Origin: Thecamonas trahens ATCC 50062
Lineage: Eukaryota > Protista > Apusomonadida
NCBI RefSeq assembly: GCF_000142905.1
Contig: NW_013657614.1
Location: forward strand, 52,803-116,802
Direction of reading: 5' to 3'
Length of the DNA stretch: 64,000 nt
Part shown: in pieces, positions 1 to 64,000 of the stretch
Layout of the letters: each line of letters opens with the position of its first letter
Position numbering within the stretch: the stretch's first letter is position 1
The notes under the pieces: generated by a model
Seen by the model: only the letters and a program-made list of their open reading frames with translations
Told to the model about the DNA's origin: nothing
Databases searched by the model: none
Made by a program: the position numbers and the translations under genes

Positions 1-1002
1 GAACGCAGCCTCGAGTCTGATTATCTTCATCCAGCGCATGCCTGCTTGGCCCGAAACCATGATGAATGTGAGAAGACGTCGACGAATCGATGTGCCACAC
101 GCAGCAAAGTCAGCGAGCGAAATATCGCCAGTCACACGCCGCCAGTGGATCACCGGTGACTGCTCCACAGGGCCGAGCAGCTGCCGCGACGACCCACCTT
201 TGGCCCGCGCCTTGCGCCCAGTGCCGTCTGCCAGCCCGGGGCTCGACGACGCCGGCCGCAGTGCAAACTCGGGTGCCGATGTGTTGAGCCCGCTCGGCTT
301 GGTGTGCATGCCGACTTCCGAGTGGTATGCCTTGAGCGCGTCCGGCGATGACGTGGCAAGCAGTCCCATGGTGGCCGCCTGTGTCCGCGACGGCCGTGGC
401 CGCCCCGCCGCCACGCCGCTGACCGACGACCCGCTGCCGCCGCGCGACCGCGACCCACCGCTGCCGCCCTGGCCGCGCCGTCCGCGCGACCGCTTCCGCC
501 CGCCGCTGCCGCCGCTGCCGCCGCGCCGTGATGCGCCGCTTGGAGACGCAGACTTGCGAGGCATGATGTCTGACGTCGGGTGAGAATCAAATGCGTCCGG
601 TGCCACCAAGACGCGCGGAAGCTCCGGTCCCGTGTCCGAGTCCGAGGCTGTGCTTGCGTCCAAGTTGGCCGAATGAGGTTGCGCTCTCAAGAGAGGCAGC
701 AACAAGGAGAGTGAAGTCGACGCCTGACGCGAGTTTGCCGCGCCCTGTCCGTACGACGACGAGAGGGAAAAGAAGGAGAAGAAGGAGAGAGTCGAAAGGT
801 ACGCTCTTGTTGACGCCAGGGGTGACGACGGCCGAGCGGGAGACGATGTAGACGACGAAGAGTCAAAGATCGAGTGACCGAGAGCGGTCAGATAGGCCGA
901 CGACTTGGGTACAAAGGTGGCAAAGACGATGCCAAGGACAAAGCTAGATGCGAGCGAGAGAGAAAACAACAGAAACCAGCCAGCAATCAGACTACCTTCC
1001 AT
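1..1002 (-). CDS. Hypothetical protein with N-terminal signal/TM anchor; 5' part only, runs off the window start
   Basis: Hand translation: ATG at 1002, open to base 1 with no stop (absent from the ORF track because it is incomplete). Starts MEGSLIAGWFLLFSLSLASSFVLGIVFATFVPK (hydrophobic), then Ser/Gly/Arg low-complexity sequence. Confidence 0.55.
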   Translation of the reverse strand, partial: MEGSLIAGWFLLFSLSLASSFVLGIVFATFVPKSSAYLTALGHSIFDSSSSTSSPARPSSPLASTRAYLSTLSFFSFFSLSSSYGQGAANSRQASTSLSLLLPLLRAQPHSANLDASTASDSDTGPELPRVLVAPDAFDSHPTSDIMPRKSASPSGASRRGGSGGSGGRKRSRGRRGQGGSGGSRSRGGSGSSVSGVAAGRPRPSRTQAATMGLLATSSPDALKAYHSEVGMHTKPSGLNTSAPEFALRPASSSPGLADGTGRKARAKGGSSRQLLGPVEQSPVIHWRRVTGDISLADFAACGTSIRRRLLTFIMVSGQAGMRWMKIIRLEAAF

Positions 1003-1210
1003 GCACTGATGTCTGCCTCACGGCACACACCGCAAAGGGTTGAAAAAGTGCGCTGCGCACAGAAAGGATGTCCAGACTGCGGCACCCGGTCACAAAGTGG
1101 TGCGTGTCGAGTGGGGCGAGATGAAGAGGTGGAGCGGTGGCGATGTGATTGCACTCACCAGTCGATCAAAGAGTCGTCCGCCGAACCTATGTCCGAGCGA
1201 GAGTTATCAA

Positions 1211-1353
1211 GCAACGGGTCGTCCGTCAGCAACGGGTCGTCCGTCAAGCAGCGAGTCTCCAGCCAGAGCGAGGGAGCGAGAGCTATCGAGCCGAGCAGAG
1301 CCGAGTAGAGCCGAGCAGAGCCAAGTAGAGCAGAGCAGAGCCGAGCAGAGACA
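1211..1353. repeat. Short tandem repeats: 18-mer gcaacgggtcgtccgtca x2 and a degenerate 10-mer gagccgagca array
   Basis: Directly visible at about 1211-1247 and 1288-1353. Confidence 0.8.
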
Positions 1354-1426
1354 AGGCCGAACAAAGCCAAGACCAAGCCCAGGCAAACACAGGAAGAAGC
1401 ACTCACTACTTGTGGTGGTGGTGGTA

Positions 1427-2362
1427 NNNNNNNNNNNNNNNNNNNNNNNNNNNNNNNNNNNNNNNNNNNNNNNNNNNNNNNNNNNNNNNNNNNNNNNNNN
1501 NNNNNNNNNNNNNNNNNNNNNNNNNNNNNNNNNNNNNNNNNNNNNNNNNNNNNNNNNNNNNNNNNNNNNNNNNNNNNNNNNNNNNNNNNNNNNNNNNNNN
1601 NNNNNNNNNNNNNNNNNNNNNNNNNNNNNNNNNNNNNNNNNNNNNNNNNNNNNNNNNNNNNNNNNNNNNNNNNNNNNNNNNNNNNNNNNNNNNNNNNNNN
1701 NNNNNNNNNNNNNNNNNNNNNNNNNNNNNNNNNNNNNNNNNNNNNNNNNNNNNNNNNNNNNNNNNNNNNNNNNNNNNNNNNNNNNNNNNNNNNNNNNNNN
1801 NNNNNNNNNNNNNNNNNNNNNNNNNNNNNNNNNNNNNNNNNNNNNNNNNNNNNNNNNNNNNNNNNNNNNNNNNNNNNNNNNNNNNNNNNNNNNNNNNNNN
1901 NNNNNNNNNNNNNNNNNNNNNNNNNNNNNNNNNNNNNNNNNNNNNNNNNNNNNNNNNNNNNNNNNNNNNNNNNNNNNNNNNNNNNNNNNNNNNNNNNNNN
2001 NNNNNNNNNNNNNNNNNNNNNNNNNNNNNNNNNNNNNNNNNNNNNNNNNNNNNNNNNNNNNNNNNNNNNNNNNNNNNNNNNNNNNNNNNNNNNNNNNNNN
2101 NNNNNNNNNNNNNNNNNNNNNNNNNNNNNNNNNNNNNNNNNNNNNNNNNNNNNNNNNNNNNNNNNNNNNNNNNNNNNNNNNNNNNNNNNNNNNNNNNNNN
2201 NNNNNNNNNNNNNNNNNNNNNNNNNNNNNNNNNNNNNNNNNNNNNNNNNNNNNNNNNNNNNNNNNNNNNNNNNNNNNNNNNNNNNNNNNNNNNNNNNNNN
2301 NNNNNNNNNNNNNNNNNNNNNNNNNNNNNNNNNNNNNNNNNNNNNNNNNNNNNNNNNNNNNN
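1427..2362. other. Assembly gap (N run). Other gaps: 32134-32233, 33232-34002, 45638-45903, 48685-48784, 53708-53807, 56960-57116, 58973-59378
   Basis: Runs of N, most flanked by poly-G/poly-C tracts. Confidence 0.99.
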
Positions 2363-2444
2363 CCACTTTACGTCCATCCCCATACCCCCCCCCCCCCCCC
2401 CCCGGCCCCACACACACACACACACGCACACACACCCTCGTACC

Positions 2445-3236
2445 ATGGCCGACGAGCCCGAGCGCAAGTACACCAAGAAGGAGTTGCTGACGCAGCGCGA
2501 GCTGGTCTTTGCCCTCAAGGAGGAACTGGCGGAAAAGGTGGTCGAGTTTGAAGCGCACTCGGTCGACTACGATGCCGTGTCATCTGGCGTAGCTGGCGTA
2601 GCTGGCTCGGCTGGATCGGCTCCGGCGGCTTGGAGCGAGGAGCAAAAGGCGGCGGCGGTCTCTGCCATCACCGATCTCCGTCACAGGCTCATCACCGAGT
2701 CCAACATGCTCAAGCACATGTTCAAAAATCGCGAGCCGTCGCTGAGGCCGCACTCGAAGCGCTCGCGCTCGCGAACAAGGTCGTCGTCGTCGGCCGCAGC
2801 TGCTGCTATTCGCTCCAGGAGGGCCCACTCGTCGTCTCGCGTCTCGTCGACCTCGTCGTCCGATGCTAACGATGCAGCGGCGGCCATCGCGGCCGTGGCC
2901 GTAGAGGACACCTCCTCGGTCACCCTCTCTACTCTTCCGTCGTACTCCTCGACCACAGCCGCTGGCGGTCCTGCCAACGACTCGATGTACACCTCGTTCG
3001 GCTCGACTTCATCTTTCATGCAGCCGCTCACGCACTCGCGCTCCATGCAGGTCTACACCTGGGGCCCGTACGGCTACTCGCTCACCTCACTTCCGGCGCC
3101 ACTTCATCCCCCTCCTGCCGCCCCTGCCTCCAATCCGGCTCCGTCCGCCGCTCCCGCTGCTTCCGCTGCGCTGTCGCTCGTCCCCGATGACCTCGACGGC
3201 GTCTTCCGCTCCTCGCGCGACATCCTCGCCGCCTGA
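2445..3236 (+). CDS. Hypothetical protein, 263 aa; helical/coiled-coil N-terminus and Ser/Ala/Pro-rich tail
   Basis: accATGg start after a C/CA-rich leader; MADEPERKYTKKELLTQRELVFALKEELAEKVVEFEAH; strong GC3 codon bias. Confidence 0.75.
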   Translation: MADEPERKYTKKELLTQRELVFALKEELAEKVVEFEAHSVDYDAVSSGVAGVAGSAGSAPAAWSEEQKAAAVSAITDLRHRLITESNMLKHMFKNREPSLRPHSKRSRSRTRSSSSAAAAAIRSRRAHSSSRVSSTSSSDANDAAAAIAAVAVEDTSSVTLSTLPSYSSTTAAGGPANDSMYTSFGSTSSFMQPLTHSRSMQVYTWGPYGYSLTSLPAPLHPPPAAPASNPAPSAAPAASAALSLVPDDLDGVFRSSRDILAA

Positions 3237-3364
3237 CCGCGGCGAACCCCTAAGCCTCTACGGTACGGAGTGGACAGTTTTGTCCATCGCGCAAGCCGCG
3301 CTCCGCGATGCTCCGCAGTCGTCGCAACGTCCATGGATTGTTGTAAAAGAGTAGTTCAATGTGT

Positions 3365-3993
3365 TCATGACTGCCACAACAGAAGACAGTAGGTGGTGCA
3401 GAGATGGACGCCGCACGCAGCACAAAAGGTCAGCGGCCGCGATCGTTTACCATAACGCTTCTGGCAGGCGAGGCAGTCGCATCGCAGAGCGGCTCGCTGG
3501 GGAAAGTGGCGATGACAAGCAGCCGTTGCAAAGGGACGCCTCCACTTGCGTGACGGCGCGGAGCTGACGGCATTGGCGCTCACTTCGACTCCAGTGTCGC
3601 ACGGTCGTCTCGGCGAGCAACGACGACGTCGTTGAGTCTGGAGAACGAGAGCACGTTGCCAGGAACCGGCACTCGATCGCGTCCTTCCACGCGACAACAG
3701 CAAGGCCGTCGTCCACGATGCACACAAGGGCGTCGCCGGGACGAGTGTCGGGCGGCAGGCCCCACGTGCGAGCCACGCATCGGCCTCTGCGGGCGGTGCC
3801 AACCACCCGATGCCCGCGCGCCACGAGGGCGCGGGAAGAGCTGCGCGCTCGAGTTGTACGAGTCCATGATAAACATCTACGGCGAGGCCACGGGCGCGAC
3901 GAGAGCGAGCACGGTGTCAGCGAGTCGAGTCGCGGCCGGCCGCATCTCGAACGTGGCCGCCACCACGTATCCGCTTCGAGGATGAAGCTCACT
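3365..3993 (-). mobile_element. Decayed piggyBac-family (PGBD) transposase relic
   Basis: Colinear piggyBac motifs spread over three frames: SGYVVAATFE...VLALVAP, in-frame stop at 3877-3879, FIMDSYNSSAQLF (second catalytic Asp region), frameshift near 3833, ALVARGHRVVGTARRGR, VVAWKDAIECRFLAT, TVRHWSRSER, then the C-terminal Cys-rich domain HFP...CLAC...FCAACGVHLCTTYC. No TIR or TTAA target site found. Confidence 0.8.
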
Positions 3994-6900
3994 TTACTCA
4001 TCGTCTTCGTACGACTCGTACTCGTACTCGTCGTCGCCGTCGCCGGCTGAGGTCACGACTGCCGCTGCCGGCTGCACTGCAATTTGAACCTCGAGGTCGA
4101 CGCCCATGTACACGTCCGAGACCGCAAAGACCGACGCCGTGCTTGCCGCTGACGCCGCCACCGGCACTCTCACCGGCTTGCCCACCGCCGTCGTTTTCTT
4201 GATGCCAAGCACGGCCTTGCCGCTCGCGTCGCCGACCACCACCCACCAGCCGGCTCTGAGGATGGTGCCCGGGAAGAACGGCGCGATGACCGGGCCGTCG
4301 TCGCCGGCCTCGTCGTCGTCGTCGTCTTCCTCGTCGCGCTCGAGAACAACGACGACCTCGTGCGGGCCGCTCGCCTCCGCCTTGAGGTCCAGCGCCGGCA
4401 GCGCGTTGGCCGCAGCCGCCAGCTCGCCCAGCCGCTCACCCTCCAGCTGCAGCGCCTTGAGCCGGTCGTCGTCATCCATCTCCATGAGGTCGTCGACCGA
4501 CGCCACTCCAGCGTTCGACAGCCGCACCACCACCGCGTCATCGACATGCGGTAGCTGGAGTAGCTCCGAGTCGTCGGCCCACACCGCCATCGCCAGCGAC
4601 TTGGCAATGTCCATCGCCGCCAGCGTCGGCGCGAGGAAGCCCGCAGAAGCCATAGCGTCCACAAGCGCAGACACACACCGCCGCGCCGCGGCCACAACCG
4701 CCCGCTGCTCGTTGGCGAGCTGCGGCGGGAGCGCTTGTCGTGAAAAGTGCGCCAGCACCAGCGCCACAGCCTTGCCGTGCGCCGTTTCCAGCCGCGGCAT
4801 GCCCGCCGCCTTGGCCTTGGCCGGCAGCGCCTCCCACAGTGCCCCAAGCGCCTTGCCCTCGCCCCGACGGCTCTTCACCGCAGCCACAACCTCCTCTGCA
4901 CCGCAGAGGACCGAGACCAGCGGCACGAGCGCAAGGTCGCTCCGCGCCGCCGCCGTGAACAAGCCGACCGTCCGCAGCGAGAGGTTGTAGAACGAGGCAA
5001 TTGCGCCCGGATTGGCGAGCACAAGACTCAGCCCGTCGTCGCCCACGCTCACCGCACGTGACTCGACGGCCTCCTCCACCGCGTTCTCCACAGTGTCCGA
5101 GAGGAAGATCGAGATGTCACCGGGCGTCGCGCTCGCCACGTCGTAGTAGTTGGGGTTGAGCGCCACACGCTTGTACAGCAGCGTCCACGTCAGCCAGTCG
5201 ACCGCGTCGGCCTTGGTCGCCAGCGAGCCGACCGCAAGCTCCGCCACTAGCGGCGACGCAAACGCGTCCGCCAGCGCTGACTCGACAGGCAGCGCGTGCG
5301 TGAGAAAGTGCGCGTAGTAGCTGTGCTTTGCCGCAGTCGTCAGCACATGCGCCGCACCCGTGCTACGGCCCACCATCTTGAGCACACTGGTCACTCCGTA
5401 GCTCCCGGTCCCGGCCACCACCACCAGGCCCGCCATCATCCGCCGCGGCAGCGCCGTCACCTGCTCGCCCACAACCACCACGCAGCTCACCAGTCGCCGC
5501 GCGTACAGCTCGTCGACCACAGCACGTGCAGACGCCGCCATGCCCGGGTGCATGAATCCGACACCTGCGCTCAGCGCCACCACCAGGCCGGGCTCCTCCT
5601 CTACACCGCCCGCCGCAAGCAACTTGCTCCGCACCTCGCCTGCAGGCCCCGCCAGCGCCGCCTCGTCCGGCGCATACCCGCCCTCGCGCGCGCTCGCAAG
5701 CGCAACAAGCTCAAGCGCAAGCAGCCGCGCCTGTCGCACACCCGGCACAAAGACCAGGCTCTGTGTGCCGGTTGCGGCCTCGCCTGCGCTCGCCTTGTAC
5801 ACCAGCTTGGACGACGCCCGCTCGTCGAATGCCGTCACCCGTAGCGTCCGCGCCGCCGCTGACATGGCAAAGTTGAACACACGCTCGCGGTCCATGCCCA
5901 GCCACGACCCGATGTCCGACGCATCCGCTGCTGACGCGCCGAGCGCCACAAACCGCAGGCCTGAGTTGAGCTCGGCTGCCATGTACCGCAGCCGTGAGCC
6001 AAGCACCTCCATCGTCGGGCCCACGTCCGGGTCGCCGAGGCAGTGCACGTCGTCAAAGATGACAACACGGAGGCTCGACACCGCCTTGCGCGACCGCCAC
6101 CGCCGCGAAATGCCCTCAAACGCCGCAGGCGTGCCAAGTGTCACGTCCGAGCTCGCCAGCTTCTTCAGATCACTCGTCACCTCGCCGGAGAGCTTGGAGA
6201 CGACTCGGCCGAGCGAGCCGCCGAGCGTCGCCGACCACTCGCGGTAGAGCGCGTCGAGCGCAGACGCGTGCGGAACAACAACCGCCACTTGCGCCGGCGC
6301 GCCGGCAGGCGCCGTCACCAGCGCACGCAGAATGACAAGCTCGCCCACGGTAGTCGCGCCCGCGCCCGGCGGCGCAGCAAACAGAAACGACGCGTCGGTA
6401 TCCCAAGCCGTGGGGAAGACCTGCGACTGAAGCGGCGTGAGACTGTGGATGCCGCGCGCCTCGTACATCGAGACAAAGGCCGGCACCCGGAGCGCCGCCG
6501 TCGCCACCGGCGCAAGATCCAGCACCTCGGTCGGCGCCTCAAACTTGGCTGGCAGCACCAGTCCGGCGAGCGCAATCGGCAGCACCGTGCTCGCCCCAAG
6601 ATACCGGTCAGCCATGACCCGCACAAAGTACTGCGGCGCCGCGGGCTCAAAGACAGGCACAGTAAAGCTGACTTCCAGCTCAGCATCGTCCGCCCGGAGA
6701 ACAATCTCCTCCGAGTGGAGCAGCGCCTCGCCGTCGGCATCCTCTACAAACAGCCAGAACCGCAGTGAGTTGCCGTGGAGCTCGCGGGCAAATCGAAAGT
6801 CGGGCGTGAGGACGAGGTCGATCTTGAGCAGCGAGCGGGTGAGTGGCTGCAGCGCTCCGCTCACTTCGAGTCGCGGGAACGAGTGCACCGCCTTGTACAG

Positions 6901-9900
6901 TGGCTTGCCAGCCTTGGGCACACGCACAAGCTCGCCAAGCTCTTGCGGCGACAAATCGTACAGCCGCTCAAACTCAAAGTCGCGCCGCTCAAGCTTGGCC
7001 ACAAGCTCCGGCTCGACAAGGCCGGGCAGCTGGCGGAGCGGCGAGAACGACCGCCACTGCCGCCGGTCGACTGCCGCGCACAGCTCAAGCAGTGACGCTG
7101 ACAGCCGCGCCCACTTGCGGGTCCGCGCAATCGCGAACAGCGCCCGCATGAGCCGAGCCGCAGACTGGGCAATGTACACCATGTCTGCCGCAAGTGCGTA
7201 GCCCGTCAGCGGCAGCCGCGAGATGTACGCCTGCAGTAGGACGTTGACCTTGGCCAGCGGCTCGTCTGCAGACTCCTTGACCGGCACAGGCACCTTGTCG
7301 AGGAGCTTGACGAGTTCTGGCCGCTCGTCGGCACGGACCGGCATGTACTTGAACTCGGCCGAGCCGGCAAAGACCCGCAGCAGGTCAAGGTCGGAGAGCT
7401 GCGGGTGCAGCGCGCTCGCGTACGCCGCCACTGACGCCGGCGTCACGTAAAAGTGCGCGGCGATCCGCGCCAGCGGCGTCAGCGCCACGCTCCCAGACCG
7501 CGCGTCGTACCGCACCAGACCAAGGTCGTGGAGCTCGCACAGCGCCGAGTGGGCAAGGTCAGTACGGTAGGCCTCAAGGCTTGCGTCGCTCTCGCGCTCA
7601 TTCGGCATGCTCTGCAGCAGCCGCACAAACAGGTAAGTGTAGCCGAGCCACTCGACCGCGTCGTCACGGCAGGTCAGTGAGCCGAGCACAAGCTCGGCGT
7701 TGAGAAGGTCCGGCAGCCGCCGGAGCAGCTGCGACTCGATCGGGAGCTGCGACGAGAGGAGCGAGACATAGTGCGAGAGCTCTGGGTGCGTGGTGATGAC
7801 TACGCCCTCGCCAAACGTGTCGTACGCCGGCCGGCCGGCACGCCCCAGCATCTGGATGATGTCCAGGCCCGAGAGCGGGACAAAGGCTCCGGCAGCAGCA
7901 GAGTACACCGACGTGCCCTTGATGATGACCGCGTGCGCAGGGAGGTTGACACCCCACGCCAGCGTCGCGGTCGCCACCAGTGCCCGCAGGTGGCCGCCGG
8001 CAAACAAGTTCTCCACCAGCGAGCGGTGCTCGCGCGGCATGCCGGCGTGATGAACGCCGACGCCGGCCCGCAGCAGAGACGCAAGCGCCGGCGACGAGCA
8101 TGCCTCGGCCTCGTCCGCAAGAATGACACGTGACGCAGAATCCGGCGGCACAAAGGTTGGGAGGAGGCCGGCGTCCTCAGCCCGGTCGAGAATGTCCTGT
8201 GCCGTGGCAAGCGTGCCTTTGCGGGCATGGACAAAGACCAGGACCTGGTGCCCGGCGCTCACCTGGTCTGCCACCTTGGTGTACACAATCTCGTTCTCGA
8301 GCTTGAGGCGCTGGTGCGGCTTCTTGGCTGAGATGCCCACCAGCGAGAGCTGCAGCGGGCACGGCCGGTACGTCGCGTCAAAGTAAAAGAGGCCCGAGGA
8401 GGCGTCAACCCGCAGAAAGTGCGCCACGTCGCGGTAGTTGGGCAGCGTCGCCGAGAGGCCGACCAGCCGCGTCGGGTTCTGTGTCTCCTCTGCGAGCCGC
8501 AGCGTCCGCGCCACCAGCGCCTCGAGCACAGCGCCGCGCTCATCATGGAGAAGATGGACCTCGTCGATAATGAGGAGCCGGACCATGTCGAGGAGCCGGC
8601 CCTTGCGCGAGAGCACGTCGAGCTTCTCAGGCGTCGCCACAATGACCGACGTTGCCGCCAGCTGCGACGCCGCCAGCGACGAGTCTCCCGACAGCTCGGC
8701 AACAGTGATACCCAGCGGGGCGAGCCGCGCCGAAAATGACTGCACCTGCTCAGCAACAAGCGACTTCATCGGTGAGGTGACCACCACCTTGAACGCCGAC
8801 GTGTCGATGACGCCTGTCGCCGGATTGCGGTACTTGGCAATGGTGTTGAGGATGGTGAGGACGGCAATGTTGGTCTTGCCGGCGCCGGTCGGCGCACAAA
8901 TGAGCAGGTTGCCTCCGGCCGGCGACTCGTTGTTGAACGCCGTCGGGTACACTTTCGACTGGATCCGGTTGAGCGAGGTCATGCCCGGGAAGCACGGCCG
9001 AACCCACTCGGGGAGCGAAGCGATCGGGACAAGCGCGTTGGCGTCAACCTGCGGCGGCGCCGGGGCCGGAATGATGATCTCCTCTGAGTACCGAGACTGA
9101 ATCCGCTTGACTGTCGCCGGTAGCGTCGTCGAAGTTCCGTGGACTTGCGACGACGGCGGCGCCTGCGCCAGCGACGCAAGGTCCAGCCGCCTCGGCTGCC
9201 GCCCGCCTGCGGCCGGAGCCGCTGCCGCCGCCGCCGCCGCCGCTGCCGCCTCGCCGCCTTCAAGCACAAAGTCCGGGTTGGCCTTGGCCAGCAGCGGGTA
9301 CGCCGGCGCAAGGTCCGGCGCAGCCACCATCGCCTTCAACACCTCTTGCCGGGCCGCCGTCGAGTCTGCATCGCAAAGCGCGATGACGTGGGTGACGAGC
9401 CGGGCGTTGGAGACCAGCTTGCGTGTGAGCGCCACGGCGCCCGGCGATCGCCCAATAGCCTGGGAGAGCCGGTTCTCGGCCTCGCGGCTGGAGATTGAGT
9501 CGCTGAGGATGTCGAGGACGTGGTCGACTGTCGCCGCCACTGCGTCCGGGTGCTTGTCCATGGCCTCGGCTACGTCGCGGAGGAGCGAGCCTCGGGTGAT
9601 GGCTGTCGGATCCATCGAGTACGTGAGAGTGCCGCCGGCGACCGGCGCGGGCATTTGCGGCGTGCCGTCGACGACCGCCATCGGTGCCAGTCCAGAGCCG
9701 CCGCTCTCGCCGGCCCCGCCTGCGCCACCGTCGTCCGAGTATGAGTACGAGTACGAGTACCCGCCGTCGTCCGAGTACTCGTCGTCGTCGTCCTGGGCCA
9801 CGACCGCAAGGTCCATGGCGGCCGGCGCCTGCGGGCCGACCGGTGCCGGCTTGGGTGCAGGCATGTGGCGGGAGACAAGGCCCTCGATGGTCGTCAGCGT

Positions 9901-10401
9901 CTCGCCCGGCATGGCCGAGCCAACAATGTCCGCCAGAAGCGCCGGACGGGCGGCCGGTGCGATCTCCTCGTCGTGAAAGACGGCCACAACCTCGTCGGCG
10001 GCGGAAATGAGCACATCATGCGAGACTGGCGGAAAGAGCGGAGCCAGAAGCGCCAGCAGCTGGTCAAAAGCCCGTGACCGAGCTGAACCGGCCGGAGCCG
10101 ACGAGAGCTTGCCCGCGGCAGTAGCGGAGGCGCCGCCGGCTTGAGCAGCAGCAGCTGATGACAATGATGAGCGGCCATGCTGAGCACGACGAGCCTTCTT
10201 CCTCCGCAACTTTGCCAGCTTCTCTTCCACTTCCCGAGGGCGAACCCTCAGAGCTCTATCACCCATCCGCGTGCCGCCCATATGGTCACGGAGTGACTCG
10301 GGAATGCCCGTCGGCTCGTCCGGGTCGCGCCGCCGCCGTGTCGACGAAATAAGTACCACATTCTCATTGCCGCGGTACTCGTAGTTCTTGAACTCAGACA
10401 T
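3994..10401 (-). CDS. BRR2: U5 snRNP 200-kDa RNA helicase (Brr2/SNRNP200), 2135 aa, intronless
   Basis: Conserved N-terminus (YEY..N..VL...DEPTG..ESL...RMGDRA); active cassette APTGAGKT, DEVH, GLSATLPN, QMLGRAGRP; two Sec63 domains; degenerate second cassette (APPGAGATT, DDVH). Confidence 0.97.
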   Translation of the reverse strand: MSEFKNYEYRGNENVVLISSTRRRRDPDEPTGIPESLRDHMGGTRMGDRALRVRPREVEEKLAKLRRKKARRAQHGRSSLSSAAAAQAGGASATAAGKLSSAPAGSARSRAFDQLLALLAPLFPPVSHDVLISAADEVVAVFHDEEIAPAARPALLADIVGSAMPGETLTTIEGLVSRHMPAPKPAPVGPQAPAAMDLAVVAQDDDDEYSDDGGYSYSYSYSDDGGAGGAGESGGSGLAPMAVVDGTPQMPAPVAGGTLTYSMDPTAITRGSLLRDVAEAMDKHPDAVAATVDHVLDILSDSISSREAENRLSQAIGRSPGAVALTRKLVSNARLVTHVIALCDADSTAARQEVLKAMVAAPDLAPAYPLLAKANPDFVLEGGEAAAAAAAAAAAPAAGGRQPRRLDLASLAQAPPSSQVHGTSTTLPATVKRIQSRYSEEIIIPAPAPPQVDANALVPIASLPEWVRPCFPGMTSLNRIQSKVYPTAFNNESPAGGNLLICAPTGAGKTNIAVLTILNTIAKYRNPATGVIDTSAFKVVVTSPMKSLVAEQVQSFSARLAPLGITVAELSGDSSLAASQLAATSVIVATPEKLDVLSRKGRLLDMVRLLIIDEVHLLHDERGAVLEALVARTLRLAEETQNPTRLVGLSATLPNYRDVAHFLRVDASSGLFYFDATYRPCPLQLSLVGISAKKPHQRLKLENEIVYTKVADQVSAGHQVLVFVHARKGTLATAQDILDRAEDAGLLPTFVPPDSASRVILADEAEACSSPALASLLRAGVGVHHAGMPREHRSLVENLFAGGHLRALVATATLAWGVNLPAHAVIIKGTSVYSAAAGAFVPLSGLDIIQMLGRAGRPAYDTFGEGVVITTHPELSHYVSLLSSQLPIESQLLRRLPDLLNAELVLGSLTCRDDAVEWLGYTYLFVRLLQSMPNERESDASLEAYRTDLAHSALCELHDLGLVRYDARSGSVALTPLARIAAHFYVTPASVAAYASALHPQLSDLDLLRVFAGSAEFKYMPVRADERPELVKLLDKVPVPVKESADEPLAKVNVLLQAYISRLPLTGYALAADMVYIAQSAARLMRALFAIARTRKWARLSASLLELCAAVDRRQWRSFSPLRQLPGLVEPELVAKLERRDFEFERLYDLSPQELGELVRVPKAGKPLYKAVHSFPRLEVSGALQPLTRSLLKIDLVLTPDFRFARELHGNSLRFWLFVEDADGEALLHSEEIVLRADDAELEVSFTVPVFEPAAPQYFVRVMADRYLGASTVLPIALAGLVLPAKFEAPTEVLDLAPVATAALRVPAFVSMYEARGIHSLTPLQSQVFPTAWDTDASFLFAAPPGAGATTVGELVILRALVTAPAGAPAQVAVVVPHASALDALYREWSATLGGSLGRVVSKLSGEVTSDLKKLASSDVTLGTPAAFEGISRRWRSRKAVSSLRVVIFDDVHCLGDPDVGPTMEVLGSRLRYMAAELNSGLRFVALGASAADASDIGSWLGMDRERVFNFAMSAAARTLRVTAFDERASSKLVYKASAGEAATGTQSLVFVPGVRQARLLALELVALASAREGGYAPDEAALAGPAGEVRSKLLAAGGVEEEPGLVVALSAGVGFMHPGMAASARAVVDELYARRLVSCVVVVGEQVTALPRRMMAGLVVVAGTGSYGVTSVLKMVGRSTGAAHVLTTAAKHSYYAHFLTHALPVESALADAFASPLVAELAVGSLATKADAVDWLTWTLLYKRVALNPNYYDVASATPGDISIFLSDTVENAVEEAVESRAVSVGDDGLSLVLANPGAIASFYNLSLRTVGLFTAAARSDLALVPLVSVLCGAEEVVAAVKSRRGEGKALGALWEALPAKAKAAGMPRLETAHGKAVALVLAHFSRQALPPQLANEQRAVVAAARRCVSALVDAMASAGFLAPTLAAMDIAKSLAMAVWADDSELLQLPHVDDAVVVRLSNAGVASVDDLMEMDDDDRLKALQLEGERLGELAAAANALPALDLKAEASGPHEVVVVLERDEEDDDDDEAGDDGPVIAPFFPGTILRAGWWVVVGDASGKAVLGIKKTTAVGKPVRVPVAASAASTASVFAVSDVYMGVDLEVQIAVQPAAAVVTSAGDGDDEYEYESYEDDE

Positions 10402-11674
10402 GCTGTTTGGAGTGGAGGCGAGAGGGGGGGAGGTGGGGGTGGGGGTGGGGGTGGGGGTGGGGGTGGGGTGGGGGTAGTGAGGTGGAGGCTGAGGGGTTGG
10501 TTCGGGTGGTCGGGCTGGACGGGGTGTCGCTGTGATTGATGGCCGGCGGCCAGCTGGCGGTCGGCTGGTGGGCGGGCGGCTGGCGGCTGGCCGGCCGGCT
10601 GGTACAACAAGCGGGTGCAGGACACTGGAGTGATCAAGTCAAGGTTGGGGCTTGTTGACCGCGAGAGGGCAAGAGGCTTATTGCTTTGCGCTCAAAGATG
10701 TTCAAGTAGGTCGAGCCTGTCAGGCACGATGAGCGGCGACATGGCGGCGCTGGACGAGGCGATGGTCAAGATGGCGGCAGGAGCCACCGACAATGGCAGA
10801 GACTGCCGGGGTATGTGGCGGCGTGGGATGGGCGGACGGCGGTCACGGCGAGCACAGGTCAGACTCGGAGTGGATCCCAGCTCAGCGTGGGTGGAACGAC
10901 GCTTGCGACGACGAGGACAGCGCTGCGGATGGCGCCGCAGTTGATGCTGGCGGGGCTGAGACCGGTGCTATTCTGCTGGATCGAGACCCACCGCTCTCTG
11001 AGCCGACTCTCGTCTATCTCCGCATGGGCACGCTCATTGTCTCGCCCAGCAATTGTCGTACAAGGGCGGTTTAGAAGAGGCCAAGTTCTTGTTCGGCCTG
11101 AGCGAGTCAAAGAAGCGAGGCGCAGCGAAAACATGTGACGACGTACACAACACGATCGCACGACTTCTAATTTCAGAACTAGATGTACCCCATTCTGATC
11201 CGTCAAGGGTCCGATCGAGCCCGGCAGCCATGCGGCTTCTCAACGGCGGCACGTACCCGCCGCCAGCCGTGCAGGCCCTGTGGCCGTCGAAAAATGGCCA
11301 TAACCAACAAAATAGTCCACGGTTCTTTGGCGGCGGTAGAGTCGGCGAACACTGCGGAGAGACCCTCCCGGCGAAAATCTGCAATGCCATTTTGTGTGCC
11401 GCTGCCGTACACCCAGCGACACCTCACGCACGCCTCCTCTGCAAACCCTGGTCAACACTCGTCTCAGTAGCTGTTGGGGATTGGATCTTCATGGTGTTCT
11501 CCAGTACGTGTCTTTTCCCGTCCTTGCACTACCGCGCCCTCTGCCCTCTCCCCTACAGTCGGCTTCCGGCCTGTGTGCGGATCACTCGCCATGACAGCCA
11601 GTCCGACCGTCGACCCCCGCCGCCGCCCCGGCTAGCCCTCTGCTCAAGTTCGCTCTTCTGCACCCCATTCCAGC

Positions 11675-14600
11675 ATGTTCACGCTTTTTCACATGCAATC
11701 TCCCAAGCATGACGTACTCTCTTACTCATACCCTCGGAACACTGCAGAGAAAGGTCTCCATAGCCTACTGTTACGTCACACAATTTTTGTGTGCCTGGTC
11801 GCCGCCTTTTCAGCCGCACCAATTCTGGCTGCGTCCTTTCCCGACGTGCCACAATGCAAGCCCGAGGCCAATCTTGAGCCTCCTCTCGCTCCCGTGACTG
11901 GTGTAGACTCGGGTACCGCCTACGCCATGGCTGTGGCCGACTTTACTGGCGACGGTTGCCCGGATGTCGTGGTCAGCTACCACAGCTTCGTCAAAGCCTA
12001 CAAGTGCACCGACGGCAAGGGCGGTGCATTTGCACATTACGAGACGCTGACATCCTCGGTCAGCCACGCTGCCGACATTGCAGCGGGGCATATCGACAAC
12101 AACGGATATATTGACGTTGCTACCGTCTCGAAGAACAACGCCGACGTGATCTATTTCCTCAACCATGGTACCTTCTTTGGATCGCAAGTTGTGCTCAAGT
12201 CCACCGCCGAAGCTATTCACGCTGTCGCCTTTGGCCGCATGAACAACGACGGCTATGACGACCTGGTTGTCGCTGATCGGCACTACATCCACTGGTTTGC
12301 TCGACAGGCTGGTGGCGGCTACGTGACCGGGACCGAGACTGTAGTCTCGTATATTGTCGATGTCTACTTCGGCAGGATCGCGACCGGTCACATGAACGCC
12401 GACTCGTACACAGACGTTGTCTCGGCGTCATACGGCCACGACAATATCGACATCCACCTTTCCAACAACGCCGCAGGTTCCTCGTTCACCACCTCATACG
12501 TCACAAGCTCTCTCAACACTAACGATCTTGTCCTCGCCGACCTTGACCAGGATGGCATCAACGACATTATCTACGTCTCCCCTACCTTGGGCAGGCTGGG
12601 CGTACTTATCAATAGCGGCGTTGCGACCTTTTCTCACCATACCATCACATCTAGTCTCGCGTCTGCTCGTGGCGTCTCCGTCACAGACTGGAACCATGAT
12701 GGCATCCCTGACATCCTCGCCGGAAGCTCGTCCCATCTCAAAGTGTTTCTCAACTCGGGCAGTGGCACGGCGTACACCAGCCACCCCATCGACGGAACGA
12801 CTTCCTCGGTCCGCGACGTCGGTGTCTTTCCCGTCAATGATGGCCTTATTGCCGTTGCTGCACTCGACAACCGCCCGTACTTCACCGACATCTACACAGA
12901 CATCGGCAAGTTTGGCGCCGGAACCCAGATTGATTCAGGCCTGGGCGACCCAGGGCCGCGCGCCACCGCCATCGCCGATCTCGACTCGGACGGCGACGGC
13001 GACATCGTCGCCGCTATGGCCGGAGGCAGCCTCGTCTGGTACCGCAACGACAACGAAGATGGCACCTTCACTGCCGCCATCACCGTCGATGCCTCCACCC
13101 CCTCCGGTCCGCGCTCTCTTGCCGTGGCTGACCTCGACGCTGACGGTGCTCTAGACATTGTCCTTGTCACCGACTCGGGCACTCTCGGTTGGTACCGCAA
13201 CACTAATGGGATGGGATCTTTTGCTGCTCATGCCCTCCTCACATCGCCTACATCGCCCACGCATGTTGTCGCCTGCGATCTCAACGCCGACGGCTTTGTC
13301 GACCTCGCCTACTCCCATGCTTCTGGCGCGTCGTGGCTCGCCTCGACAGGCCCCGCCTCGTTTGCAACGCCGGCATCCATCTCGACAGACGCCCCGGGCA
13401 TCTGGCTAGCATGTGCCGATGCAGACGGCGACGGTGCGCACGATCTTGCCACGCTTGGAGATGACGACCTCGCCTACCACCACAACGATGGCGGGACTGG
13501 CACTTTCTCTTCCTCCATCGTCGCCACCGGTCTCACCTCGCCGGTTTGCGTCACCTTTGCTGACCTCGACAACGCCAATCGTCTCGATCTCGCTGTCAGC
13601 ACCGATCCCCCTGGCGTCGTCAACAGTGTTCTTCGCACCTTTACCTCGACCTCACCGGCAGCTGCAACCTACTCGGAGGTGGTCCTTGCCTCAGATTTGG
13701 CTTACGCCGGTCAGGTCGTGGCCATGGACGTCGATCACGACGGGCGTGACGACATTGTCGCCTCTGACTCGTACGCCGCCTTTGTCTTCATCACTCCGCT
13801 TACGTCGTCTTCCGACGTCTTTAGGAATGCCAACAGCCGTCCGCACGTCCTCGCCACTGGCGATCTCGACTCGGACGGCGACGATGACCTTGTCGTCGGC
13901 ACCGTTGCCACCGGCATTCTCCGTACCTTCCCCGTCATCTCACGCCACTCGCAGATCCAAGCCCAGCTTGCTGCCAGGAACATTGCGCCGCCTCCCGGGC
14001 ACTCGGATCGCTCGTCCCGAGCCATCTCCGACCTTGTCGCCAAGTCTTCGCGATGCGTCACCGACACGGTCCTCATCCCAACGGGCACCTACGCCTGCCC
14101 GACCTTCCATCCGCTCATCACCTGGCCGGTCAACATCGCGCCCGTCACCCCCGGCGGTGTCACCATCGACTGTGCCAACCAGAGTTCAGATGGTGTCGTT
14201 CTCAAGGCTGCACCCTCGCCGGTGACTGGATCGCCGCTACGCGGTGTAGTCACTGTCAACGACATCGACGTCGTCAACTCGGGCTCCTCGGGAGGTCTTC
14301 CGGCATTTGCCGTCTCAGGCACCGGCGCCGCCCTCACCATCAGCAACGCAGCCATCTCCGAGGCCGCTGTGGGCGGATCAGGCGGCGCCGTCGTAGTCGA
14401 CGACGGCGGTGTCCTCGTCGTCACCAACACCTCTTTCACCAACTGCGAAGCAGGCGGGTCTGGGGGCGCCATCTATGGAACGCCCTCGGCCGGCAGCGTC
14501 ACCATCAGCTCTGTCACCCTCTCCGGCAACACCGCTGGAGCCGGCGGCGCCATCGCCTGGACCTCGCCCGCTGCGCTAGCCATGGACTCGGCATCGACGT

Positions 14601-17600
14601 GCAACGCCAACAAGGCAACCGCAGGCAATGGTGGATGCCTTCTGGTATCAACTCCTTCTCCCGATCTCAGCCTCTCTGGCGTGACCGTGAGTAACAACTC
14701 AGCGGCCGGCTCGGGCGGGGGCCTGGCTGTCCATCGCCCAACGGGTGCCGGAGGCGGCTCTGTCGCCATCACCTCCGGCACGATGTTCAACGACAACGTG
14801 GCCGCCGTTGATGGCGGTGCGCTCGCTGTGAGTGTTGCGCCCGGTGCGTCGGCACCGGCTTCGCTCTCGCTCTCGGGCGTGACAGCAATGGGCGGATCGG
14901 CTGGGAGGGCAGGCGGAGTGGTGGCCATCGCCTCGCGCCCGGGCGCAGCGTGGGCCACCACCATCACCTCGTCGACTTTCACCTCGCCAAACGCCAGTAT
15001 CGGAGGCGGCCTTGCGTGCGCGCATCCAGACTATGCGCTAAGCGGCCCGTACGCCGTCTCGAGCTTCCCCACCGCCGCCCCGGCCTCGGGCGCCACCATC
15101 GCCTGTGATGGACTCACCATCTCGACGGCGACGGCTCTGTTTGGCGGTGGCGTGTTCGAAGCCGACTGCTCACTCTCGGCATCGGCCAACAAGCTGACCC
15201 TCTTGAGCTGCTCCGCGCAGGTAGCCGGTGCCGAGGGTTTTGCCGCCGAGTTTGCCTCGGCATCATTCCCGGTCACCGGCCCGGACTCGCCGCACTCGTC
15301 GACGTTGATCCAGCCCGAGTCGTACGGCCCGGCGTGGGCGACGCCGCCGGTTTCGGCAGCCTTTACCAGTGACTTTTCCGGCACGGTCCATGCCTCTGGT
15401 GTTGAACTGGGGCTTGATATGGCGATGACTGCTCTCGATGGCTATGGACAGACCGTGGCCGATCCCGGCATGGTAGTCGAGCTGACAACGCCCGACTTTG
15501 CCACTGCATCGCCGCTCCCGGCAACCCTGGTCGGCACAAACAGCTCCGGCGCAGTTGATCTCAGCACTATGGCTGTCTTTCTCAACACCGACAACCTCTC
15601 GGCTGGCATCAAGACCATCGACATCAGCGTGGGCACACTGATGCTCTCGACCACGCTCGAAATCACGCTCTGTCCCGTCAACTTTGGCGCAAAGCTCCCG
15701 GCGCCCGCACCAAGCATGCTGACATGCGCCGCTTGCGTGTCGCCAATGTACTCGCCAACGCTGTCGACCGATCCATGCATCTATCCATCGCCGCCGCCGC
15801 CATCGCCGCCGCCGCCGCCGCCATCGCCTCCGCCGCCGCCGCCATCGCCTCCACCGCCGCCACCATCGCCTCCGCCGCCATCGCCTCCACCGCCACCGCC
15901 TCCATCTCCTCCGCCGCCATCGCCTCCGCCGCCGCCACCACCATCTCCTCCGCCGCCATCGCCGCCGCCGCCGCCGCCACCATCTCCTCCGCCGCCATCT
16001 CCTCCTCCGCCGCCGCCCTCACCGCCTCCGCCGTACGCCTGTACCTTGCTGGAACCGCCGGCCAACGCAACGATCAGCTTTACCGACTACGGGTACACCG
16101 GGTCAATTGCCGAGACAACATGCCTTCCGCCCACAGTGCAAGTGGCCGGTGATGCGCAACGGATGTGCAGCGGCGGGTCATGGACCGGGATCGAGGCGCA
16201 GTGCAGGTACGTGGCCTGCCCGCCGCAAGCGCCACCAGAGTCCGGCAGTATCTCCTGCAGCGGCGATACCGACATTGGCGGCTTTGGAGCGTTCAACGAG
16301 ACATGCACCTACACATGCAATGCTGGCCTGTCACTTGTCGGCATCCAGTCTCAGACCTGTCTTGCCAACTCGCAGTGGTCGGGTGTGGAGAGTCCGTTCT
16401 GCTCGGCGTTCTCCATCAACAGCTCGTTTGTGAGCGACGTCGTCGACATGGTGTCCATTGAGGCAGGGTCTTCGCTCACGGTGCGATTCTTAGTTCGCGA
16501 TGACAGTGGCAATGCGGTAGTCTCGGGTGTCGACGTGCCGCTCGTCCGCAACGCAGCCGATGGTGTCGATCTCATCTTGACATCTCAGTACCTGGGGGAC
16601 GGAGAGTATAGCGTGACGTTTCTGCCGCCGACGCGCGCAGGCAGCCACGCCGTCGAATACGGACTCAACAATCTGCTCTTTTTCTCGGGCACTCAGTCTT
16701 CGACAGTCATCGTGGTGCCTGGTCCGGCTTCAGGGTCGCGCAGTACGCTGGTGACTGAAGTCGGCGCCAGTGGAGTGCTCGAGCTGGAGACCTCGGTGGC
16801 ATCCACCTTCCGCATCGCCCTCAAGGACAACTACGACAACATGGTGAGCCAAGTGCCGAGCATAGATGCTGTGCGGGTGACAATCAATCGTGGCATCGAG
16901 ACGTTCCCTGTCAACGCCAGGCAGTTCGAGGGCCTGCAGCTCGTCTTTGACGTCCTAGTCGAGAACGGTGGCACGTACACGCTCTCGGTCCGGATCAACG
17001 ACGACGATATCATCGGCTCGCCATTTGTCCTCTCTGCCTCGACCACATGTCTTCCGGGCAGCCGAGTGCTCGACGGCACGTCGTGTGTTGCATGCTCGCC
17101 CGGATCGTACTCGGATACCATCAACGCAGTGACATGCACCGGATGCCCGGCATTCACCACAGCCGGCACCGGCGCGAGCTCGTGGCGCAACTGCTCGTGC
17201 CTGCCGCTCTTCTGGTTTGGGAGTGGCGACCGGTCCGCAGATCGCGGGTGCGAGCCGTGTCCCATCGGCGCCGAGTGCGCTGGTGGCAAGGAAGCGCCGC
17301 AGCCGGCGCCGGGCTACAGTGAGCAGGATGGCTCGTTTGTGCTGTGTCCACGCCCGTCGGCATGTGCAGGCTCGGGGCGGTGCGCGCAGGGCTACTCCGG
17401 CTCGTTCTGCACCACCTGCAGCGACGGGTACTATCGGACAAGCGATGGCGCGTGCAAGGCGTGTCCGCCAAACCCTGGAGGCGTGTTTGCGGCTGTGGTC
17501 ATTGCCCTCGTGGCGCTGTCGATGGTCGGTGCGGTGTTTGTGGCCTGGGTGGTGATGCGATCGCTCGAGGCGACGAATGCGGGCGAGCACGGGCAGAAGC

Positions 17601-18826
17601 ACATCATTGCGTTCCGGATGCGGACGATTCCAGTCTCGATCTCCATGTCGCTGGTGGCCTTCCAGATTGTGAGCATCTTTGCCGAGTCGAACTTGAAGTG
17701 GAGCGACTCGTCACAGCGGGTGCTCTCGGTCTTTTCGGCCTTCAACATCAACGCCAACGTGGTAGCGTCCGAGTGCGCTGTGACCTCGTTCCACAAGATG
17801 TATGCCCTCTCGATCGCCATTCCCTTTATCATTGTCGGCCTTGTCATTGCCAACATGATGGTTCTCAAGGTCCTAGGTACGGCTGTGGAACGGCTGGCGC
17901 CGCTTCGCGCCGTCCCCATCCGATCGCTGGTCGACGCAGTGCTCTTCCTCGTTGCGCCGCTCCTCTACATCCCGCTCTCGCAGTCATCGCTTGCGCTCTT
18001 TGACTGCTCGCAGCTGCCTAACGGGCAGTACGTGCTGGACGCTGACACGGGCGTGGTGTGCTTTGACGACGCGTGGTGGGCAATCGTGCCGTTTGGTGTC
18101 GTCGCCATCCTCATCTACGTCATCGGCGTCCCGGTCTACTTTGGCATCACCCTCTTCCTCCACCGGCTCACCCTTTTCTCGCCGCATACCACGGCACGAT
18201 TTGGCTCGCTCTACCGCAACTGGCGGCGGGCGTACTACTGGGGCGAGATTGCTAACCTCTTCAAGCGGCTGGCCATCGTCGTCATCACCACCATGTTCTC
18301 CAAGCACCAGCTGGTCCTTATCGGCATGCTCCTTCTCATCCTCGGCTCGTCGGTCTACATCTTTGTCCGCATCCGCCCGTACTACGTCCCGCTTTACAAC
18401 GAGGTCGAGACTCGGCTCTCCATCGCCGTCATCGCCATCCTTCTTCTCGGATCGGCCTCGTACGCCGAGCGTACTAGCTCAGCGAGCGAGATTGCGCTCT
18501 TTGTCTCTGTCATCATCGCCATCATCGCGCTCTGTGCCATTGCCGTCCACTCGATCGCCATGGACATCCTATCGGTCTACCGCGAGCGCAAGCGCGGCGA
18601 GCTTCCGGCGGCCGAGCGGCAGAAGGGTCTCATGAACGTCATCACTGCAGAGCTCAAGGATGTCGACGCTGACCCCGCCGTCCTCCGCTCAGCTGGAGAG
18701 TTCCTCGCCACCCTTGATGCTGCGCACCACGCAAAGTCGACCCATCGCGAGCGGTCATCATCGGTGGACCTCGGCCAAATCGGCGAGGTTGAGCTCGACA
18801 CCCTGGACGGTGCTCAGCTTGTTTAA
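11675..18826 (+). CDS. Giant surface receptor-like protein, 2383 aa: signal peptide, FG-GAP/VCBS repeats, GGA-repeat beta-helix, extensin-like Pro tract, 2 Sushi/CCP, 2 filamin/Ig-like, TNFR-like Cys-rich region, about 7-8 TM C-terminal domain
   Basis: More than 12 DxDxDG.xD motifs; GGSGGAV/GGAI repeats; (SPPPP)n; C..P..NG/C..G..L.G...C...WS Sushi patterns; GSPF filamin end; CAQGYSGSFCTTCSDGYY; RFGSLYRNWRRAYYWGEI and RPY in the TM region. The start could be the ATG at 11693. Confidence 0.92.
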   Translation: MFTLFHMQSPKHDVLSYSYPRNTAEKGLHSLLLRHTIFVCLVAAFSAAPILAASFPDVPQCKPEANLEPPLAPVTGVDSGTAYAMAVADFTGDGCPDVVVSYHSFVKAYKCTDGKGGAFAHYETLTSSVSHAADIAAGHIDNNGYIDVATVSKNNADVIYFLNHGTFFGSQVVLKSTAEAIHAVAFGRMNNDGYDDLVVADRHYIHWFARQAGGGYVTGTETVVSYIVDVYFGRIATGHMNADSYTDVVSASYGHDNIDIHLSNNAAGSSFTTSYVTSSLNTNDLVLADLDQDGINDIIYVSPTLGRLGVLINSGVATFSHHTITSSLASARGVSVTDWNHDGIPDILAGSSSHLKVFLNSGSGTAYTSHPIDGTTSSVRDVGVFPVNDGLIAVAALDNRPYFTDIYTDIGKFGAGTQIDSGLGDPGPRATAIADLDSDGDGDIVAAMAGGSLVWYRNDNEDGTFTAAITVDASTPSGPRSLAVADLDADGALDIVLVTDSGTLGWYRNTNGMGSFAAHALLTSPTSPTHVVACDLNADGFVDLAYSHASGASWLASTGPASFATPASISTDAPGIWLACADADGDGAHDLATLGDDDLAYHHNDGGTGTFSSSIVATGLTSPVCVTFADLDNANRLDLAVSTDPPGVVNSVLRTFTSTSPAAATYSEVVLASDLAYAGQVVAMDVDHDGRDDIVASDSYAAFVFITPLTSSSDVFRNANSRPHVLATGDLDSDGDDDLVVGTVATGILRTFPVISRHSQIQAQLAARNIAPPPGHSDRSSRAISDLVAKSSRCVTDTVLIPTGTYACPTFHPLITWPVNIAPVTPGGVTIDCANQSSDGVVLKAAPSPVTGSPLRGVVTVNDIDVVNSGSSGGLPAFAVSGTGAALTISNAAISEAAVGGSGGAVVVDDGGVLVVTNTSFTNCEAGGSGGAIYGTPSAGSVTISSVTLSGNTAGAGGAIAWTSPAALAMDSASTCNANKATAGNGGCLLVSTPSPDLSLSGVTVSNNSAAGSGGGLAVHRPTGAGGGSVAITSGTMFNDNVAAVDGGALAVSVAPGASAPASLSLSGVTAMGGSAGRAGGVVAIASRPGAAWATTITSSTFTSPNASIGGGLACAHPDYALSGPYAVSSFPTAAPASGATIACDGLTISTATALFGGGVFEADCSLSASANKLTLLSCSAQVAGAEGFAAEFASASFPVTGPDSPHSSTLIQPESYGPAWATPPVSAAFTSDFSGTVHASGVELGLDMAMTALDGYGQTVADPGMVVELTTPDFATASPLPATLVGTNSSGAVDLSTMAVFLNTDNLSAGIKTIDISVGTLMLSTTLEITLCPVNFGAKLPAPAPSMLTCAACVSPMYSPTLSTDPCIYPSPPPPSPPPPPPSPPPPPPSPPPPPPSPPPPSPPPPPPPSPPPPSPPPPPPPSPPPPSPPPPPPPSPPPPSPPPPPPSPPPPYACTLLEPPANATISFTDYGYTGSIAETTCLPPTVQVAGDAQRMCSGGSWTGIEAQCRYVACPPQAPPESGSISCSGDTDIGGFGAFNETCTYTCNAGLSLVGIQSQTCLANSQWSGVESPFCSAFSINSSFVSDVVDMVSIEAGSSLTVRFLVRDDSGNAVVSGVDVPLVRNAADGVDLILTSQYLGDGEYSVTFLPPTRAGSHAVEYGLNNLLFFSGTQSSTVIVVPGPASGSRSTLVTEVGASGVLELETSVASTFRIALKDNYDNMVSQVPSIDAVRVTINRGIETFPVNARQFEGLQLVFDVLVENGGTYTLSVRINDDDIIGSPFVLSASTTCLPGSRVLDGTSCVACSPGSYSDTINAVTCTGCPAFTTAGTGASSWRNCSCLPLFWFGSGDRSADRGCEPCPIGAECAGGKEAPQPAPGYSEQDGSFVLCPRPSACAGSGRCAQGYSGSFCTTCSDGYYRTSDGACKACPPNPGGVFAAVVIALVALSMVGAVFVAWVVMRSLEATNAGEHGQKHIIAFRMRTIPVSISMSLVAFQIVSIFAESNLKWSDSSQRVLSVFSAFNINANVVASECAVTSFHKMYALSIAIPFIIVGLVIANMMVLKVLGTAVERLAPLRAVPIRSLVDAVLFLVAPLLYIPLSQSSLALFDCSQLPNGQYVLDADTGVVCFDDAWWAIVPFGVVAILIYVIGVPVYFGITLFLHRLTLFSPHTTARFGSLYRNWRRAYYWGEIANLFKRLAIVVITTMFSKHQLVLIGMLLLILGSSVYIFVRIRPYYVPLYNEVETRLSIAVIAILLLGSASYAERTSSASEIALFVSVIIAIIALCAIAVHSIAMDILSVYRERKRGELPAAERQKGLMNVITAELKDVDADPAVLRSAGEFLATLDAAHHAKSTHRERSSSVDLGQIGEVELDTLDGAQLV
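15784..16033 (+). repeat. Coding (ccg)n microsatellite encoding SPPPP(PP) extensin-like repeats
   Basis: Direct reading. Confidence 0.95.
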
Positions 18827-19221
18827 AACACCACACAGGGAATCGACCGTGATGTGTACGTGAGCGTGTGTGCAGGGCTGTACAAGGAGATAGAGGAAGA
18901 GTCCGTCAAAAAATCAAAGATCATCATCACCCCCGGCCTCCCCCGCCGACCCCACTTCGCAGCCCACAACGTCGAGCTCACCGCACCGAAGCCACCGAAG
19001 CGATTCTCGGTGTAAAAGAGAAGCACATCCACATAGACGTCTTGCTCTCCATTGATCCGTTCGTTCCAATCTCATGCGATGTGACTGGCCCTTCCTCCTC
19101 CCGCCCCCCCGCCCCACCCTCCCCCCCCCCCTCGCCCAGCCCACCCACAAAAAATCCCATCACCCCCCCTCTCCCACCTCTGTCGCCACCTACTCCACTC
19201 TGCCAGCTGACCTGACTGACC

Positions 19222-20305
19222 ATGCTGAGCCTCACCCGCGTTACGCTGGCCACCCACACCGCCCGCCTGTCGTCGACTCTGGTTGCCACCACCTCCAAGG
19301 GCGGTAACACTCTCAAGTTCTTTGACACTGGTACGTGCGATATCTGCATATCTGCATGGTGTTAGGTAGTCCATGGCCATGCCTGGGGGCTGGCCAGGGA
19401 GGGGGGGTGGCTGGCCAACCAAATTCGCCGGATCCCACCCGCCAGTCACCACCACCCCGGGCATGACCTGGCCATGGCCATAGAGAGAGGAGCAGACCGA
19501 TTTAGAGACTCCTTCTTGGTGTGCGACGCGAACCAAATGCAATAGTGCTATTAGTGAGACTGGGTTGGTCGGGGCAGAGATGGTGCGACCGGTAGCGGTA
19601 ACGGGGGCTCCCCCCCCCGCCCCGACCTCGGGCCTTGTCGCGCCCCGCTCGGCCGCCCGCCGCGCTCGGCTCCGCTCGCCCACTCGGCCGAGCAACTGGC
19701 TGCTCTGATCGGGCATGGGGATGACTCACATTTGTTGTGGGATGGGGTGACGACGGACAGAGAACAAGCACATGCAGCAGGTTGAGCTGGACGAAGTGGC
19801 GCCTGCTGTGGCCGAGGGCTCGTTTGTGGCGCCGAACGCTACCCTGGCCGGCAAGGTCGCCGTCTACGACGGGGCGTCGGTGTGGTACAACGCGGCCATC
19901 GAGGCTGATGCGCATCCGGCGGTGCTCGGCTTCAAGTCGGCTCTGCTTGATGGTGCGGTGCTGCAGTCCACGGCCGACACGCCGGCCTCGGTTGGCCACT
20001 TTGCCACCATCGGTGCCAACGCGGTCGTGTCGGGCGCTTCCGTCGGCGATTCGGTCGTCGTCGGCTCATCGGCCTCGATCGGCGAGGGCGCAGTCGTCGG
20101 CTCGGGTGCGGTCATCCAGGACGGTGCTGCTGTGGCGCCGGGCACCCACGTGCCTGCTGGTGAGGTGTGGGGCGGATCGCCGGCCCAGTTTGTTCGCAAG
20201 GCCTCCGAGGGCGACGCCATCAACGCCGCCGGCCTGTACGAGGCCAACGCTGCCAAGGCCCAGGCCCACGCCAGCGAGTTTGTCTTCTCCACCGAGGTCT
20301 GCTGA
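19222..20305 (+). CDS. Mitochondrial gamma-carbonic-anhydrase-like (left-handed beta-helix) protein; join(19222..19330,19761..20305), 217 aa
   Basis: Exon 1 MLSLTRVTLATHTARLSSTLVATT is presequence-like. Phase-1 intron GTACGT...GACAG joins in frame to ENKHMQQV. Motifs FVAPNATLAGKV, SVWYNA, hexapeptide repeats, GEVWGGSPAQFVR. Confidence 0.88.
19331..19760 (+). other. Spliceosomal intron, 430 nt, GT-AG
   Basis: Donor G|GTACGT, acceptor GGACAG|; splicing restores the frame. Confidence 0.85.
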
Positions 20306-20677
20306 AGCGGCTCTTCCCTGCGCCCGCCCGCTGGCCCGCCGTCTCGCCGTGCCTACCCACCGCATACAAGCGGACCGGGATGACAATGGCCCACCGAGAT
20401 GGCTCCCACCAACGGCGCCCACGGATGACCGACGCTCGTAGTGCTGAAGGACGACGTAAGCACCCCCCCCCCCCCCCTTCCCCACACAACACACACCAAT
20501 CAATAGCCATAATGAATGATGCCAGCCACCAGCCGGCAGCCCAGCCCGCCAGGGTCATTCTGCCACTGATCTTGACCGCATTGAGCCATGCCACCACAAA
20601 AAGGTCGTGGTTTCGCCCGCCGTGGACCGGCACGAACTCGCCATTGACCACCCGACTTCACGAAGCTCGCGCTAAAG

Positions 20678-22531
20678 ATGTCGCTCCTCTCGCCGCAGTC
20701 GTCCGAGAACACTGGCGTGGTGGGCCTCCACTCCAAGCCGACGGAAGAGCTTGCGCTGGATGCGCCCTTCCGCCCTGTCCGCTTCTCCAAGGTCTACCAC
20801 TCGCTCCAGCACAAGCCCTGGGCTGACCACTATGTCCCCTACACCGACATGGTCCGCAAGCTCGCCGCCCTTGTTTCCGTCGAAGCCGCCACTCTCTCCG
20901 AAGCCGGCGCCTCCGATCCTCCGCTCCCGCTCAATCTCATCGAGCGAGTCGCTCTGCCCGATGAGCATCCGGCCGGCGCAGATCTGGAGGAGGTCATGCC
21001 CGAGCTGGACGACGTCGACATCGATCCCGAGACAAAGAGCTTCCGCAGGTGGATCGCAGATCTCGAGGCCTCGCGCAAGGCCGTGGCTAGCTTCATCGAG
21101 GGCAATCTTGATGACCTACGCGCCTTTATTGCCCGGCGCAAGCTCCTTCTCGAGCGTATCGAGGCCGGCACAGAGCCGGCCGTCGACGACGACAGCGCCC
21201 ACGACGCCCTCGTCGACGAGCTCGCCGGTGACAACACCGTCGGCGACACTGCTGCCCGCCTCCACGAGTTTATCGACCTCAATGCTGAGGCCCTCACCCG
21301 CCTCTGTCGCTCGTACGAGGCCCTTGTCGGCACCCCGCACGAGGTTGTCCACGCCATCGAGGTCATGCAGGCCGACACCAACACTGCCATCTCCGCCCTC
21401 GTCGTCACAGACCACACCATCCGCGTCAAGCTTCTCGAGGCCCTCGTCGCCGCTCCCTCGCGCCAGTCCTCGCCCGAGCCAGCCTCGACCCCTGCGTCCT
21501 CGTCGGTGCCCACCGGCCTCGCCTGGCGCGCCGTCGACGCCGTCGTCGTCGACGAGCTCGACCTCGACTCACTCGCCCTCGGCAAGACACATAAGATCTG
21601 GGTCCGCATCATCGACACCGCCGTCGGTATTCCGCTCAAGGTCCCCGTCCTCGTCGCCCGCGGCAAGCTGCCGGGCAAGATCCTTGGCCTCACCGCTGCC
21701 CTCCATGGCAACGAGGTCAACGGCATCCCGGTCATCCAGTCTGTCTTCTCGCTCCTCAACCCTGCAAAGCTTTGTGGCACCGTCGTCGGCGTCCTCGTCG
21801 CAAACGTCGTCGGCTACGAGGAGTCCACCCGCGGCATGGGCCTCCGCGGCAAGGACCTCAACCGCTGCTTCCCCGGCCGCCCTGACGGCGACTGCGAGGC
21901 GCAGTACGTCTACTGGCTCTTCCAGAAGATCATTGCAAAGTTTGAGGTCCTCATCGACCTCCACACCGCCTCACAGGGCCGCGAGAACTCGCTCTACGTC
22001 CGCGCCTCCATGAACAACGACGAGGTCGCCGCCATCGCCCAGCTCCAAAAGTCGCAGATCATCGTCCACAACACCTCGCCCGACGGCTCGCTCCGCGCAG
22101 CCGCCATGGCCGAAGGCATCCCTGCCATCACCGTCGAAATCGGCGACTGCTCCGTCCTCCAGCCGCGCTTCGTCTCACACGCCCGCCGCGGCATCTTCAA
22201 CATCCTCTCCTACTACTCTATTATCGCTGCTCCCATTGTTTCTTACGGCGACCGCGACACCGTCGTCTGCGGCAAGTCCTCCTGGATTTACACCCCAGTC
22301 GGCGGCATGCTCCGCATCTACCCACGTCTCACCCAGTGGGTCGAGGAGGGTGAGGAAATTGCTGTCATTCGCTCTGTCTTTGGCGCTATCGTCCACCGCG
22401 TCCCCGCGCCCTGCCGCGGCATCATCATCGGCCGTGCAACAAACCCGGTCGCCCGCGCCGGCGACCGTATCGTCCACATCGGAACAGTCGTGTCCTCATT
22501 CGCCGCAGAGTCGCACGACGGCCACGAGTAG
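20678..22531 (+). CDS. SPX-like domain fused to a succinylglutamate desuccinylase/aspartoacylase (M14 AstE/AspA) Zn-hydrolase, 617 aa
   Basis: VRFSKVY...KPWADHYVPYTDMVRKL and LHEFIDLNAEALTRLCRSYE resemble the SPX first and last helices. ALHGNEVNG, DLNRCFPG, IDLHTAS and ITVEIG are intact; lipoyl-like C-terminal domain. Confidence 0.9.
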   Translation: MSLLSPQSSENTGVVGLHSKPTEELALDAPFRPVRFSKVYHSLQHKPWADHYVPYTDMVRKLAALVSVEAATLSEAGASDPPLPLNLIERVALPDEHPAGADLEEVMPELDDVDIDPETKSFRRWIADLEASRKAVASFIEGNLDDLRAFIARRKLLLERIEAGTEPAVDDDSAHDALVDELAGDNTVGDTAARLHEFIDLNAEALTRLCRSYEALVGTPHEVVHAIEVMQADTNTAISALVVTDHTIRVKLLEALVAAPSRQSSPEPASTPASSSVPTGLAWRAVDAVVVDELDLDSLALGKTHKIWVRIIDTAVGIPLKVPVLVARGKLPGKILGLTAALHGNEVNGIPVIQSVFSLLNPAKLCGTVVGVLVANVVGYEESTRGMGLRGKDLNRCFPGRPDGDCEAQYVYWLFQKIIAKFEVLIDLHTASQGRENSLYVRASMNNDEVAAIAQLQKSQIIVHNTSPDGSLRAAAMAEGIPAITVEIGDCSVLQPRFVSHARRGIFNILSYYSIIAAPIVSYGDRDTVVCGKSSWIYTPVGGMLRIYPRLTQWVEEGEEIAVIRSVFGAIVHRVPAPCRGIIIGRATNPVARAGDRIVHIGTVVSSFAAESHDGHE

Positions 22532-22572
22532 CAGCCGCCCACGACAAACATACACCCGCTTTTTGACGCTGT

Positions 22573-22574
22573 TT

Positions 22575-22606
<32 letters not shown>

Positions 22607-25600
22607 CTCGAGCCATCGCCGCTCGAGAGCTGCGAAACCGTCGACGCGACGCCAGCCGACACAACGGTGGTCGCAAACGGCGACACGCCCAAGCTGGTAA
22701 ACGGCGACGGCCCCGTGCTCACCGGTGGGGGTGGCACCAGCGTCGATGCGGGCGTCTCGATCGACACCACCGAGTCGAGCACGATGTCCGAGCCCGCTCC
22801 AACCGAAGAAACGCCTATCATCATGCCCGCAGAGTCTAGTCTCATCTCGCTGCCACCCACATGTTGCACCGGGAGCGCACTCGGCGCCAGCGTCTCGCAA
22901 ATGTACGTCACCGACACAGTATCGTCAAACATGTCGATCTGCCCTTCAAATCCCAGCTCGCCGTCTCTGGCTTGTTGCCCGTCAAACAGCTTCTCAGCCT
23001 CGGAGTTCCGCCGCCAGATCAGCACCAAGTCAATGATGTTGCCCACCACAATCGCCGCAACGTTGACGGCGATCGCCCCGATCGCCACCGTGTCGCGGAA
23101 CTCGGGCACCGCAGACGTGCCGGCCCACAGCACGCTCACGCACGATGCGAGACACACCACCGCGAGCTGGTTGTGAAAGTTCGACGCGTACGGCTTGACA
23201 TGCACGAGGTGACAAAGCGAGATGACCAGGCCGTACAGCGCTACGTTCGCCTTGACCAGCGGCGCCCGGAAAAACGTCATCGCCATCACCACGCTCACCT
23301 TGCGAACCATGATCCACACCTCGAACCGATAGTTGAGCGCTGTGAATCGGCCTACGAGGAATGCGTACCGCAGCCCAAACAGGATCTGGTCGCTCCGCCG
23401 CTGCACACGCGTCAGTAACAGGTACACCCCGCCCGGGATACCGATCGCGTACCCGAGGCAGAACACAACCGCAGGACCAAAGTAGTTCCAGTACCACACC
23501 CCGTAGCAGCTCTTCGACGGTGATGCCTCGAGCACCCACCGCCCGTCCTTGTCGCGCCGGCACTGCAGATAGCTCATCGCCATCGCCGACAGAGGTAGGT
23601 ACAGCAGCACCATCAGCTGGAGGTACGCGCGCCGGCACGCGTCACGCAGCGCACCGCCCGTAATCGCCACTGCGCGCCCCAGCCGCGGCGCAACGTGGTG
23701 CTTGTTCACCATCACGCTGCAGTAAACAATTGCAAACGGAAGGCAGAACAGTAGCGGAAGACTCACCGTCAGCCACCATTTGAGCAGCCACACGTTGTCG
23801 GTAAACGTTGCACACTCTGGCGAGCTCAGATCCAGATTGAGGTTGAAGAACGAGACCACGTTGAAAAACTGTGACGCAAAGTTCGGCCACGGCAGCTCAA
23901 ACTGCCCGTACATCGCGCTGATCTGCAGAGAGTTGAACCCGATCATCGCTGCCGCAAACCGATAGCTCAGCTCCTCCTTGGCGTTGAGCCACACCAGAAG
24001 GCCCACAAACGCCACAGCCACTACAACAAAGAACACAAGCAACGGGAGTGTCCGGTTGTCACACTTGTAGCATGTTCCGCCGAGCGCATAGTACCCGCGA
24101 TCGCACGCTCCGCACAGCCGACCGGTGTAGCCCTGGGCGCACACAAAAGGCGCGCCACCGGGGCATGCTGCCCGGTTCGGGCACTCGAGGAACACCCCGG
24201 GATCGGCCGTCGGAAAGTAGCCCGGCCGCGCCACCGGCTGCGCCCGCCCGCCTGCGCACGATGCACCTTCGGGGCACTCGACGCACGCCACATTGTCGTT
24301 GCCATTCACAGACCAGGCCCCGGGCATGCATGTGCAGTTGATTGGCTGGCCAGGCACAGGCAGAAAGCCCGGTACAACCTGCGCAAGCACCGGGCACGTC
24401 AGGCACTCGACCGCACCCGTTCCAGTCAGCACCGTCGTCGATGGGCACGCCTCGCATGGCTCAAGCGACGTCTCCGCCGAGAACGAGCCCTCGGTGCAGA
24501 GCGCACACTCAAGTACACCCGATCCGTCTTTCTGCAGCGCGCCAGAGCCTGGCAGACACGCCTGGACCACCACGCTCCCAAACACACCCGAGTTGGGCAC
24601 CACCGCCAACGGCACCGCAGACTTGCTCACCCCGATTCGCACTTCGATCGGGACGCCGACTGCTGCTCCGACTCGCGCCGCGATGCCGACGCCACCAAAC
24701 GACACGCTCGCGCTCGAAATGAGCTGCTGCACCCCGGTCCCCACAAACGCGTAGGACTCCGAGTCGCTCGCCTTGACAAAGCCCATCCCTACGTTGAGCT
24801 GCGGGTCGACAACAGTCTGACCCAATCCGTCGTATCCGCGCACGATGGCGCTTCCAGATCCCAATGGCGCACCCGATGACACTGTCTCCGGCAGGCCTGC
24901 CTCCCACTCCAGCTGCACCAGCGGCGTCGCCACCATCGGGCCGTACCCCACGCTCGCCATCACATCCGACAGTGTGTCGTTGAGCGCGCGGACGCTCGCG
25001 GCGTCCGCCCACATCCACGGCAGACCGAGCAGCTCGACTGGCGCGCTCGCCAGGCAACACTCATCGCTCCCGCGACCACAGTATCCGGCATCGGTGACGC
25101 ACGCAAAAAAGAGGCCCGATGCCGGCGCCACGTCACCGACTCGCGCACTGGTGTCAAACGTCACTTGCGTCGCACCGCCCGAGACCCGGACCGGCGATCC
25201 GCAAGCGAACCCGACCGAGCCATACACCGCCACGTTCCCGTCGAGCTGCATATCGCTCATTGCCAGCTCTCCGCGCACGCCGCACCCGATGCCTCCATGC
25301 CGCGCGCTGAGCTCCTCGTCGTCTGCAAGACGAAGCGCCTCCAGCGATGCGCTAGACGACTCGATCGCAAACCCGTTGCGGGCGAGCGGCATGACAAGGT
25401 ACTCGCTCATGCTCGTGGCACCGCCAGCACCGCCCCATGCCGCCGAATTGCCCCGCATCACGCCCGAGCTGACGCGCGCGATGCCGGTCCCGGTAACAGC
25501 CACGCCGCCGCCTATCCTCCGCGCGTAGTTCCGCTCCAGGGCCGCGCCGGTGAGATCAAACTCGGTTCCGCTACCCGTCGCAAAGCCGCCACCGCCGTGG

Positions 25601-28600
25601 ACGTCGGCAACATTGTGGGCAAGAACCAATCCGCCGCTGCTCTGCACGCTGCACCTCGCCGACTGGCTCTCGGCAGACGCAGCCAGCCCGCCGCCGCTGC
25701 CAGCGGCCGAGTTGCTGGAAATGATCATACCGCTGGCAAACGTGGCATCCACAGACGACTCGTCGAGCGCCACCAGGCCGATACCACCGCCGTTGCCGCC
25801 GCGGGCGCTGTTGTGCTCGATGAGTGCGTCACTGCCGGACAGGAACAGCTGCGCAGTACTCGAGGTGCGGACAAACAGGCCTCCGCCGGCTTCGCGCGCG
25901 GCATTGTGGGCGAACACACTGCCACTATCGACTCTCACGTTGCAGATCCCAGCAAGGAGAATCACCGACGTCGCACCGCCGCGGCGCGCAGAAGCGATCG
26001 CAGGCGACGTGCCCACCGCTGTGTTGCGCGCCAGCTCGGAGCCGCGAAGCGTGAGCGACGATGCACCGCCGGCCGACTCGAGAAAGACGCAACCGCCGGC
26101 AACCTCGGCAACATGATCGACACACGCCACTCGCTCAAACATGATCTCGACCGCAGTCCCGATCGCAGCCACTGCGCCACCAGAGTGCTCGGCCGTGTTG
26201 CTCGCAAACACGCTGTCGACTGCCTCGAGTCGGCCACCGCGCAGCAGCACTGCACCGCCAAATCCGACCACCGGCGACGCCACCGAGAGCTGGCTCGCCG
26301 TCAGCGCCGTGGCGTTAACAACCTGCACATGCTCCAGCCGCAGCGTGCCGGCGTTGACCTCGAACGCGCCGCCGCCAAACCGTTTCTCACCCGAAACCGC
26401 GCCGGTGATGACCATGTTTGCGAGCGTCAGCTCCACGTCTGCGCTCTCGATCCTAAACAGCGTCGACGCGGCCGCTACGTCCGTGTCGGGAGAACGGGTA
26501 CAGTCAATGACCACGTTACCCTCGCCACGGAGCCGGACGCTCTTGCCAACAACGTACGGCTCGCTCCAACACCCAGTGTAGCGGCCAGCCGGAAGAACAA
26601 TCGTGTCGTTGAGACCCGAGCCGGCGCGAAGAACGACCTCGCGGAGCACACAAGCGAGCGTGTATCCGCAGCCGGCAACGTCAACCCGAAAGGTGGCCGC
26701 TGGCCGCGAGAGCCGCCACATCGAGGCCATACCCGAGTAGATGACCTTCTTGTATGACCCGCCTGTCAGTACCGCCAGCCAGTCCGGGAGCCCATCGCCG
26801 TCTATGTCGGCAACAGCAATATTGTTGGCATCAGATGTCGTATCCGCCACGTCGTCGTACAGGCGGGCGACCGAGGCAAACAGCGCCGCGCCCACACCAG
26901 GATGGGTGTGGTTGAACTCGGTAGCAGCAAGCAGCGGTGACTGGTTGATGCCAAGCAGCCGTCGGCCATTCGACATAACGAGTACGTCAGGCGCGCCGTC
27001 CATATTCGCGTCGAGGATGGCAAGCGTCGCTGCTGCCGCAGCAACCTCGGGCTGTGGCGCAAATGTGCTTGTGTCCACCGTGAGGGTCGATGGATGGAGC
27101 GGTGAGAAGGACGGCAAGCTCGCACTGCCGATGTTGATCGCATATGATATGGCGCTGGCTCCGGCATCGCTCACGAGCACCACATCGACCAGCCCGTCGC
27201 TGTTGATGTCTACGAGCTCGAGGCCGGTCACAGCAAAAGCGCCCGTCGAGGCAATAGCTCCGACATACGAGACCGTCCAAGGCTCGCCGCTACCACCAGG
27301 CCCGCCTGAGATGTACGCCTCGACGGTGCCCGAGGTTGAGCAGGCAAAAACAAAGTCAAAAAGGCCATCATCAGTTAGATCGACAACCTGCATGAACCGC
27401 TCCATGGTGCAAGACGACGACCAAGAAGCCAGGACGTAGGGCGGATCAAATCGCGTCGACGAGTCGGGATTGCCGCGAAAAAATACCAGATTCTCTGACT
27501 GCTGGCCGACAACAACAAGGTCAGGCCACATGTCCGCGTCGATGGGAGCGACGCCAATGTCGTTAGCGAGTTTGAATACGCCGGTCCCATCGTCGATGAT
27601 GACATTCTGGGCAGGATCAAAGAACGGGAGCGTGCCCGAGTTGGGGATCCAGCGCATCTGATAGCCGGCGCTCGACTGGGTTGCCATCAGCAGATCCTCG
27701 CGGCCGTCCATGTCGATGTCGACCGAGCCCATCCAAGTTGCGTGGAAGCCCAAGCTGAAGACCGGGTAGCTGATAAACGCGTCGCCTCCGGTATACAGGT
27801 GGATGCGCGTTTGATCGCTGTTGTAGACAATAAGGTCGACAAGCGAGTCATGGTCCCAGTCGCCAACGACCATCGAGCGGAAGTTTCCATATCGATTGTT
27901 GTGGACGTCAATCTGGCCGCGCATTGCCGCGGGATATCCCAGATTGGTCACAGCGGCGAGGCGCGTGTCGACGCTGAGCATGACATCGAGGTAGCCGTCA
28001 GAGTTGTAGTCGGTGAGCGCAAAGCCGTCGGCGACGGCGGATGGCAGCCCAATGTCGGGCAGCGGCCGGTACGAAGTATACACGACGGGGTCGGATGGCG
28101 TGGGTGGGAGGCCAAAGAATACGGCCATCTCATGGTTGATAACGAGTACGAGGTCAAGCAGGCTGTCGTCGGCCGGGTTGAGATGCGCAACCTGGAGCTG
28201 TGCCCTTGCATTGCAAAAGGTAGCGGCTCCCATGGAGGCAACCACGATACGAAGCCCACCGTCGGCGTCGAGATTGGCAAGGCCGACGCCGCGGATGTCG
28301 AGAATGGCGATGACATCGCGGTCAGAAGTGAGAACAACGTCGCGCGAGGTGTCGCCGTCCAGATCAACGACTGTGAGCGCACCGGCGCAGGTGCCGGCTG
28401 TGGTCAGGTTGGTGGCGGCCACCTCGGTTGTTGTCACCCAGTCGATGCCGAGATAGAGCCACACGTAACTGTCGCCAAAGAGCGGCTGCCACACAACCCC
28501 AACGCCATCGGGGGCGATAAAGGTGGCGGCCACCGGGATGTCACCGACGCTCTGGGCGCGACCGACAACAAGAGCAGGAGCAAAGGCAATCGGATCGCCT

Positions 28601-30784
28601 GGCGATGCCGACGTCTCGACGTGGGTGTTGCGGAGAAGGACGACGTCACCCGAGGCGAGCGGAGAGAGAACGTCGAAATCGCCGTCTCCGTCAACATCCT
28701 GCACAAAGACGGTGCGGGCGTCATCGGCATGGACCTGCGCGATGGCATTGGGGTAGGCTGGTAGCCCAGCGCCACCGCTGGCGGTTCCAGGGCCTGCGGT
28801 GACATAGACCGAAAGCGCGCTAGGCGCGGCGTGGGAGGAGGCGACGACAAAGTCGGGCACACCATCGCCGTCAAGGTCGCCGATGGCGTTGGGCTGGCTC
28901 TGGCCGAGCGTGTCCCCGAGGATACCGACAGGGTGGCGGACTGAGAAGCGCTTGGAGTACAGCGGATCGTTGCGGAGGTAGAAGAGGGCGCGACCGGCGT
29001 TCTTACCGGTTGGCGGCCCAGCACCGAGAACGAGATCGAGGAGGCCGTCCGAGTCCATGTCGACAATCTCAAACGTAGTGGCGGAGACGTCGTAGAGCTG
29101 GGCGACAACGAGCGGCGGGTCGAGAAAGGTTGAGACTGAGGTCGAGTAGAGCGAGCAGAAGATCCAGAGGTAGCTGCCGACGCCGCACACATCGAGGTAA
29201 CCGTCATTATTGATGTCACCTAGGCGTGCGCGGTAGACATGTGCAGGCATGCCTGTGATGGCGACCTGGGTGCGGTAGTAGGTGGCGCCGGCATCGTGGC
29301 GGAGGTACTCGACTTGGTTCGGGTATGAGCGGAGGAAGACGATGTCGTCGTCGCCGTCAGCGTCGACATCGCCTACAGTGGCATCGCGCATGCGGTCATA
29401 CGAGGCAGCAAGGACAGGGGTCCCGGGCACAAAGTCGGAGGTGGGCGTAGCCGCGTCATTGATGTAGATCATGATTACGTCAGAGTCCTGCGCCGGGAGC
29501 AAGACATCGAGGTCACCGTCCGAGTCATAATCCATAAAGTGGAGTGAACCAGCCCAGCCGTAAGCGGGGGTGAGAGGCATACGGGGCCCAAAGGTACCCG
29601 GTCCGGTACCGTGCTTGAGAAAGACGTTGCCGGACTTGTCGGTGAGCCAGACAATGTCGACAAAGCCATCGGCATTGATGTCTGCGACGTCGAGGGAGCA
29701 GACCCAGCCCTCGGCCGAGTCGTACGGCTCGATGACACGGGCGGGCAACTCAAAGGTGCCGTTGCCAGTGTTGGCGAACCAGACGAGGTCGCTAGCGCCT
29801 CCAGCATCGCTGCTCTCCGAGAACCAGACGACGTCGTTGTCACCGTCGACATCGATGTCAAAAACAGAGACGGCCTGACGGTCAGAGGAGAGCACGTACG
29901 CGGGATCAAAGGCCGGGAGAGGCGGACGGGCCAGCGGCCAGCGGCCAGAAGCGACACCCTGGATGGTAAAGATGCCCTCGGTGCGTGAGATGACGACATC
30001 CGGGACGGTATCATTGTTGAGATCGCCGGCCCATGCGTCATGCAGCGCGACGGCGGAGACATCTCCGGGCGCCTTGTACCACGGCTGCGCAAAGACGTCA
30101 CCCATACGCGCAGCTGGCCCCATTTCCCGGGTCAGGCAGCCTGCGAGCTGGTCCGCCGGCTCGGCAACATCGTACTGCGGCGCAGCACCAGGTGGGATGG
30201 GCGGGCCAGAGCTTGGAGCGCTGGTGTAAGGCGAGCCGGAGGGAATGAACGAGAGGCCGCGGCTGTTGTGGATGCCGAGATCTGTCCGGCCGTCGCAGTC
30301 GATGTCGACAGCAGTGGCAAACACACGCTCCTCCCAGTACAAGCTGGCAGAGACCACCGGTGTCAACAGATCACCATACATGGCGGGAGGGGTTGTCGGC
30401 GACTGGATTCAAGCGGGTCGCCGTCCATACAGAGACCCAACCCCGTCCGCACATCGATCCCGTGCGCAAATCGGGCCACATATCATTCCCGTTTGCAATG
30501 GTCCCACATCAATTAGTTCCTTCGACAGCGTACCGGTGCCACACACACGCACACGCACACACATAGAGAGAGAGACAGACAGACGAACACACACTTCCCC
30601 ATTGCCACCGAAGCAGAGACTGGGCAGAAAGCGGGCAGGTGGTTGGAGGGGATTAACTGGACTTTGGCCACAGACGGTCAATTTGGCAACGTACGCTGGC
30701 AGAGCAGACGGCGACCGACAAGACGACCATAGCCGCCACAGCCACCACCAGCACACGCAACTGGGTGATACTGGAGTGAGGCAT
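22573..30784 (-). CDS. Second giant FG-GAP/beta-helix/Cys-rich/multi-TM receptor-like protein; join(30784..30695,30402..22573), about 2640 aa
   Basis: 2602-aa ORF with about 20 DxDxDG repeats, GGA[IV] beta-helix repeats, CAQGYTGRLCGACDRGYY and a TM region (RYAFLVGRF..FEVWIMVRK, KPY). Upstream signal-peptide exon MPHSSITQLRVLVVAVAAMVVLSVAVCSAS with a GTACGT donor and an in-frame TCCAG acceptor. Confidence 0.9.
30403..30694 (-). other. Predicted phase-0 intron, 292 nt
   Basis: GTACGT donor, ACTAAT branch-like motif near 30512-30517, first AG downstream of it ends at 30403. Confidence 0.7.
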
Positions 30785-31097
30785 GGGAATGGAGATAGAG
30801 AGAGAGTGTGTGTGGGGTGTGGGTGGGGGGGGGGGCGGTGAGAGGAAGGAGGGGGAAGGAAGGAAGGTGTGTGAGCGGTGTGTTGCCGTGAAATGGCTTT
30901 CCGCGCGGTGACAACGTGAACGTTGCATGGTTACGGGACAACAATTTTATGGATTTTTCAAGGGAAGGGGTGTACTCTCTGATGTCCTGCCTCAGGCTAG
31001 CTACCAGCCACGGTTTGGCAATCGCGCCACTTGAGAGCGACACACTGCCAGATGCAGTCATCGCAGTGCGCTTCGACGTGATGCTGCGACGGCAATA

Positions 31098-33157
31098 TCA
31101 CATGGCTTGGTGGTCAAAGACAGCGACGCGGAGGGGAGAGGCGGCGGAAGGATCGCCGCCGGGAAGGTGGACATAGTAGGTGACAAGGTGGGTGAGCGGG
31201 GTGGCGCCGGTGCCGGCGTGGGTGAGGACGAGGCGGAAGCCAAACTTGGAGTAGGCAAGCGAGTCGGCTGCGAGCCGGGGAGTGAGGTGGACGAGGACGG
31301 TAGCGCGGTGGCGCGAGCGCGAGGCGATGAGTTCGGGCGTGTCGTCTGTCCGCAAGTCGGACTCATCAGGATCAAACATGTCCAGCTCGGCGAGGTCGAC
31401 GCGCGCCTCGAGGTGTGTGGAGCCGCCTGCCGCAAAGGTGGCGTCGAGCGTGGGCGGAAAGGCTGCCGAGTGAAGCCGTGATGTCGGGTCGTGCAGCCGG
31501 CCCGACGGCGAGAGCTCGATGTCGTCGGGCAGGTCGCCAGCGAGCGGGAGGAGCCGCACACCCACAACCTCGTCGAGCGGGTTGGCCAGCGAGAGGCGGA
31601 CAACGACAGGAGTCTGGGGCGGTGTGCTGGCGAGCGCCGCGAGCAAGCCGGCGTGGTCTAGCGGCTGTGCAAGCTCGGCCCACGGTAGGTACTCGAGGGC
31701 GGTCTGATGGATCTTGAACTTGACCGACGACGGCGAGATGTCCGGCCGGATGAGAATGCGCTCGCAACCGTTGCAGCGGATGCGACGGCGAACGCGCAGC
31801 CGCCGGCGAAGCGGCATGAGGTCGGCAAAACGCCGCGGCTGGGCGTGAACGTTGGCATGGCGCTGGGTGAGCGACGAGAGCGAGGCGAGATCGTCGACAG
31901 CGCCGGCTTCGCCCGCCATGACCGCGTACGGGTCGCGGACACAGGCCGGACGCGCGGCGGCGCGCGCAGCGTTCACCACGGCGCGGAACTGAGCGTCTTC
32001 GGCATCTTCGCGCTTCTTGCGCTCAGCGGCGCGGACGGCGCGCGCTTCCTCTTCGTCCCTCCGCAGCAGCGGCAGCGGCTGCGCGTGCGCGCGCTCCCAT
32101 GTCAGCGGCAGCGCATCGCCATCGTGGTCGCTCNNNNNNNNNNNNNNNNNNNNNNNNNNNNNNNNNNNNNNNNNNNNNNNNNNNNNNNNNNNNNNNNNNN
32201 NNNNNNNNNNNNNNNNNNNNNNNNNNNNNNNNNCTCGCCGTCGTCGTCACCGTCGTCGTCGTCGTCGGAGAAGCCCATCATCTCAGACTTGATGACGGTC
32301 TTGCGCTCAAGGGCGAGGCCGTCGTAGGCGTAGCGCAGCGGCGGGTTGACGGCACCCTCGCCGTACTGCACCCACCGGCCCATCTCCTGGTGTTTCTCCT
32401 GCATCCTGCGCTCGACAGCAAGGACGGTGATGGGCTCATGCGGGACGAGCCGCGTCGGCCCGGGCAGCTCGATAGGCAAGTCGGCGGCGAGTTCGACCGA
32501 GGCCTCGTTGGGGAAGCGGATGGTGTCGCTGGGCGCCGGCTCGCCGCCGACCGGAGTCGAGGTACCCGAGCCGAGGCCCTCGAGTAGATGCGACATGTCC
32601 TTGGACGACGCGTTGCGGTCGAGCAGGCCGCGCTTGAGCAAGCGCTTCGACCGCTCTGCAGCCTTGGCCGTGTCGCGGGCAGCGCGCTGGTAGGCGTCGA
32701 CAAGGGCAGCAAAGCCCGGAGCATCAGCCGCCGCACGCTGCTTCTTAACCGAGTCGAGGATGAGAACATCCGGCTTGGGATGTGCCAGACCGAGATCAAG
32801 CGAGGACCATGCGCAGAAGGGGCAGACAAGGGCGTGGATGCCATCGGCGAGTTGATCTGCATCAAGGGCGAGATGTGCGAGCGGAGCATGATGGAGATCA
32901 TTGGGCGGAATGTGGAGAGTGGTGAGGGCAGCGGAGCATGCAGGGCACTCGAAGCACTTTGAGCATCTGTTGGCAAAGAGAGCAGCATCACCAGCAGCCA
33001 TCGAGTCGAGACAGTTGGGACAGTAGAAGGACTCGACCGAGGTGGTGGTGCAGAGCGAGCAGACCGTGGCTGTGCAGGTGGCGCAAAAGTAGGCCTCGTC
33101 CACCTCTGCATGCGCCCCACACCCACATTCTACCCGTGTCCCTGCGTATACATCCAT
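31098..33157 (-). CDS. DCTN4: Dynactin subunit 4 (p62), interrupted by a 100-N gap
   Basis: YFCATC...CSLC...FYCPNCL...NRCSKCFECPAC...CPFCAWSS before the gap; LTQRH...PLRRRLRVRRRIRCNGCERILIRPD...FKI...ALEYLP, LANPLD after it. The frame change across the gap is an artefact of the placeholder length. Confidence 0.93.
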
Positions 33158-34262
33158 GGGTGGTGGAGGGGAGGGGGGGGGTGGGGGGGTGGGGGGGGCT
33201 AGACGACGACGACGTAACGGAGGGTAGACGGNNNNNNNNNNNNNNNNNNNNNNNNNNNNNNNNNNNNNNNNNNNNNNNNNNNNNNNNNNNNNNNNNNNNN
33301 NNNNNNNNNNNNNNNNNNNNNNNNNNNNNNNNNNNNNNNNNNNNNNNNNNNNNNNNNNNNNNNNNNNNNNNNNNNNNNNNNNNNNNNNNNNNNNNNNNNN
33401 NNNNNNNNNNNNNNNNNNNNNNNNNNNNNNNNNNNNNNNNNNNNNNNNNNNNNNNNNNNNNNNNNNNNNNNNNNNNNNNNNNNNNNNNNNNNNNNNNNNN
33501 NNNNNNNNNNNNNNNNNNNNNNNNNNNNNNNNNNNNNNNNNNNNNNNNNNNNNNNNNNNNNNNNNNNNNNNNNNNNNNNNNNNNNNNNNNNNNNNNNNNN
33601 NNNNNNNNNNNNNNNNNNNNNNNNNNNNNNNNNNNNNNNNNNNNNNNNNNNNNNNNNNNNNNNNNNNNNNNNNNNNNNNNNNNNNNNNNNNNNNNNNNNN
33701 NNNNNNNNNNNNNNNNNNNNNNNNNNNNNNNNNNNNNNNNNNNNNNNNNNNNNNNNNNNNNNNNNNNNNNNNNNNNNNNNNNNNNNNNNNNNNNNNNNNN
33801 NNNNNNNNNNNNNNNNNNNNNNNNNNNNNNNNNNNNNNNNNNNNNNNNNNNNNNNNNNNNNNNNNNNNNNNNNNNNNNNNNNNNNNNNNNNNNNNNNNNN
33901 NNNNNNNNNNNNNNNNNNNNNNNNNNNNNNNNNNNNNNNNNNNNNNNNNNNNNNNNNNNNNNNNNNNNNNNNNNNNNNNNNNNNNNNNNNNNNNNNNNNN
34001 NNGGGGGGAGGTGATCATGGGCAGGAGTTTGAGCATGGATGGGCACAACCATCCAACAGCGCAGTGATCGGTGTGGTAGCTGAGGTCTACGTGGTACTGA
34101 GAATGGTCGTGAGCAGTGAAAACATGCTCTCCTTCCCCGCTCCCCCCCCCCCTCTATCCCTCCCGCCCCCCCTCCCTCCGTCCTCCTCCGCTTCATCACC
34201 ACCTCACTCCCTCCTTGGTCCGAAAGGCAGATACCCCCTCCCCCTCCCCTACGCGTGCTATC

Positions 34263-35720
34263 ATGGGAAGCAAGAAGGGCAACATGTTCGCCAACGCTGC
34301 AAGGATGCGTGGCAGCAAGAGCAAAAAGTCGGCCGGAGCTGCCAGTGCCGGTGCCGGTGCCGGTGGCGGCAAGGGCAAGGGCAAGGGCAAGGGCAAGGGC
34401 AAGGGCAAGGGTGGACGGGCGTCGACCGACTCGGACGAGTACGAGTATGCCTACGAGTCGGACGAGTCGGATGAGTACGAGGCCGAGTCGCACGAGTACG
34501 AGTCGGACGTGTACGAGGCCGAGTCGGACGACGAGCTGTCGAGCGCGGGCTCGTCCGAGGGCAAGAAGCCGGCCAGCAAGTCGGGCAAGCGCGGCCGGAA
34601 GGGCTTTGGTGCCGGCAACAAGAGCGGAAGCAAGGCCGGGAGCAAGGCCGGCTCCGGTCGCAAGCGGAGTAGCTCGGGCGGATCGAATCCGTGGATCAAG
34701 TCGGGCGGCGGGATCAGGACGCTGAACAGGGAGGGCTACTCGGACGGGTCGGACATGACCGACTCGGAGTCGATGGGTGTGGCCAAGAACCCGTCTTTCA
34801 CCGGCCTATATCTCTGTGCGGTGCTGTTCCTCAACCTGATGGGCATTGCCGCCGTCGCCGCCGCCATTTACTACATGGAACCGCTGCCGTATGTTGTCGG
34901 CCTCGGCATCGTCCTCGTCATCACCATGTTTGTCATGCTGCGGAGCAAGACCGTTCGCTCGTTTGGCACCAAGATGACAACCACCGAGGGCGAGGCCCGT
35001 CTCGAGGCCTGCACCGCCATGCCCGCATACCTGGTTGTCATCGCTGAGGCCTACCACTACGTCACCGTCCAGGTCAAGACCTCGAAGGGGACCAAGACCA
35101 AGCGCAAGAAGGTGACGACGTGGCGCGGTCGTGAGGAGATCATTCCCGACGACGTCATCGACTGCAGCCAGCAAGTCTCGCTCCAGCGCTACGTCCGCGC
35201 CGCCGTCGAGATCGAGTTCAACTACGCCATGGCCAACTCCAAGTCGGACGAGCTGTGGGAGGAGTGGCTCGGCGATTACATCGACACCCACGACAACGAC
35301 GACCACTTCAACATCTCCGTCACCCTCACTGTGCCCGGCATCGGCTCCTCGGTTAGGCACCGCAAGCACAATTTGATGCTCGTCCCGTGCGACTTTGTCG
35401 TCTCCTCTTCGGGCTCCTCCTGCTGCCTCTCCTATCCGTGGGCCATCATCTCCACCCTCCTCCTCTTCTCTTTCCCCTACCTCGCCTGGGTCGAGCGGAG
35501 CACGCCGCGCGAGACCTTCTTCCTCCGCAAAAAGCTCAAGTTTGTCGACAACGTCATCATCGCCCGCGGCCGCGACGTGCGGGACGTCAACGCCGAGGCT
35601 GTCGAGCACATCAACGAGACCCTTGTCGACCTTGCCCACGCCTCCACCGTAGCCGGCCCGGACGACGAGGACACCGACTCGGATGCCGACTACGACGACT
35701 ACGGCGAGGTTATCGTCTGA
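34263..35720 (+). CDS. TMEM151-family membrane protein with long low-complexity N-terminus, 485 aa
   Basis: Two TM helices, then AYHY...KVTTW..EE....VIDCS, RAAVEIEFNY, LTVPG and a C-terminal hydrophobic WAIISTLLLFSFPYLAWVE...LRKKL, matching the TMEM151 layout. Likely ATG at 34263. Confidence 0.72.
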   Translation: MGSKKGNMFANAARMRGSKSKKSAGAASAGAGAGGGKGKGKGKGKGKGKGGRASTDSDEYEYAYESDESDEYEAESHEYESDVYEAESDDELSSAGSSEGKKPASKSGKRGRKGFGAGNKSGSKAGSKAGSGRKRSSSGGSNPWIKSGGGIRTLNREGYSDGSDMTDSESMGVAKNPSFTGLYLCAVLFLNLMGIAAVAAAIYYMEPLPYVVGLGIVLVITMFVMLRSKTVRSFGTKMTTTEGEARLEACTAMPAYLVVIAEAYHYVTVQVKTSKGTKTKRKKVTTWRGREEIIPDDVIDCSQQVSLQRYVRAAVEIEFNYAMANSKSDELWEEWLGDYIDTHDNDDHFNISVTLTVPGIGSSVRHRKHNLMLVPCDFVVSSSGSSCCLSYPWAIISTLLLFSFPYLAWVERSTPRETFFLRKKLKFVDNVIIARGRDVRDVNAEAVEHINETLVDLAHASTVAGPDDEDTDSDADYDDYGEVIV

Positions 35721-36415
35721 GCTCAGCCGTACACCGCGCACACTCATCCGCGTGACAAACACACACCCCAGTCTTTGTACCCACGCACAATGCCGGCCCA
35801 TCCACCCGATGCCGATGCCGACACATTCCACATCGCCCAAGCCCAAGAGGTGATCCGTAGGTTCCTCCCCTCCCCCCGCCGGCCTCATCGCCCATCGAAC
35901 CTTCTCCCCTTCCAGCCATCCACTCGGACAGCATTGCCAGCATCCCACCCCAGCCCCCAGCCCCACACGCTCTTCACCCATGTCCGCTTCCGCCTTGGAC
36001 GCGCTTGCCCCAACCCGTCATCGCCGCGGTTGTCAGCCGCCACCAACGTCGCCGGCTCCAGCCACTGATCATACCGCGAGCACCCGCACGCCGCCGTCAG
36101 CACCATCGCACACTCACCGCTCCCTGTCGTTGTCTCTTCCAGCAGCGCAAGTATGTGCGTTGCACCTGTCTCTGTTGCCCGCCTGCCCTCGGCGCGTCAA
36201 TGTCAGAAAAAGCCGCGCGCAAAAAACCGACCTTCGAATTTCTTCGCAATGGAACCTTACTTCCTTCGCGCGTCGCAACCTCAAAAAGAGCCGCTGCTGT
36301 GGTGCGGCCTGCGACCGCATCGATACCCATCCATCGCCCCCCGCACACACGCACACATCCCCATATCCATACTCATACCCGGCCTACTAGCCGTGAATCT
36401 GTTGGGTCCAGTACC

Positions 36416-38317
36416 ATGTCTAACATTTTGTTTGCTCCGTCGACCGATGTGCTCGCCACGGCCTCGGCCGCGGCCTCGCACCTCTCGACCCACGACGCCA
36501 TGCTTGTCGAGCTGATGGCAGCTGCTGCAGTGGTTGCCGCCCGACGCAGTGGCGCTTCACCTCCGCCGCCGCCTCCGCCGCCATCGCCACCAACCAAGGC
36601 CGATTTGGCTGCTGCGCCGTGCTCGATCTGTATGGTGGAGCTGGATGACGATGCGGCCGGATGTTCAGAATCGTCTTTGGCCGACGGCTCTGATGCCACC
36701 GCTACCGTCGGGGCGCTCGTCTGCAAGAAATGCAGCGCGCCGATGTGCTCGAGCTGCGTCCCCTACACCGTTGAGGCTGCGGTGCGCGAGGGTGAGCTTC
36801 CGTACTGCGGGGCGTGCAGCCATCCGCTGGATCTCCGCGCGGTGGCTGTGTGCGCGTCTGTGCCGCCGTCCGCTCGGGCGGCGGTGCTCTCCATCGACGC
36901 TGAGCTGCAGTGCACGGTCGACGGCAAGCATCGGATCAAGTGCTTTGGGTGCAACCGGACGACGTCGATTGCTGATGCCGTCTCGCGCGGTCTGATGCGG
37001 ACAAATTGCGTCCACTGCTCGATGCGGCTGTGCGTGGTGTGCGAGAGAGTCTTTCCGGCCACCCACGCCCTCGACGAGACCATGCATCGCGAGTGCAGGG
37101 CGCGATTTGCGCAGCTCCGCCTGTTCCGCCAGTTTGAGGAGATGATGATGGAGTGGACAACGCGGGTCTGTCCTGGGCGTTGCGCTGCGGGCAAGCGCGG
37201 GGTCAAGGACTCGGCGTGCACTCACATGTCGTGCACATGCGCGACGTCGCGGTGGTGCTTCGTGTGCGGCAAGGCGGCATCGGCGGTCGGCTCGCTCTCT
37301 GATCACTCGGCGTACCGCGGGCCGTGGCAGACCTCGCCAAGCCACTGTCCGATGTACCTGTACCTACTGGCACACGTCGACGCGCGCATCGCAGCACTAG
37401 GTTGCGGACGCGCCGACTGCCGTCCCGACGGCTCGTGCCCGTGCGACTCTCGCTGCCGCGCCACCCGCGATTGGGCCGGGCAGACGTTGCTTGCCACCAT
37501 CCGCGTCCGGGCCCACATCCTCGAGTTCATGGCAACCCACGGCCCGCGGGCGGTCATCGACGCCCTCGATGCCTTTGACTTTCGTGATGCCGTCGATGCA
37601 AACTACTTCAATGGCGAGTTTCCGTGGGAAGCAGTCGCCGCCGACGGCGTCGCCGCCCTGCCGCACTACGCCGCCTTTGAACCGGATGAGATGCGCGGTT
37701 TTTACGCCGCGCGCCATGCTTGGTTCAACGTTGCTCCGCCCGTGCCGCCGCTTGTGCCGGCCGCGCCCGTTGGACTCATCCCGCAGCCGCCGCTCCTGCC
37801 GCCACCCGGCTGGCGGCGTGGCGATCCGATTCCACGGCGGGCTGTCCCTCCGCCACCGCCGCCACCCATGGCTGCTGGTCCGCCTCCACCGCCACCGCCG
37901 ATGGCTGCTGGTCCGCCTCCACCGCCACCGCCGATGGCTGCTGGCCCGCCGCCGCCGCCACCGCCGATGGCTGCTGGCCCGCCGCCGCCGCCACCGCCGA
38001 TGGCTGCTGGTCCGCCGCCGCCGCCGCCGGCGATGCCGCCCAGGCACCAGCGCCAGGAACCGCTCCAGGTGCCGCGAACCCGCAGTCGCTCGCTAGTGCA
38101 GCGTCTAATCGGCATTGTCCGCCCGAACCGGCGACAGTCAAGCGATCCCCACGCCCCGCCTGCGCCGCCGCCGCCTTCGCCGCCACCTCCTCCACCCAGC
38201 ACTGCCCCGCCGCCGCCGCCGCCCTCATTGGCCACTCCCCAACAACACTCTCCTCGGCGACGGCGGCGACACAGATCTCGTGCAGGCACAGCTCAACGCC
38301 TGCCATCGCTGTCGTAA
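36416..38317 (+). CDS. RBR (RING1-IBR-RING2) E3 ubiquitin ligase-like protein with polyproline tail, 633 aa
   Basis: CSIC...CKKC...CSSC...CGAC (RING1); CFGC...CVHC..LCVVC...H...H.EC (IBR); CPGRC...KDSACTHMSCTC...WCFVC (Rcat with catalytic Cys). accATG at 36416. Confidence 0.82.
   Translation: MSNILFAPSTDVLATASAAASHLSTHDAMLVELMAAAAVVAARRSGASPPPPPPPPSPPTKADLAAAPCSICMVELDDDAAGCSESSLADGSDATATVGALVCKKCSAPMCSSCVPYTVEAAVREGELPYCGACSHPLDLRAVAVCASVPPSARAAVLSIDAELQCTVDGKHRIKCFGCNRTTSIADAVSRGLMRTNCVHCSMRLCVVCERVFPATHALDETMHRECRARFAQLRLFRQFEEMMMEWTTRVCPGRCAAGKRGVKDSACTHMSCTCATSRWCFVCGKAASAVGSLSDHSAYRGPWQTSPSHCPMYLYLLAHVDARIAALGCGRADCRPDGSCPCDSRCRATRDWAGQTLLATIRVRAHILEFMATHGPRAVIDALDAFDFRDAVDANYFNGEFPWEAVAADGVAALPHYAAFEPDEMRGFYAARHAWFNVAPPVPPLVPAAPVGLIPQPPLLPPPGWRRGDPIPRRAVPPPPPPPMAAGPPPPPPPMAAGPPPPPPPMAAGPPPPPPPMAAGPPPPPPPMAAGPPPPPPAMPPRHQRQEPLQVPRTRSRSLVQRLIGIVRPNRRQSSDPHAPPAPPPPSPPPPPPSTAPPPPPPSLATPQQHSPRRRRRHRSRAGTAQRLPSLS
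37843..38040 (+). repeat. 33-bp coding tandem repeat, (MAAGPPPPPPP) x5
   Basis: Direct reading. Confidence 0.95.
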
Positions 38318-38330
38318 ACATTCCATCCCC

Positions 38331-38373
38331 ATCCCCTATGATCCGCATCCCCTATGATCCGCATCCCCTATGA
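38331..38373. repeat. 16-mer tandem repeat atcccctatgatccgc x2.7, followed by a C/CA-rich tract up to 38555
   Basis: Direct reading. Confidence 0.85.
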
Positions 38374-38555
38374 CCCCCCCCCCCTCCGCCCCCCTCTCCC
38401 CCCTCTCCCCCCTCTCCCCGTTCCCAGCATTCCATTCATTCCGCCCACCACCCGCACATGCCCCACACCCCACACACCCCACACACCCCACACACACCCC
38501 ACACACCCCACCCACACATCCATACACCCACCCACCCATACACACACACTCGCAC

Positions 38556-39641
38556 ATGTACACCTTCCCCACCCTCAAGACCCAACAGTTCCGCCTCGAC
38601 GCGGCCCTCCGCACCTCCTCGGAGGAGGGCGGCGAGTGGGTGGCCCGGTGCCAGGCCGAGCGCGACGCCATGTACACCGTCCTGGCCACCAAGGGGGTCC
38701 AGCCTGCCGACGTGGAGGACGCGCTCATGGGATACCTGCCTTACGCACACTCGCTCGTTGCCACCTTTGAGGAGCATCCCGAGATGCGGACGGACAAGAT
38801 CATCAGCTACGCATGGACATCGCTGCTCTATCGCAAGTCAAAGGTGCTCAAGATCGCTAACAAGTACTACGACGTGACCATGATCACCAACGGCGTCGCC
38901 GCTGCAAAGGCCAACGCTGCCACAAAGCTCCTGGCTGACGTCGTCTCGGAGGATGGCTTCCATGACGTCGTCGGTCGTGCCGCTCAGCTCTACCGTGAGG
39001 CTGCCGGTATCTGGGAGTTTGCCGTCGATCGCTACCTCCCGCGCTGGGTCAACTGGCCGTCGGTCCGCCCGCCCGAAGTCATGATCCCGGTCATGCAGGC
39101 CTGCGCGTTGGTTGCCCTTGCCAGCGCCCAGCAGTTGACCGTCAAGAAGGGCGCCCTGACTGGCGTCTCGCCCTCGCTCCTCACCCGCCTCCTCCTCGAC
39201 GTCAAGGACAAGTACGAGCTCGCCCTTTCTCTCATCAAGGGCTCGTCCGAGTACGATGACATCGAAAAGGACTTTCGCAAGTTCCTCTCCGTCAACGCAC
39301 AGTTCCACAAGGCCATTGCCTTCAAGTTTATGGCCCTCTCCAAGTACTCGCCCGACTCGGGCGAGACCATCGGCGAGGCCGTCACCCTCATCAACGTTGC
39401 CAAGGACGCCCTCGACAAGACCGGCTACCGCTCGCTCGACTCGAGCCTCGCCGAGCTCAAGGCCGCCATCACCGCCGAAGCCGACGAAATCGACGACCTG
39501 CATCGCCTCTACAACCGCGAAGCCGACCAAGTCTACTTTGCTGCTCCCGTAGACCTCGCCCTCATGGAGCTGCCCTCGGCTCGCGCCGTCGCCAAACCAA
39601 TCGCCTTTGACGAGCCCGAGCTGCTGTTCAACGAGCTGTGA
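38556..39641 (+). CDS. Stand-alone BRO1-domain protein (BROX-like, ESCRT-associated), 361 aa
   Basis: YLPY...L, YAWTSLL, YDVTM, YREAAGIWEF, RPPEV, ALASAQQLTVKK, IGEAV, READQVYF, KPIAF. Confidence 0.85.
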   Translation: MYTFPTLKTQQFRLDAALRTSSEEGGEWVARCQAERDAMYTVLATKGVQPADVEDALMGYLPYAHSLVATFEEHPEMRTDKIISYAWTSLLYRKSKVLKIANKYYDVTMITNGVAAAKANAATKLLADVVSEDGFHDVVGRAAQLYREAAGIWEFAVDRYLPRWVNWPSVRPPEVMIPVMQACALVALASAQQLTVKKGALTGVSPSLLTRLLLDVKDKYELALSLIKGSSEYDDIEKDFRKFLSVNAQFHKAIAFKFMALSKYSPDSGETIGEAVTLINVAKDALDKTGYRSLDSSLAELKAAITAEADEIDDLHRLYNREADQVYFAAPVDLALMELPSARAVAKPIAFDEPELLFNEL

Positions 39642-39702
39642 GACACTCACACGCATACGCATACACACCAACAAACTTCATAAACTCTGCGCTCTTGCCC
39701 CT

Positions 39703-41424
39703 TTACTCGGTCGCGTCTGGAGCTGTTGGCGTCGCGCTGGTCATCGGGTCGTGGTCGACGATGGTTTCGAGGTTGTAGCGGGCGCGGATGTCGGCGGCAA
39801 ACTCGGGGTCGACCCTCTCGATGCCGACGCAGATCTCCTCCAACAGCGGAGCATCGGCGCAGAGCGAGTAGAAGAGGTCGACGTCAAAGCCGCGCTCGTC
39901 GTCCGACTTGCGCAGCTCCTCAAGCTCGGCGGCAGGTGTCTCCATCGACGAGTCAGTCGACTCCTTGGCGCCGGTGACCCGGAGCGCCATGACGTCGATG
40001 GCCATGACAGCCATGACCGACTGCACGAAGCCGGCAATGAGGTCGTCAAGCCCGATGCCAAGCTGCGCAAACTGCCGCCGGTCGCAAAGGATGAGGCGCG
40101 ACGAGTCGGTCGAAGAGAGCGAGGTAGAGAGGTTCGTCCCGAGGCACGCCCAGGAGTCGAGCCCGTCGTCGATGGCACGCGGCAGCGGCTCGCGCGCACG
40201 CCGCGCGTACATGGCCAGCGGCGCAAGCCCACGGCCGGGCACGTTGCCCACCATGAACCGCAGGTCCGCCACAAACGTCTTGCCCTTCTTCGTCGGCATC
40301 ATGCCCACGTGGTACAGCCGCCCGGCGCCCGGTGTGTGCGACGACCAGTTAGCCCCGCCCACCAGGCCCTGCACAATGAACACGTCGTACGGAAGGCTCT
40401 TGGCATCCTCCATAAACTCCGCGAGCTCGCGCGGCGAAGTGATGCACCACACCCCGGCTCCGGCGTTGCCATACGGCGACTTGACCACCGCCACTCCGCC
40501 GAGCGATGCCACGTACAGCGGGACCGACGCAAGCTGCACATCGTTGACCGTGTACGGCGCCAGAATCCGGAGACCAGAGTCCGAAAGCTGCGCAGAGAGG
40601 AGCTTGTACGCCTTGGACGCCACAAGCTTGTTGCGCCCTCCTGCGAGGCACGCCGCCACAGAGTTCATGATCACCGTCTTGATCGGAGTCACCGGCAGCG
40701 CGCACCATGGCTTCTGAGTCACGTACCGCATGCACGCCCGGATTGCCACCCACTCGCCCTCGGGCGAGAGCACATACATGACCGAGTCCTCAAACTTGAC
40801 CGCGGGCTCGTCGTCGTTGTAGTGGTACTCGACAAGGAAGACCTCCTCGTCAAAGACGTCGGCCATCGTCTTGGCATAGCCCGACGCCTCCATGTAGTTC
40901 TTGTCAAACAGGACCGCCAGCCGGCCGCCGGGCACCCGCTCGGACGACCCGGCTTCGGCCGTTTTGAACGCCGTCTGCATGTGCGTCGCGTACGCCCCGT
41001 GCTCGATCGAGTCGTTGAGCGGCGGCATCGACTTTTGCCCCGACGGGCTCGAGTTGGTCTCCACCACGCACATCCGCCGAACACCCTCGGCGTTGGTCAC
41101 GTTGAACAGATCCGTCCCCGCCCACGGCAGGAGCTGCGGCTCGTAGTTGAGCACCTGCTTGAGCGCATCCTCATCAACCTCGGGATGGAGGTGCGAGTAG
41201 CGAGCAGCAATCTGCTCCTTTGTCATGTTGAAAAAGTACGAGACCAGCGGATGTGGGACGGCATTGAGCGTCCGCTCGTAGAAATGATCCGAAGGCACAA
41301 AGGTTCCAGGAGAAACAACCACCGTCGAACCCTCCACTCCCTTGAGCAGCCGCTGCCGCTTGCCGCTTGCGTCCGTGTCGGCCTTTGAAAAGTACTTGGC
41401 CTTGCCAGCTGCTTCCGCGCTCAT
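39703..41424 (-). CDS. Circularly permuted ATP-grasp amidoligase-like protein, 573 aa
   Basis: The metal-binding D...ExN motif (AGTDLF...VVETNSSPSG) lies N-terminal to RNKLVA, VVKSPYGNAGAGV, FIVQGL and DLRFMV, which is the permuted order of ATP-grasp motifs. Confidence 0.78.
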   Translation of the reverse strand: MSAEAAGKAKYFSKADTDASGKRQRLLKGVEGSTVVVSPGTFVPSDHFYERTLNAVPHPLVSYFFNMTKEQIAARYSHLHPEVDEDALKQVLNYEPQLLPWAGTDLFNVTNAEGVRRMCVVETNSSPSGQKSMPPLNDSIEHGAYATHMQTAFKTAEAGSSERVPGGRLAVLFDKNYMEASGYAKTMADVFDEEVFLVEYHYNDDEPAVKFEDSVMYVLSPEGEWVAIRACMRYVTQKPWCALPVTPIKTVIMNSVAACLAGGRNKLVASKAYKLLSAQLSDSGLRILAPYTVNDVQLASVPLYVASLGGVAVVKSPYGNAGAGVWCITSPRELAEFMEDAKSLPYDVFIVQGLVGGANWSSHTPGAGRLYHVGMMPTKKGKTFVADLRFMVGNVPGRGLAPLAMYARRAREPLPRAIDDGLDSWACLGTNLSTSLSSTDSSRLILCDRRQFAQLGIGLDDLIAGFVQSVMAVMAIDVMALRVTGAKESTDSSMETPAAELEELRKSDDERGFDVDLFYSLCADAPLLEEICVGIERVDPEFAADIRARYNLETIVDHDPMTSATPTAPDATE

Positions 41425-41428
41425 GATT

Positions 41429-41464
<36 letters not shown>

Positions 41465-41683
41465 GTGCTGCGCGCTTGTGGGTGAGTGTTCCCGATCGGT
41501 CGGCTTGTGGCACCTGTATGTGTTTTGGGAAGAAGTCGTCATGCCACGCTCTCGTCACATAGTGCTGCCTTTTTGTCAGGAATTCCACTCGTGGCCAAAA
41601 AAAGCTCTCAAATGGCCGCTTTGTCCGCTTTGTCCGCTTTGTCCGCTTTGTCCGCTTTGTCCACCTCGTCCGCCTCGTCCGCC
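41429..41683. repeat. (GA)n microsatellite at about 41430-41461 and 9-mer ccgctttgt x5 plus cc[ag]cctcgt copies at about 41616-41683
   Basis: Direct reading; lies immediately upstream of the 39703..41424 gene. Confidence 0.9.
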
Positions 41684-41917
41684 ATTCTCGCCAAGCACTG
41701 GTTTGTCCACCATTCTTACCAAGCACTGGTTTGACCACAGCTACTGCCGTTAATGCATCCCGCCCTCCTCCTCCTCGCCACCGCCGTGCGCAGGATCGTC
41801 GACCAAGGCTCAAGTCGGCCGGTCAAGCCGAGCTCCGGCTCCAGCCCTTGCATCATGCCCTCCTCTCCCATCAGGCTCATCATAACTTGAAAGACTTCAT
41901 TTTCTCCACCTGCACAA

Positions 41918-44203
41918 CTACACAACCCAGCCCTCGTGGTCCGAGACCCGCTGAACGATGTAGGTCCAGAGGGCGTGCATGCCGCGGGCGACGACCGGCT
42001 CGCCCGAGACCTCCTCCATCGGGGCGAGGCCGCCAACGTTGGACGCGTTGAGCTCCGAGAGCACTCGCTTGCCGTCGTCGCCGACGAGGGTGTCGATACC
42101 GTAAAACGTGATGTTGTGCTTGCGGAGGACCGGGTCAAGCTTGCGGATGAGCTCGACCTCGTCGTCGTCGGCGGCGGCGACATGCGATGTCCCGCCCATC
42201 GACGCGTTGCACACCCAGTTGCCCTGCTGCGGGAGGCGGATGGAGGAGGCGATGATGCGGCCGTCGATGACCACGGTCCGCTTGTCGCCCTCGCGCACGC
42301 CCTCCAGGAACTTCATGCACACCACGCCGTGAAAGAGGTCGTAGTCCGGGTCAGATCCGTCCGACCGCGGCGTCGGCATTGCGTTGTCGAGCACACCCCG
42401 CAAGTGGCTCTCGACGTACTCCTCCCACGCCACACCGACCTTGTCGTGCTCGACAAAGACCCGTCCGTCGGCCGCCACCCGGGTGATGCCCTTACCGCCG
42501 CCGTCTTGCACAGGCTTGATCACAATCGCCGGGTACTCGGCCCGGAACGCCTCGACCTCGGCCACCGTCTTGCAGTACGCCAGCGGCGCGCAGAGCTCGG
42601 CCACCTCGGGCAGCCAGCCTTTGGAGCACACCCGCAGAAAGTCGGTCGTCCCGTTGATGATCCGCCACTCGTCCACCATCCGCGCCATGCCGTCGAGGAA
42701 CGCCCGCGTCACCGGCCGCGAGAGGCGCGGAAAGACAACGTCAAAGTCTGCAAGCGACATCTGCCGCGCCGTCGCAAAGTTGACCTCGGTCAGCGGCTTC
42801 CACCCAAACTTGGGCCCGACCTTGTGGACCCACACAGACTCGGCGTCGTGCGGCGGGTAGAAGAACGATGTGTTCGCCGGGTTGAACCGCGACGCCACAA
42901 ACACGCCCTCAGCCGCAGGGTGGTCCGCCAGCGCCCGCGCCATCGACCACAGCGAGTTGGCCTTCTTCGACGTCGCGTGGTCCATCACAATGAGCATCCG
43001 CAGCTGCCGCCGTGTTGCCGCCTTTTGCCGCAGCGCATGCGCCGTCGCCGCAGACGCCTCGCGCCGCGCGAGAATCGCGTCGAGAATAAACGGCGCCGCG
43101 TTGCGCGCCGTGCCCTCGGACGGGAACGCGTGCATCCGCAAGCCCGGCGAGGTGTTCGCCTCCAGAATGCAGCACCCAGCCGACGCCAGCGGCGCCTCCA
43201 TATCCGCCACAATCACGTCGATGCCCACAAGATCCAGCATCAGCGCCTCGGCAACCTCCACGCACATCTGCTTAATCTCTGGGTGCAGCCGGTCCGTCAC
43301 GTCGACCGCGTTGCCGCCGGCGGACAGGTTGGAAATGCCCAGCAGCTGCACCTTTTCACCGGCCGCAGGCACTCGCGCCAGCGCGCCCATTCCCAGATAG
43401 GCAGACACCGCCGCTGCGTCGATGACCGACCGCGGGTGTGTGTGCCCGGGCCCGCGCGTCGGGTCCGTGTTGAGCGCGTCCACAAGGTCGGCCACGCTCG
43501 ACTCCCCGTCGCCCACAGCCACCGGCGCCGTCCGCATCGACGCCGCAAACACTCCGCCGGCAATGACCAGAATCCGCAGCTCGGTCCCGACTGCCTGCCG
43601 CTGGGCCAGAAACGGAATAGGCTTGCGCGCGTTGGTGCCGAGCATCGACATCGACGTCGCCACCCGCGCCGCCGCCGTCAGATCCGCAACCTCGGCGTCG
43701 GTCAGCCCCTCGGGCTCGTCGGCAGACCCAGCATTAGCCCGCGGAGGCGCAATGTCGAGTACCACGCCCTCGCCGTGCGCCCCGTCCGTCGGCTTGATCA
43801 CCGTCGCGCACCCGGCCTGCTGGTTCGCCCGCACAAACTGCGTCAGCCGCTCGAGATCAGACTCGGGAATGTCGCCAAACCGGAGCACGCACCGCAGCGA
43901 CTTGGCCGTAGGCAGCGAGCGCCGCTCCAGGAGCACCGCGCACGCAGCCTTGTTCTCCGCAAGCCGGTGGCCAATGGCCGACCCGAGCTCCGTCCGCGCC
44001 CGCTGGAACACAATCGGCGTCGAGTCCGGCGGCCACACCGCAGCCATGTTCGATGCTCCCTCCAGCACCTCACACTTCCACCCACGCCGATGCGCCTCGG
44101 CCAGCAGCAGCTGATTCGAAATAGAGAGCTCAGCCCACTCGCTCTCGGCAAGCTCCACCCCTGTGCTTCCTGCGCCACCCGAGGTGCCCGCGACGTTGCT
44201 CAT
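41918..44203 (-). CDS. Tandem double ATP-grasp ligase: cyanophycin-synthetase/GshF-type domain + bacterial glutathione-synthetase (GshB)-type domain, 761 aa
   Basis: Domain 1: ELSISNQLLLAEAHRRG, KPTDGAHGEGV, ELRILV, VGDGESSV..L...N.DP.RG.GH, SNLSAGG.AVDVTD..HP, GIDV, LEANTSPGLRMH.FP. Domain 2: LADFDVVFPR, KPVQDGGGKG, EGDKR, NASMGG, YGIDTL, SELNASNVGG. Likely start accATG at 44203. Confidence 0.9.
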   Translation of the reverse strand: MSNVAGTSGGAGSTGVELAESEWAELSISNQLLLAEAHRRGWKCEVLEGASNMAAVWPPDSTPIVFQRARTELGSAIGHRLAENKAACAVLLERRSLPTAKSLRCVLRFGDIPESDLERLTQFVRANQQAGCATVIKPTDGAHGEGVVLDIAPPRANAGSADEPEGLTDAEVADLTAAARVATSMSMLGTNARKPIPFLAQRQAVGTELRILVIAGGVFAASMRTAPVAVGDGESSVADLVDALNTDPTRGPGHTHPRSVIDAAAVSAYLGMGALARVPAAGEKVQLLGISNLSAGGNAVDVTDRLHPEIKQMCVEVAEALMLDLVGIDVIVADMEAPLASAGCCILEANTSPGLRMHAFPSEGTARNAAPFILDAILARREASAATAHALRQKAATRRQLRMLIVMDHATSKKANSLWSMARALADHPAAEGVFVASRFNPANTSFFYPPHDAESVWVHKVGPKFGWKPLTEVNFATARQMSLADFDVVFPRLSRPVTRAFLDGMARMVDEWRIINGTTDFLRVCSKGWLPEVAELCAPLAYCKTVAEVEAFRAEYPAIVIKPVQDGGGKGITRVAADGRVFVEHDKVGVAWEEYVESHLRGVLDNAMPTPRSDGSDPDYDLFHGVVCMKFLEGVREGDKRTVVIDGRIIASSIRLPQQGNWVCNASMGGTSHVAAADDDEVELIRKLDPVLRKHNITFYGIDTLVGDDGKRVLSELNASNVGGLAPMEEVSGEPVVARGMHALWTYIVQRVSDHEGWVV

Positions 44204-44592
44204 GGTGTCGTCAAAGTCGTTGGTCTTGGTGAGGAACGGAGGCTCCAACAAATCGCTACACCACCGTGTTGCTGACGTTGCCTGTTGCTTGCGTGACAAG
44301 CGGTTGCCTTTTGCTTGCGTGACAAGCGGAGGTTGCGTCACGCACCCGCAACTCGTCACTCTGCTTTTTAACTCGGACTTGTTCCCCGGTCAAAAATGGT
44401 CGTGGTTCGGGCACGGCCATTCCCTCCTCGACTTCGGCCCGGACACGGCACCTCTTTGACCTGCATCTGGCCACCACAAAACTCCACCACAAAGCGAGGT
44501 CAGAGACTCGGACGTTTGTTCCTCCTCTCACCCGCAACCTGCAACCGCAATCCGCATCCCGCACCCCGCAACCCCGACACACGGCATCAAGC

Positions 44593-46974
44593 ATGCTCCT
44601 GGCCACGCTCATCGTCGCGCCGTGGGTCCTTGTCGCTGGCCTCACGGCGCTGGTGGTGGTCCTCGCGGCTCGGCTCTCGCCGGCCAAATCGGCGGCCTCT
44701 GAGCTTGTGGTCGGCGCATCGGTGGATGGACCAGGCCATTGGCGGTATGCTTGTGCCGAGGGAGGGCCTGTCTTCCCCTCACCCAAGGCCTCGGCCCTCC
44801 CGCCGGGCGGGCCATCATCCAAGCGGGTCGCCCGCCTCGCCTCGCGCATCTCGCTCTACCATCGGGTCGAGCTCGGGAGCCGCAAGATCGCCCGCCTCGC
44901 GCCGACCACCGCCGCCGCCCTCCTCTCGGTCATGGACGCCATGGATGCCATCGATGAGGTCTATCTGGTCCAGGCGTGGCGGAAGAACCCAAAGCTCCGC
45001 GAGTATCTCGTCGCCCGCCTCTGGAGCTCGCCGCCGGCCTGGCGCCGGTACCTCTCAGACGAGCTCGAGTTCTTTGACTTTAACAAGGGCCCGTTTGACA
45101 AGCTCGAGGATAGGGTGTTTGTCAAGCCGCTGCGCGGCGTGGTCCTCCCGCCGTCGGCCCCGCCGGGATCCGGCCTCTACCCGCCGTTCATGATGACCCG
45201 CATGGACGTCGGCGAGTGGCTGATGGCGTGGGAGGAACATGTGGCGTCGCTGGGCGAGGACGCGAGCCCGCCCGCCGATCCGACATCGCCTGTCGTTGCC
45301 CTCGTTGCCTCGTCGGCGCCCGACGCTGTCGCCGGTGTCGCCGTCCGCCCGTACTCTCGCCTGTACGCGCGGACGCTCTCGCGCGCCGCCGCCGCCATGC
45401 GCGCCGCCGCCCGCCACGTCCGCACTCCCGAGCTCGTCACCTTTCTGCACTCGCGCGCCGCTGCGTTCATGACTAACAACTACGCCGCATCCGAGGCCGA
45501 CTGGCTCGCCGTTCCCTTTGCCAACGCCGAGTTTGTCCTTGTCATCGGCCCGTACTCCAAGTACGGCGATCAGCTGGCGTCGACTAAGCGGGCATTCAAG
45601 GCCGTCGTCGCCATTCCGCAGCGCGAGCTCTCGACGGNNNNNNNNNNNNNNNNNNNNNNNNNNNNNNNNNNNNNNNNNNNNNNNNNNNNNNNNNNNNNNN
45701 NNNNNNNNNNNNNNNNNNNNNNNNNNNNNNNNNNNNNNNNNNNNNNNNNNNNNNNNNNNNNNNNNNNNNNNNNNNNNNNNNNNNNNNNNNNNNNNNNNNN
45801 NNNNNNNNNNNNNNNNNNNNNNNNNNNNNNNNNNNNNNNNNNNNNNNNNNNNNNNNNNNNNNNNNNNNNNNNNNNNNNNNNNNNNNNNNNNNNNNNNNNN
45901 NNNNTCGCCGACGCGCTGCGGCTGGCCGGCTCGGCCGGCGCCGGCCCGCAGCCGACGGCCTCGAACCTCCCGTCGCCCGGCATCCTCAAGGGCAAGCACG
46001 GCTCGATCCGCCTCATCCTCGCCAATGTGCTCAAGGCCAAGTATGTTCACATCCTCAAGCCCGGCGCCAAGCTTGTGTACGATCGCAACGACGCGGCCAA
46101 GCTCTCGTTTGAAAGCTTTATGCTCTGCGTCGTCTACCACGAGCTCTACCACGGGCTCGGTCCCAAGCGAGTCTCGCTCGAGAGCTCGCCGCACTACGGC
46201 AAGCTCATCAACGCGGCCATGGGCCCGATCCACTCGCCGCTCGAGGAGGCCAAGGCCAACATCGGCGGCTTCTGGGGCCTGCTGCGCATGCTCCGCCGCG
46301 ATCCAGCCACCCTCCCCTTCCCCGACGGCATCGAGGACGTCCTCGCGGACGTCAGCATCGGCTCGGTCTGCCATACCTTTGTCGCCTCGCTCTTCCGCTC
46401 CATGCGCTTTGGCCTCCACGAGGCCCACGGCCGGGCCGCCATGCTCCAGTTCCACTTTCTCCTCGCCCGCGGCGCCATCACCACCGCCATCTCGCGCTCG
46501 GTCTCGCTCGACTCGATCGCTGGCGTCGCCGACGCCGAGTACGACTCGGACGACTCGGGCCTGTCCGAGGACTGGAAGCCGACCTACGCCCGCACCTCCT
46601 TCAAGGTTCATCCCGACAAGCTCTACAACTCGGCCTACGCCCTTCTCGGTGAGATCATCGCCGTCCAGGCTGCTGGCGACACCGCCGCTGGCGCCGCCCT
46701 CCTCGACGAGTACGCCTCATCAGTCGCTGTCGACGCCGCCATGGCCCTCGAGGCCATGGCCCGTATCCCCACAGACATCCGCCCAGACTACTCCAACCTC
46801 CGCTCGCTCCTCCGCAGCAACATCGCCTCGGCTGGCTTCCGCGACTCTATCCTCTCCGACGACGATTCGGACACTGACCATGACTCGGACTCGGACTCGG
46901 ACGACGGCGAGGACCACGATGAGCTCTCCGACAACTCCGGCGACGACGATGACGACGAGGCCTTTGTCAGATAG
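44593..46974 (+). CDS. Dipeptidyl peptidase III (peptidase M49, HEXXH type) with N-terminal TM anchor; contains a gap
   Basis: NKGPFDKLED..F, PPGSGLYP, NNYAASEADW, IGPY, ASNLP, NVLKAKY, HELYHGLGP, LEEAKAN, FRSMRFGLHEAHGRA, IPTDI. Confidence 0.9.
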   Translation: MLLATLIVAPWVLVAGLTALVVVLAARLSPAKSAASELVVGASVDGPGHWRYACAEGGPVFPSPKASALPPGGPSSKRVARLASRISLYHRVELGSRKIARLAPTTAAALLSVMDAMDAIDEVYLVQAWRKNPKLREYLVARLWSSPPAWRRYLSDELEFFDFNKGPFDKLEDRVFVKPLRGVVLPPSAPPGSGLYPPFMMTRMDVGEWLMAWEEHVASLGEDASPPADPTSPVVALVASSAPDAVAGVAVRPYSRLYARTLSRAAAAMRAAARHVRTPELVTFLHSRAAAFMTNNYAASEADWLAVPFANAEFVLVIGPYSKYGDQLASTKRAFKAVVAIPQRELSTXXXXXXXXXXXXXXXXXXXXXXXXXXXXXXXXXXXXXXXXXXXXXXXXXXXXXXXXXXXXXXXXXXXXXXXXXXXXXXXXXXXXXXXXXXADALRLAGSAGAGPQPTASNLPSPGILKGKHGSIRLILANVLKAKYVHILKPGAKLVYDRNDAAKLSFESFMLCVVYHELYHGLGPKRVSLESSPHYGKLINAAMGPIHSPLEEAKANIGGFWGLLRMLRRDPATLPFPDGIEDVLADVSIGSVCHTFVASLFRSMRFGLHEAHGRAAMLQFHFLLARGAITTAISRSVSLDSIAGVADAEYDSDDSGLSEDWKPTYARTSFKVHPDKLYNSAYALLGEIIAVQAAGDTAAGAALLDEYASSVAVDAAMALEAMARIPTDIRPDYSNLRSLLRSNIASAGFRDSILSDDDSDTDHDSDSDSDDGEDHDELSDNSGDDDDDEAFVR

Positions 46975-47178
46975 CAACCAGTGTGTACCATGCGCCCGTC
47001 CCCATCACCATGACACGTTTAACACCGATCCAGCCGGCGGCTGCCAACGACAGCTGGAACCTGCCGACTCTTGCCGACGCTTACCCCGCCTACTTACGCC
47101 TGCCCACACCTACTCACACCGGGCTGCGTCTGCTCCCCGCCTGCGGCAGCCTGATCAACATCTACGGCACTGCAGCCA

Positions 47179-47701
47179 TCAGCTCCGATGCTTGCTTTTC
47201 TTTTCCTTGCTCTTGCTCTTGCTCTTGCCCTTGCCCTTGCCCTTGCCCTTGCCCTTGCCCTTGCCCTTGCCCTTACTCTTGACCTTGGCCTCTTCAATCA
47301 CCTCGATGTCCACCCCGAGCGCCTGGATCAGCTGCGACTCGAGCGACGAGACCCGCTCGGTGAGGAGAGCCACCTGCGACTGCAGATCGATCATGGTCTG
47401 GATAACAGTCTCCTTCAACTCGAGCGGATCATCCGAGTCCGAATCTGCATCCGCATCCCCATGGCCCCAACCTCAGCACCTCCATCAGTCATGTCCTCTC
47501 AGTCACGCCCTTGCTCCCTCCTCCGCTGCTCCTCCCGTTCCCCAACCCACCAACCCTCGCCAACCCACTTCCACCTCCACCCTAACCCGCTTCATCTCCC
47601 AGTACTATCCCCCCCCTTCCCCTTCCCTCCCCCCCCTCCCCCTTCCCCCCCTTCCACTCCCCTCACTCCCTCTCCATACCATGGTACTTTGTGCGAGGCA
47701 T
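47179..47701 (-). CDS. Small coiled-coil protein with (KG)n/(KS)n basic tail; join(47701..47680,47444..47179), 95 aa
   Basis: ATG CCT CGC ACA AAG TAC CAT G|GTATGG ... ATGCAG|AT TCG gives MPRTKYHDSDSDDPLELKETVIQTMIDLQSQVALLTERVSSLESQL...KGKGKG...KHRS in frame. Confidence 0.65.
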
Positions 47702-47834
47702 GGCGGGCGACAACGGACAGACGAGTGGTCATCCGCCACAGACCACAGGCCACACGCCCAACTCCCCCCCGCCCTCCCCTCACCTGCATCCGATGATCAT
47801 CACCCAAAACGTGGCACATTTTACACGACAGCAA

Positions 47835-48629
47835 TCAGTCGACGATGGCAATCGAGAGCAGGCCTTGCGGCTTGTAAGGGTACGGAAGCTTGCCAAAGGT
47901 GTTGTTGTGGACGACGACGCCGAGGTCGTTGACCAGAATCTGCCACACCTGCTTGATGTCTGCCGGCCACGAGTGGACACAGCCGTGCGAGTTGGGCAGC
48001 GGGAGCGAGGGGTCAAAGTCACCAGTATGCATAAGGATGCCGTCGCGGATGTCCGAAATGAGGAAGGCGGCGTTGCCGGCGAGACCCTGGACCGCCCGGT
48101 TGACCGGGTACGGTCCAAAGTCCTTGACGTCCTCCTCGGGCGTGTTGAGATCAAAGGTCATGAGCCCAGTCGGCGTCGAGCCGTCCCCAGCAAGCATGTT
48201 GAGCGCCGTGCCGTCCGCCGCATTCTGCCCGTGAGTCTTGACCGGAAACGAGAACCGCAGGTTGTTGTCGGCATCGTACAGCGAGGCCGAGACCTCGACC
48301 GACCGGTTCTTGAACACCGGGATGTACACCTTGTACTTGAAGCCAGGAAGGACCGTGCCCGAGTCCTTGTATCCGTCGTACATGTGGAGGTCGAGCAAGA
48401 GGTTGGTCGTCTCGGCGCCAGCGATCCCGTCGTCGCTCAGCTTGTTGCCACTCTGGAACGCCTCCACCGCGTTCTTGGTCGCCTCGCCGTACTCGCCCGA
48501 CGCCACAAGGCCTGACACGTGCGGCGACCGTAGCAGCAGCGACTGGAGAATCGTCACATCCGAGCCCTTCATCAGCTGCGGCGGCGTGTACGACAGATCG
48601 CGCGAGAACGGCGCCGTAAACTGGGCGCC
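47835..48629 (-). CDS. Peptidoglycan-binding domain + YkuD/L,D-transpeptidase-family catalytic domain (3' exon; 5' exon probably in the gap)
   Basis: PGBD: MKGSDVTILQSLL...GEYGEATKNAVEAFQSGNKLSDDGIAGAET. YkuD: TPTG...GILMHTG...NSHGCVH. Acceptor GCGACAG| at 48630. Confidence 0.85.
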   Translation of the reverse strand, partial: GAQFTAPFSRDLSYTPPQLMKGSDVTILQSLLLRSPHVSGLVASGEYGEATKNAVEAFQSGNKLSDDGIAGAETTNLLLDLHMYDGYKDSGTVLPGFKYKVYIPVFKNRSVEVSASLYDADNNLRFSFPVKTHGQNAADGTALNMLAGDGSTPTGLMTFDLNTPEEDVKDFGPYPVNRAVQGLAGNAAFLISDIRDGILMHTGDFDPSLPLPNSHGCVHSWPADIKQVWQILVNDLGVVVHNNTFGKLPYPYKPQGLLSIAIVD

Positions 48630-48913
48630 CTGTCGCCCTCCACAACCGACAACACGCATGCAAGCACGCACACAAGCACACCAANNNNNNNNNNNNNNNN
48701 NNNNNNNNNNNNNNNNNNNNNNNNNNNNNNNNNNNNNNNNNNNNNNNNNNNNNNNNNNNNNNNNNNNNNNNNNNNNNNNNNNNNTCCCCACTCCCCAATC
48801 CCCTCCGCCTAAGCCCAAGCACCCCCCCCCTTCCCTCCAAACTGATCGGACGAGAACAAGTCACGCGCTGCGAGCTCACCACAACCCACCACCTCACCAC
48901 TACACCTCCAACA

Positions 48914-51900
48914 ATGGCCACCACCATTGTCATCAAGTGTGTCAGCTGCGGGGCCATGCTCGGCGTGCCCCCTCCGTCCGAGCAGCCGTCTCCGCTTGGC
49001 CAGTGCCCGTGCGGAGCCGTCATTCCGCTCAACGCTGTCAACTCGGCCGCCGCCGCGTCGTCGTCGCCGCCGGCTCCGGCTGCCCCCTCGCCCACCCCGG
49101 CCTCGCTCCCGGACGGCTGGGAGGCCCAAGTCGATGCTGCGTCCGGCCGAACGTACTACATTGACCACAACACCCGAACGACGTCGTGGAGCCACCCAGA
49201 GGCGAAGCCGTCGCCCGCCGCAGTCACCGATGTCGCCGCTGTCGCCGCCACGGCCTCGATCTCGTTCACCCTCAACGGCAAGCCGGTCACCATCGACTCG
49301 CCGGATCCTGCGATGTCGCTGCAGACCTGGCTCCGTGAGGTCGCGCTCCACACCGACGTCAAGCGGATGTGCACCCAGGGCGGGTGCGGCGCGTGCCTCG
49401 TCGTCCTCTCGGGGACAAACGCCGGGACCGGGCGGGTCGAGCACCTGGCCGTCAACTCGTGTCTCCACCCGCTGATGGCGGTCAATGGCTGGGCCGTGAC
49501 CACGCCTATCGGCATCGGCTCGCAGACCTCGGGCTTTCACCCTGTCCAGCTTCGTCTTGCCGACAACAACGGCTCGCAGTGTGGCGCGTGCTCGCCTGGC
49601 CAGGTCATGGCCGCCTACGCGCTGTTCAAGGCCAACCCCAACGCGACCGAGCTTGACGTCGAGATGAACACCGACGGCAACATCTGCCGCTGCACCGGCT
49701 ACTTTCCCATCCTACAGGCCTTCAAGTCGCTCGTCGCCTCGTCGGCCAAGGGCGAGCTCACTCGCGAGCACCTCACCCTCCCGCACGAAGCCGCCGCCGC
49801 TTCCTCTGCGGCCGCCCCTGTCGCCGTCAAAATGCCGGCCACCCTCGCCCGAGTCGCCGCTCCGACGGCTGCTCCGTGGTTTGCCCCGTCAACCATGGCC
49901 GAGCTCTTTGCCACCATGGCCACCAACCCCGGCGCCCGCCTTGTTGCCGGAAACACGTCGACAGGCGTGTACCCGTACCCGCCGGCCACCTTTCCGCAGG
50001 CCATTGTCGAACTCAACGGAGTCTCAGCCCTCCATCAGCTCTCGCTCTCGCCGACCGAGCTTACCGTCGGCGCCGGCGTCTCGCTCGCCCGCCTCCTGGC
50101 GTTCCTTCAGGAGCATGTGGCGGCGTCGGCCACGTTCCCGGCCCTTGTTGAACACCTGAACAAGGTTGCCAACACCCCCGTCCGCAACGTGGCGTCGTGG
50201 ATCGGCAACCTGGTCATGACCCACGACCACGCCGACTTTCCCTCGGACGTCTTTACCATTTTTGATGCCGCCAACGCCCGGCTCACGCTCGCCACGCCGG
50301 CCAACCAGGCCGGCTCGGTCGTCGACTTTGGCACCTTCCTCACCACGTCGCTCGACGGAGTGCTGGTGACCAAAATGACGGTCCCGCTCTATGGCGCCGA
50401 CGTCCAGTTCAAGACCTTCAAGGTCATGCAGCGCCACGTCAACTGCCACGCCTACGTCAACGCCGGCTTCCTCGTCTCGCTCGGCACGAGCTCGGTCATC
50501 AACTCGGCCCGCATCGTCTACGGCGGTGTCGCGCCGCGTGCTGTCCGCGCCCAAACACCGAGGCCTTCCTCGCTGGAAAGTCCGTCACTGACGCCGCCAC
50601 CCTCTCGGGCGCGCTTGCCACCCTTGTCGCCGAGCTCAAGCCTAACGCCGAGCCCGGGTACCTCGCCTACCGCACCGCGCTCATCCCGGCCCTCTTCTAC
50701 TCGTACTACTGCACACTGCTCCCGGCCGGCTCGGTCCCGGCAAGCCTCGAGAGCCTCGTCACGCAGTTTGAGCGCGGCGTCTCGTCGCACGCCGTCACAT
50801 TCAAGACCGATCCGTCCGAGGACCCGGTCTCGGCCCCGATCTCCAAGCTCTCGGCCAAGCTGCAGGCCTCTGGCGAGGCCGTGTACACCGACGACCTCCC
50901 GCCGGCTGCGAACCAGCTCTTTGGTGCCTTTGTCCTCTCCACTGTTGCCTCGGGCAAACTGCTGAGCATCGACGCCTCGGCTGCGCTCGCCCTCGACGGC
51001 GTCGTCGCTCTCCTCACCGCTGATGACTTTCCAGCCAACGGCGCCAACGCCTGGTGGGCCGACCTGCCGGTCTTTACCCCAGTCGGCGCCGACATCGGCT
51101 TTCACGGGCAGGCCATCGGATTCATTGTTGCTGAGAGCCATGAGCTCGCCCTCGCCGCCGCCGCGCTTGTCACGGGCAACTATGGGCCTGGAGCGCCGCC
51201 GGTCTTCACCATCGACGACGCCGTTGCCGCCGGCCGCTTTGTGCCCGGCAACGAGGTGCCGATCACCCAGGGCGATGTCGCCTCGGGCTTTTCCTCGGCC
51301 CAGCACGTGGTCGAGGGCGTGTTGGAGATGCCGTCGCAGGCGCACATGACGATGCAAACCCAGGTCGCGTCGGCGGCCATCGTCGACGGCGACCTTGTTC
51401 AGCTCGACGTCGCCACGCAGTGGCCGGCCATGACCCAGACGACGGTCGCCACCGCCCTTGGCCTTGAGCACAACAATATTGACGTTGTGGTCCGCCGCAT
51501 TGGCGGCGCCTACGGCTCGCGCATCTCGTGCGCCAACCAGCCTGCCGTCGCCGCCGCCCTCGGCGCGTACCTGCTGCAGCGCCCGGTGCGGACCCAGATG
51601 GACATTGAGACCAACATGAGGCTGGTCGGCAAGCGCTTTGCGCACCAGGCCAAGTACAAGGTCGGCTTCAACAACGACGGCAAGATTGTTGCCGTCCAGG
51701 TCGAGATCATCTCCGACTGCGGGTATGCCAACTCGGGCATGGGCTCGGCAACCTCGATGTACGTCGACAACACGTACAACGTGCCCAACTGGTCTATCAC
51801 CGGCAAGTTTGTTACCACCAACAAGCCGCCGAACACCGCGTGCCGTGCTCCGGGTGCGCTCCCCGGCATCGCCTTTATGGAGCGTATCGTCGACCGTGTC

Positions 51901-53052
51901 GCCATCGAGCTCGGCGCCGACCCGGCCACCGTCCGCACCGCCAACTTTTACGTCGCCAACGACGTGACGCCCACCGGCGCCCCGCTCAAGTACTGCTCGA
52001 TCGGCTCGCTTTGGGCCAAGCTCGCGTCGTCGGCCGACGTGTCTGCGCGGCTCGCGGCCGTCACCTCGTTCAACGCCTCGTCGCGGTGGATCAAGCGCGG
52101 CCTCGCCATGACTCCGGTCCGTTACGGCATTGGCTGGGCAGGCAACAACATGGCGACCCAGATCATGGTCAACGCAACTGACGGCTCGGTCTGGGTTCGC
52201 TCCTCGGGCATCGAGTCAGGCCAGGGCCTCAACGTCAAGGTTGCCGCAGTCGTTGCTTTGGAGCTCGGCATCCCCATGGACCTCATCAAGGTTCTCCCGG
52301 CCTCGACGTCGGGCACGCCCAACACTGGCGTGACGGGTGGCTCGATCGGCTCGGGCGAGTGCTGCGCCGCGGCGCTTATCGCCGCAAAGGAGCTCAACGC
52401 CGCGCTCGCGCCGGTCAAGGCCATGCTCACTAGCGCCGCCGCGGGCGCGCCGCCGGCCTGGATGGCGCTCGTCTCCAAGGCCAACGCCGCAGGCGTCAAC
52501 CTCTCGGCCTACGGCTGGCTTGCCCCAAAGCCGCCGGCCGCCGGCCCGTTCCGCTACTCGTCGTACGGCGCGGCCGTCGCCGAGGTCGAGGTCAACGCGC
52601 TCACCGGCGAGACCCAGATCCTCCGCTACGACGTGCTCTTCGACTGCGGCATCTCGCTCAACCCGGCCATCGACGTCGGCCAGGTCGAGGGCGCCACCGT
52701 CATGGGCATCGGCAACTTTGTGTGCGAGGAGCTCGTGTACGACGCCACTACCGGCGCCCTCGTCACAGACTCGACCTGGACCTACAAGCCGCCGTCGTCG
52801 CGCGACATCCCCATCGACATGCGCGTCGAGCTCCTTCCCGACGCGCCCAACCCGACTGGTGTGCTCTCGTCCAAGGCCTCGGGCGAGCCGCCGCTCACCC
52901 TCACCGTCTCGGTCTTCCTCGCCCTCAAGAACGCCATCGCCGCCGCTCGCGCCGACGCCGGCACCACCGGCTTCTTCGCCATCGACCCGCCGCTCACCCC
53001 CGCCGCCATCCAGCAGGCCTGCCTCGTCTCGCTCAAAGATCTCACCTTTTAA
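48914..53052 (+). CDS. Aldehyde oxidase/xanthine dehydrogenase-family molybdoflavoprotein with N-terminal Zn-ribbon + WW domain; one frameshift near 50552
   Basis: CVSC...CPCG; LPDGWEAQVD..SGRTYYIDHNTRTTSWSHP; CTQGGCGAC, GSQCGACSPG, GNICRCTGY; FAD domain LVAGNT, VRNVASWIGN; a -1 shift continues NTEAFL...LQASGEAVYTDD; Moco domain ESGQGL, NPAIDVGQVEGA, SSKASGEPP. Confidence 0.92.
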
Positions 53053-53218
53053 CCACATGCCACCCAGCATGCTTGTTGACGAGCTTCAACAAGAGATTAA
53101 GACAAACAACATCGCACAGGTATTCTGCTGCGTGTTGGTGGCTCTGTCCGAGCCTGGCACTCGGCGAGTCAGCCAGTCGGCCCGAGCGACACCCGTCTCT
53201 TCCCCCCCACCACCCAGC

Positions 53219-56200
53219 ATGAAGAAGCGGTCGCGCGAGTCACCGCCTCCGTTTGCTGTGGACGACGCGTACCTAGAGGATGTGGAGATGGACCCGGAGC
53301 TTGAGCGAAAGCGGCCAAAGAAGTTTGGCGAGCGGACAGGCTCGTCTGCCTCGACTGCATCCTCGCTTACCCAGGGCTCGTTTACGGTGCCCATGGAGGT
53401 GCCCGGTGCCTCGTTGTCGGCCGCTGGCGACGGCGTCGACTTTACCTCCCAGGACACCATTCTCAAGTACAAGCGCAAGTGGCGCCGCGCTCCTACCGAG
53501 CAGCCGGACCCTTCCAATGACACCTTTGGTATGTGGGTGGGCGGATGGCGGGGATGGAGAGGGGGTGGGTGGAGGGGGGGGAGGGGGGGGAGGAAGGTGG
53601 CGATGGGGACATCGTGCTTGATTCTACGGTGGGCCTATCCACGACCTTTTTCGGGCGATTAGGGAGCACTCACACGCATTGAGCTGTTGGTGGGGGGGGG
53701 GGGCCCTNNNNNNNNNNNNNNNNNNNNNNNNNNNNNNNNNNNNNNNNNNNNNNNNNNNNNNNNNNNNNNNNNNNNNNNNNNNNNNNNNNNNNNNNNNNNN
53801 NNNNNNNGTGGGGGGGGGGGGGGGGGGGGGGAGTGGGGCGACCGATGGGGCTGTTGCTGGTGGGGCTGGACAGTGTTCCAGCAAATGGAGTGTGACTCGT
53901 ACATGGGAAAGCCTGTGGCAGGCATGCCTGGAGCGCCCGAGGGGCCGGTGCCTGTGATGCGGTTGTACGGACTGACCGAGTCCGGAGCGTCTGTGGTGGC
54001 CCATGTCCACGGCTTTCATCCGTATCTGTTCATTCCGGCGCCGCCTGGCTTCTCACCCGACGATTGCGCCACGTTCCGTGTGGCGCTCAACTCCAAGGTC
54101 CAGTCGCAGATTCGCGGGCAGTCGCAGATTGCGCCTGTGTACGTGCTCGAGGTGGAGATTGTGCAGCGCGAGTCGATCTACGGGTACCACGGCGGGCGCA
54201 AGGCACCTTTTCTCCTCATCCGGGTCGCACACCACTCGCACATCGGCATTGCGCGGCGCGTGCTGGAGAACGGGTTCGACTACGGGGTGGGGGGTGAGCG
54301 GGCATACTCGACGTACGAGTCGAACATCTCGTACGAGCTGCGGTTCATGATCGACACGTCGATTGTGGGATGCAACTGGATTGAGCTGCCTGCAGGCATG
54401 TACAGCGTGCGCGAGGCGTCGGAGAAGACTTCGCTGTGCCAGATCGAGGTCGACGTGGCGTGGGACCTGCTGACAAGCCATGCGCCCGAGGACGACTGGC
54501 TCAAGGTGGCGCCGTTCCGGGTCCTCTCGTTTGACATTGAGTGCATGGGGCGGAAGGGCGTGTTCCCGGAACCGGAGCACGACGCTGTAATCCAGATTGC
54601 GTCTGTCATTTCTGTCAACGGGCGCGAGAAGCCGCTCATCCGCAACGTGATGACGCTCGACACGTGCGCGCCGATTGCCGGGGCGCAGGTGATGTCGTTC
54701 CGGACGGAGCGCGAGCTGCTCGAGGCGTGGCGTGAGTTTGTGGTCGAGACGGACCCGGACATTCTCACCGGGTACAACATTGTCAACTTTGACCTCCCGT
54801 ATTTGCTGGAGCGCGCGGCAGCGCTGGGGCTGGAATCGTTCCCGTGGCTGGGCCGGGTGCGTGGTGAGCGGACGACGATGAAGACGACAACGTTTTCGTC
54901 CAAGGCGTATGGGACGCGCGAGAACAAGGACATCCGGATCCACGGGCGGGTCCAGTTTGACATGCTTGTGTGCATCCGGCGCGACTACAACTTGCGGTCT
55001 TACTCGCTCAACGCAGTCTCGTCGCACTTTCTGGGCGAGCAGAAGGAGGACGTGCACTACTCGGCGATTTCGGAGCTGCAGCGCGGGTCTGCCGAGAACC
55101 GGCACCGGCTGGCGGTGTACTGCCTCAAGGACGCGATTCTGCCGTACCGGCTCCTGCTCAAACTCCTCTCGTTGGTCAACTACATCGAGATGGCGCGTGT
55201 GACGGGCGTGCCGCTCTCGTGGCTCCTCACGCGCGGTCAGCAGATCAAGGTTGTCTCGCAGCTCTACCGCAAGGCGCTCACCATGGACTACCTCATTCCG
55301 GCGATGCGGGTGGACCCGTCTGCGGAGATGTACGAGGGCGCGACAGTGCTCGACCCGATCCGCGGCTTTTACAACGAGCCCATCACGACGCTCGACTTTT
55401 CGTCACTGTACCCGTCAATTATGATGGCCCACAACCTGTGCTACTCGACGCTGCTCTCCAAGTCGAACGCAGCCAAGCTCTCGCCGGACGAGTACATCAA
55501 GACGCCGACCGACGCGCTGTTTGTCAAGGCTTCGGTCCGCAAGGGCGTGCTCCCGATCATTCTCCGCGAGCTGCTCGACGCGCGTAAGCGGGCCAAGAAG
55601 GCGATGAAGGCTGAGACCGACCCGTTCCGCAAGGGCGTGCTCAACGGGCGCCAGCTGGCGCTCAAGGTCTCGGCCAACTCGGTCTACGGCTTTACCGGCG
55701 CCACGGTGGGCAAGCTGCCGTGCCTCGAGATCTCCAGCTCGGTGACGGCCTTTGGCCGGCGGATGATCGACGAGACGAAGAGCCTGGTGGAGGCCAAGTA
55801 CAACAAGGCCAACGGATATGCCAGTGACGCGGTGGTGGTGTACGGTGATACCGACTCGGTCATGGTCAAGTTTGGCCTGCCCGGCATTGCCGAGTCGATC
55901 GAGCTTGGCGAGGAGGCTGCGGCGTACGTGACCGAGCACTTTGTGAGCCCGATCGCGCTCGAGTTTGAGTACGTGGGCGACCCGTTTTTGCTCCTTGCGA
56001 AGAAGCGGTACGCAGCGGTGAAGCACACGTCGGCGGACGGCGAGGGCAAGATGTACGCGCGTGGTATCGAGACGGTCCGGCGTGACTCGGCGCGGATTGT
56101 GGGTGACGTCGTCGGCGTTGTCCTCAAGCGCATCCTCCTCGAACGAAACGTCGATGGGGCAGTCAAGTACGTGCAGGACAAGATCGGGCGGCTGCTGCGG

Positions 56201-56893
56201 AACGAGATCGACATCTCGCAGCTTGTCATTTCCAAGTCGCTCTCCAAGTCGGAAGATGAGTACGACAACAAGATGCCGCACGTCGAGCTGGTGAAGCGCA
56301 TGCGCAAGCGCGACGCCGGCTCGGCGCCGGTCATGGGCGACCGTGTCCCGTACGTCATCGTCAAGGGCGCGACAAACGCCAAGACGTACGAAAAGGCCGA
56401 GGACCCGCTGTACGTGCTTGAGCATTCGATCCCCATCGACACCGAGTACTACATCGAGAACCAGCTCAAGAAGCCGCTGCTCCGCGTCATGGGGCCCATC
56501 CTCCCCTCGACCGACATCCTCTTCCACGGTGAGCACACCCGGACCATCAAGGTCTCGGCGCCGTCAACCGGTGGCCTCATGGCCTTTACCGTCCGCTCGG
56601 AGCGTTGCATCGAGTGCAAGGCAGCGCTTCCGGCGTCGACCACCCGTCCGGTCTGCGCCCACTGCGCCGCCAACACCGCCGCCATCTACGGCGCTCAGCT
56701 CGCCCGCATGCGTGAGCTCGAGCTCCACTTTTCGCGCCTCTGGTCGCAGTGCCAGTCGTGCATGGGCTCGCTCCACGATGAGGTCATCTGCTCCAACTCG
56801 GACTGTGCGCAGTACTACATGCGCGCCAAGGCCAAGAAGGATCTTGCCGCCGCCGCCAAGGTCGTTGACAAACTTAAGGCGTACGATTGGTAG
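53219..56893 (+). CDS. POLD1: DNA polymerase delta catalytic subunit; join(53219..53528,53874..56893)
   Basis: Exo motifs SFDIEC, GYNIVNFD, YCLKDA; pol motifs LDFSSLYPSIM, QLALKVSANSVYGFTG, YGDTDSVM, KKRY; C-terminal CysA/CysB. Phase-1 intron G|GTATGT...GGACAG|TG. Confidence 0.97.
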
Positions 56894-57680
56894 CAGAGCA
56901 GAGGGGAGCAGGTGATTAAAGTAGGCCACGATCGATGTGTGTTGTGAGGGGGGGGGGGGNNNNNNNNNNNNNNNNNNNNNNNNNNNNNNNNNNNNNNNNN
57001 NNNNNNNNNNNNNNNNNNNNNNNNNNNNNNNNNNNNNNNNNNNNNNNNNNNNNNNNNNNNNNNNNNNNNNNNNNNNNNNNNNNNNNNNNNNNNNNNNNNN
57101 NNNNNNNNNNNNNNNNTTCAGAGTTATTTCTTCACACTCTATCACTATAATGTTTTTGTATCGGGGGGATACTCCCAATGGGGAGGGCTCGGAGACCGAA
57201 GGGGGGCGAGGGTCTCGGCAAATTTTCTAGCCCCAGTTTTTTTGTCCTTCCTCAAACACACCCCCCGCCGGGGGGGGTGGGGGAGGGGGAGGGTGGCGGA
57301 GGGGGCTGAGTGTATGGACTCACTATGATACGGGCATGGGCATGGAAATGGGCATGGGCATTGGTATGGGTGCTGGTATGGGCGTGGATGCTGGTGCGGT
57401 GTCTGTATGTATGTATGTCTGGCTGTCTGGCTGTCTGTATGTTTGTCTGTGTGGGTATGGTCATGGTCGTGGCAATGGCCATGCTACTGGCGCTACTCCC
57501 CCGCTGCTGCTTGGTCATCGTGTTGCTGCGGCGTCTCCTGTGTCCTCCGTCATGGCCGCTACTCTTCCGCAATCGACCACCGATACCGGGTTCGACTGGT
57601 GCTGATGCATGCATGCTGTGGGCTGTCGGCTGTCGGCTGGGGATGCGCTGGGGGTGTGCGCGGGGAGGCGAGGACCGCAG

Positions 57681-58043
57681 ATGAACGAGGCAGAGTTTGC
57701 AGACATCGTCAACACGATCAACATGTACTTTGCTCAGGCTGAAGAGCTGTCGCTGGCCCTCGTTGCTGAGGGCTGCTGCTCCTTCCTCACCCTCTTCACC
57801 CTCAACTGTTGTATGCCCACAAGGTATGAACGCCGCATGAACGAGCTTCAGGAGTACCTCGACGACATCAACGGCAACCAGTTCCGCTCCAGAGGCATCT
57901 TCTGGTCGCATCCGCGCTCCGCCGCCTACCGCCACGTTGTCGTCACTGTCGACTCGCTGCGGGACGCCCCGTCGTCGACACGCACCTCGCGCCGCAGAGC
58001 CGGAGACGACGAAGGCCTCTCGTCGGACGAGACCCGCGCTTGA
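57681..58043 (+). CDS. GOLGA7: Golgin A7 / Erf4 (GCP16) palmitoyltransferase accessory subunit; probably the 3' exon
   Basis: FADIVNTINMYFAQAEE...EGCCSFLTLF...CMPTRYE...YLDDIN...GIFWSHP; preceded by a CCGCAG acceptor. The 5' exon is probably in or next to gap 56960-57116. Confidence 0.8.
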   Translation: MNEAEFADIVNTINMYFAQAEELSLALVAEGCCSFLTLFTLNCCMPTRYERRMNELQEYLDDINGNQFRSRGIFWSHPRSAAYRHVVVTVDSLRDAPSSTRTSRRRAGDDEGLSSDETRA

Positions 58044-58128
58044 GCGCACACAGTAACACTCTAGTCACCATCTGCCGTGCGCAGGCACGTAGCGGCGGCC
58101 GCTTTACCGCGTCCACAGCGGCGTGGCA

Positions 58129-58908
58129 TCATGTATCCGAGCCGTGAGAGGAGAGCGAGAACGAGCGTGCGGCCTCAAGCCCGACATAGGCGGCGAGCTC
58201 GGACGGTGTGACGGCAGTGGCATCATCGTACAGCGGCTCACCGCGGTTGATCGACTGGGCGTGGCGGTGCGCATTGACGCAGCAGAAGGAGATGACCTTG
58301 GGGTGGGCCCCGTAGACTGGGTGCAGGATGACGTACTTGAGGTAGGCCTCGAGGGCGGCTTGGCGCTCGCGGACGAGGCTCGGCGCCATCTTGCCAAACA
58401 TCTTGGACGGCGGAAAGGCGTTGAGGAACGGGTTAGTGGCCGTCTTGTTGTATGCTGCTGTCAGCGCGGTGTTGAGCGCCTTGAACTCGGAGAACCGGCG
58501 GCGGACGCCGTAGGCAATCGCGCCCGGTCCGTTCAGCCGCACCACCACGTTGTACAGGGTGTGGTTGCTGGCGTCGACAGTCGTCGGGATGGAGACGACC
58601 GCAATCGGCGGATCGCAGTCCGGCACGTCGAAGAAGGAAAGCACCTCGTCCGTCGCCGCTAGCCCAGGCGCCGCCATCATCAGCTGCACATACCGTGCCA
58701 GCGCCCGTGCCCGCACGCCGACCTTGGGCGACAGCGCCTTGGGTGGAAGCATTTGCAGCAAGTCACCCGTCCCGCCCTCACTGTCGAGGCCGCCGACAGT
58801 CACCGCGCCGTACTTGGCCTTGAGCTCCTCATTAAGCGCGTAGAACGCCGAGTACCTCCGCTCGCAGATCCACACCTCGGTCCCGAAACGGACGCGAATG
58901 AGGTAGAT
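58129..58908 (-). CDS. Tandem PX-domain protein (3' exon; 5' end in the gap)
   Basis: W.CERRYSAFYALNEEL...LPPK...RARALARYVQ and VRRRFSEFKALNTAL...FPPSKMFG...VRERQAALEAYL; acceptor GCGACAG| at 58909. Confidence 0.85.
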   Translation of the reverse strand: MYLIRVRFGTEVWICERRYSAFYALNEELKAKYGAVTVGGLDSEGGTGDLLQMLPPKALSPKVGVRARALARYVQLMMAAPGLAATDEVLSFFDVPDCDPPIAVVSIPTTVDASNHTLYNVVVRLNGPGAIAYGVRRRFSEFKALNTALTAAYNKTATNPFLNAFPPSKMFGKMAPSLVRERQAALEAYLKYVILHPVYGAHPKVISFCCVNAHRHAQSINRGEPLYDDATAVTPSELAAYVGLEAARSFSLSSHGSDT

Positions 58909-59496
58909 CTGTCGCCGTGTCCGTGCCGATGCCGATGCCCCGTGTCCCCGTCCAGCCCATCGCCCCCCCCCCNNNNNNNNNNNNNNNNNNNNNNNNNNNN
59001 NNNNNNNNNNNNNNNNNNNNNNNNNNNNNNNNNNNNNNNNNNNNNNNNNNNNNNNNNNNNNNNNNNNNNNNNNNNNNNNNNNNNNNNNNNNNNNNNNNNN
59101 NNNNNNNNNNNNNNNNNNNNNNNNNNNNNNNNNNNNNNNNNNNNNNNNNNNNNNNNNNNNNNNNNNNNNNNNNNNNNNNNNNNNNNNNNNNNNNNNNNNN
59201 NNNNNNNNNNNNNNNNNNNNNNNNNNNNNNNNNNNNNNNNNNNNNNNNNNNNNNNNNNNNNNNNNNNNNNNNNNNNNNNNNNNNNNNNNNNNNNNNNNNN
59301 NNNNNNNNNNNNNNNNNNNNNNNNNNNNNNNNNNNNNNNNNNNNNNNNNNNNNNNNNNNNNNNNNNNNNNNNNNNNNNTAAAACGGGGGGAGGGGGGAGG
59401 GGGACGATTGTTGTCTGTCGGTGTGTATGTGGTTTGTGTTACACTCACAGTGTCGTGTATGTATATGCGGTCGTGGTCGGGGGGCGATGCTTGTAG

Positions 59497-62400
59497 GTGC
59501 GCGTGTCATCTCCGGCGCCGGAGACTACTCTGCTGGATCACTTGCGGGACATTGAGGGCCTGACCGGGACCAAAGCGTCGTGTCGCGAGGGCGGGTGCGG
59601 AGCGTGCGCGGTGCAAGTTGTCCGTGCTGGCGGCGGGCCTGGGACCGGCTCGATCAACGCCTGCCTCTGCCCGCTGGCCTCGCTCGAGGGCGCCAGCGTG
59701 ACGACGGTCGAGGGCGTGGGTTCGTCCAAGACTGGACTCCATCCGATCCAAGAGCGGTTGGCGGCCGCCAACGGCTCGCAGTGCGGCTTCTGCACGCCCG
59801 GCATGGTCATGGCTGCGTACTCGCTCGTCCAGTCGCTCGACGGGCCGCCGACGCACGCCGATATCGAGCACGCACTCGACGGCAACCTCTGCCGGTGCAC
59901 CGGCTACCGCGCCATTCTCTCGGCCTTTGGCACGCTTGCCGACGGCAACGAGCCGGTTGACCGCGTCGATCAGCTCGCGCCGAGTGATGGCGACACTGCC
60001 GGCCCGCAGCACTTTGTGGCGCCTGCCGGGAGCTCGTGGTACGCACCGACACTGCTGAGCGAGCTGACGGCGGTCGTCGCCGGCCTGCCCTCGCTCGACG
60101 GCGTGCGGTTTGTGGGCGGCAACACGTCGCGCGGCGTGTACCACGACATCGACGATGCCTCGGTGGTCTACATCTATCTTCGCCGCATCGCCGACCTGAG
60201 CGCGGTGGGCGGGAGCGACGCCGGCCTCGAGCTCGGAGGCGGCACGACGATTGCCCAGCTCATCTCGGCGCTCGACGCGGCGTCGACGCGGTCGCCAACC
60301 TCGTTCCCCGCCGCGGTCGAGCATCTCCGCAACATCGCGTCGACCCACGTCCGCAACGCCGCAGGCTGGGCCGGAAACCTGGTTATGGTCCGCGACCGCG
60401 GCTTTGCCTCGGACGCTGCTACCGTGCTTGCCGGCCTCGGCGCCGAGCTCGAGCTGTACAACGCTGCGACCGGGGCGACGTCGAAGAGCTCGGTCCTGGA
60501 CTTTGTTTCGGCTCCGCCGCCAGCCGGCGAGCTTGTCCTTGTCACCAAGCTCATCATCCCGTTTGCGTCCAAGTCCGAGTCGTTCCACTCGTACCGGACC
60601 GCCATCCGGCCGGTCAACTCGCACGCCCTCGCCAACGCCGCCTTTTACGCCAAGACTAGCGCCGACGGCACTGTGGAGGCGGCGCGGTTGGTCTTTGGCG
60701 CCGTCGGCCCAGCACCGGCTGCACCGGCTGCCGCGGTCGATGCGCTTGTCGGCCACCGATTTGACCAAGGCACACTCGCCGCGGTGATGGCGGCGGTTGA
60801 GGCCACGATCGAGGTCGAGCCTGAGCATGCGTACGTGACCGTCGACCAGCCCGACGGCAAGGTCGCGTACCGCAAGGCGCTCCTCGGATCGTTTGTGTAC
60901 AAGTGGTTTGTCGCCAAGGCAACCGGCGTCGAGCAGCCGCCGCTCCACCGGATCCGCCCGGCGCCGTCGGGCACGCCCGACTACGAGACAGACGGTGCCC
61001 ACTTGGCGTGTACAAAGCTCTCGGCGCCGCTGCAGGCAACCGGCGAGGCCGTGTATACCGGCGATCTGCCAGCAGGCAAGCGCGACCTCTACGGCGCCTT
61101 TGTCATTTCAACCCGCGGCGCGGTCATGCTCGAGGCCGTCGACGTGGAAGCCGGGCTCAAACTGCCCGGCGTCGTCGATGTCATTGTTGCCGCAGACATT
61201 CCGGGTGTCAACGACATCGGAACGGTGCCTGGCGAGGACTTGGTGCTCTACGGCGAGCAAGTTCCGTTTGTGGGCGCGCCGGTAGCGTTTGTGGTGGCTG
61301 AGACGCAGGCTGCCGCCGACGCCGCCGCGCGCAGGATCCCGGTCTCGTACGGTAGCGCGTATGAGCCGACATGCCTCACGGTCGAGGCCGCCATGGAGGC
61401 TGGTCGGTTCTTGCCGGGGACTGACGGTGAGATCTCGCGCGGCGATGCGGCGAGCGCGCTCGAGTCTGCGCCACGCAAGCTCTCCGGCCGGCTTTACGCC
61501 GGCTCGCAGATACACTTTTACATGGAGAAGCAGACAGCAGCGGCACTGGTCGATGAGGGCGACCGGATCAAGCTCGTTGCGTCGACGCAGGGCATCGACT
61601 ACTTGCGGACGCGGGTGGCCGGCGTCCTTGGTGTCTCGCCGGAACAGATCGAAGCGACGTGCCGGCGGTGCGGTGGCGCGTTTGGCGGCAAGGCCACGCG
61701 GCCGATTGGGGTCACGTCAGCGGTGGCGGTGGCCGCGACCAAGCTCGGGCGCAACGTCCGGTGCACGCTGCCCATTACGACGGACCAGGCCATGGTCGGC
61801 GGACGGTCGCGGTACGTGGCTGACTACACGGTCGGGTTTGATGACGATGGCACCATTGTCGGGCTCACTATCGACGGCGTCGGAGACTCGGGCTGCGCCT
61901 ACGACTTTATCACCTTTATGACGCACGAGTACGTCGAAGCCCTCGATGACGTGTATTTTATTCCGCACGCCAAGTTTACGGTCAAGGCCGTGAACACGCA
62001 CACGGCTGCGACAACGCCTGTCCGTGGGCCGGCGCATCCGCAGGCAACCTTTGCCATCGAGTCTGTGCTTGACATTGTGGCGGCGGAGACCGGACTCTCG
62101 CCGGACGTCGTTCGCATGCGCAACATGTACACCGCGCAGAACGCCATTGCCATGAACGGCATGTTCATGCGCGGCATGAACGTGGACGAGATGGTGGCCA
62201 AGGTCAAGGCTGACGCTGGGTACGACGCGCTCGTGGCCGAGGTGGAGGCGTACAACGCACAGTCCAAGTGGCGCAAGCGCGGCATCTCGGTCCAGGGCAC
62301 GAAGTACGGGGTGGCGCAGATGGCGGCATCGGGCGCGTCGGCGCTGGTCAACGTCTCGGGCACTGCGACGGTGACGGTCTACCACGCCGGCGCCGAGATC

Positions 62401-63267
62401 GGGCAGGGTATCAACACCAAGGTGGCGCAGGTGGTGGCCAAGACGCTCGGCTGCCCGCTGGCAGTGATCAAGGTCTGTGACTCGTCGACCGACGCGCTGC
62501 CCAACATGATTGTCACCGGCGGCTCGGTGGCGTCGGAGGCGTGTTGCGAGGCGGCCCGACAGGCGTGCCTCGACATCATCGAGCGGACTGCCCATATCAA
62601 GGCCGAGTTGTGGCGCAAGGCCGAGGACGGGGCCGAACCAGGCTTTGCCGACATCATTCCCGTGGCCAAGGCCCAGCACGTCTTGCTCTCGGCGTCGGCC
62701 AACTTTGTGCCACGCGGGCGACGCGACCGCGGCCCGCGGGGGCGTCCGTGGAATACCGACGGGGTGCAGTACTTTGCCTTTGGCGCCGCGCTCTCGCTCG
62801 TTGAGGTCGACATCCTCACCGGCGAGGTCACCATTCTCCGCTCCGATGTGGCCTACGACTGCGGTAACTCCCTCAACCCGCTCATCGACATCGGCCAGGC
62901 TGAAGGCGCGTTTGTCATGGGCCTCGGCTCGTACTTTACCGAGGACCGGCTGGTGACGCCGTCGGGCGGCAACGCAGCCGACGGCACCTGGGAGTACAAA
63001 GTCCCATCGGTCATGGACGCGCCGGCCCAGTTCAACGTTTCGATCCTCAAGGGCTCTGACTTTGCCTACAACGACGCCGGTGGTGTCAAGGCCGTCGGCG
63101 AGCCGCCCATCTCGCTCGCCATGACGGCCCTCTCGGCCGCCCGCTACGCCGTCGAAGCCTCGCGCGTCGAGCGCGGTCTCCCGCGCGGCTTTGACCTCGC
63201 CATGCCGTTCACCGTCGACCGCGTCCGCACCGCTGCCGCCGTCACTAACAATGATCTCCAGCTGTGA
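59497..63267 (+). CDS. Second aldehyde oxidase/xanthine dehydrogenase-family protein (short 5' exon missing, probably in the gap)
   Basis: LTGTKASCREGGCGAC, GSQCGFCTPG, LDGNLCRCTGYR, QATGEAVY, QIHFYMEKQ, GGAFGGK, EIGQGINTK, DIGQAEGAFVMGLG, KAVGEPP; the ORF begins right after a TTGTAG acceptor. Confidence 0.93.
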   Translation: MRVSSPAPETTLLDHLRDIEGLTGTKASCREGGCGACAVQVVRAGGGPGTGSINACLCPLASLEGASVTTVEGVGSSKTGLHPIQERLAAANGSQCGFCTPGMVMAAYSLVQSLDGPPTHADIEHALDGNLCRCTGYRAILSAFGTLADGNEPVDRVDQLAPSDGDTAGPQHFVAPAGSSWYAPTLLSELTAVVAGLPSLDGVRFVGGNTSRGVYHDIDDASVVYIYLRRIADLSAVGGSDAGLELGGGTTIAQLISALDAASTRSPTSFPAAVEHLRNIASTHVRNAAGWAGNLVMVRDRGFASDAATVLAGLGAELELYNAATGATSKSSVLDFVSAPPPAGELVLVTKLIIPFASKSESFHSYRTAIRPVNSHALANAAFYAKTSADGTVEAARLVFGAVGPAPAAPAAAVDALVGHRFDQGTLAAVMAAVEATIEVEPEHAYVTVDQPDGKVAYRKALLGSFVYKWFVAKATGVEQPPLHRIRPAPSGTPDYETDGAHLACTKLSAPLQATGEAVYTGDLPAGKRDLYGAFVISTRGAVMLEAVDVEAGLKLPGVVDVIVAADIPGVNDIGTVPGEDLVLYGEQVPFVGAPVAFVVAETQAAADAAARRIPVSYGSAYEPTCLTVEAAMEAGRFLPGTDGEISRGDAASALESAPRKLSGRLYAGSQIHFYMEKQTAAALVDEGDRIKLVASTQGIDYLRTRVAGVLGVSPEQIEATCRRCGGAFGGKATRPIGVTSAVAVAATKLGRNVRCTLPITTDQAMVGGRSRYVADYTVGFDDDGTIVGLTIDGVGDSGCAYDFITFMTHEYVEALDDVYFIPHAKFTVKAVNTHTAATTPVRGPAHPQATFAIESVLDIVAAETGLSPDVVRMRNMYTAQNAIAMNGMFMRGMNVDEMVAKVKADAGYDALVAEVEAYNAQSKWRKRGISVQGTKYGVAQMAASGASALVNVSGTATVTVYHAGAEIGQGINTKVAQVVAKTLGCPLAVIKVCDSSTDALPNMIVTGGSVASEACCEAARQACLDIIERTAHIKAELWRKAEDGAEPGFADIIPVAKAQHVLLSASANFVPRGRRDRGPRGRPWNTDGVQYFAFGAALSLVEVDILTGEVTILRSDVAYDCGNSLNPLIDIGQAEGAFVMGLGSYFTEDRLVTPSGGNAADGTWEYKVPSVMDAPAQFNVSILKGSDFAYNDAGGVKAVGEPPISLAMTALSAARYAVEASRVERGLPRGFDLAMPFTVDRVRTAAAVTNNDLQL

Positions 63268-63405
63268 TCAGATCTTGTTTTGCATAACAACATTCGCATG
63301 TCCAGCAGGAGAGGGAGGGGGGGGAGAGGGTTGGACGGCGGGCGGCAGGCGGCGGTGGTCGGCGGCACTCAACGCGGACAACACAGAGACGGCGACTCGA
63401 GGCGG

Positions 63406-64000
63406 ATGATTGCAGCGAGGCTGGGCGGAGCATTGCAGGGAGCAGCATGGTGCTGCGCGAGCGGACGGAGCATGGCCACGGTGGCCATGAAGTACAGCAG
63501 GACGAACCCACCGGGTGGTGGCGGAGCGGGTGAAGCGGCGGCGGAGGGATCAGCAGCAGCGGCGGCGGCGACGGAGGGGTCGGTGGCGGCGCCGCTTGTG
63601 ATCATGCATGGACTGCTGGGATCGTCGCAAAACTGGCGGGCGCTGACCAAGGCACTGGCCAAGAGTGCGCAGCGGACGGTGTATGCGGTGGATGCGCGAA
63701 ACCATGGCGGGTCGGAGTGGGTTGGGGAGATGGACTACGTCCGTATGGCTGGCGACGTGGAGGCCTTTGTGGCTGAGGTGGTGGCGGCCGAAGCCGGTCA
63801 GGACGTGGCGCCCGTCCTCATCGGACACTCGATGGGCGGCAAGGTGATGATGGAAGCTGCGCTAGGGATGGGCAAGGAAAAGGTTGCCGGGCTGGTGAGC
63901 GTGGACATGGCGCCAGTGGCCTTTGATCTGGAGGCCAGGTCCGAGGTCGGCTCGCTGGTCCGTGGCCTGGCGGCCATCGAGCTGAGCGAGTTTGCCACGC
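63406..64000 (+). CDS. ABHD11: ABHD11/YbfF-type alpha/beta hydrolase with probable mitochondrial presequence; runs off the window end
   Basis: Hand translation: PLVIMHGLLGSSQNWRAL, VYAVDARNHG, MAGDV, LIGHSMGGKV, LVSVDMAP. Absent from the ORF track because it is incomplete. Confidence 0.88.
   Translation, partial: MIAARLGGALQGAAWCCASGRSMATVAMKYSRTNPPGGGGAGEAAAEGSAAAAAATEGSVAAPLVIMHGLLGSSQNWRALTKALAKSAQRTVYAVDARNHGGSEWVGEMDYVRMAGDVEAFVAEVVAAEAGQDVAPVLIGHSMGGKVMMEAALGMGKEKVAGLVSVDMAPVAFDLEARSEVGSLVRGLAAIELSEFAT

What the first reader, a model, noticed from the sequence alone, without database searches (positions are those of the whole stretch)
39703..46974. Candidate eukaryotic peptide make-and-break cluster: three ATP-grasp active sites next to a dipeptidyl peptidase III
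Seen: two adjacent co-oriented intronless genes (493-bp spacer) carry three ATP-grasp domains of three different types (circularly permuted, CphA/GshF-like, GshB-like), all with intact Lys and D/ExN motifs. An M49 dipeptidyl peptidase is transcribed divergently across only 389 bp. Known: ATP-grasp amidoligases build non-ribosomal peptides (glutathione, cyanophycin, RimK-type tags), and bacterial ligase operons often include a peptidase; such functional clustering is uncommon in protists, and these genes are not tandem duplicates of one another. Inference: a pathway that makes a di/tri-peptide or a cyanophycin-like polymer (one ligase forms a dipeptide, the CphA-like domain polymerises it, DPP III recycles dipeptides), or an alternative glutathione-type route with no GshA gene in this window.
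Basis: partly seen in the sequence, partly recalled or inferred. Interest (0 to 1): 0.85.

Follow-up and report, generated by a model that had tools for sequence, protein, structure and literature searches.

The report
Bacterial peptide-ligase operon kept clustered in a protist
Three neighbouring genes of the protist Thecamonas trahens (two ATP-dependent amide-bond ligases with three active sites, and a zinc dipeptidyl peptidase) are the eukaryotic version of an unnamed, uncharacterised bacterial operon, so their adjacency is functional, although the compound they make is still unknown.

Summary
G1 (39703-41424, -) is a circularly permuted ATP-grasp enzyme, shown by fold. G2 (41918-44203, -) fuses a cyanophycin-synthetase-G-domain-like ATP-grasp to a GshB-like one. 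G3 (44593-46974, +) is an HEXXH-type M49 peptidase. The assembly gap is really 102 bases and in frame.

The adjacency is not chance:
- In 39 of 68 informative bacterial loci, mostly Saprospiraceae, the G1 homologue is followed directly by a GshB-like gene, then an AstE/AspA-family hydrolase. These GshB-like proteins are the closest relatives of G2's C-domain.
- Another 11 loci have G1 followed directly by AstE.
- The window's own AstE/AspA gene lies 17 kb away (20678-22531).
- A marine metagenome contig from a related eukaryote keeps G1, G2, G3 and AstE together at 56-62% identity. Orientations differ and the flanks are unrelated.

G2's N-domain and G3 are lineage-specific additions; G3's membership rests on those two genomes only.

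Thecamonas also has canonical GCL, GSS and DPP III, so an alternative glutathione route is unlikely.

Most likely this is a stepwise ATP-dependent ligase pathway with its own hydrolases that makes a small peptide-like compound. The product, and whether it is a polymer, a protein tag or a polyamine conjugate, is unresolved. Co-expression could not be measured.

The parts
39703..41424 (-). G1: circularly permuted ATP-grasp carboxylate-amine ligase of an unnamed family; 573 aa, single copy
   Evidence: ORF. No Pfam, NCBIfam or PDB sequence hit. AF2 model pLDDT 84; best fold matches are 3k1t Z 15.5, 3n6x, eukaryotic GS and GspS. E122-x-N124 and K315 are invariant in 30 homologues. More than 1643 homologues. 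Single copy in the genome. An RNA contig covers the 5' part up to 41421.
41425..41917 (.). 493-bp spacer between G1 and G2
   Evidence: Coordinates. RNA contig depth drops here in both metatranscriptomes, which fits separate transcripts.
41918..43027 (-). G2 C-domain (residues 393-761 of the 761-aa form): GshB-like ATP-grasp, counterpart of the second gene of the bacterial operon
   Evidence: PF02955 2.6e-25. Alignment to 1gsa keeps the catalytic motifs. Best homologues are ~335-aa Saprospiraceae/Lewinellaceae proteins (30-36% id, down to E 7e-65), whereas true GshB reaches only 1e-9 to 1e-14. These homologues lie directly downstream of G1 homologues in bacteria.
43028..44203 (-). G2 N-domain (residues 1-392): CphA-G-domain / GshF-type ATP-grasp, fused only in this lineage
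   Evidence: TIGR02068 5.6e-56 and NF002688 3.5e-40, both far below cut-off. PDB 7wac 3.5e-36 with the Lys and E-x-N motifs kept. Nearest relatives are stand-alone ~320-aa ATP-grasps (E 5e-55 to 2e-52). No hit in any of the 80 bacterial G1 loci. The full-length fusion occurs only in P0121 (this gene) and P0122.
44204..44592 (.). 389-bp divergent spacer between G2 and G3, probably a bidirectional promoter
   Evidence: RNA contigs of G2 end at about 44303-44315 and those of G3 begin at about 44581-44609. There is almost no RNA depth between them.
44593..46974 (+). G3: HEXXH (pentapeptide-motif) M49 dipeptidyl-peptidase-III-like zinc peptidase with a hydrophobic N-terminus. It is interrupted by assembly gap 45638-45904, whose true length is 102 nt and in frame; the real protein is ~738 aa
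   Evidence: PDB 5zum 1.2e-32 and 6eom 1.6e-23, with HELYH and EEAKAN. Gap bridged by X1 and X4 contigs. Both halves are colinear with the L006 orthologue. The N-terminal hydrophobic segment is conserved in exon 1 of the L006 orthologue.
20678..22531 (+). AstE/AspA-family zinc hydrolase (catalytic part about residues 300-612) with a helical N-terminal extension of ~280 aa. It is the eukaryotic counterpart of the third gene of the bacterial operon, 17 kb from G1
   Evidence: PF24827 4.5e-32. 40-46% identical to the gene that follows GshB-like or G1 in 62 of 80 bacterial loci. Its orthologue lies next to G3 on L006. Single copy. AF2 model: long helices at 120-258, AstE fold from ~290.

Best explanation
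G1, G2 and the AstE/AspA-like gene 17 kb away are the eukaryotic descendants, or counterparts, of an uncharacterised bacterial three-gene operon: a permuted ATP-grasp ligase, then a GshB-like ATP-grasp ligase, then an AstE/AspA-family amidohydrolase.

The organism is the apusomonad Thecamonas trahens. In it and in a marine relative the genes have stayed together. The GshB-like gene has gained a second, CphA-G/GshF-type ligase domain by fusion, and an M49 HEXXH dipeptidyl peptidase has joined the cluster.

Proposed mechanism, inferred from the chemistry of the families: each ATP-grasp site activates a carboxylate as an acyl-phosphate and couples it to an amine. Two successive amide bonds are therefore made in bacteria and up to three in the protist, giving a small non-ribosomal, glutathione-like (iso)peptide or amino-acid conjugate. 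The AstE/AspA-like enzyme hydrolyses an N-acyl-Asp/Glu-type bond of that compound. G3 trims or degrades the longer apusomonad product.

Shown here:
- the domain identities and intact catalytic motifs;
- the bacterial operon;
- conservation of the cluster in a second eukaryote;
- presence of the genes in RNA libraries;
- closure of the assembly gap.

Inferred: the order of the reactions, the substrates, the nature of the product, and the role of G3.
For: Bacterial operon:
- Of 68 bacterial loci with enough downstream sequence, 39 have G1 -> GshB-like -> AstE, 11 have G1 -> AstE, and 3 have G1 -> GshB-like only.
- Median intergenic gaps are 3 and -11 nt.
- The flanking genes vary from locus to locus.
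- By tblastn, G2 residues ~393-761 hit 52 of 80 loci and the window's AstE protein hits 62 of 80, always on the G1 strand just downstream.
- G2's C-domain is closest to exactly these operon proteins (E down to 7e-65) and far from true GshB (E 1e-9 to 1e-14).

Eukaryotic cluster:
- G1, G2 and AstE are each single copy in a 28.7-Mb genome yet lie within 24 kb.
- Contig L006 carries orthologues of AstE, G3, G2 and G1 side by side at 56-62% identity, with G2 inverted relative to the window.
- The next gene on L006, a Xaa-Pro aminopeptidase, maps to another Thecamonas contig.
- L006 has an intron in G3, so it is eukaryotic. The window's flanking genes are also eukaryotic: dynactin p62 and BRO1.

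Active sites and expression:
- Catalytic motifs are intact in all three ATP-grasp sites and in G3.
- RNA-library contigs from two independent metatranscriptome studies cover G1, G2 and G3 and drop out in the spacers.
- The closest stand-alone relative of G2's N-domain whose neighbourhood was informative (P0218, 44% identity) sits in a bacterial operon with RimK and a RimB-like protease. That is again two ligases plus a peptidase.
Against: - No substrate or product is known for any member of the G1 family, which has no Pfam or NCBIfam model.
- G3 and G2's N-domain are absent from all 80 bacterial loci. A G3-like gene was found in 1 of 5 operon-bearing genomes, ~100 kb from the operon. G3's membership therefore rests on only two related eukaryotic genomes.
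- G3 has a hydrophobic N-terminus and the ligases do not, so they may work in different compartments.
- Fungal G1 homologues (Spizellomyces, Podila) stand alone among unrelated genes. Fifteen of 68 bacterial loci have G1 without either partner. G1 can therefore work without the others.
- The G1 tree does not place the apusomonads inside the sampled operon-bearing bacteria, so neither transfer of the operon as a unit nor its direction is shown.
- Contig data cannot show co-expression.
Confidence: 0.6

Rival explanations
1. Cyanophycin-like storage polymer. The core ligases make a dipeptide or branched unit. G2's CphA-G-like domain polymerises it, as CphA2 polymerises beta-Asp-Arg. G3 releases dipeptides from the polymer, and the AstE-like enzyme splits them.
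For: G2's N-domain is significantly similar to the CphA1 G domain and to the CphA2-type chains 8fxh and 7ta5. The two apusomonad-specific additions are exactly a CphA-G-type ligase domain and a dipeptide-releasing exopeptidase.
Against: - G2 scores 190 bits against a cut-off of 850 for TIGR02068.
- No Mur-ligase M domain or CphA N domain was detected.
- Stand-alone ~320-aa ATP-grasps of unknown function are closer to the N-domain than any CphA.
- Characterised DPP IIIs act on ordinary alpha-peptides (PMC5805324, PMC9820243).
- There is no evidence of a polymer.
Confidence: 0.13
2. Protein C-terminal tagging system, as with RimK on ribosomal protein S6 or the TTLL/CCP pair on tubulin. The ligases add amino acids (for example Glu) to the C-terminus of a protein, and the AstE-like and M49 enzymes remove them.
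For: - G1 and G2's C-domain also resemble RimK, LysX/ArgX and TTLL folds.
- The closest N-domain relative whose neighbourhood was informative sits with RimK and a RimB-like protease.
- A small protein with an acidic tail lies inside the operon in 4 loci and nearby in a fifth.
- SET-like and 2OG-oxygenase-like genes lie upstream in some loci; they were identified by sequence motifs only.
Against: - The acidic-tail protein is in only 5 of 80 loci.
- The best matches of all three sites are small-molecule ligases: the PF08886-type structure 3k1t, GshB, and CphA/GshF.
- Characterised members of the AstE/AspA family act on N-acyl amino acids (my own knowledge of the family).
Confidence: 0.1
3. Polyamine conjugation. 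G1 has a fold close to glutathionylspermidine and trypanothione synthetases and couples a carboxylate to a polyamine or agmatine; the other enzymes extend or hydrolyse the conjugate.
For: - GspS, YgiC and trypanothione synthetase are among the fold matches of G1 over its permuted N-terminal part.
- Arginine/ornithine decarboxylase, agmatinase-type and deoxyhypusine-synthase-like genes are inserted between G1 and the GshB-like gene in L040, L054 and L068. They follow AstE in L049, L077 and L095.
Against: - Polyamine genes occur in only 8-13 of 80 loci, all from closely related Saprospiraceae.
- The GspS matches (Z ~11) are no better than generic ATP-grasp matches.
- No polyamine genes lie near the cluster in Thecamonas.
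Confidence: 0.1
4. Alternative glutathione-type route. G2 is annotated 'glutathione synthetase', and G1 would act as a GshA substitute.
For: The public annotation of P0121 is 'glutathione synthetase'. G1's best structural match, 3k1t, was deposited as a putative gamma-glutamylcysteine synthetase, and the Atlas clusters nearest in structure carry PF08886 'GshA'. G2 has GshB-like and GshF-like domains.
Against: - Thecamonas has canonical eukaryotic GCLC (2.8e-95) and GSS (1.1e-89).
- G2 scores ~100 bits against GshB cut-offs of 272-299.
- True GshB proteins are only remote hits.
- G1 has no sequence match to PF08886.
Confidence: 0.04
5. Chance adjacency of unrelated genes in a compact genome.
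For: Fungal G1 homologues are unlinked to any such partner.
Against: The bacterial operon, the conserved cluster on L006 despite rearranged flanks, and three single-copy genes lying within 24 kb of a 28.7-Mb genome.
Confidence: 0.03

Closest known systems
Bacterial ATP-grasp amidoligase plus peptidase/deacylase operons (for example RimK with RimB; RimK-like ligases with AstE/AspA-family deacylases; surveyed by Iyer et al. 2009, Mol Biosyst 5:1636, which I could not read here)
   Same: One or two ATP-grasp ligases are co-transcribed with a hydrolase that can undo the bond. The closest N-domain relative whose neighbourhood was informative lies in such a RimK/RimB-like operon.
   Different: The first ligase (G1) belongs to an unnamed, circularly permuted family with no Pfam or NCBIfam model. 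This particular trio has no description that I could find. It also survives as a gene cluster in a eukaryote.
Glutathione biosynthesis (GshA + GshB; fused GshF)
   Same: Two successive ATP-dependent ligations by adjacent or fused enzymes. G2's C-domain keeps the catalytic motifs of GshB. G2's N-domain resembles the ATP-grasp half of GshF.
   Different: Scores lie far below the GshB and GshF cut-offs. No GshA-type domain is present. Canonical GCL and GSS exist elsewhere in the genome. A hydrolase is part of the module.
Cyanophycin synthetase CphA1/CphA2 with cyanophycinase and isoaspartyl dipeptidase
   Same: A G-domain-like ATP-grasp (7wac 3.5e-36) together with peptidases that would yield and split dipeptides.
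   Different: No CphA N domain and no Mur-ligase M domain. A GshB-like domain takes their place. The peptidases belong to other families (M49 and AstE/AspA instead of S51 cyanophycinase and isoaspartyl dipeptidase).
Pentapeptide-motif DPP III (Caldithrix abyssi 6EOM, PMC5805324; Corallococcus sp. EGB 5ZUM, PMC9820243)
   Same: An HEXXH motif instead of HEXXGH, plus an EEAKAx second motif. E-values are 1.6e-23 and 1.2e-32 over the catalytic half.
   Different: G3 has a hydrophobic N-terminal segment, an acidic Ser/Asp-rich C-terminal tail, and N in place of the last D of EEAKAD. It is a second M49 gene beside a canonical DPP III and is linked to ligase genes.
Bacterial-origin pathway genes fused in Thecamonas trahens (CrtI-CrtB-CrtYc/d-Blh, PMC10016063)
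   Same: Prokaryote-type pathway enzymes in the same organism, joined into a multidomain protein.
   Different: A different pathway. Here part of the pathway stays as separate neighbouring genes, and the donor and the direction of transfer are not resolved.

Membership tests
ATP-grasp superfamily, circularly permuted type (G1) | ATP-grasp fold | tested here: met
   AF2 model pLDDT 84. VIA-align: 3k1t Z 15.5 (330 residues aligned), ArgX 14.4, LysX 13.5, RimK 11.3, Ddl about 11.
ATP-grasp superfamily, circularly permuted type (G1) | ATP-binding Lys with Gly-rich loop, and an E/D-x-N Mg site, with the E-x-N segment placed N-terminal of the Lys | tested here: met
   E122, N124, K315, G322 and G324 are invariant in 30 homologues. 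Classical ATP-grasps align only from residue ~165 onward. Permuted ones (GspS, eukaryotic GS, 3n6x) align from ~40-70.
Pfam CP_ATPgrasp_1/2 (PF04174, PF14403) and PF08886 'GshA' (G1) | A match to the family HMM | tested here: not met
   No Pfam family even at E <= 10. The A1 profile finds no PDB relative. The similarity is structural only.
Cyanophycin synthetase CphA1 (TIGR02068) (G2) | Score over the curated cut-off, with N, G and M (Mur-ligase) domains | tested here: not met
   190 bits against a cut-off of 850. Only profile positions 288-475 match. Pfam finds no Mur-ligase or CphA N domain.
Glutathione synthase GshB (TIGR01380 / NF003573) (G2 C-domain) | Score over the curated cut-off | tested here: not met
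   98.5 and 101.9 bits against cut-offs of 299 and 272. True GshB proteins reach only E 1e-9 to 1e-14.
Glutathione synthase GshB (G2 C-domain) | Catalytic residues of the ATP-grasp C-terminal half (the R210, R225, D273, E281 and N283 region of E. coli GshB; numbering from my own knowledge) | tested here: met
   The alignment to 1gsa residues 197-284 keeps GDKR, RxPQxG..N..GG and G(I/L)D....E(L/I)N.
Bifunctional GshF (NF002688) (G2) | An N-terminal GshA-type glutamate-cysteine ligase domain plus a C-terminal ATP-grasp | tested here: not met
   138 bits against a cut-off of 425. Only the ATP-grasp part (positions 573-751) matches.
Peptidase family M49 / DPP III (G3) | Zinc motif HEXX(G)H and second motif EEX(K/R)A(E/D) | tested here: met
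   HELYH and EEAKAN align with HELMH and EEAKAD of 5zum. The last acidic residue is replaced by Asn.
Peptidase family M49 / DPP III (G3) | A match to Pfam PF03571 | tested here: not met
   No Pfam hit for either half, even at E <= 10. The same model finds the canonical DPP III of this genome at 1.6e-210.
Peptidase family M49 / DPP III (G3) | Dipeptidyl-peptidase activity | not testable with these tools
   Activity is known for the relatives 6EOM and 5ZUM (PMC5805324, PMC9820243), not for G3.
AstE/AspA family (gene at 20678-22531) | PF24827 catalytic domain over the cut-off | tested here: met
   111.6 bits against a cut-off of 25.
Eukaryotic metabolic gene cluster | Non-homologous genes of one pathway that are adjacent, with the adjacency conserved in a diverged relative | tested here: met
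   L006 and L007 keep AstE, G3, G2 and G1 together at 56-62% identity, with changed orientation and unrelated outer flanks. The pathway link comes from the bacterial operon.
Eukaryotic metabolic gene cluster | Co-expression of the members | tested here: inconclusive
   All three genes are present in RNA-library contigs of two studies, but contigs give no expression levels.

The most novel reading that the evidence does not exclude
The bacterial trio and its apusomonad derivative make a so far undescribed non-ribosomal amide compound. The lineage-specific additions are a CphA-G-type ligase domain fused to the GshB-like ligase and a dipeptide-releasing M49 peptidase under a shared divergent promoter. 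In the apusomonads these additions would turn the compound into a repeat polymer that is built and dismantled on demand: a cyanophycin-like nitrogen or osmolyte store in a heterotrophic eukaryote.
Probability: 0.13. Interest if true: 0.85.

Novelty: new variant of a known kind. Interest (0 to 1): 0.6.

Why it matters
- It assigns genomic context to a large, well-conserved but unnamed enzyme family. G1 has more than 1600 homologues, at least 596 confirmed matches in the bacterial and archaeal species-genome collection, and members in early-diverging fungi including Pneumocystis.
- It defines a compact three-gene bacterial operon that can be expressed directly to find the product.
- It gives a clear case of a prokaryote-type pathway persisting as a physical gene cluster in a protist close to the animal-fungal lineage, with gene fusion and recruitment of an extra peptidase.
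- It corrects the public annotation 'glutathione synthetase' for G2.
- It closes an assembly gap inside G3.

Tried and rejected
- Pfam and NCBIfam on G1 and on both halves of G3 gave nothing. A profile of 30 G1 homologues against PDB sequences also gave nothing.
- My first frame for G3's C half (45905) was wrong; 45907 is the right one.
- The first two bacterial G1 neighbourhoods I looked at (P0105, P0113) and two fungal ones showed no partner genes. The operon appeared only in the 80-locus survey.
- A scan of JGI metagenome contigs with the G2 alignment found no further apusomonad-type locus, only one weak hit.
Only low-complexity matches resulted, so it gives no evidence of orthology.
- The PG_binding+YkuD gene right of G3 is absent from L006 and from the bacterial loci, so I did not count it as part of the module.
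- The Atlas search on the AstE N-terminal extension gave nothing. Its AF2 model shows only long helices.
- Iyer et al. 2009 (PMC3268129), the likeliest place for a prior description of such operons, is not held. Searches for locus tags and for the operon's components found no paper.
- The G1 tree was meant to find a donor. It gives three separate groups (apusomonads, fungi, prokaryotes) and no direction of transfer.
- The 102 letters that fill the gap were not printed by the tool, so I did not translate them.
- The L006 G3 orthologue has an intron. I compared its two exons separately by reference and did not join them.

Full report
**Organism and setting.** G2 is identical to a protein of Thecamonas trahens ATCC 50062, an apusomonad, that is annotated 'glutathione synthetase'. 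The contig is 184,978 bp long. The window is about 65% G+C. It carries ordinary eukaryotic genes near the finding, dynactin p62 and a BRO1-domain protein, so this is nuclear DNA of the protist and not a bacterial contaminant.

**The observation.**
- G1 is 39703-41424 (-), 573 aa.
- A 493-bp spacer follows.
- G2 is 41918-44203 (-) from its first ATG, 761 aa; the open frame runs on to 44359.
- A 389-bp divergent spacer follows.
- G3 is 44593-46974 (+).

**G2.**
- The N-domain matches the G domain of cyanophycin synthetase (TIGR02068 5.6e-56; 7wac 3.5e-36) and the ATP-grasp half of GshF.
- The C-domain matches PF02955 and E. coli GshB.
- The residue-level alignments keep the Lys / Gly-loop and E-x-N motifs in both domains.
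- All scores lie far below the curated cut-offs for CphA, GshB and GshF. G2 is therefore not a member of any of these equivalog families.

**G1.**
- It matches no Pfam or NCBIfam model and no PDB sequence.
- Its AlphaFold model is confident (pLDDT 84, pTM 0.87).
- Foldseek ranks permuted ATP-grasps first: 3n6x, 3k1t, eukaryotic glutathione synthetases and glutathionylspermidine synthetase.
- An independent all-against-representatives alignment gives 3k1t Z 15.5, with classical ATP-grasps aligning only from residue ~165.
- The invariant E122-x-N124 precedes the invariant K315.

**G3.**
- The Pfam M49 model misses it.
- Its C half matches two characterised DPP IIIs with the atypical pentapeptide zinc motif, 5zum (1.2e-32) and 6eom (1.6e-23).
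- HELYH and EEAKAN are in register with their motifs (PMC9820243, PMC5805324).

**The assembly gap.** Two contigs bridge 45637 to 45905 with 102 letters instead of the 267 Ns. One comes from the organism's own DNA run (X1). The other comes from a marine metatranscriptome (X4).
- The left part of the gene ends one base into a codon, and the right part resumes at 45907.
- So 1 + 102 + 2 = 105 bases, or 35 codons, and the frame is kept.
- The orthologue on L006 has 36 residues between the blocks that align to the two halves.
- G3 is therefore one continuous gene of about 738 aa.
- The tool did not print the 102 letters, so I did not translate them.

**RNA evidence.** Contigs from two independent metatranscriptome studies (X3 subsurface, X4 marine) lie on the 5' part of G1 up to 41421. 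They also lie on G2 from 41899 to about 44315 without gaps, and on G3 in pieces that begin at about 44581.
- Depth nearly vanishes in both spacers. This fits three separate transcripts and a G2/G3 bidirectional promoter of roughly 265 bp.
- Contigs cannot rank expression, so co-expression remains untested.

**Is the adjacency meaningful? First line of evidence: a second eukaryote.** The closest G1 relative (P0002, 56% identity) lies on a Tara Oceans contig (L006; L007 is a near-duplicate). That contig carries orthologues of G2 (62%), G3 (56-60%, both halves colinear) and an AstE/AspA-family protein.
- An intron in the L006 G3 gene shows the contig is eukaryotic. The 156-aa ORF called there is the opposite strand of G3's exon 1.
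- The order G1-G2-G3 is kept, but G2 is inverted relative to the window.
- The AstE orthologue is next to G3 on L006, whereas in the window it is 17 kb from G1 (20678-22531).
- The next gene on L006, a Xaa-Pro aminopeptidase, maps to a different Thecamonas contig.
- So the surroundings have been reshuffled while the trio stayed together.
- The G2 fusion itself has only these two full-length members among 5.8 billion proteins searched by words.

**Second and stronger line of evidence: bacteria.** The G1 family is large. It has more than 1643 hits. These are ~480-aa proteins of Bacteroidota and other bacteria, and longer proteins of Mortierellomycota, Mucoromycota, chytrids, Basidiobolus and Pneumocystis, all at about 45-54% identity.
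- A scan of one genome per prokaryotic species gave at least 596 confirmed matches, and I kept 80 loci.
- I ran tblastn with the window's proteins against these loci. G2 residues ~393-761 hit directly downstream of the G1 homologue in 52 loci, and the window's AstE protein hit directly after that in 62 loci.
- G2's N-domain, both halves of G3 and the neighbouring YkuD protein hit nothing.
- Clustering all neighbouring ORFs found only three families that recur in most loci. The dominant order is G1 -> GshB-like -> AstE, with variable flanks.
- Of 68 loci with enough downstream sequence, 39 have all three genes, 11 have G1 -> AstE (Tenacibaculum, Bacteriovoracaceae, Chloroflexota and some Saprospiraceae), 3 have G1 -> GshB-like, and 15 have neither partner.
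- Median gaps of 3 and -11 nt show operon spacing.
- Conversely, the best homologues of G2's C-domain anywhere are these ~335-aa operon proteins (E down to 7e-65). True GshB proteins are remote, and no fungal homologue appeared.
- G1, G2 and AstE are single copy in the 28.7-Mb genome. As a rough calculation of mine, the chance that two given genes both fall within 25 kb of a third is about (50 kb / 28.7 Mb) squared, or about 3e-6.

**What was added in the apusomonads.** G2's N-domain has its nearest relatives among stand-alone ~320-aa ATP-grasps, with E 5e-55 to 2e-52 against about 1e-35 for CphA.
- One of these, P0218, lies in a bacterial operon with a RimB-like protease and RimK.
- Domains of the same type also occur in bacterial multi-ATP-grasp fusions. 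Double-ligase proteins are therefore not unprecedented, but this combination is confined to the apusomonad pair.
- G3 is a second M49 gene beside a canonical DPP III found elsewhere in the genome.
- G3 has a hydrophobic N-terminal segment that is conserved in the L006 orthologue.
- A G3-like gene was found in only one of five operon-bearing prokaryotic genomes, about 100 kb from the operon.
- G3's link to the pathway thus rests on conserved adjacency in two related eukaryotes and a shared short divergent spacer. It is plausible but much weaker than the G1/G2/AstE link.

**Function.** The genome has canonical eukaryotic GCLC and GSS, so the cluster is not needed for glutathione.
- All three ligase sites are intact, and their best-matching relatives are small-molecule ligases. 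G1's best match, 3k1t, was deposited as a putative gamma-glutamylcysteine synthetase. The other matches are GshB and CphA/GshF.
- The conserved hydrolase belongs to a family whose characterised members cleave N-acyl-Asp/Glu compounds (established knowledge of AstE, aspartoacylase and DoeB).
- I therefore favour stepwise synthesis of a small (iso)peptide-like compound with dedicated hydrolysis.

The product is unknown, and three alternatives remain open:
- a protein C-terminal tag (RimK/TTLL-like). A small acidic-tail protein sits in the operon in a few loci;
- a polyamine conjugate. Polyamine biosynthesis genes are nested in the operon in some Saprospiraceae, and G1 resembles GspS-type folds.

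MscS-type channel genes next to the operon in 20 loci hint at an osmotic role.

**Evolution.** In a quick ML tree of G1, the apusomonads (100), the fungi (99) and the sampled prokaryotes (92) form three separate groups. The apusomonads have long branches and deviant composition.
- This neither shows nor excludes transfer of the operon as a unit.
- The GshB-like and this AstE-like gene were found only in bacteria and the apusomonad pair, which makes a bacterial origin of the module the simplest reading.
- Fungal G1 genes stand alone.
- G1 is rare across Bacteroidota as a whole: 3 of 201 sampled genomes.
- Thecamonas is already known to carry a bacterial-type carotenoid pathway fused into one protein (PMC10016063).

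**Verdict.** It needs three corrections:
- the ancestral hydrolase partner is the AstE/AspA gene 17 kb away;
- DPP III is a lineage-specific and less certain member;
- the glutathione alternative is unlikely.

The cluster is a new variant of the known theme of ATP-grasp ligase/peptidase operons. It is notable for its unnamed permuted ligase family and for surviving as a cluster in a eukaryote.

Noticed in passing
window 20678-22531 (+): An AstE/AspA-family hydrolase with a ~280-aa N-terminal extension that the bacterial homologues lack. The extension is conserved in the L006 orthologue. AF2 predicts long helices at 120-258 and low confidence before that. Its function is unknown.
   Followed up: partly
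L040, L054, L068 (between G1 and GshB-like); L049, L077, L095 (after AstE): Arginine/ornithine decarboxylase, arginase-family (agmatinase-type) and deoxyhypusine-synthase-like genes are nested in or attached to the bacterial operon in some Saprospiraceae. This suggests a link to polyamine metabolism.
   Followed up: partly
20 of the 80 bacterial loci, e.g. L018, L025, L029, L070, L084: An MscS-type mechanosensitive channel gene lies next to G1 or AstE in several different arrangements. This may hint at an osmolyte-related role.
   Followed up: no
L040:6883-7230, L045:3818-4162, L068:12942-13238, L072:7594-7980; a weaker match at L077:14909-15121: A small protein of ~100-128 aa with a strongly acidic C-terminal tail is encoded inside or beside the operon. 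It is a possible carrier or substrate protein, but occurs in only 5 loci.
   Followed up: partly
L051, L079, L080, L094 (c16); L058, L073, L083, L086, L094 (c21): SET-domain-like and 2OG-Fe(II)-oxygenase-like ORFs lie directly upstream of G1 in some loci. I identified them from sequence motifs only, not with Pfam.
   Followed up: no
L044 (Promethearchaeota MAG): An Asgard-archaeon MAG encodes a G1 homologue (45% identity) on a long branch, without the operon partners.
   Followed up: no
window 45380-45415: A (GCC)n stretch encoding an Ala-rich segment of G3. Environmental contigs show a 3-nt deletion here and the strain's own contig shows a 1-nt difference. Many unrelated contigs pile up on this low-complexity stretch.
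   Followed up: partly
window 47835-48818 (-): A PG_binding_1 + YkuD (L,D-transpeptidase-type) gene lies right of G3. It is bacterial in type but absent from L006 and from the bacterial operon loci.
   Followed up: partly
window 41000-46990 in runs X2, X3, X4: Sequence almost identical to this Thecamonas locus occurs in an estuary metagenome and in subsurface and marine metatranscriptomes. This organism, or a very close strain, is therefore widespread and active in the environment.
   Followed up: no
G000:C21:115690-116325: A third, very weak Peptidase_M49 match (6.8e-5), besides the canonical DPP III at C44:144332-146011.
   Followed up: no
L006:5886-6010: The intron of the L006 G3 orthologue is ~100 nt long and rich in CA repeats. 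The automatic gene call there missed exon 1 and called a spurious 156-aa ORF on the opposite strand.
   Followed up: yes

What the first reader, a model, noticed from the sequence alone, without database searches (positions are those of the whole stretch)
41918..44203. Unusual double ATP-grasp fusion: CphA/GshF-type domain joined to a bacterial GshB-type domain
Seen: one uninterrupted frame with domain 1 (about 43070-44130), an Ala/Arg linker and domain 2 (about 41940-42997). Known: GshF is GshA + CphA-like ATP-grasp; CphA1 is ATP-grasp + Mur ligase; eukaryotic glutathione synthetase is a separate permuted family. This protein has neither a GshA nor a Mur ligase domain. I do not recognise the architecture. 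Inference: a two-step peptide synthetase assembled from two bacterial genes.
Basis: partly seen in the sequence, partly recalled or inferred. Interest (0 to 1): 0.8.

Follow-up and report, generated by a model that had tools for sequence, protein, structure and literature searches.

The report
Rare double ATP-grasp ligase, apusomonad cluster
A single gene of the protist Thecamonas trahens joins two complete bacterial-type peptide-bond-forming enzymes, a combination seen in only one other sequence, and it sits in a small conserved cluster with a third ligase and two peptide-cutting enzymes, which points to an undescribed small peptide rather than glutathione.

Summary
Window 41918-44203 (-) is one uninterrupted 761-codon frame in Thecamonas trahens. 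NCBI names the protein "glutathione synthetase".

- **Two modules.** The N-half is a cyanophycin-synthetase G-domain-type ATP-grasp. The C-half is a GshB-like ATP-grasp. Both keep all catalytic residues.
- **Rarity.** An exhaustive HMMER search found the fusion only here and in one marine-metagenome relative (62% identity). Every other hit matches only one half of D.
- **C-half origin.** It is not a canonical GshB. It belongs to a large uncharacterised bacterial family (GshB'). That family is encoded in an operon X, GshB', AstE/AspA-like hydrolase, mostly in Saprospiraceae.
- **N-half origin.** It comes from a separate family of stand-alone CphA-G-like ligases.
- **Cluster.** X (a circularly permuted ATP-grasp ligase), D, a divergent DPP III-like peptidase (P) and the AstE-like hydrolase are contiguous in the relative. 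In Thecamonas they lie within 26 kb.
- **Housekeeping genes.** Canonical GSS, GCL and DPP III are encoded elsewhere in the genome.

Most likely D is a two-site ligase that extends a small peptide started by X, and the two hydrolases turn the product over. The product is unknown.

I class it as a new variant of a known kind, with moderately high interest.

The parts
41918..44203 (-). Gene D: the 761-aa double ATP-grasp ligase. The stop codon is at 41918-41920. The NCBI model adds a small 5' exon upstream.
   Evidence: ORF and translation; 100% identical to P0001; single copy in the genome.
43049..44146 (-). Dn, residues ~20-385: a CphA G-domain-type ATP-grasp module, including the G-omega insertion. 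Key residues are K85, K137, H143, R210, R224, N292, S294, D329, E348, N350, G354 and R356.
   Evidence: TIGR02068 192 bits; aligned to TeCphA1 7wac; residue roles taken from PMC9427784; conservation in the family.
43001..43048 (-). Ala/Arg-rich linker, residues 386-401. It joins the C-terminus of the Dn-type protein to the start of the GshB'-type protein, and M403 lies about where the bacterial proteins begin.
   Evidence: Conserved in P0002. Stand-alone homologues end at about residue 382-390 and begin at about residue 399-403 of D.
41921..43000 (-). Dc, residues 402-761: the GshB-prime module (GshB N-domain plus ATP-grasp). Key residues are R493, K528, K563, R642, R656, N666, D704, E717 and N719. 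The loop signature GNWVCN replaces the Arg233 loop of GshB.
   Evidence: PF02955, NF003573 and 1gsa matches; invariant columns; nested in the bacterial GshB' radiation.
39703..41424 (-). Gene X, 573 aa: a circularly permuted ATP-grasp ligase of an unnamed family, immediately downstream of D.
   Evidence: 56% identity to L001:346-2379 and 46% to the bacterial operon gene. No Pfam, NCBIfam or PDB sequence hit. AF2 model pLDDT 84; Foldseek best matches are 3n6x, 3k1t, eukaryotic GSS and GspS; Atlas.
44593..46974 (+). Gene P: a divergent M49 (DPP III-like) metallopeptidase with HELYH at 46138-46152, head-to-head with D. An assembly gap of N lies at 45638-45904.
   Evidence: 56-60% identity to L001:5595-7373. 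That orthologue matches Caldithrix DPP III 6eom and 5zum at E 4e-48 and 7e-47. Sequence and gap read. The canonical DPP III lies elsewhere.
20678..22531 (+). AstE-prime, 617 aa: a succinylglutamate desuccinylase/aspartoacylase-family hydrolase, 17 kb from X. Its orthologue is contiguous with X-D-P in the relative.
   Evidence: PF24827 4.5e-32; 58% identity to L001:7540-9345; 45% to the bacterial operon gene.
44277..44328 (.). Tandem 26-nt direct repeat (2 copies) in the D/P divergent intergenic region, followed at 44332-44344 by the sequence GTTGCGTCACGCA, which holds the reverse complement (GTCACGC) of the repeat's GCGTGAC core. It is a possible shared regulatory site.
   Evidence: the repeat finder; sequence. 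The function is untested.

Best explanation
D is a genuine fused enzyme with two independent, active ATP-grasp (acyl-phosphate-forming) ligase sites. It works in one pathway with the adjacent permuted ATP-grasp ligase X.

X makes a first amide bond. The GshB-prime half of D adds an amino acid to the free C-terminal carboxylate of that product, as GshB does with gamma-Glu-Cys. The CphA-G-type half adds a further amino acid to a peptide C-terminus. That amino acid is held by its alpha-carboxylate at R356 and is probably acidic, as CphA does with Asp.

The output would be a non-ribosomal tri- or tetrapeptide, or a short oligomer, that is not glutathione. The DPP III-like peptidase P and the AstE/AspA-like amidohydrolase break it down or recycle it.

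Shown here: the architecture, the intact catalytic residues, the family assignments and the gene linkage. Inferred: the order of the steps, the substrates and the product.
For: Both sites are intact.
- Dn keeps the counterparts of TeCphA1 K261, H267, R309, R323, N394, S396, D431, E450, N452, G456 and R458.
- Dc keeps the counterparts of E. coli GshB R86, K125, K160, R210 and R225 by direct count on the alignment, and the Mg triad as D704, E717 and N719. These columns are invariant in 37 sequences.

The fusion is conserved end to end, at about 66% identity in each half, with a conserved linker, in a diverged relative.

Linkage.
- In bacteria X, GshB' and AstE' form an operon in 51 of 81 loci, and X with AstE' is seen in 64 of 81.
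- In the marine relative X(-), D(+), P(+) and AstE'(+) are contiguous within 9 kb.
- In Thecamonas X, D and P are adjacent and AstE' is 17 kb away.
- The flanking genes differ between the two species and D is inverted, so only these genes stay together.

X has the fold of glutathione-type permuted ATP-grasp ligases.

Canonical GSS, GCL and DPP III exist elsewhere in the genome, so the cluster genes are extras.

Stand-alone Dn-type ligases in prokaryotes sit in operons with further ATP-grasp ligases and with RimB-like or FGase-type hydrolases. That is the same pairing of ligases with hydrolases.
Against: - No substrate or product is known for X, GshB', AstE' or the stand-alone Dn-type family, and I found no paper on them.
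- Synteny between two related eukaryotes could be inherited rather than functional.
- In fungi X occurs alone, without linked partners.
- No Dn or P homologue accompanies the bacterial operon, so their involvement rests on the two apusomonad loci only.
- The order of reactions and the 'acidic amino acid' guess come from residues that are conserved across much of the CphA-like clade.
- Expression as a single polypeptide is not shown. M403 could act as an internal start.
Confidence: 0.55

Rival explanations
1. D, alone or with X, builds a polymer. It would be a cyanophycin-like or poly-acidic poly-amino acid. The CphA-type site extends the backbone repeatedly and the GshB' site adds a branch or prepares the unit. 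P and AstE' act as depolymerases.
For: Dn carries the residues that distinguish CphA1 from GshF: His in the P-loop and the Arg458 equivalent. CphA2 shows that a G domain alone can polymerise dipeptides (abstract listed). A dedicated peptidase pair lies next to D.
Against: The CphA N domain that holds the growing polymer is absent, as is the M domain. The position of primer-binding Glu215 appears to be Arg80, although that alignment is weak. Stand-alone Dn-type proteins are common in RimK-type contexts, not cyanophycin contexts.
Confidence: 0.15
2. The ligases modify the C-terminal tail of a protein, as RimK does on S6, TTL/TTLL on tubulin and LysX on LysW. AstE', whose Zn-hydrolase family I recall as related to M14 carboxypeptidases (untested here), would trim the added residues.
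For: GshB' and Dn are both RimK relatives. Dn-type genes sit beside RimK and RimB-like genes. A 96-aa protein with a strongly acidic C-terminal tail is encoded inside the bacterial operon in 8 of 81 loci.
Against: That small protein is absent from most operons, from the window, from L001-L003 and, with this query, from the Thecamonas genome. Its C-terminus is not conserved. Known AstE/AspA enzymes and DPP III act on small molecules and short peptides. X resembles small-molecule ligases (GSS, GspS).
Confidence: 0.15
3. The database name is right: D is a glutathione or homoglutathione synthetase paralogue. In bacteria X and GshB' would be an alternative GshA/GshB pair.
For: GshB is the best named match of Dc. 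X's model is closest to PF08886 'GshA' and to glutathione synthetases. Five Bacteroidota genomes with X have no E. coli-type GshA and no GshB above the cut-off.
Against: Dc scores 89-103 bits against cut-offs of 272-299. The flexible-loop Arg233 position is Leu, Ile or Val in 31 of 34 bacterial members and Val in both apusomonads, within a family signature W-[LIV]-C-N. Thecamonas has canonical GCL and GSS. X occurs without GshB' in Tenacibaculum, in Bacteriovoracaceae and in fungi that make glutathione the usual way. This reading gives no role to the second, CphA-type site.
Confidence: 0.1
4. Artefact: bacterial contamination, a chimeric assembly, or two genes wrongly read as one.
For: Both halves have bacterial nearest relatives. 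There is an assembly gap in the neighbouring gene P.
Against: The frame is continuous. G+C is 62-70% across D and 58-71% in the rest of 36-50 kb apart from the windows holding the N gap. The contig carries BRO1, dynactin p62 and FG-GAP genes. The same fusion with the same linker occurs on independent marine metagenome contigs from four ENA assemblies and one Logan run.
Confidence: 0.03

Closest known systems
GshF (bifunctional GshA / ATP-grasp glutathione synthetase; PDB 3ln6, 3ln7)
   Same: One polypeptide carries two sequential peptide-ligation sites. Its C-terminal ATP-grasp is the same subfamily as Dn (NF002688 142 bits, PDB E 5e-23).
   Different: The first module of GshF is a GshA (PF04262) fold, not an ATP-grasp. 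Dn has the CphA-type His143 and Arg356 where GshF has Tyr/Phe and Met/Tyr. D has no GshA domain.
Cyanophycin synthetase CphA1 / CphA2 (PDB 7wac, 7lg5, 7ta5, 8fxh)
   Same: This is the best-scoring relative of Dn. All catalytic and Asp-binding G-domain residues are conserved, and the G-omega insertion is present.
   Different: D has no N domain and no Mur-ligase M domain. Its second site is a GshB-type ATP-grasp. D scores 190-192 bits against a cut-off of 850. The Glu215 equivalent is probably not conserved.
Bacterial glutathione synthetase GshB (PDB 1gsa)
   Same: Dc has the GshB N-domain plus ATP-grasp layout and keeps R86, K125, K160, R210, R225 and the Mg-binding triad (D704, E717, N719 in D).
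   Different: Dc is far below the equivalog cut-offs. It has the loop signature G[SN]W[LIV]CN instead of the Arg233 loop. Its genomic partners are X and an AstE-like hydrolase.
GshB-prime / X / AstE-prime operon of Bacteroidota (uncharacterised; auto-annotated 'glutathione synthetase')
   Same: Dc is 30-40% identical over its full length and nested in this family. X and AstE' orthologues accompany D in apusomonads.
   Different: In bacteria the three are separate genes, and no CphA-type ligase or DPP III-like gene is nearby.
Stand-alone CphA-G-like ATP-grasp ligases in RimK/RimB-type multi-ligase operons, and multi-ATP-grasp plus acylphosphatase fusions (all uncharacterised)
   Same: Dn aligns end to end with these 320-aa proteins at 30-41% identity and shares Q201, H143 and R356. 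They also work beside other ATP-grasp ligases and hydrolases. Tandem CphA-like ATP-grasp fusions exist.
   Different: None of them is fused to a GshB-prime module. Their partners are RimK, other CphA-like copies or acylphosphatase.
Carbamoyl-phosphate synthetase large chain CarB
   Same: It is the textbook protein with two ATP-grasp modules in one chain (mentioned in PMC11915815).
   Different: In CarB the two modules arose by internal duplication and carry out phosphorylations, not peptide ligation. D joins two different subfamilies.

Membership tests
ATP-grasp superfamily (both halves) | ATP-phosphate lysines, the catalytic arginine and the Asp/Glu/Asn Mg-binding triad. | tested here: met
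   Dn has K85, K137, R210, D329, E348 and N350. Dc has K528, K563, R642, R656, D704, E717 and N719. All are invariant or nearly so in the family alignments.
Canonical bacterial GshB (TIGR01380 / NF003573) | Whole-protein score above the curated equivalog cut-off. | tested here: not met
   89-103 bits against cut-offs of 299 and 272.
Canonical bacterial GshB (TIGR01380 / NF003573) | A flexible-loop arginine, Arg233 in E. coli. I recall its role from Tanaka et al. 1992, which I did not re-read here. | tested here: not met
   The position is Val664 in D and Leu, Ile or Val in 31 of 34 family members. A near-canonical Tenacibaculum GshB has Arg there.
Canonical bacterial GshB (TIGR01380 / NF003573) | It is the organism's route to glutathione. 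| tested here: not met
   Eukaryotic GSS (PF03917, 1e-89) and GCL (PF03074, 3e-95) are encoded elsewhere in the genome.
Cyanophycin synthetase CphA1 (TIGR02068) | N domain (PF18921) plus G domain plus Mur-ligase M domain (PF08245, PF02875), with a score above 850 bits. | tested here: not met
   Only the G-domain part of the profile (positions 288-475, best stretch) is matched, at 190-192 bits. There is no PF18921, PF08245 or PF02875 hit.
Cyanophycin synthetase CphA1 (TIGR02068) | G-domain catalytic and aspartate-binding residues: K261, H267, R309, R323, N394, S396, G456 and R458. | tested here: met
   All are conserved in D, as K137, H143, R210, R224, N292, S294, G354 and R356.
GshF (NF002688) | An N-terminal GshA domain, and an ATP-grasp with Tyr/Phe in the P-loop and Met/Tyr at the CphA Arg458 position. 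| tested here: not met
   There is no PF04262 hit. D has His143 and Arg356 at those positions.
GshB-prime family (operon partner of X; unnamed) | Full-length similarity, the loop signature G[SN]W[LIV]CN, and linkage to X and an AstE-like gene. | tested here: met
   30-40% identity over residues 400-750. D reads GNWVCN. X is adjacent and AstE' is 17 kb away, and all are contiguous in L001. Dc is nested in the family tree with SH-aLRT 86-93.
Stand-alone CphA-G-like ligase family (unnamed) | End-to-end alignment of about 320 aa, with Q201, H143, S294 and R356. | tested here: met
   P0017 residues 3-319 align to D residues 26-382 at 40% identity. The tree places D on its own long branch among these proteins, and its position is unresolved.
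Enzymatic function of either half | Substrates and product. | not testable with these tools
   This needs enzyme assays or metabolomics.

The most novel reading that the evidence does not exclude
Apusomonads carry a compact eukaryotic gene cluster (X, D, P, AstE') with three acyl-phosphate ligase sites and two Zn hydrolases. It makes and recycles a still-unknown non-ribosomal peptide or short polymer. The fusion acts as a Rosetta stone that functionally links two large uncharacterised prokaryotic ligase families. It also links them to the X family, which is conserved at 45-54% identity from Bacteroidota to early fungi and Pneumocystis.
Probability: 0.35. Interest if true: 0.8.

Novelty: new variant of a known kind. 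Interest (0 to 1): 0.6.

Why it matters
The database name 'glutathione synthetase' is probably wrong for this protein, and likewise for more than a thousand bacterial relatives of its C-half.

The fusion and its conserved neighbours give a concrete, testable handle on several families with no known function:
- the X ligase, with more than 1,600 clusters, including fungi such as Pneumocystis;
- the GshB-prime family, with about 1,200 members in one Atlas cluster;
- the AstE-like partner;
- the stand-alone CphA-G-like ligases.

If the product is identified it would be a new small peptide metabolite, possibly a thiol, an osmolyte or a storage compound. It would also be a rare case of a functional metabolic gene cluster of bacterial-type enzymes in a free-living protist close to the root of animals and fungi.

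Tried and rejected
1. **Full-length model of D.** MAFFT stacked the GshB'-type homologues onto the N-half, because the two halves are distant homologues of each other. The alignment was unusable, so I did not run the job. I relied on the Atlas model statistics instead: pLDDT 0.79 and pTM 0.51, which fit two well-folded domains with uncertain relative orientation.
2. **Pairing of neighbours.** My first guess at which neighbour matches which was wrong. Searches corrected it and showed that D is inverted.
3. **Rosetta-stone adjacency in bacteria.**
   - The gene after P0017 is an FGase amidohydrolase, not a GshB'.
   - The ATP-grasp after P0072 is not GshB'-like.
   - The N-half of P0024 is unrelated to Dn.
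   - Five Bacteroidota genomes with X have no Dn-type gene detectable with this query.
4. **Polyamine genes** (Orn/Arg decarboxylase, agmatinase, deoxyhypusine-synthase-like) lie near the operon in only 9-15 of 81 loci. This is a lead, not a rule.
5. **The 96-aa acidic-tail protein** occurs in 8 of 81 loci. With this query I found none in the window, in L001-L003 or in the Thecamonas genome.
6. **Literature searches** for the fusion, the operon or X found nothing relevant. The role of GshB Arg233 is therefore cited from memory.
7. **Third word search.** I ran no further search on the separate domains, because the HMMER search has no length window and already scored both halves locally.
Full report
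**What is there.** The minus strand of the window carries an open frame from 44359 to 41918. From the first Met (44203) it encodes 761 residues. These are identical to residues 19-779 of a database protein from Thecamonas trahens ATCC 50062, an apusomonad protist. NCBI names that protein "glutathione synthetase". The NCBI model only adds a short 5' exon. G+C is 62-70% across the gene and 58-71% in the rest of 36-50 kb apart from the windows that hold the N gap. The contig carries ordinary eukaryotic genes: BRO1, dynactin p62 and an FG-GAP giant protein. The gene is single-copy.

**Two modules, both intact.** Residues ~20-385 (Dn) match the ATP-grasp G domain of cyanophycin synthetase (TIGR02068, 192 bits). 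They match the ATP-grasp of GshF (142 bits) and Ngg (93 bits) less well. The PDB matches are CphA1 7wac and 7lg5 (E 1e-35 to 1e-32) and GshF 3ln6 (5e-23).

I counted along the HMMER alignment to TeCphA1 (7wac) and used the residue roles established by Miyakawa et al. (PMC9427784). D keeps every one of these residues:

| TeCphA1 | D |
|---|---|
| K261 | K137 |
| H267 | H143 |
| R309 | R210 |
| R323 | R224 |
| N394 | N292 |
| S396 | S294 |
| D431 | D329 |
| E450 | E348 |
| N452 | N350 |
| G456 | G354 |
| R458 | R356 |

That paper states that H267 and R458 distinguish CphA1 from GshF, which has Tyr/Phe and Met/Tyr at these positions. So the N-half is CphA-type, not GshF-type. The same residues are typical of its stand-alone relatives. 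The primer-binding Glu215 probably corresponds to Arg80, but that alignment is weak.

Residues 402-761 (Dc) match bacterial GshB: PF02955 3.5e-20, NF003573 1.3e-25, 1gsa 1e-12. Counting along the 1gsa alignment gives E. coli R86, K125, K160, R210 and R225 as D R493, K528, K563, R642 and R656. D704, E717 and N719 form the Mg-binding triad, which I assign from memory to GshB D273, E281 and N283. All of these columns are invariant in a 37-sequence alignment.

A 16-residue Ala/Arg-rich linker joins the two halves. It is conserved in the one other full-length homologue.

**How rare the fusion is.** The word-index search found one other full-length relative, P0002: 816 aa, 62% identity, on marine metagenome contigs from four ENA assemblies and one Logan run (Tara Oceans among them). 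The exhaustive HMMER search of 1.84 billion cluster representatives has no length window. It returned only D's own cluster as a full-length match. Every other one of the 150 best hits matches only one half of D:
- proteins of about 330 aa covering residues 400-750, at 30-40% identity;
- proteins of about 320 aa covering residues 25-382, at up to 40-44% identity;
- CphA1s;
- multi-domain proteins with two or three CphA-like ATP-grasps plus an acylphosphatase.

In the ESM Atlas no cluster of 50 or more members matches more than half of the model (TM by query at most 0.41). So tandem ATP-grasp proteins exist, but this combination is known only from these two organisms.

**Where the halves come from.** The nearest relatives of Dc are auto-annotated "glutathione synthetase" of Saprospiraceae and other Bacteroidia. 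They are not canonical GshB:
- They and Dc score 89-130 bits against cut-offs of 272-299.
- The flexible loop reads G[SN]W[LIV]CN. E. coli GshB and a near-canonical Tenacibaculum GshB carry an arginine there (Arg233 in E. coli). I recall the importance of that arginine from Tanaka et al. 1992 and did not re-check it.

I call this family GshB'. Its genes lie in a conserved operon, X then GshB' then an AstE/AspA-family hydrolase (AstE'). I first saw it in L006. It then appeared in 51 of 81 genome loci recovered with X, and X with AstE' alone in further loci such as Tenacibaculum and Bacteriovoracaceae. With a near-canonical GshB as a distant outgroup, the apusomonad Dc pair nests inside the bacterial GshB' radiation (SH-aLRT 86-93, a quick tree).

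Dn has a different origin. None of the 81 loci has a Dn or P homologue, and five Bacteroidota genomes with X gave no Dn match with this query. Its stand-alone relatives occur in prokaryotic operons next to RimB-like plus RimK genes, next to three further ATP-grasp genes, or next to an FGase amidohydrolase. In a tree Dn sits on its own long branch among them, unresolved.

However, they come from two different systems.

**The neighbourhood.** Immediately downstream of D is X (39703-41424, 573 aa). Head-to-head upstream is P (44593-46974, with an assembly gap at 45638-45904).
- X is 56% identical to L001:346-2379.
- P is 56-60% identical to L001:5595-7373.
- AstE' of L001 (7540-9345) is 58% identical to window 20678-22531.

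In the relative the four genes are contiguous: X(-), D(+), P(+), AstE'(+). In Thecamonas the order X, D, P is kept with D inverted, and AstE' lies 17 kb away. The genes outside this set differ: BRO1 and a YkuD-type gene here, aminopeptidase P there. In a 28.7-Mb genome a chance distance of at most 19 kb has a probability of about 0.001 (my arithmetic). In each genome D shares a divergent intergenic region with a partner gene: P here (390 bp, holding a tandem 26-nt repeat) and X in the relative (100 bp).

P belongs to the HExxH-type branch of the M49 DPP III family (6eom and 5zum, E 4e-48 and 7e-47), although it misses the Pfam model. Thecamonas also has a canonical DPP III (703 bits), a canonical GSS and a canonical GCL. 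All the cluster genes are therefore additions to the housekeeping set.

**What X is.** X has no Pfam, NCBIfam or PDB sequence match. An AlphaFold2 model (pLDDT 84, pTM 0.88) is closest to these structures (Atlas agrees):
- 3n6x, a putative glutathionylspermidine synthase of the circularly permuted ATP-grasp class;
- 3k1t, a putative gamma-glutamylcysteine synthetase of family PF08886;
- yeast, human and plant glutathione synthetases;
- E. coli GspS and YgiC/YjfC.

TM-scores of 0.3-0.5 mark it as a family of its own. The family is large (1,643 word-search hits) and unusually conserved, at 45-54% identity between Thecamonas, Bacteroidota and early-diverging fungi: Mortierellaceae, chytrids, Basidiobolus, Umbelopsis and Pneumocystis murina. 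All members are named "hypothetical". In the two fungi checked X stands alone. In a quick tree the fungi form one clade (99), the apusomonads another (100), and the two join only weakly (25).

**How it most likely works.** Shown:
- three intact acyl-phosphate-type ligase sites (X, Dc, Dn) and two Zn hydrolases that stay together in two diverged genomes;
- X, GshB' and AstE' forming an operon in hundreds of bacteria.

Inferred, by analogy with GshA/GshB, GshF and CphA1:
- X forms a first amide.
- Dc adds an amino acid to the resulting C-terminal carboxylate.
- Dn adds one more residue, held through its alpha-carboxylate by R356 and possibly acidic.
- The product is a tri- or tetrapeptide or a short oligomer.
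- AstE', whose family hydrolyses N-acyl amino acids such as N-succinyl-Glu, N-acetyl-Asp and N-acetyl-DABA, and the DPP III-like P degrade it.

DPP III enzymes prefer peptides of four or more residues (my own knowledge). That would fit P and the extra ligase module appearing together in apusomonads, but this is speculation.

I put 0.55 on this family of explanations. The rivals are a polymer synthetase (0.15), a protein-tail ligase (0.15), true glutathione synthesis (0.10) and an artefact (0.03).

**Verdict.**
- The protein works like GshF or CphA1, with multi-site, ATP-grasp-based non-ribosomal peptide ligation, but it is a member of neither family. It also fails the tests for canonical GshB.
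- It is a new variant of a known kind.
- Its main value is as a link between several large, unstudied enzyme families, and as a flag on a probable mis-annotation.
- Earlier notes of this scan exist only for this same window. They proposed the three-ligase "make-and-break" cluster, the permuted ATP-grasp and the DPP III. I tested these here and they hold.

Noticed in passing
window 39703-41424 (-): Gene X belongs to an unnamed, very conserved family of circularly permuted ATP-grasp ligases. Members are 45-54% identical between Bacteroidota, apusomonads and early fungi including Pneumocystis murina (PNEG_00967), and all are annotated as hypothetical. It deserves its own study.
   Followed up: partly
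window 45638-45904: A run of 267 N (an assembly gap) lies inside the DPP III-like gene P. It keeps the frame artificially, and the low G+C in the composition profile at 45-46.5 kb is due to it.
   Followed up: yes
window 44277-44344: A tandem 26-nt direct repeat lies in the D/P divergent intergenic region. It is followed by an inverted copy of its GCGTGAC core, which may be a shared regulatory site.
   Followed up: partly
window 20678-21670 (+): The N-terminal ~330 residues of the AstE-like protein have no family match. The extension is shared with the marine relative and is absent from the ~320-aa bacterial proteins.
   Followed up: partly
L006:6256-6546 and 7 other loci (L017, L041, L045, L070, L074, L079, L094): A ~96-aa protein with a strongly acidic C-terminal tail is encoded inside or beside the bacterial X/GshB'/AstE' operon in 8 of 81 loci. 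It could be a substrate or carrier protein. With this query I found none in Thecamonas.
   Followed up: partly
L006:2973-6254 and 8-14 other loci: Polyamine genes (Orn/Arg decarboxylase, agmatinase, deoxyhypusine-synthase-like) lie just upstream of the bacterial operon in 9-15 of 81 loci.
   Followed up: partly
L107:405-5830: A metagenomic operon carries four different ATP-grasp genes, one of them CphA-G-like, followed by RimB-like and RimK genes. It looks like a multi-ligase system of unknown product.
   Followed up: no
P0043, P0059, P0075, P0122, P0139, P0152: These are large uncharacterised proteins with two or three CphA-like ATP-grasp modules plus a C-terminal acylphosphatase domain, and in one case TPR repeats.
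   Followed up: no
window 47835-48818 (-): A gene for a peptidoglycan-binding domain plus YkuD L,D-transpeptidase domain lies in this eukaryote, next to the cluster (Pfam 1.8e-10 and 1.7e-5).
   Followed up: no
G005 (Tenacibaculum sp. A30) C1:655776-656741: This genome has a near-canonical GshB (246 bits, just under the cut-off) about 50 kb from its X/AstE' pair. The other four Bacteroidota genomes checked have only GshB'-level matches and no E. coli-type GshA.
   Followed up: partly
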